The position numbers were made by a program, and so were the translations under genes. A stretch of 64,000 bases of DNA from Octopus vulgaris (taxonomy: Eukaryota), in contig OX597814.1 of NCBI GenBank assembly GCA_951406725.2, positions 138,694,001-138,758,000 on the forward strand. The letters are read 5' to 3'. Positions 1 to 64,000 of this stretch are shown here, piece by piece. Every line of letters starts with the position of its first letter. The first letter of the stretch is position 1. Under the pieces are notes generated by a model, which ran no database searches, was not told where the DNA came from, and worked only from the letters and a program-made list of their open reading frames with translations.

Positions 1-672
1 TAAGGATGACCAAACATCCTTTTAAAGCTAAATCCACGCAGCACTTTGATTCGTGCATTTCTGGAAAGAAGTGCATTTTAAAATCACGTGAAATATGTAT
101 GATCCTTAAAAATTCACAAGAGAAAACAAAACACCTCAACAATAAAATGGAGCATTGTTGGAAACGCAGAGGCAGTACAACGACCGTCTGCACTTGACTA
201 GTAAGTATGTATGAAAAATACAAGATCTTGATTGAAACTTCTTGTCATGTTGTCATGCAAAGAAACTTAAACTACAAACTCGTACAAACAAGCCGATTTA
301 TCCATCTCTACTAACAAGTTAATTTCAGTTACTCCACTCCTTCCGAGATGTTTTTACGAGACAGGAGTAACAATGAATCCATATGCAGAAATTTATCATC
401 AAACCAAGCAAAAATTATTACCGTATTATGACATATGTGTCCTATCTTAGCTATTAAAATATCAATATCCTGACACCATATTGGAAAAGGGATCTTTTTT
501 ATTGCACTCTATACGGCCACCTCAATGAACGTGTAAGCGCGAAGCAAATAAATACGTGTAGCTTCAGTCGAATGCAAAATGATTATTTTCTGCTCTATGT
601 AATGAGTATTATTTTTCTTGTTTAATATAATATATAGGTCTCTTTCTTTCTTTTGTTATCTTACCGTTTTAT

Positions 673-756
<84 letters not shown>

Positions 757-1394
757 GTAAATAGAGAGAGAGAAAGAGAAAGAGAGAGATGTATACATAT
801 ATATATATATATAGATAGATATATATACATGCACGTCAAAATTAAAAATCAAGCGAAGTTTATGTATTTTAAGTATTAAAAAAATTGAGAATACTATTTT
901 CTCTTATTTCAACTGTCACTAATTGTTTCATCTATAAACATTCTGCGATCGATTAGTATATATGTATATGTACACCTATATGTGTGTGTGTGTGAGAAAG
1001 AGAGAGAGATTTGTGTACATACATACATACATACATACATACATGCATGCATACATACATATATATGTATATATGTATGTATGTTTGCATATCTACATAT
1101 AAACCAGTTTTTCATTCTTCTGTTCACTTTCTTCAGATTTTGTATATCGCATACTCTGTTTGTCTCCATTCAATATCAAGTTGTTGGCATTACATTTGTT
1201 GACAGTCTATCATTATTGTAATAAAACATCTAGCTAGCTACCGTTGGCAGAATTTAATGTGGGCTATTAAATATCTTTATTGTATTATTGTATTTTTTTA
1301 AATATGCAATTTTATATTTTTACCAGCACTTTATATATCATTAACTATTGCACAGAGCGAGATGCATCTATTCCAAACACTTATGCCCACAAAC

Positions 1395-1672
<278 letters not shown>

Positions 1673-2344
1673 CTGCCCACCTACCAATATACATGTGTGT
1701 GTTTCTGTGTGTGTGTATTTGCGCGTGTGTGTATAGATGTATAGTTTTCCAAATGGAACACACCTACACACTTGATTACAAATTTCTACATAAATAATAA
1801 ATTCTAAACAATAACATAACTCCAGTCTTAATCAATAAAATAATTTTCCAAAATAACTCTCCATAATAACCCAGCCTAAAACCTAATTACCTACCGTTCC
1901 TCTTATGCACACACACCCAAGGAAAATGTTAACTCAACAAAGATTATAAAAAAACAAGATTAACTTTGATACATAGCAGTCCAACGATGACTTCACTGGC
2001 CGAATCTTCGAAGTCACTGTCAACGATGTTATTCTGTGAAAATATTGAATTTGTATTCTACAAAAGTAAAACGGTTTTTTATCATAAACTAAAGCATAAA
2101 AACAAACTTAAAATTATATGTATATATATATATAATACAAAATAAGAAAATGGAGAAACACATCTTAATCAATGATCAACTACCAGATAATACCCAATCA
2201 CATAATTTATTAAACCACTACATATGAATATTAAGGTCAAACATAATAATATAGAACAAAACAATGTACATGAAAGAGTAATAAGATACAATAAGTACAG
2301 TATGTATAAGTGAATATAAATAAATACAAATATAAATATAAACT

Positions 2345-2477
2345 ACATCTTACAGCTGTTTCGGTCATGCAGATATGGGTGTCTCATTAAGCTCATATTA
2401 GCCATGTGTGATAGGTTAATATGTAGTTATAAATGAGACACTTACAAAAATATCTCAAGGCCTCATGGAGGGTTGCA
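2345..2477 (-). ncRNA. Degenerate type-I hammerhead ribozyme with long stem II
   Basis: Minus strand: damaged core (ctccatga)-GGCC...long hairpin (gtgtctcatt/aatgagacac, catattaacc/ggctaatatg)...GACC-GAAAC-AGCT-GTA. Confidence 0.6.
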
Positions 2478-3049
2478 CTTACAACCCCTATCTTAATTTG
2501 TAACTTTATATATATATATATCACTTACTTCACACACCATTACATACACATATACAACGCCTTCCTAGTTCACACACACTTCTCAGCACTCACACAGCAC
2601 ACCATCCACACACATACATAATCTTCAATAGCGTCACCACACATACCACTATATGAGCAGCCACACACACACACAAGACACATAAACACACGCAACACAC
2701 ATAGACAAAGATAACTTTCGCCCACATTCATACAGTATACATATGCACACTATTTTGTTAGTGACACAGAGACATACGCATACACACACATCCACATGTG
2801 CACACACCACCTGAAACAGCACACATCAACTGCTACACACACAACATACACACATTAAACACACACACACGTCAAACTCACTCGATCCCATTCACATATA
2901 CACACACACACTCACACACACCATTCTCACATACTCACACACGCTTGGGCACCACATCTTGTTGAGATCCTTATGAATTATTTCTCCTTCATTGAACCTC
3001 TCTTTATTATTATCTCCCTTTCATTCAACCTCTTTTTTCCCACTCAATC

Positions 3050-3233
3050 GCCATGTTGAACCATTGAACTCAACAAGTTTCTTTTTTCATTTTCCCTCTA
3101 TTTGTTTCCTCTTATTCCTTTCTGTCGAAGAGCGTAGGCGCCAAACGTAAAATACTTTTCCATTTTTCCCAAGCGACAAACAAATACACTTGCTTGCTTG
3201 TTGTTCATACACCTGTCTTCGTCTTTGTTTTTC

Positions 3234-3240
<7 letters not shown>
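3050..3240 (+). mobile_element. Penelope-like pLTR module with A6U hammerhead motif (damaged)
   Basis: ctttCTGTCGAAGAGCgtagGCgccAAACGTAaaa; homologous to 3340-3660, 14945-15082, 60410-60715; 3' end abuts (TA)n. Confidence 0.75.
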
Positions 3241-3318
<78 letters not shown>

Positions 3319-3339
3319 GTATGTATATGTTTATATATA

Positions 3340-4175
3340 GTTGAAATTTAAAGATGAAGTGTATGAATGACAAGCGAGCAAGTGTATTAGTTTGACGGTC
3401 GGGAAAAATGGAAAAGTCTTTTACGTTTCGAGCCTACGCTCTTCGACAGAAAGGAATAAGAGAAAATAAACAGAGAGAGAATAAAAAAAAATTGTATATT
3501 TAAATGTCAAGCATGGCGACTGGTTCAAAAAGAAAAGGTTTGTCGGGAGAGGTAGAAAGAAGGGGAGATGATAAAGGATTGCTGATCCCAAAACGAAGGT
3601 GAGTGTGCGCGTATGTGAGAATGTGTGTGTGTGTGGTTAGGGGCTAGTAACTTTGACGTGTGTGCGTCTTAATGTGTGGGTGTGTGGATGATGGTGTGTG
3701 AGTGTGCAGATGATGGTGTGTGGTCTAAGTGCTGGGAAATGGTCAGTGCTAGTGTGTGTGTGTGTGGTGCGGTGTGGGGATGATGTGGTGTGATGGTGTG
3801 GGGACGGGGTTGCGAGAATGGGGATGTGGGGATGGGGTTGCGAGAATGGGGATGTAGGGTATGTGGATGGCAGTGGTGTAGGGTATGGTGTGGTGTTGGT
3901 GGAGTGGTGTGGAGTTGTGGGATGTGTATGGGGGTATGTGGGAGTGCGGTGTGTGGATGTAGGGGATATCACTGAAGAGAGAAGGTGAGTAGGTGTCAGA
4001 GGGAGAGAGAAGAGGAGGGTTGCGAAGAGGGACGTTTAAACACCTGTTCACGGCGAAGGCGGGAGTCCGAATGGATCCTGTGCAAAGACAATCCGGACAC
4101 AGACAAGTGTTGTAGTGAATGACCGGTAGAGCGGAAATGGCGCAAGACTGGGGTGTCATTGCCGAGTCATTGTAT
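3340..4175 (-). mobile_element. 5'-truncated Penelope-like element: GIY-YIG C-terminus, CA-rich UTR, pLTR with hammerhead
   Basis: Minus frame ~4165-4035 reads LGNDTPVLRHFRSTGHSLQHLSVSGLSLHRIHSDSRLRREQ (PLE endonuclease C-terminal pattern); hammerhead motif at ~3418-3452. Confidence 0.75.
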
Positions 4176-4653
4176 ATAATCACTCTATCTTTTACTGTCC
4201 TTCCATATGCATGTATCTACGTTTGTATGTATGCATATATGTATGTATGTAAGTATGTATGTATGTATGTATGTATGTATGTATGTATGTATGTATGTAT
4301 GTATGTATGTATGTACGGATGGATGGATGGCTGGATGAATGGATGGATGGGTGGGTTTATATACATGTTCCCGAACCTGTAGCAGGACCGTGAAGTGAAG
4401 ATAGTAGTTGTAACTTGTAACATAAAATCCTCTATTTCTCTTATTGAGTACGTTTATAAATCTAATTTACAAACAATTATTCAAGTAATTATACAGATTT
4501 GTATATGTGTCTGTTCACTTGCGTATATATGTATACATACATACAGCTATATACAAATCGACCGGCTAATTCGTACATTACAAGTGCAATCTGAGTGGAA
4601 TGGTAAAAATATCCAAGACTATTTTACGAGATATTGCTATGTCGTGAAATGTT

Positions 4654-4865
4654 GGTTTGAAATTTTAGCACAAGGCCAGCAACTTTGGAGAAGGGTAAAA
4701 CTCGATTACATCGATCCAGTGCTCAACTGGTATTTATTTTATCGATTCTGAAAGGATTAAAAGCAAAGTCGACCCTGACGGTATTTGAACTCAGAACCTA
4801 AAGTCGGAAGGAATGTCCCTAAGTGGTTTTTCCAGCGCTGTAAAGATCCTTCCAACTAGGCGCTC
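4654..4865 (-). mobile_element. tRNA-derived SINE family B, flanked by TSD tgtcgtgaaat
   Basis: Reverse complement of ttctgagttcaaat...gtcgactttgc body; tgtcgtgaaat at 4640-4650 and 4869-4879. Confidence 0.8.
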
Positions 4866-5341
4866 TTTTGTCGTGAAATATTACTATTGCTTTTATTAAT
4901 TCATAGATTAACCCTAATGAATCAGCCTTAAGGTCCAAGGAATTCAAATTGTGATCTTATATAAGAAGGTAGAATATTTGTTTGTGAGAGAATTAACTAC
5001 TCTCTTTATCAGCTGGATCTATAACGTAAATTCTCCTAGTTGTATTGTGAAACGTTGTGCCGTGAAATGTTGTTTTGTATCCTATTCAAGCTGTGAAATG
5101 TTGTTCTCATGAGATACAAGGCAGATGAGCATTTTGAGAGTAGAATGCCGTTTTTCAAAATCGATAATATTGATATCCATCTTCTACTAGTGACAAATAT
5201 TTAGGACACGAACAGATCTTCGTTTAAGAAAACGTATTTTGTGTATTACGTTTATATTAGTATCATATCAACTACTGCGTCTATACTTCTAGCTTTCATC
5301 TTTCCTTAATGTTTTCTCGTCTTGTTTCTCTTTGTATTTAA

Positions 5342-5409
<68 letters not shown>

Positions 5410-5556
5410 AAATAAGCAACAAGAATGACTCCGGAGTCATTCTTATTGCTTATTTTGATTATAATCACCCCACGGATTTTTACGGATAACACCATACAAA
5501 ATTCTGGTGGATCTAAATTAAGTACCATATTCATTTGAATCTAAATTTTTGCTGAA

Positions 5557-5560
<4 letters not shown>
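5410..5560 (+). mobile_element. 3' part of the hammerhead-bearing module also at 27060-27195 and 60878-60975
   Basis: Shared aatcacccc...ccatacaaaattctggtg...aagtaccatattcatttgaatctaaattt..gctgaactt, ending in (TA)n. Confidence 0.75.
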
Positions 5561-5606
<46 letters not shown>

Positions 5607-5689
5607 ACTGTCACATTAATTTGACAGTATACAACTACTCTATCGTACCACTACTGCTTATATCTCTCTGAGATATTTAGAAATGTAAT

Positions 5690-5761
<72 letters not shown>

Positions 5762-5819
5762 ATATATATATACATATATATGTATGTATATATATATATG
5801 CATGTATATATATATATAT

Positions 5820-5893
<74 letters not shown>

Positions 5894-6529
5894 AATGTAT
5901 GCATGTATGTATATATTCAGACGCCAAAAGAATGAGATCCGTTCAAAATCAACCCGTTTCCCGTGTTATTTCAAGAACGGTACGAGTACAAAGCAGAAAA
6001 TAAATTGTCGGATATTTCTTGCATTATTGAGTTACATAACTTCATTTTCTTATCTGAATTTCCGCTATAGTTGAATTTTGTTTTCCAACCCTGCAGGTCG
6101 ATATCAGTGAATTATTGAACACGATTAGGTCAGTATCACCAAACTTCATCGCAAAATTGGTAACCTTATACCAAACTTTAAATCATTATTTGCCTATAAA
6201 TTACGACGTTATTTTGGAACAAGTAAGCTATGAAATATTTGAATGCTTAAATCATAACGACTATCAGAATGCCATTGTGTCTCTAGGCAGGACACTAATT
6301 TGCATGTCTTAGTGTCCCTACGTTGTTCCCCAAGTAAACTATGATGAAGCAAGCGTATGATACAATTATTCCACTCATGACTATCCCTTCTTATTTTTAA
6401 TGTACCTTGGACTACATTGGCCAATGTATAACTTATTTTTAAAGGGATACGGTGTTATTTGCGAGGCATTTTGCATTTCGAATATATCGAGTGGTAATCT
6501 AGAAACTCACTAGAATAGATACTATATAT

Positions 6530-7010
6530 TTGTGTATTGAGGTAAAAAACTGAACCAGCTGGAATAGACAAAAAATTGCAAATCGTAACAGTGGCTGAGA
6601 TTCACAATACTCAAATCGAATCCAAATATGGTAGAAGAATAGGAGAAAGCCACTTTACCCAAACCAACGAAAGGAAAAAAGAGACATCAAGTCCAGAATA
6701 TATAATGATTGGAAAAAACAATAGCCAAATTGCTTTTGGATACACAGTATTAGGTAAGAAAGAATACATCAACTTACATAACAGGGTTAGAATTTTTGTA
6801 TACTAGAAGTTATGCCAGTATTATCAAATATCGGCTGTAAAGGTTATCACAGAGTATTGTGCTTTGTCATTTTCTAAGTTCCTGCGAATGACAAAGCTAC
6901 CGTACTCTAGAATACCAATCCGCAAACATGGAGAGATCAAGGCTAATGCACCGGATATTGTTGTGAAGGAACGCCAGCAAAGGAAGCGCCTCCATATTGA
7001 AATATCCTGT
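6530..7010 (+). mobile_element. Decayed R4/Dong-like non-LTR element, C-terminal restriction-like endonuclease region
   Basis: LGKKEYINLHNRVRIFVY*KLCQYY and EIKANAPDIVVKERQQRKRLHIEISC match the RHN / N-x-PDIV motifs of RLE-type elements. Confidence 0.7.
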
Positions 7011-7883
7011 TTATATATGTCTTTCTCACTCTCTCTCTCTCTCTCTCTCCCTCTTTCACCCCCTCTTCTACCACTATATAATGGCCTTCGCTCGTCCATC
7101 GGAGCTGGCTGGTCTCGTGTCTCAAACTACTGAGACATCTTGACATATTCGTCTCTTCTCCCATCATCCCCCTATTGCTTCCGGACCTACCTAGATTTCC
7201 TGCTAATCACAATGTCGGCTCGTTCTCTCCAAAGCATCGGCCAACTGAAATTTTCTCTCCGTTCATGTCCTCCTTTACACGTTTTGATTTACAATAGTTG
7301 AAATGTAACAGTAATGGTTCTGTTCTCATCAGTTTCGGAAGGGCTCCAGAACCATGAGCACTAACCCTTCCTAAAGACTCAACAATAAATATAAAAGGTT
7401 GAACAGCCATTTTGTGAACGAAGTGCAAAAGTTTCTACTATCATAATAAATACTTCGGCGTGTTACCGATATATTTACAAAAAGCGAAAAAAAAAAAAAG
7501 CTTCTTTTATGCAAATAACTATACACTTCATTTTTAAAAAGCAATCTACAAGAACGTCTATAAGTGATGGTGTGCATGAGTCTAGTGTGAGTGAAAGTGA
7601 TTCAGAAAACGATAATAATAATATATTTTTATTATAAATGATCTTGACATTCTTTTTACTTTATATAAAATATTTTTACATTCTGCTGTGGTTTAATTGG
7701 CATTTATTTACGAGCATTATAAATTCTATAACGAATTACGATTTATAACATTGCTATTATGAGAAATTATTGCGCTGCTTTACGAATTTTCACTTAATGA
7801 GCTGTCTCCGGGAGCAAATTAACTCGTATATCGGGACATTACTATATTATATGTGTGTGTGTGTGTGTGAAATCCACAAACAC

Positions 7884-7945
<62 letters not shown>

Positions 7946-8199
7946 GCAAACGATATTGAAAATGTAGAGTTGCTTTGAAGGAACATGAGTGAAACAATTC
8001 AAAGCAACCTTAATAACAATGATTTTGAATCTCTCAAGTATACATTTATTGTGAATGCATGGATTTATGCTTGAACTTTTTAGTTTTTAGTACTAATTCT
8101 TTAGATACTTCATATAAAGAAAAAGGCAGTTTCTTATTCAAAAACTGTTTCACCTACGGAATTTAGATACCAACATGAAGTTACAAATAAAATTTTATA

Positions 8200-9013
8200 A
8201 AATGACTTGAACTCTGCTGTGCATGCGCACTAAGATTTTACATTCTAGCTCACGTCCACTGTTTGCAGTAGTGTTTGGAAGGAAGGTGTATAACATGTGA
8301 TCAGTGCATTGGCCATGACAGAGAATGTTGTAATGGTGATACCTGCTCACGGGCCCACGCAAAGTTGCAGAAAGTTTATGAGGAGTGTATGAGGCGCACA
8401 CAAGTATACAAGTGGTTCAGGCGTTTCCAAGACGGCGGGAAAATGTCGATAGTGACGAAATTTTTGGGAGACCCGCAACCAACAGTACTGAGAAAAACAT
8501 TGCAGATGTGCATGCAGATGTGTGGGGAATCGTCGAATAACATCCGTGACTTATCAGAGGCTGTGCAGATTAGTCACGGTTCACTTCAGTCCATTATCAC
8601 TGAGGATTTGGGTATGAGAAGCGTGTCTGCCAAGTTTGTGTCTAAACTGCTTTCAGCTGACCAAAAAGACACACGGGTTTCAGATGCACAAGATCTCCTT
8701 GACTGTGTCGAGAACGATGAAAACTTTTTGAAAATTTTGTATAGGCCTCTGAACAAGATTCACCAAGCTTTTGGCAAAATTTGATGCAGATTTTCTGCTC
8801 AACTTGCTCTGACATGGCCAATGCGGCGATAACACGCTACACACGTTCATTCTAAGCACTGCTGTAAACAGCGGAAGTAAGCTAGAACGTCAAACTTTGT
8901 GTGCATGCACAGAGACGTTCAAGATGAACCCATGCCAAGTGGATTTACTGCTTTACTCTCCGTGTTTTAGCTTAGTTACTATAGCAACAGTTTGAATACT
9001 TATTGATCATACC
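8200..9013 (+). mobile_element. Internally deleted mariner element with long inverted termini
   Basis: ORF 8275-8784 has the mariner HTH region (QVYKWFRRFQDG...EDLGMRSVSAKFVSKLL); 8807-8915 is an inverted copy of 8215-8323; right end ttattgatcatacc matches the terminus at 47745-47762. Confidence 0.85.
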
Positions 9014-9138
9014 AAGACCGTACACTAACAGCGACCATAACTATCCGAAAAATACCGACCGAGAATTCTTAAGGCTGACTCGTCAGTTTCCGCAATTTCC
9101 GTTGCCATCATCAGTTAAGCCACATATATGCACATGCA

Positions 9139-9299
<161 letters not shown>

Positions 9300-9329
9300 A
9301 TTATTTTATTATTATTTTATTTGTTTCAA

Positions 9330-9540
9330 AGCGGTGAGCTGGCAGAATCGTTAGCACACCGGGCTAAATGCTTAGCGGTATTTCGTCTGCCACTACGTTC
9401 TTAATTCAAATTCCGCCGAGGTCGACTTTACCTTTCATCCTTTCGGGGACGATTTAAAGTACCAGTTACGCAGTGAGGTCAATGTAATTGACTCAGCCTC
9501 ATCTTCCTCAAACAGCCTTTGTGGCAAAAATTTGAAATAA
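9330..9540 (+). mobile_element. SINE family B
   Basis: gcggtgagctggcagaatcgttagca...ttcaaattccgccgaggtcgac (A/B-box-like head). Confidence 0.85.
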
Positions 9541-9774
9541 TTATTTTACTTGTTTCAGTCATTTGACTGCAATCATGCTGGAGCACCGACTTTAAGAGTT
9601 TTAGTCGAAGAAATCCACCCAGGTCCTATTCTTTGTAAGCTATTCTATCGTTCACTAAGTCAAGGGACTGTAAGCACACCATAATTGTTTGTGAAGCGCA
9701 GGTGGGGACACACACACAGGCACAAAGACACACTCAACTTTTTCTTCACCCATTCCCTTCTGGTCATTTCAATA

Positions 9775-9959
9775 TGTGACCGTGTGTGTATCGTTGGCGA
9801 TTTTCTTTCTCCGTTTTCCCTTCATTGGACTGTTTTCTATATTTCTGACGAAGAAACGTGAAATCCTCTTTCTTTTCTTGCCTTTCCTGAGCGTCCAATA
9901 ACACTGTACTTATTCCACGTCCTTGCGTTGTTGTTTATTTTGCTTGTTCATGTTTGGAT

Positions 9960-9965
<6 letters not shown>
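9775..9965 (+). mobile_element. pLTR module, CTGACGA sister family (stem II deleted)
   Basis: Homologous to 19025-19215, 39812-40015, 52900-53095; ends at (TA)n. Confidence 0.7.
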
Positions 9966-10026
<61 letters not shown>

Positions 10027-10124
10027 TAGAGAAAAAACCACTATTATGCAAATCAAACAAAGAAAGACTTAATCCAATACATAAATTAATTTATATCATT
10101 TAGTAATTTAACAATATATATATT

Positions 10125-10310
10125 GGGAGAATTTACGAAAAAACAAATGACGAAGACAGGTGGTGTACAAAACAAACAGATGTATTAGCAAAATGCTCAG
10201 GAATAGAAAGAGTCTTTTACGTTTCGAGCCTACGTTCTTCTATAGAAAGGAACACAGAAAAAAGGAGAGAAACAAGGACAGAAAAAAATGTGTGTAATTG
10301 CTAACGATCT
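10125..10310 (-). mobile_element. pLTR module with A6U-type hammerhead motif
   Basis: Reverse complement ctttCTATAGAAGAACgtagGCTCGAAACGTAaaag. Confidence 0.75.
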
Positions 10311-10344
10311 ATATACATATTTATATGTATATATATATATATAT

Positions 10345-10502
10345 ACGACAAACTTCTATCAGCTTCCGTCTAGCAAATCCACTTACAAATCTTTGGTTGG
10401 CCCGAGGCTAGAGTAGAAGACACTAGCCCAGGTTGCCACGCAGTGGGACTGAACCCGAGACCCTGTGGTTGAGAAACAAACTTCTTACCACATAGCCACG
10501 AC
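10345..10502 (-). mobile_element. SINE family A head (tRNA-derived)
   Basis: Reverse complement gtggctatgtggtaagaag...gggttcagtcccactgcgtggcaacc. Confidence 0.8.
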
Positions 10503-10531
10503 TGTATTTATACATACATACATACGTACAC

Positions 10532-10605
<74 letters not shown>

Positions 10606-10799
10606 TTTAAAAATTGGATAAAATCATTATCAAGTAGTCAGCGTGAAACACCTCATAAGGGAAAAATTAATAATTATTCCCTTTAGATATATTTATTTAT
10701 ATTAAAGGCATTACTATACATAAATGCCTCACGCTACGAGGGAATCCTAAAGTCAAAACTATCATAATAATGTTTATTATGGTAGTTTTGACTTTAAAT

Positions 10800-11078
10800 G
10801 ATATTGCTACACATCGCTGGTCACAATGCGCTTCGCATTGTTTTAGCGCTCAAATGACGCCACCTCACTTGCTAAGCGAGCAGGCCAACAGAAGAAAGAG
10901 TGAGAGAAAGTTGTGGCAAAAGAGTATAGCAGGGATCTCCACCATCCCCTGCCAGAGTCTCGTGGAGCTTTAGGTGTTTTCGCTCAATAAACACTCACAG
11001 CGCCCAGTCTGGGAATTGAAACCGCGATCCTACAACCGCGAGTCCGCTGCCCTAGCCACTGGGCCATTGCGCCTCCAC
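10800..11078 (-). mobile_element. tRNA-derived SINE family C
   Basis: Reverse complement gtggaggcgcaatggcccagtgg...gcggtttcaattcccagac; closely similar copy at 39340-39631. Confidence 0.85.
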
Positions 11079-11104
11079 ACATACACACACACACACACAC
11101 ATAC

Positions 11105-11219
<115 letters not shown>

Positions 11220-11319
11220 AAAATTGAGGGTAACATTAATTAATTATTAATCAATTTCACCAATATTCAGTATAAAGGGACCATAAGAATAAAATATATA
11301 TATATTTACTATATATATG

Positions 11320-11373
<54 letters not shown>

Positions 11374-11379
11374 GTATAT

Positions 11380-11895
11380 ATAAAGATAAAACTTACTTGG
11401 AAAAGAATGCGTGGCATTCGATCATGTAACAATATAAATAATATATAAATATATGCATATATACATATATATACATACCTATATAAATATGTATATATAC
11501 ATGCATATATAGGTACAAGACATCGAAAAAAGAACACAATGAGAATTGAAAACATAAAAACAAAAACACAGAAAACGAACTTATTTGGAACGACGAAAAA
11601 AATACCAGACATGCAGCATAAAGAATATTCCCCTTCATCAGTTGTCCCTGTTTCATTTACTATGCGTTGAAACAGGGACAAGTGATGAAGAGGAATATTC
11701 TTTATGTTGCACGTTTCGTTTCTCTGGTTTTTTTTTCGTTGTTCAAAAAAAAACTTCGTTTTCTCTTTTTGTTTTTATATTTTCGTTTCTCATTGTGTTC
11801 AACGTTTTTTATGTCCTGTACCCATATATGCATGCATATATATGTAGGTATGTACGTATATGTATATATATATATTTATATATTATTATATATTA
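11380..11895. repeat. Head-to-head inverted pair of a ~270-bp repeat (third copy 46225-46560)
   Basis: 11440-11655 is the reverse complement of 11668-11890 (gaaacagggacaa.tgatgaag.ggaatattctttatg). Confidence 0.85.
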
Positions 11896-11897
11896 TA

Positions 11898-12008
<111 letters not shown>

Positions 12009-12679
12009 GTATACATACATACTACTTTTTGATACTAAGAAATTTTCGTAAAATGCATTTGTTTTAACGTTACTGTGGCTTATCACTTTCGACGAATGTG
12101 TGTGAAATGGTCGTCTCTTTCAAATGCAAACATAGTTCACACAACGAGCTTCTTCTCTATTTGCATCTACCCCATGTCACGCATAAGGCTCAAATCGACA
12201 TGATTGAAGACATCTGACCCGACAGAGATTCAACAGGAACGAAACCGCTACATCATAAAAATATCGCCATGTCTGCTTCCATGCAAAAAATATATATTCG
12301 AAGGCGCGTAATTCTCAATGTTTTTTAAGAAAATAGGTGAAAACTATATAAGTACGGGCACTTTTCTACCATAAATTCGAATTTTATATAAGCTTATAAA
12401 CATTGGTTTGTTTGTTTACACTGCAGTAATTTGTTGGTATAACCAAGAACACATAAAATATAAACAATAAAAGTTTTTTTTAAACTTCAAAGAGAAAACA
12501 AATTCATAAGCAATTTATTACACACCACATATATGTATATTTGTTTAGTTGTGGATAAATATATACATATATATATATATAAATGAAAGAATGGAGTCGA
12601 ACGAAGATGTTAACAAATTTTTCTATGCTGACGATAAACATAAGATAATTCATTCACCTACTTAAATATATATATATAT

Positions 12680-12744
<65 letters not shown>

Positions 12745-12897
12745 TGTATGTAGGTATTTGAATATATATATACATACATGCATATATATATATATATATA
12801 TATATGGACATACACGTATATATGAACAGCTCTTAAATATGTATGCATATTTTTTGTATATATATATATATACACACTTATATATATATCTGTTAGC

Positions 12898-12945
<48 letters not shown>

Positions 12946-13899
12946 CATATATTTGTGTCAGTAAAAACATCCATAAGGGAAAGTCACAAACTGTAAAAAC
13001 GCGTAAAAGATAGAGGAAATGAAACTTTAATCTTCATCATCTACCACACAAAGAATCGTAAAAAAAATTCCGACGCCTTGATATAGAACTGTTGCTTTAA
13101 TGGCGTCAACAAACCATTGGATACGGTTGTTAGGCAACTGATAATGTGGAGACGATTCACAAAGCAATGGTAATGACTGGGACGGAGAAAATTTAAGAAG
13201 AAGGAAATATACTATGATTAAGTTAGGTGACTATAACAGGAAAAGGAAAATAGAGGTGTTTTTTTTTTTCGATAATAAGTTTTTTCGATAATAAAATAAT
13301 GAATCTATTACAATGAAAAAAAAATACGAGACAAACCAGTTATATAATAGTGCAATATGTAGCGTTCGGAATAAAAGAAGAAACGCTATTAGATGATTGG
13401 CCGATGTCCTTGAATCCTTAAGTATATAACATAGGGTTGAATGATACATGCGGTTGCTTTGCAAGCTGAAAAGTAGAAGAGAGACTCGTAACACAGGCAG
13501 TAAATAGTTCACTGAAAATAGAAGAAATCGAAACGGATAAGGAAACAGAGATGACAGAGTAAAGAGAAGAGGTGTGGAAAGTAAGAAAAAAATATAAGGA
13601 ACGAAGGGGACAGGAAATGGAAGATAGTCTTAGTGGTTAAAATAAACGTGACCCAACGTGCAAGAAAAGGTAAAAGGAAAGGGTAGCAAAAGAAGAGGAG
13701 AGAAGAAAAAGAGACGATGGAAAATGGCGGATGTGAAACGAAAATAAAAGCACAAGGGAAAATGAGAGGAAATAGGAGCTAGGATTAAAGATGCGAATAA
13801 TTACAAATGAGAACTTGTATCGAACATGGAAAGGCAAAAGCACCAACAGAGATATGTATTTATATATAAATATGTATAAATATGAATGTATCATCAAGG

Positions 13900-14640
13900 T
13901 CAATAAAGCCTAGAAGAACCAGCATACTCCCAAGTCTGGCCCGTACTTCCTAAAGCTATCACACTTTGACGACAGAACTACTGCAGCGATACAACACGCA
14001 GTCCGCAGGAAAGGACTCGACATACAGAAAGTGCACACCGGCCCTTCCCTAAGAAAAGCTCTGCCCAAAAACAACACATCTCACTACTCTGAGGAGTGCA
14101 CATTGTTGAACTGCCCCATCAATGACCTATGTTGTATATGAGATCATCTGTGGCAAATGTGGGGCATCCCTCATCGGAAGCACAAGAAAACTGCATATAC
14201 GCATTAAGGGACACATGCAGGCAGACACTTCCGTGAAGAAACATCAACAGAAGTGCCAGACTCGGGAATTCCCAGTCCACATCACGACAACACAGCGGAA
14301 GAGGGACAATCTTACACTCTCTGAAGCCATCTTCATACACCAAAAGAAACGCAAGATTAACAATAGAAAGGAGTCACAGGAAGTTAGCTGGTTGCTATAG
14401 CAACACCCTTCTGCGCATGTCCACACCACATACGTTCACACAAACGCACATCGGCAACATTCGTCAATTTCTTGAAAATGGGGTAATAACCCCGAAATAT
14501 TGAATACACGGTAAGTCTACATTAATTCACATATTGGTTTTGTGATTTACCTTGCATTTACTTCGCATTGTTTTGGTTTTACTCACGATCTTTTATACAA
14601 TATAGCCAATACAATGCTTCATAGTAATTATTCCATTATG
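13900..14640 (+). mobile_element. Penelope-like element 3' part: RT thumb/linker, GIY-YIG endonuclease, pLTR
   Basis: ORF 14122-14400 VVYEIICGKCGASLIGSTRKLHIRIKGH...EAIFI...IN; upstream YFLKLSHFDDRTTAAIQHAVRR; hammerhead-like TTGAAAAT-GGGG-taataa-CCCC-GAAA at 14472-14497. Confidence 0.85.
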
Positions 14641-14944
14641 ATATATATATATTGCCGAGATCCCCTTCGGTCATAACTGACCGTGGGATTGCACCTAGAA
14701 AGTTACCCTCCCAGTTACAAGTTCGGGCAAGGTTGTTTATATATATTTATATATACTCTTTATCTACTCTTTACAGATTCTCGTTTGGATTTTTACCCTC
14801 CGGCTGCACCTCTCTTACATACGGATCACAGTGGACTCTACTCTTGATGAGAAATCTTTGCAATATACCACGACGTCAAAAAACCTTTTAACTTTACGTA
14901 AAACTGTTATTATTGCCATTACTTTATTTTTATATTTATTTTTA

Positions 14945-15076
14945 GCCACTACACACATTTTTTCTCTCCTTGTTTTTTTGTGTCCCTTTCTGTAGAAGAG
15001 CGTAGGCTCGAAACGTAAAAGACTTTTTCTATTCCTGAGCGAACCACCTGTCTTTGTCTTTTGTTTTTTTTCGTAA

Positions 15077-15082
<6 letters not shown>
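14945..15082 (+). mobile_element. pLTR module with A6U hammerhead motif
   Basis: ctttCTGTAGA-A-GAGC-gtag-GCTC-GAAAC-GTA-aaag at ~14986-15021. Confidence 0.8.
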
Positions 15083-15160
<78 letters not shown>

Positions 15161-15163
<3 letters not shown>

Positions 15164-15565
15164 AGAATTCACAAAGAAACAAAAGACGAAGACAGGTAGT
15201 GTAGAAAGCAAACAGATGTATTAGTATAACGCTCGGGAAATGAAAAAGTCTTTAACATTTCGAGCCTACGCCGTTCCACAGAAAGGAACACAGAAAGAAA
15301 CAAGGAGAAAAACAAAGAGAGAAAAAAATGTGTGTAGTGGCTAGCGATCTATCATAGCAAAAGCCGGACAGAATGGTCACACAGGAGAGCTACGAAGGGG
15401 AGATAACAAAGTAGTAGTGATCCCAAGACGAAGGTGCACGTGTGTGTAAGAGAATACGTATGTGCGTGTGAAAGAGGACTGGGGATCTTGACGTGTGCGT
15501 ATGTTTATGTGTAGGTGTGAAAATGTGGGTATGGGAATTGGTCAGTGCTGGTGTGTGCGTGATAT
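15161..15565 (-). mobile_element. pLTR module (A6U family), tail-to-tail with the preceding copy
   Basis: Reverse-complement homology to 14945-15082 and direct homology to 3340-3750. Confidence 0.8.
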
Positions 15566-15570
15566 ATATA

Positions 15571-15945
15571 TTACTAGTTTCAGCTCGAGAACTGCGGCCA
15601 TGTTGAGGAACCACCGTTAGATTTGCTTCACTTTCACTATTTGAAACCTCCTCTGATATGTGGCGTCTGGTGAATTAGGGAGTTTGATGTCTCATCTGCG
15701 CATCTTGTCACGATGTCGATTCATCCGGAACGCTTTACAAGAAGAGATGCAGTGTGGTTTTCAAGACTACATCCACCCCATGTAGGTCTCTCTGCTTTTG
15801 TGGGAGGATATTGAAGAGTTATGGGTCCTTGAAACCCAAGATGTTGCAGTATCTGGTCTTGTATCCTGATGGGAAATTTGCTACTTTAATGCTAACCACT
15901 GGAGCCCCGAATAATGTGTAAAATTTCCTTTTGGAACGTCATCAA
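15571..15945 (-). mobile_element. CR1-group LINE 3' end
   Basis: Minus strand, frameshifted: YKTRYCNILGF.GP.LFNILPQKQRDLHGVDV.LKTTLHLFL*SVPDE...SNSLIHQ, followed by a tail shared with SINE A. Confidence 0.7.
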
Positions 15946-15983
<38 letters not shown>

Positions 15984-16183
15984 CATACATACACACATAT
16001 ATATATGTACACATACATGCATATATATATATATATATATATACATAATATATATATATTATATATACGTATGTATTTATGTATGTCTATATGCATATAT
16101 GTAATATACTTATATATATATATATATATACATACATATATATGCATATATATGAATACACACACATATATATAGTCTTCCTT

Positions 16184-16605
16184 CTTTTATTCTTTTACTT
16201 GTTTCAGTCATTTGACCGGACCATGCTGGAGCACCGCCTTTAGTCAAAGAAATCGACCCCAGGACTTATTCTTTGTAAGCTTAGTACTTATCCTCAGTTA
16301 CGGGGACGTAAACACATCAACATCGGTTGTCAAGTGATGGTGAGGGTCAAACAAAGGCACAAAAACATACACACACACATTTACACACATATACACATAC
16401 ACACACATATACATATATATGTATATATATATATACATATATGACTGGCTTCTTTCACTTTCTATCTACCAAATCTACTCGGAAAGGTTTGCTCGGCCCA
16501 AGGCTACAGTAGTAGACACTTGCCCAAGTTGCCACGCAGTGGGACTGAACCCAGAAACATGTGGTTGGTAAACAATCTACTTACCACAGAGCCACTCCTG
16601 TGCCT
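16184..16605 (-). mobile_element. Full-length SINE family A (tRNA head, internal microsatellite, LINE-like tail)
   Basis: Head aggcacaggagtggctctgtggtaag...ggttcagtcccactgcg; tail gcggtgctccagcatgg...aaatgactgaaacaagtaaaagaataaaa. Confidence 0.85.
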
Positions 16606-16724
16606 ATATATATATATATATATATATATGAAGTATGTACAAATGTTGCTCTTTGTCTAAGAAAAGTGGAAAAACACTCAAAAAAATTTAAGAGAACACG
16701 CATTATTTAAATTCAATACCTGTA

Positions 16725-16763
16725 TCGTGGCTGGAGTTTCACGCCACAGCGATCGTCAGACGA
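16725..16763 (-). ncRNA. Minimal type-I hammerhead, damaged stem III
   Basis: tcgt-CTGACGA-T-CGC-tgtg-GCG-T-GAAAC-tcca-GCC-acga; stem I tcgt/acga. Confidence 0.6.
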
Positions 16764-17165
16764 GAAAGCTATTACTCGACGAATCTTTTGTTCTTTTATT
16801 TCTATCGTTTATGGTCTGTTATTTCATCTATGATGCTTCATTGTACTGAATGCTCTCTGGTGTATATTTATTTATTTGTTTATTTCTGATGTTGCATTTG
16901 TTAAGACGTTTTGTTTTCTTTCCATTTTCCCCAGCATTTCATTATCCTTTTGGCTTCTTCTTCTTTTTTTTTTTTGAGTTTTGAACGCATATACATTTTG
17001 TCTGAAGCGCGGTCAACAAAGCGTGAACCGGTTCGTCAGAAGACACCTTTCGTCTCTTTTGTTTTTATTGGCATCAATAACATATAAAGAATATGTTAAC
17101 ATATATCTCCCACGATGAGAGCTTGTAATGACTATATTCTTATATATATATATATATATACATAT

Positions 17166-17213
<48 letters not shown>

Positions 17214-17232
17214 GAAGAGAGAGAAAGAGATC

Positions 17233-17294
<62 letters not shown>

Positions 17295-17324
17295 GACATA
17301 CAAATATAAAGATGTCGTTATCTT

Positions 17325-17812
17325 TTAGTTATTTCAGACATTATACTGCGGTCATGTTGGGGTACCATATTCAGGGGTTGTAGTCGAAAAACTTGTGCCC
17401 AGTAATTATTTTCTTTTAAGCTTGGTGCTTATTCTGCAGGTCTCTTTTATTCCAACTGCAAGGTTACGGGGACGTAAGCAAACCAATACCGGCTGTCAAA
17501 CGAAGCGGAGTACAAACTAAATCACAAAGATGCATATACACACACACTCACACACGGACTCACACATATATATATATATATCCATATACATATACACACG
17601 CATATATATATATATACATATATATGCATTCATACACACACTCACGTATATATACGACGGACTTCATTCAGTTTATGCCTACCAAATACACTCACAAGGC
17701 GTTGGTCGCCCCGCGGCTATAGCGGAAGACCCTTGTCAAAAACTGGGACTAAAACAGCGGGACTGAAAATGGAATGATGTGGATGGGAATTAAACTTCTT
17801 ACCACACGGCCA
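17325..17812 (-). mobile_element. SINE family A, diverged
   Basis: Homology to 16184-16605. Confidence 0.75.
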
Positions 17813-18113
17813 TATACATATATACATATAGACACACAAAAATATATAAATATATACGCGCTCTTGTTTACCTGTTGCGATACCTAATTCATAGATAGAT
17901 GAAATATTCAGATTGTCAATATTTTATACATGGGCTGTTCTATTATACAAATCCCAGACTGTGTCCCTTCACTTAGGTCCTATGCGAAGCACAAATGATA
18001 AGACGGTGTCATGCAATATTATACTACGGTCTACAAACTCCTTCACCATGTTAAAAAATGTTTATCTCGTTGCTAGTAATACTAGATGCCCTTATTCATT
18101 AAACGGTGCAGAT

Positions 18114-18158
<45 letters not shown>

Positions 18159-18195
18159 TGAATGGAAGAAATGGAGTTGAACGAAGATTGTACAG

Positions 18196-18303
18196 AATTC
18201 CTTTTATTACATTCTACACATGTTTCAAAGGCCACAATTTTCCAAATTCTGATTAAATAAGGATACCATATTGCAGCTTTCTCTTCAGGAAAAAGCAGGA
18301 ATT
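18196..18303 (-). ncRNA. Type-I hammerhead ribozyme, canonical core
   Basis: aattcct..ttc-CTGAAGA-gaaagctgcaat...attgtggccttt-GAAAC-atgt-GTA-gaa..aggaatt; same family as 45505-45603. Confidence 0.8.
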
Positions 18304-18373
18304 ACGTTGACAGGTATCGGTTAAACTTTTGAATAATCTGTAACAAGAAAATTCATCTTTCCATTTCAACAAG

Positions 18374-18451
<78 letters not shown>

Positions 18452-18494
18452 TATATATATGCGTGGGTGTGTGTATGCATGCATGTATACATAG

Positions 18495-18742
18495 ATATTT
18501 TTTTCTGGGGAAGGCCGGTTTATGGGGTTACCCTGGCTATCACCCTCAATAACTAGATTAACTTCATGGTGTATCTTCAGAGCCCAAAATATGTTGGCTT
18601 ATGATCTCTTTAAAATCCATATATTTTAGAAAGGTCATAGGCCAACAGGTCTTAGAGTCTGAAGATACGCCATAAAATTAATTCCTTTAAGCACGCAAAA
18701 CCTATGGTAACCTCACAAACCGGCCTTCACCAGAAAAGATAT
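18495..18742. mobile_element. Foldback/MITE-like palindromic element
   Basis: Three nested inverted blocks (ttctggggaaggccggtt/aaccggccttcaccagaa; atggtgtatcttcaga/tctgaagatacgccat; tgttggcttatga/tcataggccaaca). Confidence 0.8.
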
Positions 18743-18921
18743 AGACTACTCTACTTCTTAGAGCGTGCTTCTTCTCCGGGTTTATGTTTTTCTAAAAACG
18801 ATATATGCGTACATACATGTATGTATGTATGTATGTATGTATGTATGTATGTATGTATGTATGTATGTATGTATGTATGTATACATACATTTACTATTTA
18901 TCTCTCTCTCACTCTCTCTCT

Positions 18922-18983
<62 letters not shown>

Positions 18984-19024
18984 CATGTGTGGGGGGACGG
19001 ATGTATTACATTTCAAATTGTAAC

Positions 19025-19358
<334 letters not shown>

Positions 19359-19619
19359 GAATATGAAACAAAGTGCTTGGTACGGTATTATATATTTGAA
19401 AATAATGAGTACAGATGGCTTAATTGGATAAACATTATTGAAATAAAAATTATCCTGAACAGCCATCTCTACCTATTTTGGTAGTGTGCGTGTGTGTATA
19501 ATTACACACACACACGCATATATATATATATACATATATATACGCACACACACATACACACACGCAAGCATACACACACATACACACACATATATATACA
19601 TATACTTATGTACGTATGT

Positions 19620-19945
19620 AACCCAAAGACTGTGACCATACTGGGGCACGGTCAGTATTATCATCTTTTCAATTATCATTCGTATGTGATTGGCTTTCTA
19701 TGGAGGAGTTCAATATTGCCGTTCCCTTTTGGGCTTTTTGCATTGAGATGTAGGATCGTCTGGGACCTTGGACAGCAGGAGGTGAAGTTGTTTCTTGAAA
19801 GTAGCAACCAGCTCACCATGCAGAGCTCTCCTATGTTTTGGGAAGGTAATGAAATAGCCGTGGACCCTTGAATCACAAGCTATTGCAGTACATGGTCCTC
19901 ATAATAGTTGGGATGACTTGGACCATGCAGACATTCGCATGTTTG
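19620..19945 (-). mobile_element. CR1-group LINE 3' end (second copy)
   Basis: MRTMYCNSL*FKGPRLFHYLP...TFKKQLHLLLSKVPDDP; tail ccgtgccccagtatggtcacagtc. Confidence 0.7.
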
Positions 19946-20484
19946 TATTAGCACATGTAAACTCTACGTTTCTACTTTAATTCTGTGAAAGCTCTTCAGA
20001 TATTCTTGGATTCTTCTAAAGAAACGAAGCACGATTATTGAAATAATTTAGCTAAGAGCAGCTGTTAAGAGTTACATCTTGAAATTTGGTTAAGTGTTTC
20101 ACATAATAAATTTTCGGAGCAAATGCTACTTTGTTACGTTTGCTTTCACCTGAATCGTTTCTATCACATAAATGCTCAGTTTAGCATGAGACGTAAACTC
20201 TGGAACGTATGGTTGTGTTATAAATATTTATGTACGTATATGATTGTATATATATATATATATATGCACACACACACACATATATATATATGTGCGTGTG
20301 TGTATATATACACACATATTCGAAAAAGTGTGTATATATACACATATATTCGAAAAAGTGCATTTCATTACAATTTGATATATGACACGTAATTTCAGGA
20401 TTATAAAAATATACAAATTTCTCGTCTTTACTGAATATTAAAATCATATACATACGCACATACATACATACATACATACATACA

Positions 20485-20546
<62 letters not shown>

Positions 20547-20759
20547 GAACGGACATATGCACATCCATATATACTTGCATAAACACACGGTCATATGCAT
20601 ACATATGTGTGTGTGTTTGAGTGTGTGTACATGTGTCAGTGTGTGTGTGTGTGTACCTATGTACGCAATATATATGGATGTGTACATGTGCGTTCATAAT
20701 ATATATTTGTGCATGCACGTTTGCTTTTCTGTATCTTTATATATATATATGCGTATATA

Positions 20760-20810
<51 letters not shown>

Positions 20811-20924
20811 TGTTATCAAAAAAGGGGGATCGAATTAATTAATTGTTAATAAATTCGACCAAGCAGTATTCGGTATGTAAAGACCATTTACGGTATATTT
20901 GAAGTATTAATTTATAAAAATATG

Positions 20925-21129
20925 GTAAGAGTAAATAATTTCTATAAAGGCTTTTAAAAAAACCCCAATTATCAGCAACCTGTTTGCCTGTCCCTTTTTC
21001 TTATATACAATATATATACTGAACTTTACAGAAGTTCCTGCCGGTAATCGGCTATATTTACATACCGAATTCTACCAGTAAATAATTGGGGTTTTTTTAA
21101 AAGCCTTTATAGAAATTATTTACTCTTAT
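20925..21129. repeat. Perfect ~47-bp inverted repeat within a rearranged repeat module
   Basis: taagagtaaataatttctataaaggcttttaaaaaaaccccaattat and its exact reverse complement; the spacer sequence recurs at 21618-21655. Confidence 0.9.
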
Positions 21130-21365
21130 TATTATATTACTATTTGGATTTTTCACTCCATTATGACAACCCAATAGTTCCCAATCTTACGGAACTATTT
21201 TTGTAGTGCGCATGGCAAAATTTTGGAGGGAGGATTTACGAATTCAAACGTCTATGTAGGTTTAGCTTTTGCTCACTTTCTTCAAATATTTTGATGTCGC
21301 ATGGTCAGAAGGTTTGAGGTACGTAGCATTTGATAAATCTATGATAAATCTTTTTCAAAGGAAAG

Positions 21366-21478
21366 CTGTGCTGAAGAAGGATGTGAAATATATATGCAAT
21401 GTATACGAAATATATATCAAAAATATATATGAAATATATATTCAATATGTTTATAATCCAGAAACATGATGTTCACAG
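21366..21478 (+). ncRNA. Type-I hammerhead ribozyme, canonical core, AT-rich long stem II
   Basis: ctgtg-CTGAAGA-A-GGAT...ATCC-A-GAAAC-atgat-GTT-cacag. Confidence 0.8.
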
Positions 21479-21650
21479 ATAACCGCCAGACTTCGTTTTC
21501 GTTATCTATTCCTTCTGTTTTGCATATGTGAATTACAGGGTTTGTCGTGCCCGGAGTCCAACTTTGATAGAAATAAGCATTCTTGACTGCTATTTCTATT
21601 TTTTCGGTATGCGGTCAAGCAACCTGTTTGCCTGTCCCTTTTTCTTATAT

Positions 21651-21738
<88 letters not shown>

Positions 21739-21749
21739 TATATATATAC

Positions 21750-21800
<51 letters not shown>

Positions 21801-22156
21801 TAAATATCAATTCACACATTTCTCACTGGTTCTTGCACGCGCACCTAACCTCGCAACACCCACTATATAAATACATACATGCACATACATGAATACATAC
21901 ATACATAAATACATATATATGTGTGTGTTCGTGTATTTATGTATGTATGTGTGTGTATTTATATAAGAGTCTATGCCTCTACATAAAGTCAGATATGGGT
22001 GGACTGATAGGTGGAATTATAGATACGTCTGTAGAACGTCAACCTTCTATAGGTTAATCTCAGAGGTAATTTGAGAATCGATGGGGTCCAAGTCCCTCTG
22101 CATGCGTAGGTTCTTTTGATACATATGCGTAGACAGACACACACTGACGGACAAAC

Positions 22157-22197
<41 letters not shown>

Positions 22198-22544
22198 CAT
22201 ACATACATACATACATACATACATACATACATACATACATACATAAACACAAAAAAATACAAACACTGGAATACATATTTAATAGCATGTTTTCAACCGA
22301 GGATCACCAGCTAATCAAACATGTTGGTTAGAGGACATATTAACAGAGACGATTTAAACATGATGGAATTATCCTCTGTAAAATGTAGTACATATTTCTT
22401 ACTATCCATGAATTTGTTGAATGCACTGAAGAACGAAATGTAAGGCTCAAGTGAGACGAGGCTGCAAGAGCGGTTACAATTATTTGTTGATGTACGTTAG
22501 TTTCACATACCATTCTAGAAAATGCATGTCGTAATGGGTAAAAA

Positions 22545-22740
22545 GAAACCTTCCAGTCCTGATTAACCATGGGGTTTGCACCTAGAAAGTCGCCCACGCA
22601 TACCAGCCTCCATGGGAAGAGCAAAGGCCGGTATAGCTTGGTACCGGTGACGTCGTAGCTTATTTCTAGAACACACCATAAAGCTCGTTCCGGAAATCGA
22701 ACTCACTACCGCTGTAACCACTTAGCTATGATCCTTCACG
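22545..22740 (-). mobile_element. SINE-like family D (fragments also at 14655-14735 and 46878-46940)
   Basis: Shared acc(a/g)tggg..ttgcacctagaaagt; tRNA-like head remnant near 22690-22735. Confidence 0.55.
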
Positions 22741-22839
22741 TTCGTAATAACATGTATGTGCATACATATGTAAATATTCTTATCTGCATATAAGTACGGC
22801 GCCCCTAACAGGCAATTCGCGTTTGCCAGTGATATATGT

Positions 22840-23070
22840 GTGCTTTTATGCACCAAGAGTCTATATGAGGTCCTCTCAAGGCAAAAACGCAGTATCCGAT
22901 GCTCAAAGAAAACATCTACGTTAAGATGAATTTAAAGATTGCCTTTTGATATAAATAAATATGCTTTTATGCGCCATGCGTCCATATGAGAGGTTTTCCT
23001 AAGAGAAACAACGCATATTCAAAGCTCTATCTTTAAGTTGCATATAAAATTGCATTTTGGTATAAATAAT
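22840..23070 (+). repeat. Tandem dimer of a ~120-bp unit
   Basis: tgcttttatgc.cca...tatgag...tttt g.tataaataa occurs twice; the same unit forms the palindrome at 25815-26005. Confidence 0.7.
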
Positions 23071-23102
23071 TCGTCTGACCCTAATAAATTTGTGTGCTCG
23101 TG

Positions 23103-23155
<53 letters not shown>

Positions 23156-23445
23156 GTTTGGAGATGATGTACAGGTATTATATATTAGAAGAAATGAGGT
23201 ACACAGAAATCTGAGTATTTATTAATATGCCACATGTTTTTATAAATCATATATTAGCGCCTGCATCCACTATTCTTTTATTCTTTTATTTGTTTCAGGC
23301 ATTTGGGTGCGGCCATGCTTGAGCACCACTTTTAGTCGAACAAATCAACCCCAGGACTTATTCTTTGTAAGCCAAGTTCTTATTCTATCGGTGTACATAT
23401 ATATATAATATATGTAACATGTATGTTTGTATGTATACAGAGAGG

Positions 23446-23494
<49 letters not shown>

Positions 23495-23519
23495 AAAGAG
23501 CGAGTTGGTAAAAGCGCTA

Positions 23520-23780
23520 CATTGGACAAATAATTGGCACAACTGCTAAAGTGGTACAGGTGCTTGATAGAACTGGTAGAGATGTGCAAGTAGTAGTTGG
23601 TATAACTGGTAGATTGGTGCAAATAACTTCTAAGCTTAAAGCAGTAGTTTAAATAGTTTATAGAATTGGTAGACTATCATAGGTACTTGATAGGTCTTTT
23701 AGATTGTTGAAATGTGCAGGTAAATGACAGAATTGGTAGAGTGGTAAATGTAGACGTCAGAATTGGTAGAATGGTGGATA
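23520..23780. repeat. Degenerate ~30-bp minisatellite
   Basis: Recurrent gaa(c/t)tggtaga...caggta motif. Confidence 0.65.
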
Positions 23781-25548
23781 AAAAGGATAAAAAACCATTT
23801 CTATAATCACCATCTTTCTAGATGAAGTATTTATATACTGAGTCTGGTCTTATGTCTGAGCTAGTAATCATTATTAAATTCATTAAACTGTCACGCATAT
23901 AAACAGGTTCACACAACAACACACATGCACGTACATACACGTACACATACCGCTCAACATTTAAGCACAAATTTACACACACACACACACACACATACAC
24001 ACAGACACACGAATGGGCATAATTACCTATCTTAGTTAAACATTCACAGAGACAATTGATGCATTCCGTCTTCATGTCTTAATGTTGAGAAGCATACGAT
24101 AGCCACAACCATCTTCGCGCTTGATCCTACCCCAAGGACAATAAATCTTTTCACATTAAGTGGTCCTACCATGACTATAAAAAAAATGAGCTTGGAAAGA
24201 GATTAACACAACGCATGTCATTGCGAAAAACGAAGTACTTGAGATTAAAAAGATATAAACTTTGATAAGACGACAGTCCTAAAAAAGAAAAAAATCAACC
24301 GTTGTGCACGCATCCTGTACTGTCAATCATTTCATGAGTACTAGAACTTCCATATATTATGGATAGTTTAACAGAAAAGATTTTCATTTCTGCTAAAACA
24401 CAACCTTTTAGCGTCAGGGCTGCAGTTTCGGTAAACGCAATCGATAGTCAATATACTTTGAATAAAGCGCCAAACACGCAACTACGGTGACCTCGATGTA
24501 ACCACCTATCCTGGGATGAATTGTCACCAAATTTTCTTTAATTTGTGCCCCACCGTTTTTAGAGATATAAAACTATACAGGATAAATCAATACGGAATAG
24601 AATTTGACATAAAGGCAGTGAAGTTGGTCATAGGTAGACAGCCGTTAGCATGACTGTCATTTGGAAATAGTTTTCATATTTGCAGGAGCCGTCAGACCAG
24701 GACAAACCGACGATAGTTCTGAGATTTAAAACGGGCTTAAAACTTTTATAAACGTTTTGAAATATTCTCAAAAGTTTCGAAGTATTCTCAAAAGTTTTGA
24801 AATATTTAAACAAACACCACTAAAAGAAACATTTATAAATATGAAAAATATACAACTTTAGAGAAACGTAAAACTCAGTGAAAAACAAGTAAAAAACAGG
24901 AAGTATCAATATTTGCTCCTGTCGTAGTGACATTAGCCTACACCGAATACACATAAAGTTAAATGTTCCACAACTTTAAAGATTGTTCATATAACGCAAA
25001 ATACGTAAATATTTTGCAATATACTGCTGATGACATTAAAATAACTTTATGGAACTAAATGATTTTGTAATTCAGTAACTCACTATAGTCATGCCGTAAT
25101 AACTTTAGAAAATATACCTACTATCAGAACACAGAACTCCCTGAATTCCAAATTGCACTCAGACAAGATGAAATGGACCCCATCGCCACGTTGGTGGTCT
25201 TATAACGTGCATATAAACCTTACATTCAGCATATAGATATCGGAACTTGCATTTGAACTGTAATTGCTACGATTGATATACATGCTAACAATACTAAGCA
25301 CAATAATATAAGCGCATCAAATCAAATATATATACATACATATACACGTGCATACATAGATTTCGAGCTCTGTTATTCTGACGAACCTACGAAATTTTAA
25401 TTTGCATGGGGGTAAATTCAAACTGTTATTAAAACAGTAACTCCTATTAAATATGTTGAATGCCTCTTTTGTTCGTTTGTCTACTTAATCGGGTGTGGGT
25501 ATGTATGTATGTATGTATGCATATATGTATGTATATATATATATTATC

Positions 25549-25692
25549 ATTCTTCTTCTTCTTCTTCTTCTTCTTCTTCTTCTTCTTCTTCTTCTTTTTC
25601 TTCTTCTTCTTCTTCTTCTTCTTCTTCTTCTTCTTCTTCTTCTTCTTCTTCTTCTTCTTCTCCATCTTCTTCTTCTTCTTCTTCTTCTTCGA

Positions 25693-25747
<55 letters not shown>

Positions 25748-25792
25748 TTATTATTATTATTATTATCGTTATTATTTTTATTATTATTATTA
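25549..25792. repeat. (CTT)n/(ATT)n microsatellite
   Basis: Directly visible; source of the poly-K/F/L/S ORFs. Confidence 0.98.
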
Positions 25793-25814
25793 GCAACAGA
25801 ATCAATATTAGTAC

Positions 25815-26005
25815 CAAAAGATAAACTTTATATCCAACTAAAGATGGATGCCTTGTTAGAACACTGAATTCTGCGTTATTAAACTTGAAGGACCGTCTCA
25901 TATGCACCAAGTGCCTATATGAGAGGTTCTCTGAAGGCTAATAACGCCATATTCGGTGTTCTGATAAGGCATCCATCTTTAGTTGGACATAAAGATTACC
26001 TTTTA
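25815..26005. repeat. ~190-bp imperfect palindrome
   Basis: tccaactaaagatggatgccttgttagaacactgaat / attcggtgttctgataaggcatccatctttagttgga. Confidence 0.85.
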
Positions 26006-26585
26006 ACATGTATGTGTGTGTGAGTGTGTGTGTATGCATGCATGTATATATGTATTCACGACAATTGATTTCACCAACCGTTGCCCCAGGTTACAACCCT
26101 CATCTACAAACTTTTAAAACTTTCACAAACATCATCTTTGTGGCAGATTTCAATACCATTCTAATTTCCTAGTTGCAAAACTTACAGAGACACAAGAAGT
26201 AACGTAATAACGCCCATACTTAACTTCATTTACAGCCAAAATAATCCACACCAGGTCACACTCATATCAGGAAGAAAGCTGTAAATGTCTTGCACAGGTA
26301 GCATCTTCTAACTCCAAACCCGAGCAATCTCACCACATGGCAAACAAAACCTCCAACGTTCTTTGGACCAGTTGCCAATTATCATAACCAAACAACCATG
26401 ATGAAAAATAATACTTTTTTACTGGATTTAGTCACTGGATCATGTTCCTGGCTATGCTGGAGCACAGCCTTGAAAGCCTTAGTCACTCAAAGTAAATAGC
26501 TTGCTTACCAACCACATGGTTCCCGGTTCGGTCCCACAAAGCCTTGTGAGTAAATTTGGCAGACGGAAACTGAAAGAAGCCCGTC

Positions 26586-26634
<49 letters not shown>

Positions 26635-26971
26635 GTGTTTCTTCTACACTGACCTAAATCTTCTGTCACCACATAAATAGATTGACCCTTTGTTCTAGTG
26701 ACAATCTGTTCGTCTTTTACATCTCCTGAAAATTTCCCCTTCTTTTCTTCAACTAACTTGATTTCTTAACCTGCCCTTACCCCCATTCTTATAACTAAGG
26801 AAATTTTTTTACAACAGTTAGTTGTGAACTTAGTTTTGGTCTGGTTGGCATCCTAACTACACTACCTCATGTTCCTGAGATTCTTATCTACATCTTTATC
26901 TGTATATTTACCTTCCCTAAGATGTTACTAATTGATCTGAGAACTTTATATTATTGGAAAACCTATATAAA

Positions 26972-27060
26972 ATTAGCTGAAGATTACTCGACATATTAAA
27001 TCTGCTGTAATATTTACAGCTTTTAAAAAAATGTTGTAGTATGAAACAATTGTACTAAAT
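26972..27060 (+). ncRNA. Type-I hammerhead ribozyme in a pLTR-like module, TATA-like motif immediately upstream
   Basis: tag-CTGAAGA-T-TAC-tcgacat..gctgtaa/ttacagc..atgttg-ta-GTA-T-GAAAC-aatt-GTA-cta; ctatataaaa at 26963-26972. Confidence 0.8.
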
Positions 27061-27239
27061 TACCGGATTCATTCTTGTTGCTCATTTTTGATTATAATCA
27101 CCCCGCATATTTTTATGGGTAATACCATAAAAGATTCTGGTGCATCTAAACTAAGTACCATATTCATTTGAATCTAAATTGTTTGCTGAACTTATATATA
27201 GTACTATATATTTATATATATATAGTCGTATATATGTCG

Positions 27240-27440
27240 TGTTTGTACCCCCCCCCCATCACTTGACAACCGATGTTGGTGTGTCTACATCCCCGTAACT
27301 TAGCAGTTCGGTAAAAGAGACCGATAAAATAAGTACTAGGCTTTCAAAGAATAAGACATGGGGTGGATTTGTTCGACTAAAAGCGGTGCTCCAGCATGGC
27401 CGCAGTCAAATGACTGAAAGAAAGAAAAGAATAAAACAAT
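27240..27440 (+). mobile_element. SINE family A 3' half
   Basis: cttgacaaccgatgttggtgtg...gcggtgctccagcatggccgcagtcaaatgactgaaa. Confidence 0.8.
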
Positions 27441-28537
27441 AAAAGAATATATATATATATGTATATATTTAAGTCTGCTACTTATTCTATTTTTTTGCCT
27501 CTTTCGTCGAACTGCTAAGCTGGAGGACGTAAAACAGAAGTCAACTCCTATTGTAAAATGATGCGAGTACAAACACAGACACACAGGCCCACACACACAC
27601 ACATACACACACGCTCGTGCACATACACGTACTTGCATATGTGTACTGATAAATATATATATATATATATATATATATTTAAATATAGATATATATGTGT
27701 GTATAAATGTATATATATATACATATATATATATATACATACATACATAATGCATACATACATATATATACATATATATATGTATAGAACGGGCTTCTGC
27801 ACAGTTTCCGTCGAGCAAATTCACTCGCAAGGCATTGGCCAGTCCGGTTGTATGCCAGAAGACACTTGTCCAATATGCCAAACACCGCCAAGAAGTTTAG
27901 AAAAACATGGCAACGTAAAAAAAAAAGGAGATGGCACCCAAAATAGCCAAATTTATAAAAGCCCGAAACTGCTTCAAACGTCAGAACCAAACATAACTGA
28001 AATGAAACTCAACATCAGTCACCTAAACAAGAAAATAACAATAAATAAATAATAAACAACAACCTATAAACAGAAAACTGACAAACATTTGTATTCACCA
28101 CAAATCTCAAAACTATCAGTAAAACACTAGTTATTCTCTTTTATTTTTTACTTGTTAGAGTCATGGGACAGCAACCAGCTGGGGCACTGCTTTAAAAGGC
28201 TTTTAGTCGAACAGATTGTATCCACTGTGTTTATTTTAAGTTTTGTATTTATTGATTCGTTCTATTATGCCGAACCACTAAGTTACAGGAGCATAAACAA
28301 AACAATGTCGAGTAGTGGGACGGATATAAACAGACACAAAAACACACACTTATACGATGGTCTTCCACACATACACATATATACATATCCATCCGTTCAC
28401 ACAAACACACATACACACATACACATATATATATATACATACATACACACACACATACATACATGCATACATACATACATACATACATACATACATACAT
28501 ACATACATACATACATACATACATACATACATACATA

Positions 28538-28761
28538 CGGTGAGCTGGCAGAAACGTTAGCACGCCGGACGAAATGCGTAGCCTTATTTCGTCTGCCGTT
28601 ACGTTCTGAGTTCAAATTCCGCCGAGGGCGACTTTGCCTTTCATCATTTTGGGGTCGATAAATAAAGTACCAGTTACGCACTGGGGTCGATGTAATCGAC
28701 TTAATCCCTTTGTCTGTCCTTGTTTGTCCCCTCTATGTTTAGCCCCTTGTGGGCAGTAAAG

Positions 28762-28766
<5 letters not shown>
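28538..28766 (+). mobile_element. Young SINE family B nested in the microsatellite of a minus-strand SINE A (28135-29010)
   Basis: Complete B body ending ccccttgtgggcagtaaagaaata; the A tail (28135-28365) and A head (28838-29010) flank it. Confidence 0.88.
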
Positions 28767-28838
<72 letters not shown>

Positions 28839-30749
28839 CACGACAGATTTCCATGCAATATCTGTCTACCAAATTCGTTTACAAAACAATAGTCGCCGTG
28901 GGGTGGTGCTATCGTAGAACACACTTGCCCAAGGTGCTGCGCGATGAGACAGAACCTGAAACCACATGGTTGCAAAGCGAGCTTCTTAACCGTACAACCA
29001 CCCTTGCACCTCTATATAGAGGTTAAGGATAAAAAGTAACAAAAACAAGTACAACGTTTATACCATAGCACATGTCACAATAACAACATGTAACACTATA
29101 CCCACACAGCTACAGCAAATAAACAAACGCTAAAATCAAGAGTTTTCCGAAATCAGCCACCAAAATCCACACCGAATACAAATCGTAAAATGCATATCTT
29201 CCCGTAGAGTATGATTTCGAACCCTCCTTTCGATTAAGTAGAAAAAAAAACGAAAACAATACGGACATCTAAAAATTCAAAAGTTATATGAGCAGGTAGA
29301 TATCACAAACTTACGTCCCAGAACTGGCTCTCACAATGTTTAAAATAGCACCCACAAAATTCCCAGTCGCCTTTCTTACCAGTTACATAAGAGGACGTGA
29401 AATACGACCAACTTTCACACTCCAAAACATAAACATACCACAACGCTTACCCACACACACACATACACATACACAAACACGTACACACAAAAGGTAAAAC
29501 TTCTAGTAATTGCAGCATTTACCACATAGATAGATGCAGTAATGAAAACAAAACGACGCACAAACACAATTAAAGCAATCGGAGCTATAATATTTGGTCA
29601 ACAGAAACGAACTACAACAATGTTACAACACATGAGTTCCATCATGGATTATGTCAGCGCTATCTAGGCTCCAATCCTCCCACAATAAAACGACAAAGCA
29701 CAGAAAATTGAGCACTGCTCATTATAGCAAGCTGCACAGTGATAAAAAATACAGGATAAAAAATACTAGAAATTAATGAGCATCTGGATATATACATGGG
29801 CTCATTTTGTTACTGAGGGAAACTTCAGACCTTAGAGGTCCTATTAGGATAGGTCGTGAAAATCACTTCCATACACACAGAGCACTACAAATTATTAAAA
29901 CATTCTAAAAACAATAGCTCTTCCGGACAAACATGAGGAACACATGCGTACATAAATAACCGTAACATTAATAACTTCAGTGGTTCTATACACTTTACTG
30001 GGATGCACACCATTGACAATATGCTCAAAGAGCAGCAACAGTCCTACTCTTAACTCGTCCCATTTGACCACGTCCGCTGTGGTCACCACAAGAATCTTAC
30101 GGCCGGACAGAAATAGAGCGGACAGAGTGCAACCTCGTCCTGCACCCATACTATACATCAGTGCATGTTGCAGTGAGCAGATTCGTCCTCAACGAAGCAG
30201 AGGAGTTAAACATGGTTTAATATGGTTTAACATGGAAGATGGATCTGAAAGTCACACCTCATTGTTCGGTCGAAATACCTGTCTCTATGAGAGAATCGAT
30301 CGATCGAGGCTGACCTGGGGCTAAACAACATTTACAGCAATAACAACAACATACAGACTTTTCAGTGAACGAAACGTGATTATCATTTTGTAAAAGCCAT
30401 TGTGTGTTATTTTTTCATTAATAAAGTAAAATAATTATATTTTCATCGAAGCAACTAGATAATCAGTCACATAGACCTAAGGTATACAAAAACAACACAC
30501 ACATACACACCTACACATCCACACATTCATACACACACACACACACACACACATAAACACAAACAAACAAACACACAAACACTTGTGCTAGCACCCAATG
30601 CATAGGTACGGGTACACAGCAGTTGAAATAAAATACAGGATCCTATGAACGCATGAGATTTGTTTATGTTTGCAATAATGACACCATTAAAAACAATGCT
30701 GTCACACACACATAGAGACATACTCCCATACAAATATTCATGTCATATG

Positions 30750-30795
<46 letters not shown>

Positions 30796-30796
30796 G

Positions 30797-30841
<45 letters not shown>

Positions 30842-31022
30842 CATATATATATGCATACATACATACATATATATGTATACATATACATATATTTATATAT
30901 ATATATACATAAATGCACGTATGTATATGTGGTAATATAAAGTACTATGTATGCGTATATAGACAGACAGACAGACAGATTGATAGATAGTTAGACATAT
31001 AGATAGATAGATAGATAGATAT

Positions 31023-31066
<44 letters not shown>

Positions 31067-31172
31067 ATAGATGTGTTCGTACCAATGCGCGAGGGCATGT
31101 ATGTATATATCACAAGTGCGTAGACATATGGACTGTATACATGCATCAACACAAACAGATGCATATATATAC

Positions 31173-31215
<43 letters not shown>

Positions 31216-31573
31216 TGTGTGTGTATGTATGTATATATATATATGTATGATATTATATATAAAACAATTATAAAATTTACTACCACAAGTATATAAAAAG
31301 TTACAAGAAATACTTCTACTTCTCTCTCTCTCTCTCTCTCTCTCTCTTTAATTGTCATTTTCTCTCCGTTTTTGATTCTTACTCTATTCGTTAATTCATC
31401 CATCCATCTGTCCTTCTACCCATCCAATCCGTTCGTCCTTCCATCCATCCATTCATTTATTCATTCATTCATTCATTCCATCCTTTTTTTTTTTTCATCT
31501 CTCGCATTCTCTAATTCTCTTCCATTTATTAAAACTCTTTTGTTTTTGGTCCATAATTAATGAAAGTACCTAC

Positions 31574-31648
31574 CCGCATAGTACTGGCACTGAAGAATAG
31601 AGCAGCTCCAATTAGGATGAATAACGTCAATTTACTTGTAGTCCACAT
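31574..31648 (-). CDS. Probable first coding exon (signal peptide) of an unidentified host gene
   Basis: ATG...MWTTSKLTLFILIGAALFFSASTMR followed directly by the donor-like GTAGGT (alternative donor 4 nt further on); non-repetitive within the window. Confidence 0.6.
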
Positions 31649-31774
31649 GTCCGAATTACCACATTCAGTAGATTCTCTCTTTCCGTCTCTCTCTCTCTCT
31701 CTCCCTCTCTCCCTCTTTCTCACTCTTTCACTAACGAGGATAAAACATCTGGGAGACCTTGTATATATATTTAC

Positions 31775-31824
<50 letters not shown>

Positions 31825-32254
31825 GTGAAGTTGCTATATATATTGATAGTCAGCCGTCTTAACTCTCGGCTTTCTTTCTCTTTCTGCTTAATACAAGAAA
31901 CAAATCAACCGCTTTTCCCTGTTTGCCGGAAACTTCTAGTGTAATACGCATTCTTTTGTAATTGGATTAAGTTAACTTCAACCAAACTAAACGTATTGGA
32001 AAAATATACTCCTCCTTCTACTCATTCTTTCGCGCTGTACATATTTGTGTGTGTCTCGCCCTCTCTTTCTCTTTCTCTTTCTCTTTCTCTATATCTCTGT
32101 TGTGTCTGTTTCTCTTCCCATCTCTCATTATTTCGCTGCTCACACATTCTCTCTCTCTCTCTTTCACACACACGTTCTTTCCTGTTATCATTTTTACTAT
32201 CGCCCTGTCTCTTACTCACATGTGCATCTAAACAGCTGTGCATGCTCACATATG

Positions 32255-32327
<73 letters not shown>

Positions 32328-32523
32328 GTATATATTTATATATATATATATATATATATACATACATACATATATATATATATACATACATATATATGTA
32401 TATATACATACATACATATATATGTATATACATACATATATATGTATATATACATACATATATATATATATACATACATATATATGTATATATACATACA
32501 TACATATATATGTATATACATAC

Positions 32524-32557
<34 letters not shown>

Positions 32558-33031
32558 TATATATAAAGTATATATATATATATAATATATATGTATATAA
32601 TATATATATATATGTTTGTGTGAGCGTGTTTTTATATGTGTGTATGTGGGTGTGTATACACACACAGGCGCACACACATATATATATACACTTATATGAA
32701 TGTATATGTGCAGGTGTATATACATATGAGTGAGTGTATGAGCATGTGCATGTATGTATGTATATGTGTGTATATGTGTGTATACGTGTGTGTGTGTATG
32801 TGTGTGTGTGCGTGTGTGCATGTGTGTGTGCATAATTGTGCTTCTTTCGCACTTTATGTTTTTATTTTCCCCTGATTGCTCCGGTGAACTCCACCCCTTA
32901 TCATTTTATGATTCAAATCCGATTTCTCTCCCATTTCCTCTTTCTATCGGTTTCGCTTCCATAGCTCCTTTTATCGCAGCCTTCTTCACATTCTTCTATA
33001 TTTTCACTCTCAGTTCCTTTTCCGTTGTTTT

Positions 33032-33091
<60 letters not shown>

Positions 33092-33429
33092 CGTTTGCTG
33101 TGATTGTTACAGTTGTTGTCGATGTCCCTCCTTCTTTCGTCAGCTTTCCCTTTCAAATCTGCTCCCACTCCTTCTTCTTCTTCTTCTTCTTCTTCTTCTT
33201 CTTCTTCTTCATCTTCTTCTTCTTCTTCTTCTTCTTCTTCTTCTTCTTCTTCTTCTTCTTTATTCCTTTTCTCTTCCCCATCATCTTCCTCGCCCTCTTC
33301 CTCTTCTAGCTTCAGGTTCAGCAAGCCCTTTCTCTGCCCCCCACCACCACCACTACCACCACTACCACCACCACCACTCCTTTTAAACTAGCTTTCGTCT
33401 CTTTAGTTGCTTCCATTTCGTTCGTTCGA

Positions 33430-33830
33430 TTTCATATGCATCAACCAATCCAGCGGTGCGCGAACGAATGAGCGAACAAGTGAACAGGCGAACAAGCGAA
33501 CAAGCGAACAAGCGAACTGCTCCTACATATTAAAAGCTGAAAAGCGACACATGCAGTCATGCAGTCAGGCAGGCAGGCAGGCAGGCGGGTAGGCGGACAG
33601 GCAGGTTTGTGAATTATACGGTTCGCATGCAGGATAAAGAACGGTTCTCCGTCCAGCCCCGTTCAAACAGTGTTTAACTTTGAACATGCTGAATCAGCTG
33701 CAGATGTAGAAGGAGATAATCATGTTTAATCGGCTTACAGAAACCTTAGCGAATTTACAAACCAACATCGGTTACAGTTTATAAATAAGGTCCGAAACAA
33801 TGCAAAACAGACGCGCGCGCGTTCTCAGTC
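33430..33830. promoter_or_regulatory. Candidate promoter / 5' regulatory region
   Basis: CpG-richer non-repeat island with CCAAT, (gcgaacaa)n and cgcgcgcgcg, ~2 kb upstream of the putative signal-peptide exon. Confidence 0.3.
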
Positions 33831-34349
33831 ATATGCACACATAAACATATATACATATATCAGACAGACACACGCACATACACATACATACATACATACA
33901 TACATACATACATACATACATACGTACGTACATACATACATACATACATACATACATACATACATACATACATACATACATACGTACATACGTACGTACG
34001 TACATACATACATACATACATACATACATACATACGTACATACATACATACAAACATACATACATACATTTCTTTTTTTATTCTTTTACTTGTTTCATTC
34101 GCGGACATATTGCCATGCTCGAACCAATCGACCCAGTTACTTAATTTACTTATTCAATCGATCGGTTATTTTCGAAATTCTTGATTAGGGACGTAAACAA
34201 ACTTGCAGCGGTGAGGAAATAAGCACAAAGACGTGCACATGTAAAGACACAAACACACACATATACATACATATATAAATACATACATACATGCATTCAT
34301 ACGTAGGTACGTACATAAACACACACACACTCACTCACACATACACATA

Positions 34350-34525
34350 TAGTTTACAGAAAACAAGACGAAGACAGGTGAAAGAACAACAAGCAGGTGT
34401 ATTAGTTTGACGCTCAGGAAGAATTGAAAAGTTTTTGACGTTTCGAACCTAAGCTCTTCAACAGAAGGTATTAAGAGGAGGAAAAACGGAGGAAGAAAAA
34501 TATGTGTCGGGAATAACGGTTTAAG
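34350..34525 (-). mobile_element. pLTR module (A6U hammerhead family)
   Basis: Reverse complement cttCTGTTGA-A-GAGC-ttag-GTTC-GAAAC-GTC-aaaa. Confidence 0.75.
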
Positions 34526-34663
34526 ATGGTATGTATGTATGTATGTATGTATGTATGTATGTATGTATGTATGTATGTATGTATGTATGTATGTGTGTGT
34601 GTATGTATGTATGTATGTATGTATGTATGTATGTATGTATGTATGTATGTATGTATATATGTA

Positions 34664-34696
<33 letters not shown>

Positions 34697-35229
34697 ATAA
34701 GCTAAGGGACAATGGTGCTGCATTGTGGGACTGAACCTGAAGCCACATAGTTGCGAAGCGAGACTCTTTTTTACACAACAGCGTCAGCGCCTAATCTTTG
34801 GATTGAAAACTATGCCACCACCGAACTGTATGCCAAAGGCTCGCAGTTTTTCACTACTTTGAAGTCTGCAAGGTGTATATGTTGGTGCATTAAAAGTACA
34901 AATAATGTTTTTCCTGCGATACCCAGTGACTCCACGTCACACAAAAATTGCTACAAAAGGTGGAGTTGCCCAAACTCTCATTCACCAAAGCCAAAAACGA
35001 AGAGAGCGATCTTCAAATACAATGAAATAAACTATCGCCAATTGTGGTACTGCAACATAGCCTCAGCCTCTGGTGTTTACCGGACCTTTAAGTCTCGCCT
35101 GATGACTTTTTCAGCCATTCTCGCTTAAAGTCAGACAGTTGTGCGAAACTTTAAATACCCCGTACTGAGTTGTCCAATAAATAAACTTTCTGTTGTTGTC
35201 ATTAAACCTTTTTTTTTTAAAAAGTAACA

Positions 35230-35892
35230 GCTTCTGATAGAGGCACAAGACCTAACTCTTTGGGGAGTAATCGATAACATCGACCTCAGTACTCGACTGG
35301 TACTTTATTTTATTGACTTTGCTGGGATGAAAGGCAAAGTTATCCTCGGTTGTATTTGGACTCAAAATCGAAAGATTTGGAATAAATAGCGCAAACAATT
35401 TTTTATCTGACGCTCTATTAATTCTGCCATTTCACAGCACCAACCTGCTTTAAAATAATCCTTTCTACTATAGGTACAAAGCCTGAAATTTGCAAGGAAG
35501 AGATTAGTCGATTACATCAACTCCATTACTTGACTGGTACTTATTTATCGATCCCGATAGGATAAAAGACAAAGTCGGTCTCTGCAGAATTTGAACTCAG
35601 AAAGTAAAGGAGAACAAAATGCCGTTAAGCATTTTGTCTGGCGTTCTAAAGTCTTTGCCAGCTTGCCTTAACCTGCTTTAAAATATGGATTTCAAATTTT
35701 GAGCACAAAGCCAGCAATTTAAGGGGTCGGATAATTCGATTACATCGAACCCAGTGTTCAACTGGTACTTACTTTATCGATCTCAAATAGACGAAAAGCA
35801 AGGTCGACCTCGGTAGAATTTGAACTCAGAACGGATGAAGTGCTGCTATACAATTTGCCCGACGTTCTAACGATTCTGCCAGTTCGCCGCCT
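35230..35892 (-). mobile_element. Three consecutive SINE B-type copies with different tails
   Basis: Three bodies, each followed by aa(c/t)ctgctttaaaata (35442, 35670, 35894). Confidence 0.85.
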
Positions 35893-36444
35893 TAATCTGC
35901 TTTAAAATAGCATCAATTTAATAATGACTAAGGTCATGGTGGGACGCCGCCTTGAGGACTTTTAGCTGAACGAATCGGCTCCAGTACTTATTTTAAGTCT
36001 GGTACTTATATTTGTACATATATTACACACACACACACACACACACGGTTCCCGTCTACAAAATCCACTCACAAGACCAGACACTTGCCCAAGATATCTG
36101 GGAGCGGTGTAACTGAACCTAGAACTGTGATTGAGACATAAACTTCTTATCACAAAGCCACGCCTTTATACATACATACAGACAGACAGACAGACATGTA
36201 TGTATGTATGTATGTACGTATGTATGTACAGATGTATATATTCCCATCATTTTAATCTCTAAGTTCAAACCATGTGATTGGGAAAAAAGCTTCTTATCAG
36301 ACGGCCCACCTTTATAAATTGTTATTAAGAGTCATATCTTTAAGTATTTCATCTTTCTGTTAATTCAGAATCAACGATGGTCTTTTGGCAGATTTGAATG
36401 ATTAAGAATTAACAACGTCCGCTGGACTCTATGGATATATTATT

Positions 36445-37745
36445 ACTTCTAATGTTATCACCAGTCCGAATACGCTAGATGCACGTTCGAACAGGGGAAT
36501 AAGCTGCTCACTAAGTTTGTCGTAGAGAATATATCTTGCTTGTTGACAAATGGCGTGTATACACCTAGATCAGCTCGCAGCGCTATCTACAGAGACTGTG
36601 AGATGTTAGCATTTAGGAGTAGTTATCTTCTCATCGGCCACAGACACTAAGCAGACGACACTACGAGCTGAATTAAAAGATTATTTCTCTTATGCTTTTT
36701 CAGTCACTGTACGACGACTGGCAGCGTTATTCGGCGACTCACCGTAAATAATTTTACGGAGGGGTCGAACGTGATTCAAGCATATTCGGACTCATAATAA
36801 CATCGCGATTTTACTTATCACTACTTAATGCTCCTCGTCCGTAATTTATTTACGGTGAGCCGCCGTATAGCGCTGCCAGTCATCATAGGGTGATTGGAAA
36901 AGCAAAAGAGAGATAATCTCTTCATTCAGCTCGTAGTGTCGTCTGTTTAGTGTCTGTGACCGATGAGACGGTAACTACTCCGAAATGCTAGCTCTCCCAG
37001 TCTAGGTAGATGGCGCTGCGAGCTGATCCAGATGTATACACACTATTTGTTATCAAGGGAAATATAATCTTCGTGACAAAGACGGCGAGCTGGCAGAAAC
37101 GTTAGCACGCTGGGCGAAATGCGTAGCCGTATTTCGACTGCCGTTACGTTCTGAGTTCAAATTCCGCCGAGGTCGACTTTGCCTTTCATCCTTTCGGGGT
37201 CGATAAATTAAGTACCAGTTACTCACTGGGGTCAATATAATCGACTAAATCCGTCTGTCTGTCCGTTTGTCTCCTCTGTGTTTAGCCCCTCGTGGGTAGT
37301 AAAGAAATAAGTATTTCGTCTGCCTTTACGTTCTGAGTTCAAATTCCGCCGAGGTCGACTTTGCCTTTCATCCTTTCGAGGTCGATTAAATAAGTACCAG
37401 TTACGCACTGGGGTCGATATAATCTACTTAATCCGTTTGTCTGCCGTTACGTTCTGAGTTCAAATTCCGCCGAGGTCGACTTTGCCTTTCATCCTTTTGG
37501 GGTCGATAATTTAAGTACCAGATTCACACTGGTGTCGATGTAATCGACTTAATCCCTTTGTCTGTCCTTGATTGTTCCCTCTATGTTTAGCCCTTTGTGG
37601 GTAGTAAAGAAATATATATTCTTCGTGACAAAACGCAATGAGTAGCTTGCTCCCCAGTTCGAACATGCATCAAGCATGTTCTAACTGATAATAAAATTGC
37701 AAATTTATTTATCACTGCTTAGCGCTTCCCCTCCGTAATTATTAT
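36445..37745. repeat. Inverted plus partial tandem arrangement of a ~370-bp unit, interrupted by a SINE trimer
   Basis: 36478-36765 is the reverse complement of 36838-37080 joined to 37633-37671; 36766-36850 recurs directly at 37658-37742. Confidence 0.85.
37081..37619 (+). mobile_element. Trimeric SINE family B insertion with a 13-bp TSD
   Basis: One full plus two head-truncated units; tcttcgtgacaaa at 37068-37080 and 37620-37632. Confidence 0.9.
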
Positions 37746-37759
37746 TATTGTCAATAGAC

Positions 37760-38125
37760 AGACATGGCTGTGTGGTTAAAAAGCTCGCTGTGCAACCAGA
37801 TTATTTTGAATTCTGTCCCACTGTGCGGCACCTTGAGCAATTACATTCTGTTGTAACCCTGGGTTGACCAATACTTTTGAGTGAATTTGGTGGACGAAAA
37901 TTGTGTAGAAACCCATTGTAAATATAGATGTGTGTGTCTTCGTGTTTGTTTATCCCCCCACCACCACTTCACAAACGGTTCTGGTTTGTTTACGTCCCTG
38001 TAACTTACCCGTTCGGCAAAAAAAGGCTAGACTTAAAAAGTAGCTCTTGAGGTCGATTTCTTCGGCTAAATGCTTCAAGACAGTCCCCCAGTATGCGTGC
38101 AGTGGAATGACTGATAAAAGATAAA
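37760..38125 (+). mobile_element. SINE family A
   Basis: catggctgtgtggttaaaaagctcg...cccagtatgcgtgcagtggaatgactga. Confidence 0.8.
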
Positions 38126-38959
38126 AGGAGACACATAGTCTCTAATTTAAGCATTATTTTCGGCGTCGTTTATGTGGTAGAAAGACCTGATTAGTGTCTA
38201 GTTTGGGGGGATGACCGTATCTATGCTGTTTGATAGACTTGATTCTTTCCCTTTACGTTAGCCGCTCTAGCATTTGGAATAGAAGCCTTATTATTTTACG
38301 AAACCATTTCTCCTCGATATCACTAACTGTCCTTTTCTCTCATGACTTCTCTTATAATCTCTTCTCTGATGTTTTATCATTCTCGCTGTGCTACATGATT
38401 CAATTTTCCTTTTGATTTGTTGAAAAATTCGATTTCATTTTACGTCGTATTTTTTTCTTCTCTTCATATTTTACTTCTAAATTGTTTCAACTTTTATTCT
38501 TTTCACGGTCGATTCTCTACAATTATTGCTTTATTATTACTTCAATTATCAAGGTGGTAAACTGGTACAATCAATAACACATCGGACAAAAAAACGAAAA
38601 GAACTGCATAGCGGCATTTTTCTGCTTTTACGACCCGGGTTCAAATTCAGCCGAGATTGAATTTAGCCTTTCATCCTTTCGGCGCGAATGTAATAATTAC
38701 CACTTAAGTACTGGTACCAATGTAGTCGACTGGCTTCTTTAAAATTTCATGCCTGATTCCTAAAGCAGAAGGGATTATTGTTTGCTTGTATCTAATTACC
38801 TGCGAAGATTTCCTTTATCTTCTCGAAACAAAATTTTGCTCGATTCCTTTGCACGATTTAACTTTCACTCGTTCAATTAATAACTCTTGTGTGAGTTTAA
38901 AACGCCATGTTAGTATTGAACTTTAAGTTCTGTATATGAATTTGTTTGTACTCTTTTTC

Positions 38960-39270
38960 TTTTCCTTGTTTCAGCCATTAGACTGCGGCCATGTTGTGAC
39001 ACCTCTTTGAAGAATTTTAGACGAACAAATCGACTCCAAGGCTTACTTTTTTTTTGTAAGCCTGTTGCTTATTCTATCGGTCTCTTGTTGAACAGCTAAG
39101 TTACGGGGGACGTAAACACACCGACACCTGGGACAAATACAGCCACATAGAAACATACACACATATAAGACGGGCTTTTTCGTGTTTTCGTCTACAAAAC
39201 CCACTCGCAAGACATTGGTCGGCCCGAAGATACAGTAGAATACCCTCCCACCAAGTGCCACACAATGGCA
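38960..39270 (-). mobile_element. SINE family A, head-truncated
   Basis: Homology to 16184-16605. Confidence 0.75.
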
Positions 39271-39339
39271 CCTTAATAGTATGTATTTATATATATGTGA
39301 TATATATGTATACATACATACATACATATATATGTATGG

Positions 39340-39631
39340 ATATCACGTGACCGACCAGACCATCAGATGTTGTTACACATCGCTTGTCACAATGCGTTTG
39401 TTTTAGCCTTCGAATGACGCCACCTCGCTGGCTAAGCGAGCAGGACAACAGAAGAAAGAGTGGGAGAAAGAGTGGTGAAAGAGTACAGCAGGGATCCCCC
39501 CCCCTGCCGGATCGTCGTGGAGCTTTTAGGTGTTTTCGCTCAATAAACACTCACAACGCCCGGTCTGGGAATCGAAACCGCGATCCTACGACCGCGAGTC
39601 CGCTGCCCTTGCTGGGCCATTGCGCCTCCAC
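39340..39631 (-). mobile_element. tRNA-derived SINE family C
   Basis: Homologous to 10800-11078; B-box-like ggtttcgattccc on the minus strand. Confidence 0.85.
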
Positions 39632-39650
39632 ATGTATGTATGTATGTATG

Positions 39651-39685
<35 letters not shown>

Positions 39686-39687
<2 letters not shown>

Positions 39688-39739
39688 CAAAAACTGTCTG
39701 ATGAACGGCAACGAGAAACTCAGAGTAACAGATTTTGTT
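39686..39739 (+). ncRNA. Compact type-I hammerhead ribozyme, canonical core
   Basis: aacaaaaactgt-CTGATGA-A-CG-GCAA-CG-A-GAAAC-tcaga-GTA-acagattttgtt; 11 of 12 bp stem I, GNRA loop II. Confidence 0.85.
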
Positions 39740-39763
39740 GAATTTTCTGCTGCTTAAAATAAA

Positions 39764-39811
<48 letters not shown>

Positions 39812-39814
<3 letters not shown>

Positions 39815-40013
39815 GTTAATCCAAACATGAAAACACAAAGAGAAAACACAACAACGCGAGGACGTGGAACAAATATAGTATTATTGGACGCTCAGAAAGG
39901 AAGGGAAGAAGGAGGATTTAACGTTTCGAGCGGAGCTCTTCGTCAGAAACATAGGAAAAGGAAAGATCCAGAGAAGGGAAGACGGAGGAAAAAAATCGCC
40001 AATAGTACACATT

Positions 40014-40015
<2 letters not shown>
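39812..40015 (-). mobile_element. pLTR module with minimal hammerhead (CTGACGA family)
   Basis: Reverse complement tttCTGACGA-A-GAGC-tcc-GCTC-GAAAC-GTT-aaa. Confidence 0.8.
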
Positions 40016-40056
<41 letters not shown>

Positions 40057-40185
40057 TAAAAAGAATTCCAACCATGTCTGATTTTCACGTTTTATTTACA
40101 ATCTTATAATGATATATTATAAGATAATATATTATAATTGAATAAAATAAAATGAAATAGTAGAATGTTAAATATTCATTCTGAT

Positions 40186-40230
40186 TGAACTAGTACTTTC
40201 ATGCATTGAATTCTGCAATCTTCGGGTTCA
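40186..40230 (-). ncRNA. Hammerhead variant (U4C core) downstream of a CCAAT/TATA cluster
   Basis: tgaac-CCGAAGA-T-TGCA-gaattcaa-TGCA-T-GAAAG-ta-CTA-gttca; three ccaatcag-type boxes at 40349-40407 and tataaata at 40294-40301. Confidence 0.7.
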
Positions 40231-40421
40231 TGTAGTAGTGTTGACAGTCATGCTTCACAATTTTTGACTGTAGCAAGATGAGTGATTCTGTGCTATAAAT
40301 ACAGCTGGGTAGGCTCCAGAGTGCTAGGTTTTGCAAACTGTATTCTGACCAATCAGTGTGTAGTATCACTCAATTACTTAAGCTGATTGGTTGGTTGAGC
40401 TGATTGGTTTAGGCATCACGC

Positions 40422-40514
<93 letters not shown>

Positions 40515-40558
40515 ATACACAGGTGCAGGAGTGGCTGTGTGGTAAGAAGCTTGCTTCC

Positions 40559-42555
40559 GTTTGAACTGAGAGGACGCCTCGGTCTGAGCTCCGTCCTAAA
40601 AAGAAAAAAAGAACAAAAACAGCACCTGTTAAAAGTCGTCACGATGGCATGCAGCTGGCGAAAGTTGAACTGAAAGACGCTGTAAGGTAAGACTTTTTGC
40701 TTTTTGAGTCCGGTAGGATTTGTTGCCTGTTGGTTTTAATTTTTGAACAGGCAGGGAGTTCTTACTGAATTCGAAGCTTTTTGTCTGCCTTGCGGCGGAG
40801 ACGTGTGTGTTGTCTCACATAATTATGAGAAATTGTATTTGAAAATATTTGTGCCCATGCGGATTAAAATAATTGGCCAGGAGTACCTTTCGGCCGAAAA
40901 TTTATTTCTTTGCCTGGATTTGAACTCTCTTTTCACAGCTATCATTTATTTAAAAAAAAAAGCTTATTTGAACTGTTACTTTTATTTTTTCTTCCCTTCT
41001 GTTGTGTCTTCTTTCTTTTTTGTGTATCTTTCTTTATTTGAAAACGTATTGACGAACTATATTTGAACTTTTTATTTAAAAAAAATGGCAAAGGAAATAT
41101 TAGTGTGGGAATTAACACCTCCCAAATCATGGCTAAAAGAGCTCGAAAGGAAGATGGTGGTGTTGAGGACTTATTCAAAATTGTTCGATACCATAACCAT
41201 CTTCCCGAAAGCCACAATTTTGAAAGAGCTGGCAGAATACATGCCAGCTATTAAATTTATTTCACGGGGAGTCAAATTTGCAACGGTCTGGTTGCTATTT
41301 GACTCCCCGAAAGAAGCTTGCGATTTTGCAAGCCGGCCCCTCGAGGGGAAGAAAATAATGTTTCTTCCAAGCTACTGTGGAAAGAAATTATTAAAAGCTT
41401 GGATCTGCGGTTTGCCACCCGGAGTTGAGCTCGAGTGGATAGAGGACTCTATTCGCCGGGGTCTGGGTGGTAGCAGTACCAAGCTGCTCAACGTAAAAAT
41501 TTTGCCTGCGGCTTATTGGGAGGGGTCAAAAGCTGTGTTTACCCTATGGACCCAAACAGCCGAAAGTCTGGTTTTCCCAGATTTTTTGAGGATGGCCGGA
41601 TCTAGGTATCCGGTGATTCTCGAGGGACGCCCCCCCCCTAAGTGTCACCTGTGCCTGGAGACCGGCCACATCAAGAAAAACAGGACCCTGGAGCAGTTAA
41701 CAGAGGAACCACTCCCTGCTCCCTCAATGGAGGGAGAGAAGGAGGAGGATGTCGAGGAGGTTTCCACATCCTTGAAAAGACGAAAGCGAAAGGTGGACAA
41801 CAATGGTTGCCCACCGAAGAACCCGAGAGCTGCGGGAGAAAAGGAGGACCTACTGGACACAGCAAGGGAACACCACCCTGCCGCAGTCCAAGGGAAAAAG
41901 AAAAGAAAAAAGAAAAACGGGACATTGCGGGCAGGTTGTGACACGCTGCCGGCGTGTTCCGATTCTCCTTTGGCGGGTGTGCTGCTGGAGGAGGAATTTT
42001 TGGTCCTCTTCCACAAGGGAGGAACCTTGCAAAATGAAATCCAAAAAATTGAAAGGAAGTGCCGGTGGGAGGGGCTTCTGTCCTACACGGAGGACCCTAA
42101 GTGGCCTTCGCAGGTGGCTGCGGAGGTCTTACGGGAGAACGACCTATGGAAGATAGCGAACTCCTTCCCGAAGGACTCCTTCATATTTATGTTGAAACCT
42201 TTAAGTTCGGAACGGACCAGGTGCTTCGATGAAGCGAGGAGCCTGGCCGGGCGGAAAAATTGAAGAGGTGTATTACCTCAAAAAGAGACTAAAACTGTAA
42301 AAAGTGAGAGGATAATTACCTCGTGTTTGTGTTTTATTTTTAATTTTGAACTGTGTAAGAGGTTTATTGCCTCATTGTGTTTTTAAAAAAAAAGTAAAAG
42401 AGAACAATGTTTTAGAGAAGCGAAAGTCGGCGGGCGCTTTTCCTCTTCTCTCATCCTTATCATCCATATATCATCATCATTCATCCCATTAATGTCTCTG
42501 TCTAGCTCTCAAGCTTCTCTCTGTGTGCTGCCCTTGTGGAAAATTTAATGAAATA
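40559..42555 (+). mobile_element. ORF1-only (HAL1-like) non-autonomous L1/Tx1-type retroelement with a 15-bp TSD
   Basis: TSD aagaagcttgcttcc at 40544-40558 and 42556-42570; one long ORF, no RT/EN; tail cccttgtggaaaatttaatgaaat. Confidence 0.85.
41085..42263 (+). CDS. ORF1p/gag-like nucleic-acid-binding protein (RRM-like region, zinc knuckle, basic stretches), 392 aa
   Basis: Uninterrupted ATG-TGA ORF; KAWICGLPPGVELEWIEDSIRR; C-HL-C-LETG-H-IKKN-R (CCHC knuckle with the last Cys lost); KRRKRK and KKKRKKK. Confidence 0.8.
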   Translation: MAKEILVWELTPPKSWLKELERKMVVLRTYSKLFDTITIFPKATILKELAEYMPAIKFISRGVKFATVWLLFDSPKEACDFASRPLEGKKIMFLPSYCGKKLLKAWICGLPPGVELEWIEDSIRRGLGGSSTKLLNVKILPAAYWEGSKAVFTLWTQTAESLVFPDFLRMAGSRYPVILEGRPPPKCHLCLETGHIKKNRTLEQLTEEPLPAPSMEGEKEEDVEEVSTSLKRRKRKVDNNGCPPKNPRAAGEKEDLLDTAREHHPAAVQGKKKRKKKNGTLRAGCDTLPACSDSPLAGVLLEEEFLVLFHKGGTLQNEIQKIERKCRWEGLLSYTEDPKWPSQVAAEVLRENDLWKIANSFPKDSFIFMLKPLSSERTRCFDEARSLAGRKN

Positions 42556-42706
42556 AAGAAGCTTGCTTCCCAATCACATGCTTCCGAGTTCAGTCCGTCT
42601 GCGTAGCACCTTCAGCAAGTATTTTCTGCTATAGCGTTGGGTCGATCAAAGTCTTATGAGTGGATTTTGTAGACGGAAACTGAAAGAAGCGCGTCGTATA
42701 TATAAA

Positions 42707-42746
<40 letters not shown>

Positions 42747-43885
42747 TAGATAGATAGATAGATAGATATAGATATATATGTGGGTGGGGGGTTGTATGTT
42801 TGTCCCCCACCATCGCTTGACAACCAGTGTTGGTGTGTTTACGTCCCCGTAACTTAGGCTTATAAGGAATAAGTTCTGGGTTTGATTTGTTCGACAAATG
42901 ACTGAAACAAGTAAAAGAATAAACGAATATATATATTGTTGTATTTCGGGATGGCCAAATACACACACGTACTATAGACACATACATACATACATACATA
43001 CATACATACATACATACATAAGTGCATATATATTTTTGTTTCTTCACTCTTTTATTGCTATTATTTAATTATTTTAACGGTTGTCCACTGTTTGGAAATC
43101 TTTCGTCACACATCTGTGACACCTTCAGCGACACTTTTCGTTTCCATGTGTGGTCTTGCTCCATTTACTCCATTCTGTTCTTCTAAGATGTGTATCCTTA
43201 TGTGCGTATGGGTTTGTGTCCTTGTATGTGTGTTTGTCTGTGTGAGTGTGTATGTGTATTGTGCGTGTGTGTGTTTGGGTGTGTGCGCGTGTGTGTATGT
43301 TTATGCGTGTGGCTTATTTTTAGCAGCACTGTGGCCTTCTCCTCAGTCCCAACCTCTCACCCCATTCTGCTGCTGCTGTCCTACGACCCGAGGAAAAAAG
43401 AGCTCCTGTATTACTGTGTGTATTTGTGTTCAACCAAGGTGTTGCCATCGTGATAATTGTTGTTGTTATTGCCCTCGATGGTACTGCCGCTCCTGCTGAC
43501 CGTGTCAGTTGTGTTGTTGACATCATATGGCCATCCATGAGGTTTCATGTGTATGTGTGTTTCTATGTGTATATATATGTTCACTTCGTATGTATCCATA
43601 CCTTTGATATAGTTTTATTTATTTATACTATCTATCACTGTCTTACATTTATCACGGGTATCTGGCAGATATATATATATATATATATATATATATTCGC
43701 TTTATTTATCTATTTATCTATTTATCTATTTATTTATTTACTTATTTATATATCTATCTCTATTTCTCATAGGTATCACAGGTAAGTACATATATGTATA
43801 TTGTGTGTGTAGCTTCTGTAATCAAATTGAGGTAGACACAAAATCTTCAATCAACAGCCTCACGATATTGTATACCGTGCGACGT

Positions 43886-43948
<63 letters not shown>

Positions 43949-43949
43949 T

Positions 43950-44525
43950 AATAATAATGCAACACCAGGAGGCCTTGATGCAATAACACACATTGGCTCT
44001 CATGGCTTCTGATCTTAACTACTTGGAAGTGTTATCATGTACACATTTTATCTTAATTTAATAGACAGGCTGCATAAAATAATCTGCTCAATACCACAGA
44101 TTTGCTTATCAGTTGTTGGACCTTAACTAGTTGAACATGTCTCTCTGTGGCTGACGATATGTACACCTCTGATCACGAGCAGGAGTATTCGGAAAGCATC
44201 ATTGCCGTGTATTGAAGTGAATTCTTTGGGGTTTTAATAATTCACCTTCGATAACATGGGTGTTTCATTCATCATCCTTAAATAAATTTTATTCAGATGC
44301 CTTTTGAGCAGGATCAGCTATTCGATCTGAAGAAAATTCTGACTGGGCCCAATCTGCAAAGTCATGTGTTGTTTATCTTGATATATGATCACCATATCGC
44401 GCACTTATAGTTGTGATGCATGTACCTGGTGTACCCTATCAGACGGGTAGTCATGATGGGTATATTGGGCTTCGTATATTTGTACACCAGTGTCACTTTG
44501 ATGGCATGCGTTGGTCTCACACTCA
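43950..44525. mobile_element. Probable interspersed repeat between (AAT)n and (AAC)n tracts, possibly a decayed transposase
   Basis: Block bounded by simple repeats; minus strand ATERHVQLV..QICGIEQ weakly resembles transposase C-termini. Confidence 0.3.
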
Positions 44526-45504
44526 ACAACAACAACAAGAAAGAAAGAAAGAAAGGAATGAAGAAAAAAAAGCAATGCACGAGGAAATAATAAGCGTTCA
44601 AGGAGGTAAATATTATTTGAATGAGAATACACAAAGAAAGTACGGAGCTTTTGACACTCCAGTAAAGAGAAAGATAAAAGTTAAAACGGAGTATTTACAA
44701 CTAAAACTCAACTCTGAATGAAAGAGGAAGGAGTTGATTGACACGGAAATATCTCCACGAAGTTAATAGCTGCCAATAAAAAAAACAGCTGAATTGAATG
44801 AATATTTTATTGAAGCATTCTACGTGTTGCTGACGCAATGATTATTGTTTTAATTGAAATTAATACTGTATTAATTAAAATAAATCATTAGGAAATTGAC
44901 GATGACATATATCTCGGTCTTGAAGTCAGGTTCCGGTTTCATTTCAATTTTATTTTTTTCTCTGTTATCTTTTACTTGTTTCAATCATTGAATTGCTGCC
45001 ATGCTGGGGCACAATTTGAAAGGCTTAGCAGAATTAATCGACCCCAGTAATTATTTTTTGAAACCTGGTAGTTTATTCTATCGTTCTCTAATGCTAAACC
45101 ATTACTTTAGACGGGCTTAAACAGACGAACACTGGTCGTGAAGCGGTGACGGTGGTGCTGTTGGGGAAACACCAACACAAAGACACACACATATGTACAT
45201 ATACACACATGCATGCATATACAGATATTTACAAACACACACACGCAGACACAGATGCAGTTATATACACACACTCATACACACACACAAACACTCAAAC
45301 TCATTAACAAAAACATACACCCGTCAATCCCCATACATACAGCATACATACTGTCCCCTTCCTATTTTTTAAAAACTTCCTCCTTCCAACCAATTTTGAC
45401 GTCATTGCTTATAACGGATTATTTTAAATAAATACTCATTATCACTGTGGAAACCATGTAGGCAGTCATTAAGAAGCTTTTGTTCGTCTTGAGGCTGATA
45501 GAGG

Positions 45505-45603
45505 TTCCTTGTATTTCCTGATGAGAAGACGGCATAATGCAACCTTCATTCCTTCGGAATTAAGAGTATGCAATCTTCGAAACATATGTCGAAAGTAAAG
45601 GAA
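45505..45603 (+). ncRNA. Type-I hammerhead ribozyme, fully canonical
   Basis: ttcctt-gta-tttc-CTGATGA-GAAGA...TCTTC-GAAAC-atat-GTC-gaaa-gta-aaggaa; predicted cleavage after C45590. Confidence 0.9.
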
Positions 45604-45789
45604 TTTTGTTAAAATCTTCGTTCGACTCCATTCTTTTCATTTATTCAGATAAAAAAACACACAAATTTCCACACACGAACACGGGGTTCTGCCCTTGGCA
45701 TGTAACTTCAACCGTGTTTTACTGACGTGAATTTGCTACCCAGGTATCGATTAACCGAATTATCCATACTAGGATAATTCATTCATCTA

Positions 45790-45830
<41 letters not shown>

Positions 45831-45850
45831 TAGGATAATTCATTCATCTA

Positions 45851-45931
<81 letters not shown>

Positions 45932-45937
45932 GCATAC

Positions 45938-45976
<39 letters not shown>

Positions 45977-45977
45977 C

Positions 45978-46017
<40 letters not shown>

Positions 46018-46022
46018 CATAC

Positions 46023-46105
<83 letters not shown>

Positions 46106-46188
46106 TACATACATATATATATATATGTATACATATATATACATATACATATATAGATATATATATACATATATATACATATATATAC

Positions 46189-46226
<38 letters not shown>

Positions 46227-47088
46227 ATGCGTGGCGTTCGATCATATAATGATATAAATAATATATAAATATATACATATATACATACATATCTGTATGT
46301 ACTTACATCTATATGTATATATACATGCATATATTGGTACAGGATATCAGAAAAACGTAGAACACAATGAGAAACAAAAACATAAAAACAAAAACGTGGA
46401 AACGAACATTTTTCAAGCAACGAAAAGTCAGAGTACAAGACATACAACACAAGGAATAGTCTCCTTCTTCAGTTGTCCCTGTTTCCTCTACTCAGCTTTT
46501 CGAAGGGAAGGACAAGACGCGACTTCGTTGAAACTATCCTTCCTGCAAAGCGAATTAAAATTTTGGATTGTGTGTGTGTGGGGGGGGGGTAAAAGTGGTA
46601 ACAAGAACAGGACAGTAAAAACAAAATAAGACAGTAAAAACAATAAAAGTAAAAACAGTAAAAAACGGAACAAAGAGAATAACAGTAAAAACAAACGATG
46701 AGGACTGTTAAGCCAACACGATGGAAAAATGATTTTGAACGCGTGAGAAGACAGCTTATTATGAGAGAGACAGGATAAGCGGCCTTGTCTTGGTGAACAT
46801 AGCAGTTATCCAAATGTATATATATATACATGCATATATAGTTATATAAGTATATACGTATGTGTATATATATAAAGGTAAGGTAAAGACCCCCTTCGGT
46901 CATGAGTGACCATGGGATTGCACCTAGAAAGTTACCTTGATGGTCGTATTTTGAATGGTCAGTGACGGCTAGCAGTTGCAGTTCAATTCAGGAGAATATT
47001 TCTATTGAAAGGTTTGTTTATGGAATTTGCGTAGGTGTTATACTAAAAAGCACTAGTGATAAAGTTAAGAGGTAGAAGGTGGAGCAAA

Positions 47089-47241
47089 AGAAGAAGAAGA
47101 AGAAGAAGAAGAAGAAGAAGAAGAAGAAGAAGAAGAAGAAGAAGAAGAAGAAGAAGAAGAAGAAGAAGAAGAAGAAGAAGAAGAAGAAGAAGAAGAAGAA
47201 GAAGAAGAAGAAGAAGAAGAAGAAGAAGAAGAAGAAGAAGA
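47089..47241. repeat. (GAA)n microsatellite
   Basis: Directly visible. Confidence 0.98.
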
Positions 47242-47757
47242 AACTTGGCAGACACGCGTTTCATACCCATATCTCCAATGATGATAGACTGAAATGAACT
47301 GTAACTAATCTGCAAATCCTCTGATAACTTACGGATGGTGATTCCCAGATTTCTCCTCACAGCTGCACTTACATATGCATTATTTTTCTCAGTTCTACTA
47401 GTTGCGGGTCTCTCAGAACTTTCGTCAATATCGGCATTTTTCAGCCATCTTAGAAACGTCTGGAACACTCGTACACTTGTGTGCGGCTTATACACTCCTC
47501 TTCATGAACTTTCTGCAGCTTTGCGTAAGCTTCTAGCATGTATCGCCATGACAGCTCTCTCGATCATTGTCAATGCGACGATCACACGCTACACACGGTC
47601 CTTCCAAGCACTGCTGTAAATAGCGGAACCGAACTAATACGCTAAAACCTAGTGCACATGCACAGCATAGTCCAAGGGCAATTTGTGTCAAGCGACTTTA
47701 CTCTGCGTGCTTGAGCTTCGTAACTATGGCAACAGTCCGGATACTAATTGATCAGAC

Positions 47758-47762
<5 letters not shown>
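47240..47762 (-). mobile_element. Mariner 5' fragment (same family as 8200-9013)
   Basis: Terminus reverse complement TA-tgaggtctgatcaattagtatccggact; ERPATSRTEKN...ITIRKLSEDLQISYSSFQSIIIGDMGMKRVSAKF. Confidence 0.85.
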
Positions 47763-47802
<40 letters not shown>

Positions 47803-47805
47803 ATG

Positions 47806-47874
<69 letters not shown>

Positions 47875-47909
47875 TTATGTATGTATGTATGTATGTATGT
47901 ATATATGTA

Positions 47910-47983
<74 letters not shown>

Positions 47984-48112
47984 AAGAGAGAGAGAAAATA
48001 GTAAAAAGTGAAAAAACTACAGAAGGCTTGTTTTAAAAGGTTAAAAAATATATATTTGAGTCAATATGTCTGAAGAATGTTAAAATTTTTTTCATACAAT
48101 GACATAATATAG

Positions 48113-48152
48113 AAGAAATGACCGGTTTCGCGTTCAGCTTTTCAAATTTCTT
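48113..48152 (-). ncRNA. Minimal type-I hammerhead with U3-A8 covariant core
   Basis: aagaaat-TTGAAAA-GC-tgaac-GC-GAAAC-cg-GTC-atttctt; perfect 7-bp stem I. Confidence 0.8.
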
Positions 48153-48224
48153 AAAACGTTAAGTTTACGTTGAGCGGTGATCTAGATAATAAGTGATTTC
48201 TTCCGGTGTGAGAACTTTCTTACC

Positions 48225-48256
<32 letters not shown>

Positions 48257-48334
48257 TATGTATATATGTATATGTGTGTGTGTGTGTGTGTATGTATGCA
48301 TATATATATACAATGTACGAATCGGGCCAAGGTA

Positions 48335-48465
48335 CGACGATCAGGCGATAAACACCTCTGCAACCTCCGCCCTCCCTTTCAAGGACAGCTTCCGCTCAGA
48401 CCATGTCTGAGTTAGGAGAGCCACCTTTCTCGCCACCTCGTTCCAGTTCTTCTCTATCTGGAGAC
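48335..48465 (-). mobile_element. L1/Tx1-clade ORF2 fragment (post-RT motif)
   Basis: LQIEKNWNEVARKVALLTQTWSERKLSLKGRAEVAEVFI (NW...W..R.LS..GR motif). Confidence 0.8.
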
Positions 48466-48683
48466 AGAGAGAGAGAGAAACAACAGCTGATAGCTTCTGT
48501 CTACATTTTCACTGATTTGATGTATTATAACCAATGTAGGCTTCGCCTTTCATCGTCTCTTCGATGATAAAGCAAGCACCGGCCGAGCAACGGGGGCGAT
48601 GTAATCGGCTTGCCCCTTCCCTCATGTTGATTAAAAATGAAACGATTATTATTATTATTATTTTGTTGTTGTTGTTGTTGTTA

Positions 48684-48733
<50 letters not shown>

Positions 48734-49055
48734 GTCCTCGAGTGAGTTTATTGAAAGATGGGTGAAAGTTGAGAAAATTGCAAGAGTGGATGGATCCTCT
48801 AGGTTATCAGGACAATCTCGAACAGTGAGGTTTCTCGATTATCCCTACAGCGTTCCTGTATCAGGATGGCCACATCTCTATCATCCTCACCCCTTTTTCT
48901 TTTATCTTTGTATGCTATGCATATGTCTCTTCTTTTCCAGTGTATACCATATATACTTTTTTATCATTTCATTATCTTATGTAAACACTCACACTTTATG
49001 TCTTTCACTGTATTGTCTCCTCATTCGTCACCCTTGTGGCAAATAAATGAAATTA
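48734..49055 (+). mobile_element. L1/Tx1-clade 3' end with (ATT)n tail
   Basis: SSSEFIERWVKVEKIARV (ORF2 C-terminal F..RW pattern), pyrimidine-rich UTR, cccttgtggcaaataaatgaaat. Confidence 0.65.
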
Positions 49056-49063
49056 TCATTATC

Positions 49064-49119
<56 letters not shown>

Positions 49120-49659
49120 CATCATCATCATTGCCTTTGTATAGCTTCTAATGCTAGAGATGTACTACAGTGTAACATGAAATATTCTCGATAAGGTTCT
49201 TCCTTATTCGTTTGGAACGCAAAGCCATCATCTTCGAAACAGCACATATTACAACACCCGACATTCATCTCTAAACAAATATCTATACTGCCATTATGCC
49301 ACCACAAGTGACGTTTTGCACGAAACAATTTTAAACCATTAGCTGTTAATATTATTCTATAAGTTTCACTCCAGCGAAAACAATAACCCATTGTTTTCCT
49401 TTATATGAGACCTAGGTGGCCAAAGTATTACAATATATATAACTATGCAGCAATTATATTTACGAAAACTTTTCACTGGTCACCATTACTTAACTTATGC
49501 AGAATACGCATGTATGTATGTATATATATATATATATAGATATATATATATATAGATAAGAAAGTTGGTTTGTGAAAGCACGTGGGTGAATATATAGAAA
49601 ATAGTAAAGAGTGAAAAAACTACAGAAGGCTTAAATGTTAAAAAATATATATATTTGCG

Positions 49660-49700
<41 letters not shown>

Positions 49701-49914
49701 TATGTATATATATGTATATATGTATATATGAATGTATTCGTACATACGTGTATATACACACATACATACATACACGCACTCACACCATAGACCCATTAAC
49801 TGAATTGTGCTAGAGATATTTTAACCATTGTTACACTCATATACAATTCTGTTTTTTGGGTATACATTGTTAAGCATTTAGAGAGTTCACAGCATATGTA
49901 CGACTTACTGTTTT

Positions 49915-50600
49915 TATCTTTTACCTTTTACTTGTTTCAATCATTGGACTGCAGCCGTGCTGGGGCACCACTTTCGGGAATTTGTTTTAGTCGAATGAAT
50001 CGACCCCAGTACTTATTTTGTTAAGCCAGGTACTTGTCCTATCGGTCGCTTTTGCCGACCGCTAAGTTACGGGGACGTAAATACACAATCACCGGTTATC
50101 AAGCGGTAGCGGGGACAATCACATATACACACGCAATCAAATATATATCTATATACATATGTATGTATGTATGTATATATCTATATGTATGAATATATAT
50201 ATATGTGTGTGTATGTGTGTGTGTATGTATCTATATGTATATAGATATGTGTGTGTTCAGTAATCTCTCGACTGTCGTGAGTGTTACGTTCTAAAACACC
50301 CTGTGATAGGTGAAGTTCCGCCTAGTAGAAACAGTACTGTACTGTATACTTTGTTTTTATTATTTTTATAATTTGTATATATTTAATTTATTATAAAGGC
50401 AGAACAACACCACAGAGGAATCGACGTAAGCTTAAATAAACCGCGTTAGCTGAACAGCGAATTGGCGAGGGATTACTGTGTATATACGACGGGCTTCTTT
50501 CAGCTTCCATCTACCAAATCCACTCACAGGCCTTTGGTTAGCCCGTAGTCTATATTAGAAGACACTTGCCCAAGGTGCCACGAAGTAGGACTGAGCGGAC
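49915..50600 (-). mobile_element. SINE family A with a nested MITE
   Basis: Tail part 49915-50125, head part 50485-50595. Confidence 0.8.
50258..50478. mobile_element. Tigger/pogo-like MITE
   Basis: TIRs cagtaatctctcg / cgagggattactg. Confidence 0.7.
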
Positions 50601-51484
50601 ACTTTAATTTACAAATCATTTATTTTCCACTTTCCACCGTATGGAGATTTCATGGAGGATTTTCTTCGCCCTGCTTTTTCTTCTTTCTGTTCCGATATTC
50701 TGATATACACCAAATTTTTCTACTTTTCCCAAACCCTCTCTTATTCTCGAATCCTTATTGTGTCTACAGGAGCTTGTCTGTTTATTCATACTTTCTCTCA
50801 CCCTTTCGCTCACTCTTTCTATGCGTTCTACCTCCTTTCTCTCTCTCTCCCCCCTCTCTCTTTCCCGCTCTCTTTCTCCCTCTTTCACTCACACACATAC
50901 GTATGTGTATATGTGTACAAGTTATCCCCCTCTTCCGGTAAAAATTTAATAAACGTGTTCTCTACTAAAAAGCATTGAATACTTCTTTAGTTTAAGGAAA
51001 GACTAACACCTTAGACGTAGGAAAACACTCTTAAATTGAAGATGCTCTCACTCAGCGGGAATAAAACCCAGGTAAGCCAAATATAGCGTACATCAAGAAC
51101 AATGTTAGTTCTGTCAAAAAATCATAATATTCACATTTCTTCATTATCTATTCATGAATTAATTATAAATTCAAATTGACCGACAAGACAAACATGCCCT
51201 TAATTTAGATCAAATTTCCCACTAAACTATCAAAGATAATAGGCTCTAACTTGGAATGGCAACAGATTGGAGTACAGACTAGAAACTGAATCAAAGACAT
51301 TGATAAAGCTGGCTTAGATTTCGTTGTGGGGTCGCTCATAACCATATGTAGCAGTTCAAGCGTTTTTGATCCCGTGTAGTAGCATTGAAGTGTTTCTAGA
51401 AGAAGAACAAATAAAGCGCATCTAATTGCACTAAAACACAAGTTAGTCAAGAATCAAGGTAATACACATGCAAAATGTCAGCCT

Positions 51485-51593
<109 letters not shown>

Positions 51594-51609
51594 ATTATAT
51601 ATATATATG

Positions 51610-51662
<53 letters not shown>

Positions 51663-51900
51663 TGTGTTTGCCTTTCAAGTGCTGCGGTTTTACTGAGATC
51701 TCCCTTTTAGTAGAAAGAATAGCTATAACTCTTTGACTGCTATTTCTAAATTCGGTGTGTGGTGAGGCAAATCGTTGCTAAACCCTTAATTACTTAGTAT
51801 TACTTAAACTTTCCTCGAATGAGGCTTTTACATGCCGAAATCTACTTGGTGAAATTAATGATTATTCCAAATTAATTAATTTCACCCTATATTATTACTG

Positions 51901-51962
<62 letters not shown>

Positions 51963-52203
51963 ATGTATATGAATATATAATTGAATGAGGCAGCCCTGTT
52001 ACATTCCGTATCACGCCAAATCGTCTGAGAAATACGTTAAGAGCACGCATGTGTGTGCAGTGCTCAGACACATGCAGGTTGATGTCAAGTTATTTAATTT
52101 TTATCGGATCAATTGGAACACTCGTCAGAGTAACTGACATGGCGCCAGTTACTATGAATTATTAGCTTTGTCTTTCTCGATCTCTTTCTCACTCCCTCTG
52201 TTC

Positions 52204-52267
<64 letters not shown>

Positions 52268-52342
52268 GGTTGAAAAATGAACACACGAGTTGACATGTAC
52301 AAGGAAAATAAGACAAGGTGGAAAATGCTAAAATAATTTTAT

Positions 52343-52838
52343 TATGAAGAACATTTTAGTACCAGTTTCAGTGCTTGCAACATTTTTAACTTAGAGTAAA
52401 GCATGAAAAACAATTAAATTGTGAAATAATTAAATGAAATGTTTTTAAAATATTTCCGTAGTTTTCAAATACAAGTGACATTTTCCTTTTATCTGTCTGC
52501 CTTTGTCTCTCTTTATTTTTTTTTTACTCCTGTGAGGTTTTGGTAGCAGGTAGCAGATAGTAGCAGTCCTAATATTTGATATGAGTTTTTGGTTTTGATT
52601 GCTTAAGCAGCAGTAGTAGCTGTGAAAGGAGGCGGCGAAGAAGAAGATGATGATGATGATGATGATGATGAAGAAGAAGAAGAAGAAGAAGAAGAAGAAG
52701 AAGAAGAAGAAGAAGAAGACCTATAGAAATATTTTTAGAAACATTTAATTTAATTTTTCCACAATTTAATTGTATTTCATGCTTTACTTTAAGTTGAAAA
52801 AGTCGCAAAAACTGAAACCGGTACTAAAATGGTCTTCA

Positions 52839-52842
<4 letters not shown>
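52343..52842. repeat. ~120-bp inverted repeat carrying U3-A8 hammerhead-like motifs, flanking (GAT)n(GAA)n
   Basis: 52343-52460 vs 52720-52842; plus copy ag-TTGAAAA-AG-tcgcaaaaa-CT-GAAAC-cg-GTA-ct. Confidence 0.75.
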
Positions 52843-52896
<54 letters not shown>

Positions 52897-52899
52897 AAA

Positions 52900-53093
52900 T
52901 GTGACCGCATGTGTACCGTTGACGATTTTCCCCCTCCGTCTTCCCTTCATTGGATCTTTCCTTTTCCTGTGTTTCTGACGAAGAGCTCCGCTCGAAACTT
53001 TAATCCCGCCTTCCCTTCCTTCCTGAGCGTCCAATAATACTATATCTGTTCCACGTCCTCGCGTTGTTGTGTTTTCATGTTTGGATTAACTTT

Positions 53094-53095
<2 letters not shown>
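52900..53095 (+). mobile_element. pLTR module (CTGACGA family)
   Basis: tttCTGACGA-A-GAGC-tcc-GCTC-GAAAC-TTT. Confidence 0.8.
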
Positions 53096-53139
<44 letters not shown>

Positions 53140-53143
<4 letters not shown>

Positions 53144-54020
53144 ACAAAGGGTTAAATTAATTAATTAAGAAGTAATCAATAATTTCACCAAGTAGAATTC
53201 AGTATGAAAAAAGGACAATTTCACGGTAAACTTAAGTAATACTTATTTATAAGGGTTCAGCAAAGATTTGCTTTACCACATACCGAAGTTTAGAAATAGC
53301 AGCCAAAAAATCTTAGCTATTTCTTCTACTTTAAAAAGGGACTCCTAGAGAAACCAAAATACTTGAAAATAATTCACACAGGCAGAGAGTAAAGCAACGA
53401 AAATCAATCAATATCTGGTCATCCATGGACGCGCTTTTTCGGAATTAGGTTGGCATAAAGAATATAGAATTATACTTTACCAACCATCTTCCTCATCAGC
53501 ATGGCATTCCTCAATAATTCGAAGGTACTGGAATAATTGAATATATCTCTCCACCTAACGGTATCAGACAGATCATATCCAGTGTTAGTACCGCCGAATT
53601 CAAAATATGAATGAGGTTCGCTTAGCTTCCCCCGCCCATCCGCGTGTGTCTTCAAGTAAAATACTACAGAAAAAATCTGCAGTTTGTTCTCAGGGAGAAA
53701 ATTCTATTATCAATAATAACAAAGGGTAAAATTACTTAATTAAGAAGTAATCAATAATTTCACCAAGTAGAATTCGGTATGAAAAAAGGATCATTTCACG
53801 GTAAACTTAAGTAATACTTATTAATAAGGGTTCAGCAAAGATTTGCTTTACCACATACTGAAGTTTAGAAATAGCAGCCAAAAAAAATCTTAGCTATTTC
53901 TTCTTCTTTAAAAAGGGACTCCTAGAGAAACCAAAATACTTGAAAATAATTCACACAGGCAGAGAGTAAAGCAACGAAAATCAATCAATATCTGGTCATC
54001 CATGGACGCGCGTTTCGGAA
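53140..54020 (-). mobile_element. Partial tandem: two ~305-bp direct repeats around a ~270-bp core (pLTR-like); inverted relative at 51660-51900
   Basis: 53141-53443 is closely similar to 53716-54020; relatives at 11215-11290, 20815-20920 and 21545-21655. Confidence 0.75.
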
Positions 54021-54157
54021 GTATATATATATAAATAGTTTTAGAGACAGAACCACCCTCAACTCAATTCACATTGAAAGATATTATACCTGACCGAGCC
54101 ATAAAATATTAAATATACTTACTATATCTATTCAGAATCCCATACCTTCCATTTTAA

Positions 54158-54256
54158 AGACAACACGTGTTTCATAACAGTATGTCGGTATTGTTGAGAT
54201 ATAAGGTCTCTAGTTCAATACTCGATTAGATCGACGTACTTCCAATCTTCAAGTCT
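54158..54256 (-). ncRNA. Type-I hammerhead with long stem II (C3U)
   Basis: agac-TTGAAGA-T-tggaagtacgtcg...cgacatactgtta-T-GAAAC-acgt-GTT-gtct. Confidence 0.7.
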
Positions 54257-54309
54257 GGATTCAACACATTTATTACTCTATCTACATCTTATATAGGATG
54301 TGTGTGTAA

Positions 54310-54368
<59 letters not shown>

Positions 54369-54768
54369 TGTGTTTGTGTGTGTGTGTGTATGTATGTGTG
54401 TGCGTTGTGTGTGTATATGTGTGTCGTGTATCCGAGTCTTTCCTTTGTCATTTGTTTCAATGAATTAACGAGAAAACAGTTGATATTTTGACATATCTCT
54501 TTGTTGCGATACGTATATATGATTGGTCATAACTGCAACCAGGATAGGTGGTTGGGTAATTTAACGAAAAGGATTTTGTTTTTGATCTGCAGGGATACAT
54601 ACAGATATTATACGTTTGCTATCGTATGAATGTTTCATTTAGTTATTACTGCAGGATATTTATGGGATACATGCGTACAAGCATATATATCGACATGCAT
54701 ACGCATATGCATGTATATGCGTGTAGGTTTTTCTGCATTTGTTAATTTCTACACGCATACACTCATAA

Positions 54769-54811
<43 letters not shown>

Positions 54812-54855
54812 GACAAAAACATATATCAGAAAGAAGCACACTCTAAAAAATAGAG

Positions 54856-54981
54856 CAGTAATTATTACAACAAAGTTTTGCATAGAGTTACCCAAGGTTT
54901 CACACCACAAAGCTTTAGCTTTAGCTTTGTGGTGTGAAACCTTGGGTAACTCTATGCAAGACTTTGTTGTAATAATGACTG
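54856..54981. repeat. Near-perfect palindrome (59-bp arms, 2 mismatches, 8-nt loop)
   Basis: 54856-54914 vs 54923-54981. Confidence 0.95.
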
Positions 54982-55164
54982 TATTCATAGCTTGTCAGAC
55001 TATATGAATACAAAATTTTAAAATATCTACGTCGCAAACGGGAGGAAATGCTCAGAACTCGAAGAACACGAAAAAAACATTAATGAGGAAGGTTATTTTC
55101 CCTCAATCAGGGGCGGAGGAAACCCTTATAGACTAGGAGAGGCCTAACGAGCAAACGGGCAGAT

Positions 55165-55887
55165 TCAATTTTCTAGTAAGTAGCGCTTGAAATGGATACA
55201 TTTAGAAAACACTTTATTACGCCTGTTTAATGCAGCAGGTTTCTTATAATCTTTAAGAATTTTTGTTCTCTCCGCGATGCAGATCTTGCAGCTACCACTT
55301 CCATTAATGTACGGGCCCGGATAATCAATTAATTCTCACCTGATATCACACAGAGTCCCTTGATCTTTCAGGTGCCGCACATGGTGGGTCAAGGACGTGA
55401 CAGACCGTCCTTCTGGGACTCTGACGGATGACTGGTGGTTAAGAAGACGTTTCTTGAACGGAGTACTCGCCGAACCAATATATTTATAAATATGGGATGT
55501 GCCCTATTCGTACTCCTGGTAACATATGGCGCGGGGCTCGTCATCACATCGGTGTCGAAGATGAATGTTGGTTCTGGATAGGTCATTATTTTTAGGTGCG
55601 GCGTTTGTAATGGTGTTAACATACATTGCTGGCCTGGTACCTCTATCTGTATCTATGGTTTGTTCATTATCCGTGGTGTTAATATCGAGGTCTTCGTTGA
55701 CGCTCTCTGTGATGCTGGTCCCGGCTTGGTTATCATCTCTGGTCGTAGTAACTGTATTGACGTGAGACCTGGTTAATCTGCTGATAATATTGCTGTTCGA
55801 TGTTACATTACTGTTATTACGAATATTAGGTCTAGGTATCACCGTAGCCTCATAGATGATCCCTTCAGCCTCGCATCGGCCTCCTAC
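55165..55887 (-). pseudogene. Penelope-type GIY-YIG endonuclease domain with a long insert and two in-frame stops
   Basis: One frame: GGRCEAEGIIYEATV-(N/T/D-rich)-YKYIGSASTPFKKRLLNHQSS...HVRHLKDQG...CKICIAERTKIL...LNRRNKVFSKCIH. Confidence 0.85.
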
Positions 55888-55889
55888 TA

Positions 55890-56335
55890 GTAGAAGACGC
55901 TAAATCGTCTAACCACGAGGAATGTCTTCTCAAGAAATTTCAGGAAACTCCAGAATGTAAAGCAAGCAAGACAAATGAAAAGATACAAAATTTGGTGATA
56001 AGCTATATACCATTGTTTCGCTGTTACCATTTACAAAACGTAAATGTCCACAGTTCTTCAGTGCAACCGTCATATAGAAAACATAATTCACAGAACTAGA
56101 CATGAGACGTCCTCTCAAAAGAGAACATGTATAAAGTACCATCAATTATATTTGAGAGTATATTTCAAATGTTTGAAGAGCAGTGCGGACATTTACGTTT
56201 TGCAAATGTTGAGAGCGAAACCATGGTATGTAGCTTATCACCAAATTTTGTATCTTTTCATTTGTCTTGTTCACTCTACATTCTGACGTTTACTGAAATT
56301 TCTTCGTGGTTAGACGATTTAGCATCTTCTTCTAC
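55890..56335. mobile_element. Inverted pLTR pair, each with a hammerhead motif (56004-56065 minus, 56170-56232 plus)
   Basis: CTGAAGA/TTGAAGA...cattt(a/g)c hairpin...GC-GAAAC-(c/a)atg-GTA. Confidence 0.8.
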
Positions 56336-57016
56336 CATATTCGGAATCCACCTTGGTGGATATTCCTCCTATATATGTATGTAATATAATTTTCTTAATC
56401 TTCGGATTTTTAAGTATGCTAGGCCATTGCTTTAAATTGATATTAATTAATATTAATTTCTACCCTCATTTTTTAACTTTATTATATATATGAAAAATAA
56501 AAAGAGTTGAAAATGTGTTAATTTTAATGTATATATATGAATTATTCTGTTTCCAATGAAACAAGTTTTGTTTTTTTAAAACATTTACATATTTTCCCCG
56601 TTTATTTATATTTATATTTATGAAAGTAAAAGTACAAAATATGGGTTCGCATGAAAAATGTTTTCCTATCATAGTTTTATTGAAAATATATTAGTGTATG
56701 TTTTCACAAAGTGAATTTTACAGTCACAACACATAAAAAAGGGAAAGAGAAGGAGAGATTGAGGGAGGGAGAGAAGAGAGAGATTGAGAAAAGATTACAT
56801 GTTGCTTAAAGGCTTTCGTATGAAAATAGCTTTAGTGAATACTTTTTAGTGTATGCTGTAGCTAAGACTTTTGCAATACAACAAAATCCTATGTAACTGA
56901 ACGGTCTTGGTTTTCGAGGTCTTTCAGCTTATCAAAAATCTGGTAGTTCCTTCTTTGCATCTAAAACTATATGGTGCGTTTCAGCGTTACTTGCTAAATA
57001 AATTATATGTCGCTTT

Positions 57017-57083
<67 letters not shown>

Positions 57084-57255
57084 GGTGTCTACACCGTTTC
57101 CAATCCCAAAGCGTTTTACAACCCAATACTTACATGCTATTTTTTACGTAGGTGTATATGAAGGGGTTCTAGAACCACAATTTTAAAAGAGATTTATTTC
57201 ATATTCTCTCGAATGTTTACAAAAGTCTTATTGACATCAACAGGTTATAAATGTT

Positions 57256-57360
<105 letters not shown>

Positions 57361-57963
57361 ATAATAATAATAATAATAAAAATAATATGAGGGAATATTA
57401 TTCCAAACTTACAGGGAAAAATTCAATTTAGAAATACTAAATAAATCAAATTTCACAAAGTCTAATATATATATATATATATAAATTAGAAAAAAACGCC
57501 TTAAAATACACACACACACACGCACACACACACATATATATATATACAAACATATATATTGGTATGTATATGTGTATATATAGAATCATATAAAATCATA
57601 CCTACATATATAATGTGTTGATGATTAAGCACGTAAATATGCACGCATATACATAAACCTACACCAGCAAATATAAACATATATACATGTACACGCATAA
57701 CTACAGAATGAAAAAGGGAAAAGAAAGAGAAAAAATATATAAAATCTGTGCACGCCTGTGCTAAGAAATATCGACATTTCGATTGTCAAAGCATAATGAG
57801 GAGCTTGGAGATGACTAATAGATTTATAAACATAAAGATATGCATATATCTACATACATATGTATACATAGATTAATATAGACACACTACCATACATGCA
57901 CATATAGATATACATACATACTTGTACACATACGCACACATACACACATACGTACGTACGTAC

Positions 57964-58008
<45 letters not shown>

Positions 58009-58729
58009 ATGTATGTATGTATGCATTATGTATGTATGTATTTATGTATTTATGTATGTATGTATGTATGTATGAATGTATGTGTGTGTATGTATGTATG
58101 TATGTATGTATGTATGTATGTATGTATGTATGTATGTATGTATGTATGTATGCATGTATGTATGTATGATGTATGTATATAAGAAAAAATGAGATTAAAA
58201 ATCTGGCAGATAGCAAATAAGCACTCAGTATAAAGGAATAAGTTTAAATTTCCAACAAGTAGACACCAGTAAATGTATGTAGAAGGTGTGATCTAGAATA
58301 AAGATATGATTTTCTTTGTACATTATATTGATCGTTATATATACATATATATAATAGACTTAATTTTCCTCTGTTTGCTTTCTCCCGTTTTTAATGTATA
58401 ATAATATGTATTAATGTATAATAATATATACATATTTTGTATTTGACGTATTTACAATAATTAATATATTTGATGTGTCTAATTTGTATATTTGCATAAT
58501 TGCCTGTATACCTGCTCAACTTGACCCTTCTTATATACTTTCTTTACCTTGTGGAATGATCCCCTGTAAAGACATCAGAGTCTAGGTTTGAGTCATTTGA
58601 GACTACTAAGTGTCTTCTACAAAAATAAATTTTAGATCTCATTTGTGAAATATATATATATACACTTATGTACTTAATGGATTACATGAGAAAACAACAA
58701 GTCAGTTTTTATGAATGTATATGTATATA

Positions 58730-58975
58730 TCGCATATATCGCGTATGCCATAAGGTCTGCAAATCTAACGTAGGCCTCAACGTACATTGTAAGATTCACA
58801 AAGATCAGAAATTAATTGCAGCTCTTGCTGGTTCAAATCAGATATGCAATCTATGTGGCTGTCTTTTCAATACATTGTCTGGATTAAAAAAACCCATATC
58901 AGACGAAATGATGGCTCTAAGGCGCAAGTACAAGAGATAGTCAGATTCTGTATAAGGATTAGTCAACCACTATGT
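58730..58975 (+). mobile_element. Probable RTE-type LINE 3' end with tandem C2H2-like fingers
   Basis: RVCHKVCKSNVGLNVHCKIH...CNLCGCLFNTLSGLKK, short UTR, then a (TG)n tail. Confidence 0.55.
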
Positions 58976-59242
58976 GTGTGTGTGTGTGTGTGTCTGTGTG
59001 TGTGTGTGTCTGTGTGTGTGTGAACTACATCCATAAATGTATGTATATAAGTTATGTATTACCGATTATATATGCCATAGGAAGTTACTTCTGTATCGAG
59101 CACTTTATCGAACTTTACTTCGAATGATGATTTTGGCTTTTTCCATTCCTCTAAATTTTGTATGTATACATTTTGTATATATATATGTCTGTATGTAAGT
59201 ATGTATGTATATATATATATACATATGTACATATGTACATAT

Positions 59243-59972
59243 GCCATTCCTGGTGATCACTCCAAACATCACGACGTTGACTGTATGCTTGATTTTTTTC
59301 ACTCTTGGTACATGTTTTGGGGACACAGCAAGCTAACGGTTGTTCTGCGTACACCACTTCAGCCTGGCAGAAATTTTTCTCGTTTATGAAAATCCAAAGC
59401 ATGTTCGGTTGGAGGGGATGCTTTAGCTTGCTCAAAAGCTTCGTAGCCTTGATGGCTTGGGATAAAAATTGGCCATTTCTCATCTTGCATGAGAAATACC
59501 GAATGTCTTCATGCACTACCTGCCTGATAAGAAACTCAGGCACTCCAATGTCCCTGGCGATGGACCTGATTGACTTGAAGGGATCGTTATCAATCATGGC
59601 CTTGATCTCACCATCAAATTCAAGATTTCTTTTCTTAGCAAAACGATCAGAGTGAGTTTTCCAAGGAGCCGCACCTTCGAAATCACGATTAGACTCATCT
59701 AACCCTTTCCGAAATCTCTACACTGTCCTCAGATTGACATCCAAACACTCTGAAATGTTCGTATTGGAGCTTGCGGCGCGAATGCCAAGCAATACAGCAT
59801 GTCGTTTCCAAATTTTTGGCAGAGTGAATTGCGTCATAGTACTGTTTTTCACACAGACGATATCCGACTGACCCTACTATACTATGTAGTCGACAAAATC
59901 AAAAACAAACAATGAGTATGCGCGAAATTAAAGATATGAAATGGCGACAATTTATCCATCGCATCCTAGGTA
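59243..59972 (-). mobile_element. Tc1/mariner-superfamily (DD37D/maT-like) transposon 5' half, decayed
   Basis: MTQFTLPKIWKRHAVLLGIRA...DPFKSIRSIARDIGVPEFLIRQVVHEDIRY...WIFINEKNF...KHTVNVVMFGVIT; TIR-like end near 59940-59972. Confidence 0.85.
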
Positions 59973-60409
59973 TAAATATATATATGTATATACATATACA
60001 ATATTCTCGTTAAATTATGTAATACATGCAATGCTATACCTTTCAGATGGATCTCAAATATTTGAGAGTGCTATGTATCTTCACGAAGTATTCACAATGT
60101 AAAATATATGTGCATTTATATATATAAATATTCTGAAGGAGAACCCAATCTATATTTTGTAGCCATTGGAATAAATATCTAATTAAAGTTTCTCCAGACA
60201 CTAATTAATTAATTTTGTATGTCTAGTATTCATTAGTGGATAGAGAAAGACAAATATCACGCAATACTTAACATGCGCATAATTCCTCCTTATTCCTCCA
60301 CTGATGAGTTCTAGACGTTCGAAAGTAATTAATGTCTACAATTTTAATTCGGTCTTTATTTTCATATCTACTTGAAATATCAAAATTGCGTCATTCATAT
60401 ATATATATG

Positions 60410-60715
60410 GAATTTCAAAAAGACAAAGACAGTTTTTTAAACAGCAAATAGGTGTTTTAGTTTAACGCTCGGGAAGGTGAGAAAATCTTTTACGTTTCGA
60501 GCCTACGCTCTTCAATAGAAAGGAATACGAGAAAATAAACAGAGAGAATAAAAAAAGCTTTGCTGGCGAGCAGTCGACTATGATGGGTGGGTGGACGGAG
60601 GTGGTCAGACAGGAGAGCTAGGAAGAAGGGGAGAGAAAAAAGTAGTGATGATCCAAAAACGAAGGTGCGCGTGCGTGTGTATGTGAGAATGTGTAAGTGT
60701 GTGCACGTAGCCATA
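60410..60715 (-). mobile_element. pLTR module (A6U hammerhead family)
   Basis: Reverse complement ctttCTATTGA-A-GAGC-gtag-GCTC-GAAAC-GTA-aaag. Confidence 0.8.
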
Positions 60716-60721
60716 TATATG

Positions 60722-60850
<129 letters not shown>

Positions 60851-60970
60851 TTGTATAATATATATCTATATCTATACAATCACCCCATTTGATTTATATG
60901 GATAATACCATACAAAATTCTGGTGCCTTTAACTTAAGTACCATATTCATCTGAATCTAAATTTTGCTGA

Positions 60971-61050
<80 letters not shown>

Positions 61051-61391
61051 TGTATGTATGTATGTATAGTTACGTGCGAGGCAGCGAGCTGGCAAAATCG
61101 TTGAACAGAAAATAGCTACGTACGGGCATACGCACGCATATACATGAATACACACATATATACTTGTAGCGCACGAAAAAGCAGCCTGTGTTCTGTTGCA
61201 GAGTGTAAATACAGAAATAAATTAACACACACGAAAAATCACCTGGCCTTCCGTTTGCAAGCGTCATTGCATTATTTTGACTGCTTGTAACTACTGAACA
61301 AATATGGCACACTATATCATCCACACCGGATTAACCACATTAGTTGATTTTTTTATTACATTAAGTGACCATCTCTACCCTCTTCTGCAAG

Positions 61392-61740
61392 ATGGCTTAC
61401 TCAATACCGGAAAGAGTGGAGATTGTGAAAGTGTATAAGAAAACGGGTTTTGTGAAGCAAACGCATGAATTATTTAAAGTCAAGCTTCCGGGTAAATGCT
61501 TACCGGTAAAGAAAACGATAAAACTGCTGTTTAAGAAGTGGTGAGCTACAGAGTCAATGCACAATGCACCCACCAAATGAGACCCTACAGTTTGAAAGCC
61601 GGAAATTACTCAGGACATTCCTCAAAGGATTACTCGAAGTCCAAAGAAACCAAAATGTAAACAGTCTCACATACGCAGGAAGTCATGCCAACAGGTGTTG
61701 AAAAGTCTAATGTGCAAACATCCTTTTAGATATGTACAGC
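61392..61740 (+). mobile_element. Decayed Tc1/mariner-superfamily transposase N-terminus (DUF4817-like HTH)
   Basis: MAYSIPERVEIVKVYKKTGFVKQTHELFKVKLPGKCLPVKKTIKLLFKKW*ATESM...PEITQDIPQRITRSPKK; several stops, so absent from the ORF track. Confidence 0.75.
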
Positions 61741-62062
61741 AATTAAAAATGGATGAAAGGTAAATTTGACAGGATTCGAACTCAGAAAGTAAATAAAGCC
61801 TTCAGCCCGGTATTTTGTCTGATGTTGTAAAGTTTTCGCCATCTTTCTACCTCTCTATAAGGTTCAATATTGATAACACCAATTATTTTGGGGGTGACGA
61901 GTGTGCTTACTTAAATAGAAGTTATGATGGTAGAGTCGTCTATATACATCTATTTATCTAGCTATCTACTTCCTTAAGAAAAAGTTTATATACAATGCAC
62001 GTATGTATGTGTTTTCTATTACCTTTTTTCTTCCCATACCAGTATTTCTTCATTTCTCTTAA

Positions 62063-62250
62063 GGCAGTGAGCTGGGAGAACGGCTAGCACGCCGGGCAAA
62101 ATAGTTCGTCTTAACGTCCTGACTTCAAGTTCCGCCGAAGACGATTTTGCCTTTCATCTTTTTGGAGTTGATAAAATAAGTACCAGTTGAGCACTGGAGT
62201 CAATAAAGTCGACTTGCTCCCACCCGAACTTGCTGGTAATGAAACCAATA
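62063..62250 (+). mobile_element. SINE family B, diverged
   Basis: ggcagtgagctgggagaacggctagcacgccgggcaaaat...ttccgccgaagacgattttgcctttcatc. Confidence 0.8.
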
Positions 62251-62472
62251 TTTCTTTATTTCTCTACATCAACTTCTTTTCCTTGGTCCTGATATTCTCT
62301 CTCCCTACCTACTTACAGAAACATAATCGATAGCATATGCTTCTTTCCTCTCTTAATACCACTGACTACTTTTTTCCATTTTCTATCGGCCCTCATAATT
62401 TTTCTATTCTGGATTCAATTTAATTCGGAATTTCTTTTTGTCATATAATGGAATATCATATGCCTTTCGCTA

Positions 62473-62526
<54 letters not shown>

Positions 62527-63273
62527 CTTATCTTCCCAGCTTTTTAAATATTTCCCTAAAGAATGTTATTCAAATTGTTATAAAATAATAGCCTACTTTG
62601 CATATTTTTCTTAGTGTCAATATTTTTAAAAAGATTGCTATTCATAATAGATTTCAGTTTCTTAAATCTACGAAAGTAAGTTAACGGCATGAAGTTATAA
62701 TACATTGATAAAGTATTAACCAAAATAGGCATGAAGAATTTCGTATGATAAACGACCATATATTATATGGATATAGCTAGATTCTACACAAGTCAAAATT
62801 TAAAATAAGTTATGATATATACATATATATGTATATATATATATATATATATGTATGTAGGTATGCATGTATGTATGTATGCATTTATGTATGTATGTAT
62901 GTATGTATGTGTGTGATTACGGGAAAATCGAATGTTAAATGATATGGAAAGAAATGATAACAATGAATAAAACTTCCAAGAATTTAAAAAATTAATTCTC
63001 CAAATATATATTGTGACCCGGACTTACTTCATTCAATCTAATCCGCCAAAATATTCTTATATAAATACAATGGCTAAGAAAGATACAGTGTTTCCGAGTC
63101 TACAAGAAAAATATATTTTAATATTTTGTGGATGGGAAAAAAAGGCTTGTTCAATGTAATGCGAGGGTGAAAATCAATATAAAATTTTCAGATTATAAAG
63201 CGAAAAAATTGTCTGCTTCCTTTCAACAGGACATTAACTACAAGGGCAAAGAATGTGCAGCCAGGCGTTTACT

Positions 63274-63304
<31 letters not shown>

Positions 63305-63559
63305 CGTATATGTGTGTGTGTCTGTGTCTGTGTGTGTGTGGGGGGTTACGTGTATGTGTGAAAAAGTATTGTATGTCCTTTCATTATACTGAAAAGTTAT
63401 TCATAATGAAAATACAATTTTAAGCAAGAAAAAATGATATAAACCACCAATGTAATTTGCATATTTTTTGAAGAGAGATAATTTCGGTGCGAAACCCGAT
63501 TCGTGTAGAGGCGTAGAGAGTTCGATCTGAAGATGTCATTTCCTTTTGGCGATCTTTTC

Positions 63560-63710
63560 AACAACTGGTTTATTTAAACGAGAAAGCGCTTATTTGTCAA
63601 CTTGCGCTTGCTCAGCCTGAAAGGTAGAATAAATTCAGCGGGAAAAATATCTTAGAAACCATGTTTCTAGCTGATGGCACGGCTCTTTTGCTGCCTTTTC
63701 TTAGAGGTGC
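63560..63710 (+). mobile_element. Possible RTE reverse-transcriptase remnant
   Basis: RLFVNLRLLSLK / ILETMFLADGTALL resembles LFNLRRL...ELLFADDCAL. Confidence 0.35.
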
Positions 63711-64000
63711 AAACAATAATTCCCTATAAGTATTTCTAGAATTTAAAGATTTTTATGAATTGGCTTCAAATTTTGGCTCAAGGTCATCGATTTCGGGTTG
63801 GAGGTAATTCAGTTATATCAACCCCAATGTTCAACCTGTACTTATTTGGTTCATCTAATTAACACATTCAATACATGATTGTTGGTCACGAGGGGCGTGC
63901 GCGCACGTATGTAGTGTGTGTGTGTATGTGTGTGTGTGTGTGTGTACATGTGTGGAACTCCGAAGTTCTGAGGTCGATTTAATCGTCTAAACCTCTCTAC

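Follow-up and report, generated by a model that had tools for sequence, protein, structure and literature searches.

A stretch of 64,000 nucleotides of the Octopus vulgaris genome (contig OX597814.1, positions 138,694,001 to 138,758,000; hereafter the window) contains a copy, now decayed, of a multi-copy non-LTR lineage that encodes ORF1 only. The lineage occupies a single base position within an octopus SINE of high copy number, and it was, with high probability, copied and inserted by the endonuclease (EN) and reverse transcriptase (RT) of a 5.4-kb two-ORF element of the L1/Tx1 group residing at the same base. The family, its common insertion site, the two-ORF element, the common 3' terminus, the mixed head-to-tail arrays and the purifying selection on ORF1 were all seen directly in the genome.

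Results

A 2-kb insert with a single open reading frame splits a SINE

The insert, which lies on the forward strand of the window like all of its features described below, measures 1,997 bp (40559-42555). It is composed of a 526-bp leader (5' UTR, 40559-41084), which begins at a start common to most of 30 copies and presumably contains an internal promoter, a single ORF encoding 392 aa (ORF1, 41085-42263) and a 292-bp trailer (3' UTR, 42264-42555). It is framed by a direct duplication of 15 bp, AAGAAGCTTGCTTCC, the two copies of which (40544-40558 and 42556-42570) are 100% identical. No similarity to an ORF2 was found when the insert was inspected for it. Coordinates, duplication, the 392-aa ORF and the missing ORF2 had been read from the DNA letters in the original prediction, and all of them were confirmed in the sequence. 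The "LINE-type tail" of that prediction is not there: the 3' end of the insert (...AATTTAATGAAATA) directly adjoins the duplication, without poly(A) and without a repeat tail. The sole ORF2-like match in the whole window is a fragment of 40 aa at 48344-48463 on the reverse strand, which is 72% identical to ORF2 of the helper element described below. Three additional frames of the window, at 8272-8781 (+), 47046-47501 (-) and 59154-59717 (-), resemble fragments of mariner/Tc1 transposases by eye.

Both flanks of the insert are parts of one and the same SINE. In comparison with an empty copy (locus L143), positions 40522-40555 correspond to bases 1-34 and positions 42556-42737 to bases 23-204. 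The 5' part of the SINE head (40522-40543, matching bases 1-22 of the empty copy) includes an A-box-like motif, TGGCTGTGTGG (40532-40542), which was identified by eye, and the SINE is interrupted directly 3' of this motif. On the other side, the right copy of the duplication, an exact repeat of the left one, represents target sequence and leads into the rest of the SINE (42571-42920), which comprises a B-box-like motif (42587-42596), an internal microsatellite and a tail; here, alignment to the empty copy covers 42556-42737 and 42797-42857, and the end near 42920 was placed by eye. The SINE has a length of ~445 bp and 25 matches within the window. Its A- and B-box-like motifs, again assigned by eye, occur at tRNA-like spacing and its copy number is high. 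ARAGORN detected 0 genes in the empty SINE copy, a comparison of this copy with Rfam gave no match to a tRNA, and the box-like motifs are what suggests a tRNA origin of the head. Known octopus SINE families include OR1, OR2 and OK.

The insert belongs to a family of elements encoding ORF1 only

A nucleotide search using the insert alone yielded at least 45 matches (the best 40 of 2,647 candidates were scored), about 30 of which are near full length, 84-94% identical and have their ends in common. When the genome was searched with the ORF1 protein, scoring the best 150 of 10,565 candidates, further subfamilies appeared. ORF2 was present downstream of ORF1 in 0/30 loci from this protein search, and none was found directly after the ORF1-only units of 20 further loci chosen to span the subfamilies, in which the units have sizes of 2.0-2.5 kb and end ~300 bp past ORF1. 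A one-off deletion of ORF2 in the window copy is thus ruled out by these two sets of loci, and the proposal of a multi-copy non-autonomous family is borne out by the ~30 near-full-length 2-kb copies with common ends and by the sister subfamilies.

Full-length ORF1-only frames of the sister subfamilies are 48-87% identical to the window protein. In another, much younger subfamily the ORFs of 7 copies are 99.2% identical. The closest named protein, the single hit of a protein search with a single sequence, is an Octopus sinensis sequence with 66% identity across 70% of the ORF. The annotated O. sinensis gene LOC115225585 belongs in the ORF1-only clade and is probably a misannotated element. A search for longer, fused forms of the ORF1 protein, weak evidence according to a warning of the tool, returned none. 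In a tree of the N-terminal region comprising 26 rows, which is midpoint-rooted and carries a long-branch warning, the 13 ORF1-only rows including the O. sinensis protein make up one side of a 100/100 branch with a length of 1.57; the ORF1-only clade does not group with ORF1 of the helper in this tree and sits on a long branch.

Counting estimates of dN/dS between 13 intact ORFs of different subfamilies gave medians of 0.21 for residues 1-200 (78 pairs), 0.40 for the linker (76 pairs) and 0.57 for the C-terminal part (78 pairs), on which selection was weaker than on residues 1-200. These estimates indicate that ORF1 evolved under purifying selection in the source lineages (dN/dS ~0.2).

Apparent swaps of the C-terminal half were noticed in the ORF1-only subfamilies L076, L108 and L197, L076 and L108 combining different N-termini with an L197-type C-terminus. 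Moreover, L169, L203, L215 and L240 are units of 0.8-1.5 kb at the same SINE site, which begin alike, with CCCATGAGTCT or CCCGCGAGTCT, show hardly any coding similarity and are possibly deleted or non-coding passengers.

ORF1 is a predicted RNA-binding protein

A Pfam scan of the window ORF found no family, and among 71 aligned relatives only knuckle families recurred in Pfam. An AlphaFold model based on the 71-row alignment (mean pLDDT 74) has high values for residues 11-185 (~90-97), low values for residues 199-301 and moderate values for the C-terminal domain. As modeled, the protein folds into two RRM-type domains (residues 11-99 and 100-182; 41115-41630), and downstream of the zinc knuckle (41643-41681) a basic disordered linker precedes a predicted folded C-terminal domain (residues 304-389; 41994-42251). 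The top Foldseek matches of the model are tandem-RRM proteins (E 4e-5 to 4e-4). In VIA-align, residues 11-99 were superposed on the La RRM (Z 8.4, rmsd 2.6, 82 aligned) and residues 102-180 on p65 (Z 7.9, rmsd 2.2, 68 aligned), which are middling scores in both cases. The Atlas places the window protein near CCHC proteins and ZCCHC3-type RNA-binding domains (0.90-0.92), and the CCHC motif is intact in 28 of the 29 other full-length ORF1-only frames. Taken together, the model, its structural matches and the aligned frames support the RRM-plus-zinc-knuckle architecture proposed at the outset, with two RRMs instead of one RRM-like region and with a knuckle that is present in the relatives and broken in the window copy. 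Two RRMs followed by a CCHC knuckle match the type I ORF1p scheme as laid out in the available text of PMC5203782. For the C-terminal domain, the Atlas gave no match, and a profile search detected it in none of 150 related proteins, including ORF1 of the helper.

The window copy is a dead relic of its lineage

The window copy is 3.6% diverged from the majority sequence of its subfamily, the mean of 22 aligned copies being 3.5%, and its private changes comprise 16 nonsynonymous versus 3 synonymous ones (private pN/pS 1.56). Alignment to relatives revealed that its knuckle has been reduced to C-x2-C-x4-H, the final Cys having been removed by an in-frame 18-bp deletion after position 41681. Therefore, the attributes "young" and "intact" that had been assigned to this copy had to be withdrawn, even though its frame is open. 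A full-length frame is kept by only 3 of the 30 closest copies, the window copy among them; some of the frameshifts among the copies may represent assembly errors. In sum, the 22 copies carry 265 nonsynonymous and 97 synonymous private changes, a pN/pS of 0.80 that is near neutral, and for changes common to at least three of the 22 copies the ratio is 0.23. The low ratio of the shared changes as compared to the private ones, together with the dN/dS of ~0.2 across subfamilies, indicates that the source elements needed the protein and that inserted copies decay.

Contigs of two sequencing runs, which we guessed to be RNA, cover 29/30 and 30/30 bins of the element, a result from which transcription of any particular copy cannot be inferred. 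Compared with runs X18 and X20, the contigs of which are labelled as two other organisms, the segment 40520-42690 was covered in 30/30 bins at 85% or above. One X18 contig joins 40545 to 42396 and resembles a truncated insertion at the SINE site.

Most insertions occur at one base of the SINE head

In a search with the element only, 27 copies (L013 and L015 being duplicates) had an intact 3' end, and in each of them the next bases are AAGAAG or differ from it at one position; a scored SINE body continues from 23 of these copies, the 5' end of another element from two and a damaged SINE from two. Genome-wide, a pattern representing the 3' terminus of the family, free of any target sequence, gave 1,203 matches, of which 974 are followed by exactly AAGWAG; the reversed-pattern controls gave 1 and 0. 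Of the 99 family 3' ends present on contig C1, 80 lie exactly on target. Individual reading of the remaining 19 ends assigned 10 to mutated or shifted SINE sites, 1 to an array junction, 2 to positions elsewhere in the SINE (one further down the SINE, one facing a reversed SINE head) and 6 to off-target sites. These sites are not random, and the suspected preference for the SINE head is thereby substantiated; tRNA genes, which had been considered as targets as well, are absent from the junctions read. Insertion by target-primed reverse transcription, also part of the original prediction, is supported. Ten 5'-truncated copies are located between SINE head and body and have duplications of 6-16 bp. 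At L245:2468, a family 3' end is joined to a reversed SINE head at a near-palindromic site, possibly through antisense insertion or inversion. The off-target 3' end L256:2466 is followed by the apparent head of another repeat, which may resemble a second octopus SINE.

Exact empty SINE sites number at least 59,944 in the genome, 56,133 with AAGTAG versus 3,811 with AAGAAG, and the window subfamily resides on AAGAAG (or the one-base variant) in 27/27 cases despite the more numerous AAGTAG sites. AAGAAG SINEs have a median divergence of 20%, and in a sample of 40 AAGTAG SINEs 72% exceed 4% divergence, SINE ages being derived from 72 copies and inflated by subfamily structure; the AAGTAG SINEs beyond 4% probably predate the window subfamily. 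The restriction to AAGAAG SINEs could stem either from a helper enzyme specific for this variant or from RNA pairing.

A two-ORF element at the same site is a candidate helper

An element encoding endonuclease and RT was found between two ORF1-only units in one array. A search with its RT gave at least 135 scored matches, dozens of them at 95-98%, and 8/8 young RT matches that were fetched sit in the same SINE site, mostly as units of ~5.45 kb and in one case of 4.97 kb. ORF2 of this candidate helper is open (1,140-1,150 codons from stop to stop) and contains APE, RT and zf-RVT domains, while its ORF1 carries a CCHC motif; the window ORF1 is 28% identical to helper ORF1 over 189 aa (E 6e-15). 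Human L1 ORF2p is the nearest solved protein to helper ORF2 (E 1e-66, as compared to 1e-19 for R2). Solved structures place the helper only in the L1 group, within which it likely belongs to the Tx1 clade. A two-ORF sister family, whose RT shares 72% identity with that of the helper (L149-L154, 3' ends near 7240), is located in (TC)n microsatellites in 6/6 copies, as is Kibi according to the available text of PMC4494074, which is a pointer to the Tx1 clade rather than a test. At L222:3632 and L224:6507, similar 3' termini precede AAGAAA and TATC-type repeats, which may be a third target, used by a related family. A protein of Argonauta hians is 64% identical to the RT region of the helper.

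Helper and ORF1-only elements share only the last 30-45 nt of their 3' terminus (TGCC-N5-GGCA...AAATA), and beyond the last 19 nt there is no meaningful DNA similarity between the helper and the window element. A 4-bp stem is predicted in the common terminus, with no compensatory change in 12 sequences. One stem pair is broken in the window copy and a few others, and the terminus of the window copy has a C-to-A change at 42540. Young helper copies and young ORF1-only copies are both ~99% identical. A census of junctions on C1 (67 of 84 matches) counted 35 ORF1-only units, 10 units with ORF2 and 22 that were short or unassigned, class labels which undercount ORF1-only units since a distance cut-off placed L166 and L175 under "UTR-only". 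The 17 junctions outside the census comprise 11 ORF1-only, 5 two-ORF and 1 unclassed unit, and census and additional junctions together give a ratio of ORF1-only to two-ORF units of about three to one on C1. Nine of the 10 ORF2-bearing census junctions are followed by SINE body and the tenth by another element. Twenty older two-ORF loci were also fetched, many of which had lost their ends: two broken ones end on AAGAAG with TTCC-type sequence (L237, L239), a third ends on AAGAAG with TTAC, and an intact helper at an AAGAAG site was not encountered among the 20. One copy of the window subfamily (L158) adjoins the 5' end of an older-type two-ORF element. For the suggestion that RT and EN are borrowed in trans, the two-ORF element with its identical insertion base, its common 3' terminus and its presence in mixed arrays thus provides a candidate donor. 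Mobilisation in trans is likely, the observations behind it being this co-occurrence and the short common terminus.

Part of the left duplication follows the element and insertions stack into arrays

The left and right copies of the duplication were compared in 49 full-length insertions, taken from the younger subfamilies and the helper; 4 differences fall within positions 1-8 and 55 within positions 9-15. Positions 9-15 of the left copy follow the element: at position 13, 7 of 31 informative insertions have A in the left and T in the right copy, and the reverse was seen in 0. Therefore, full-length RNAs likely begin with a few target-like bases. Judging from these related subfamilies, approximately bases 1-8 of the left duplication copy in the window (40544-40558) would come from the target, and bases 9-15 were likely carried by the element. 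Of the perfect 15-bp target site duplication initially reported, the exact repeat is real, but left bases 9-15 are probably not target-derived.

Arrays are frequent: by eye, 8 of 67 junctions on C1 adjoin the 5' end of another element. At L155-L156 (G000:C1:223689311-223706779), one SINE contains an array of eight units, i.e. seven ORF1-only units followed by one helper. The ORF1-only units of this array are 99.5% identical and several have the same frameshift; the array could also be a tandem duplication. Given the tens of thousands of free sites, stacking exceeds the expectation for a random choice. At L183 (G000:C1:111116891-111116968), two junction motifs are arranged back to back in opposite directions, forming a short inverted structure.

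Discussion

Our data can be combined into the following working model. The element RNA would be translated and subsequently coated by its own protein comprising two RRMs and a knuckle. ORF2p of the helper would recognise the common last 30-45 nt of this RNA, nick the bottom strand of the SINE just 3' of the A-box motif and prime cDNA synthesis there, followed by cleavage of the top strand 6-16 bp downstream. Full-length RNAs would start with a few target-like bases, giving rise to positions 9-15 of the left duplication, and these bases may rebuild a usable site, on which later copies can stack into arrays.

The SINE sequence on both sides of every full-length copy would likewise be explained if one ancestral chimera of SINE and insert had been copied as a unit by the partner LINE of the SINE, in which case the common site would reflect descent and not targeting. 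We regard this as hardly credible. Divergence is much greater in the SINE flanks than in the inserts, and the two do not vary together: element 3' ends are 94.6% alike versus 79.2% for the flanking SINE bodies, with no correlation (rho -0.13, 136 pairs, 17 loci), and in the young subfamily the values are 99% for the inserts and 86% for the flanks. An identity of 0.71 obtained upstream of the SINE was disregarded, since it arose artificially from free end gaps in short DNA of low complexity. Since the SINE bodies are diverged and uncorrelated with the inserts, and since truncated copies retain the SINE head with varied duplications, the insertions must have been independent. Furthermore, target variants private to L095, L104 and L189 recur in the duplication on either side of the insert, and the site is common to unrelated subfamilies and to the helper. 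Scarcely more probable is that selection holds the window copy itself open, as a domesticated gene or as a source element that is still active. It is among the three of 30 copies with a full-length frame, but its 16:3 private changes, the lost Cys of the knuckle and its ordinary divergence of 3.6% are at odds with this idea. Somewhat less remote, though still improbable, is the derivation of the ORF1-only elements from repeated internal deletions of a closer two-ORF element, which would be rare, extinct or missed, without any old self-standing lineage. A rare two-ORF element with such an ORF1 is conceivable, as the best 150 of 10,565 ORF1 candidates were scored, and helper copies with internal deletions are common (L110, L222-L225). 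However, subfamilies that are 48-87% identical all lack ORF2 and all keep the ORF1-only 3' UTR, they are found together with the O. sinensis protein on one side of the 100/100 branch, and selection acted between them.

Another alternative differs from the explanation we prefer, i.e. mobilisation of the ORF1-only lineage by the two-ORF element, solely in the mechanism of site choice. At its ends, the RNA would carry bases derived from the target, namely the 5' tag and a 3' read-through into the duplication, and these may pair with the nicked target, so that site choice would be partly RNA-guided and each subfamily would inherit the SINE variant of its donor. This is possible, if doubtful on present data. 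It would fit with left duplication positions 9-15 following the element (position 13: 7 versus 0 of 31) and with the window subfamily residing in 27/27 cases on the old AAGAAG variant or its one-base variant, although AAGTAG empties outnumber AAGAAG sites (56,133 versus 3,811). However, older helpers are also found on AAGAAG and an endonuclease with that preference gives the same counts, young elements enter TTAC sites with a TAAC tag, the tags are deduced from DNA, and the SINE ages come from the 72 copies with their inflation by subfamily structure. More speculative still is a parasite system with three tiers. Hitchhikers with ORF1 only, ~3:1 in excess of the helper, would inherit their landing site via target-derived RNA tags, so that a non-LTR integrase machinery common to both would be steered by RNA among the SINE variants, and hitchhiker ORF1 would possibly serve the helper like HeT-A Gag serves TART.

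Non-autonomous LINEs in which ORF1 is present are, in the available text of PMC5786205, HeT-A (Jockey), HAL1 (L1) and Ag-Sponge (CR1); HAL1 (half-L1) of mammals is treated there and in PMC5753468. Like HAL1, the octopus element is a non-autonomous derivative within the L1 group, which encodes ORF1p only and forms a family with defined ends and duplications. In contrast to HAL1, whose ORF1 is of the mammalian coiled-coil/RRM/CTD type (type II, Transposase_22), the octopus ORF1 combines two RRMs with a CCHC knuckle. HAL1 has a poly(A) tail and inserts in an untargeted manner, whereas insertion of the octopus element is site-specific and occurs without a poly(A) tail. HeT-A and its partners TART/TAHRE, whose arrays and Gag role in Drosophila are covered by the text available of PMC5537684, provide the second parallel: here too, an ORF1-only element with conserved ORF1 outnumbers its RT-bearing partners and forms mixed head-to-tail arrays at a fixed type of site. 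However, HeT-A belongs to the Jockey clade, sits at chromosome ends and serves its host, whereas the octopus element is of the L1/Tx1 group, sits inside a dispersed SINE with a duplication and is not known to serve its host. Ag-Sponge is also an ORF1-present non-autonomous LINE, but is derived from CR1 (PMC5786205, available text). The octopus element works like HeT-A and HAL1 and is a member of neither.

Among the targets of Tx1-clade elements described in the available text of PMC4494074 and PMC4640811 are Mariner-N4_AMi for Tx1-Mar, (TC)n/(TTC)n for Kibi/Koshi and U2 for Keno. The octopus system shares with these elements the APE-type endonuclease and the sequence-specific insertion into multicopy repeats including other transposons, with Utopia the precise 3' and variable 5' junctions and the stacking (same sources), and with Tx1-Mar the carriage of non-autonomous passengers, which is SINEU in Tx1-Mar. 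It differs from them in that the target is a SINE head and in that the passengers encode ORF1, neither of which is named in the available text of these two papers. Octopus repeat surveys (PMC13282606, PMC8967140) give L1-Tx1 families without structure or targets in their accessible parts, and the CORE status of the octopus SINE OR2 is addressed in the part available of PMC4758252. No account of an ORF1-only SINE-targeting family was met in the literature searched, which was largely that outside subscription journals; consensus sequences may be deposited in Repbase, in Dfam or in the octopus repeat library of PMC13282606. Two known behaviours, the ORF1-only LINE and site-specific insertion, here into a SINE, are thus joined in a combination not met in this literature.

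Measured against HeT-A, HAL1 and Ag-Sponge, the three listed in the available text of PMC5786205, the octopus family appears to represent a further, fourth origin of non-autonomous LINEs with ORF1 alone, and its insertion into a SINE is site-specific. With young, open-frame copies of helper and passenger sharing one target, it becomes testable why a non-autonomous LINE retains ORF1, i.e. for itself or for its helper, and the natural series of target variants permits a test of protein-only versus RNA-assisted site choice. For the SINE, insertion between the A and B boxes should silence the respective copy; for the element, the SINE would offer tens of thousands of harmless landing sites.
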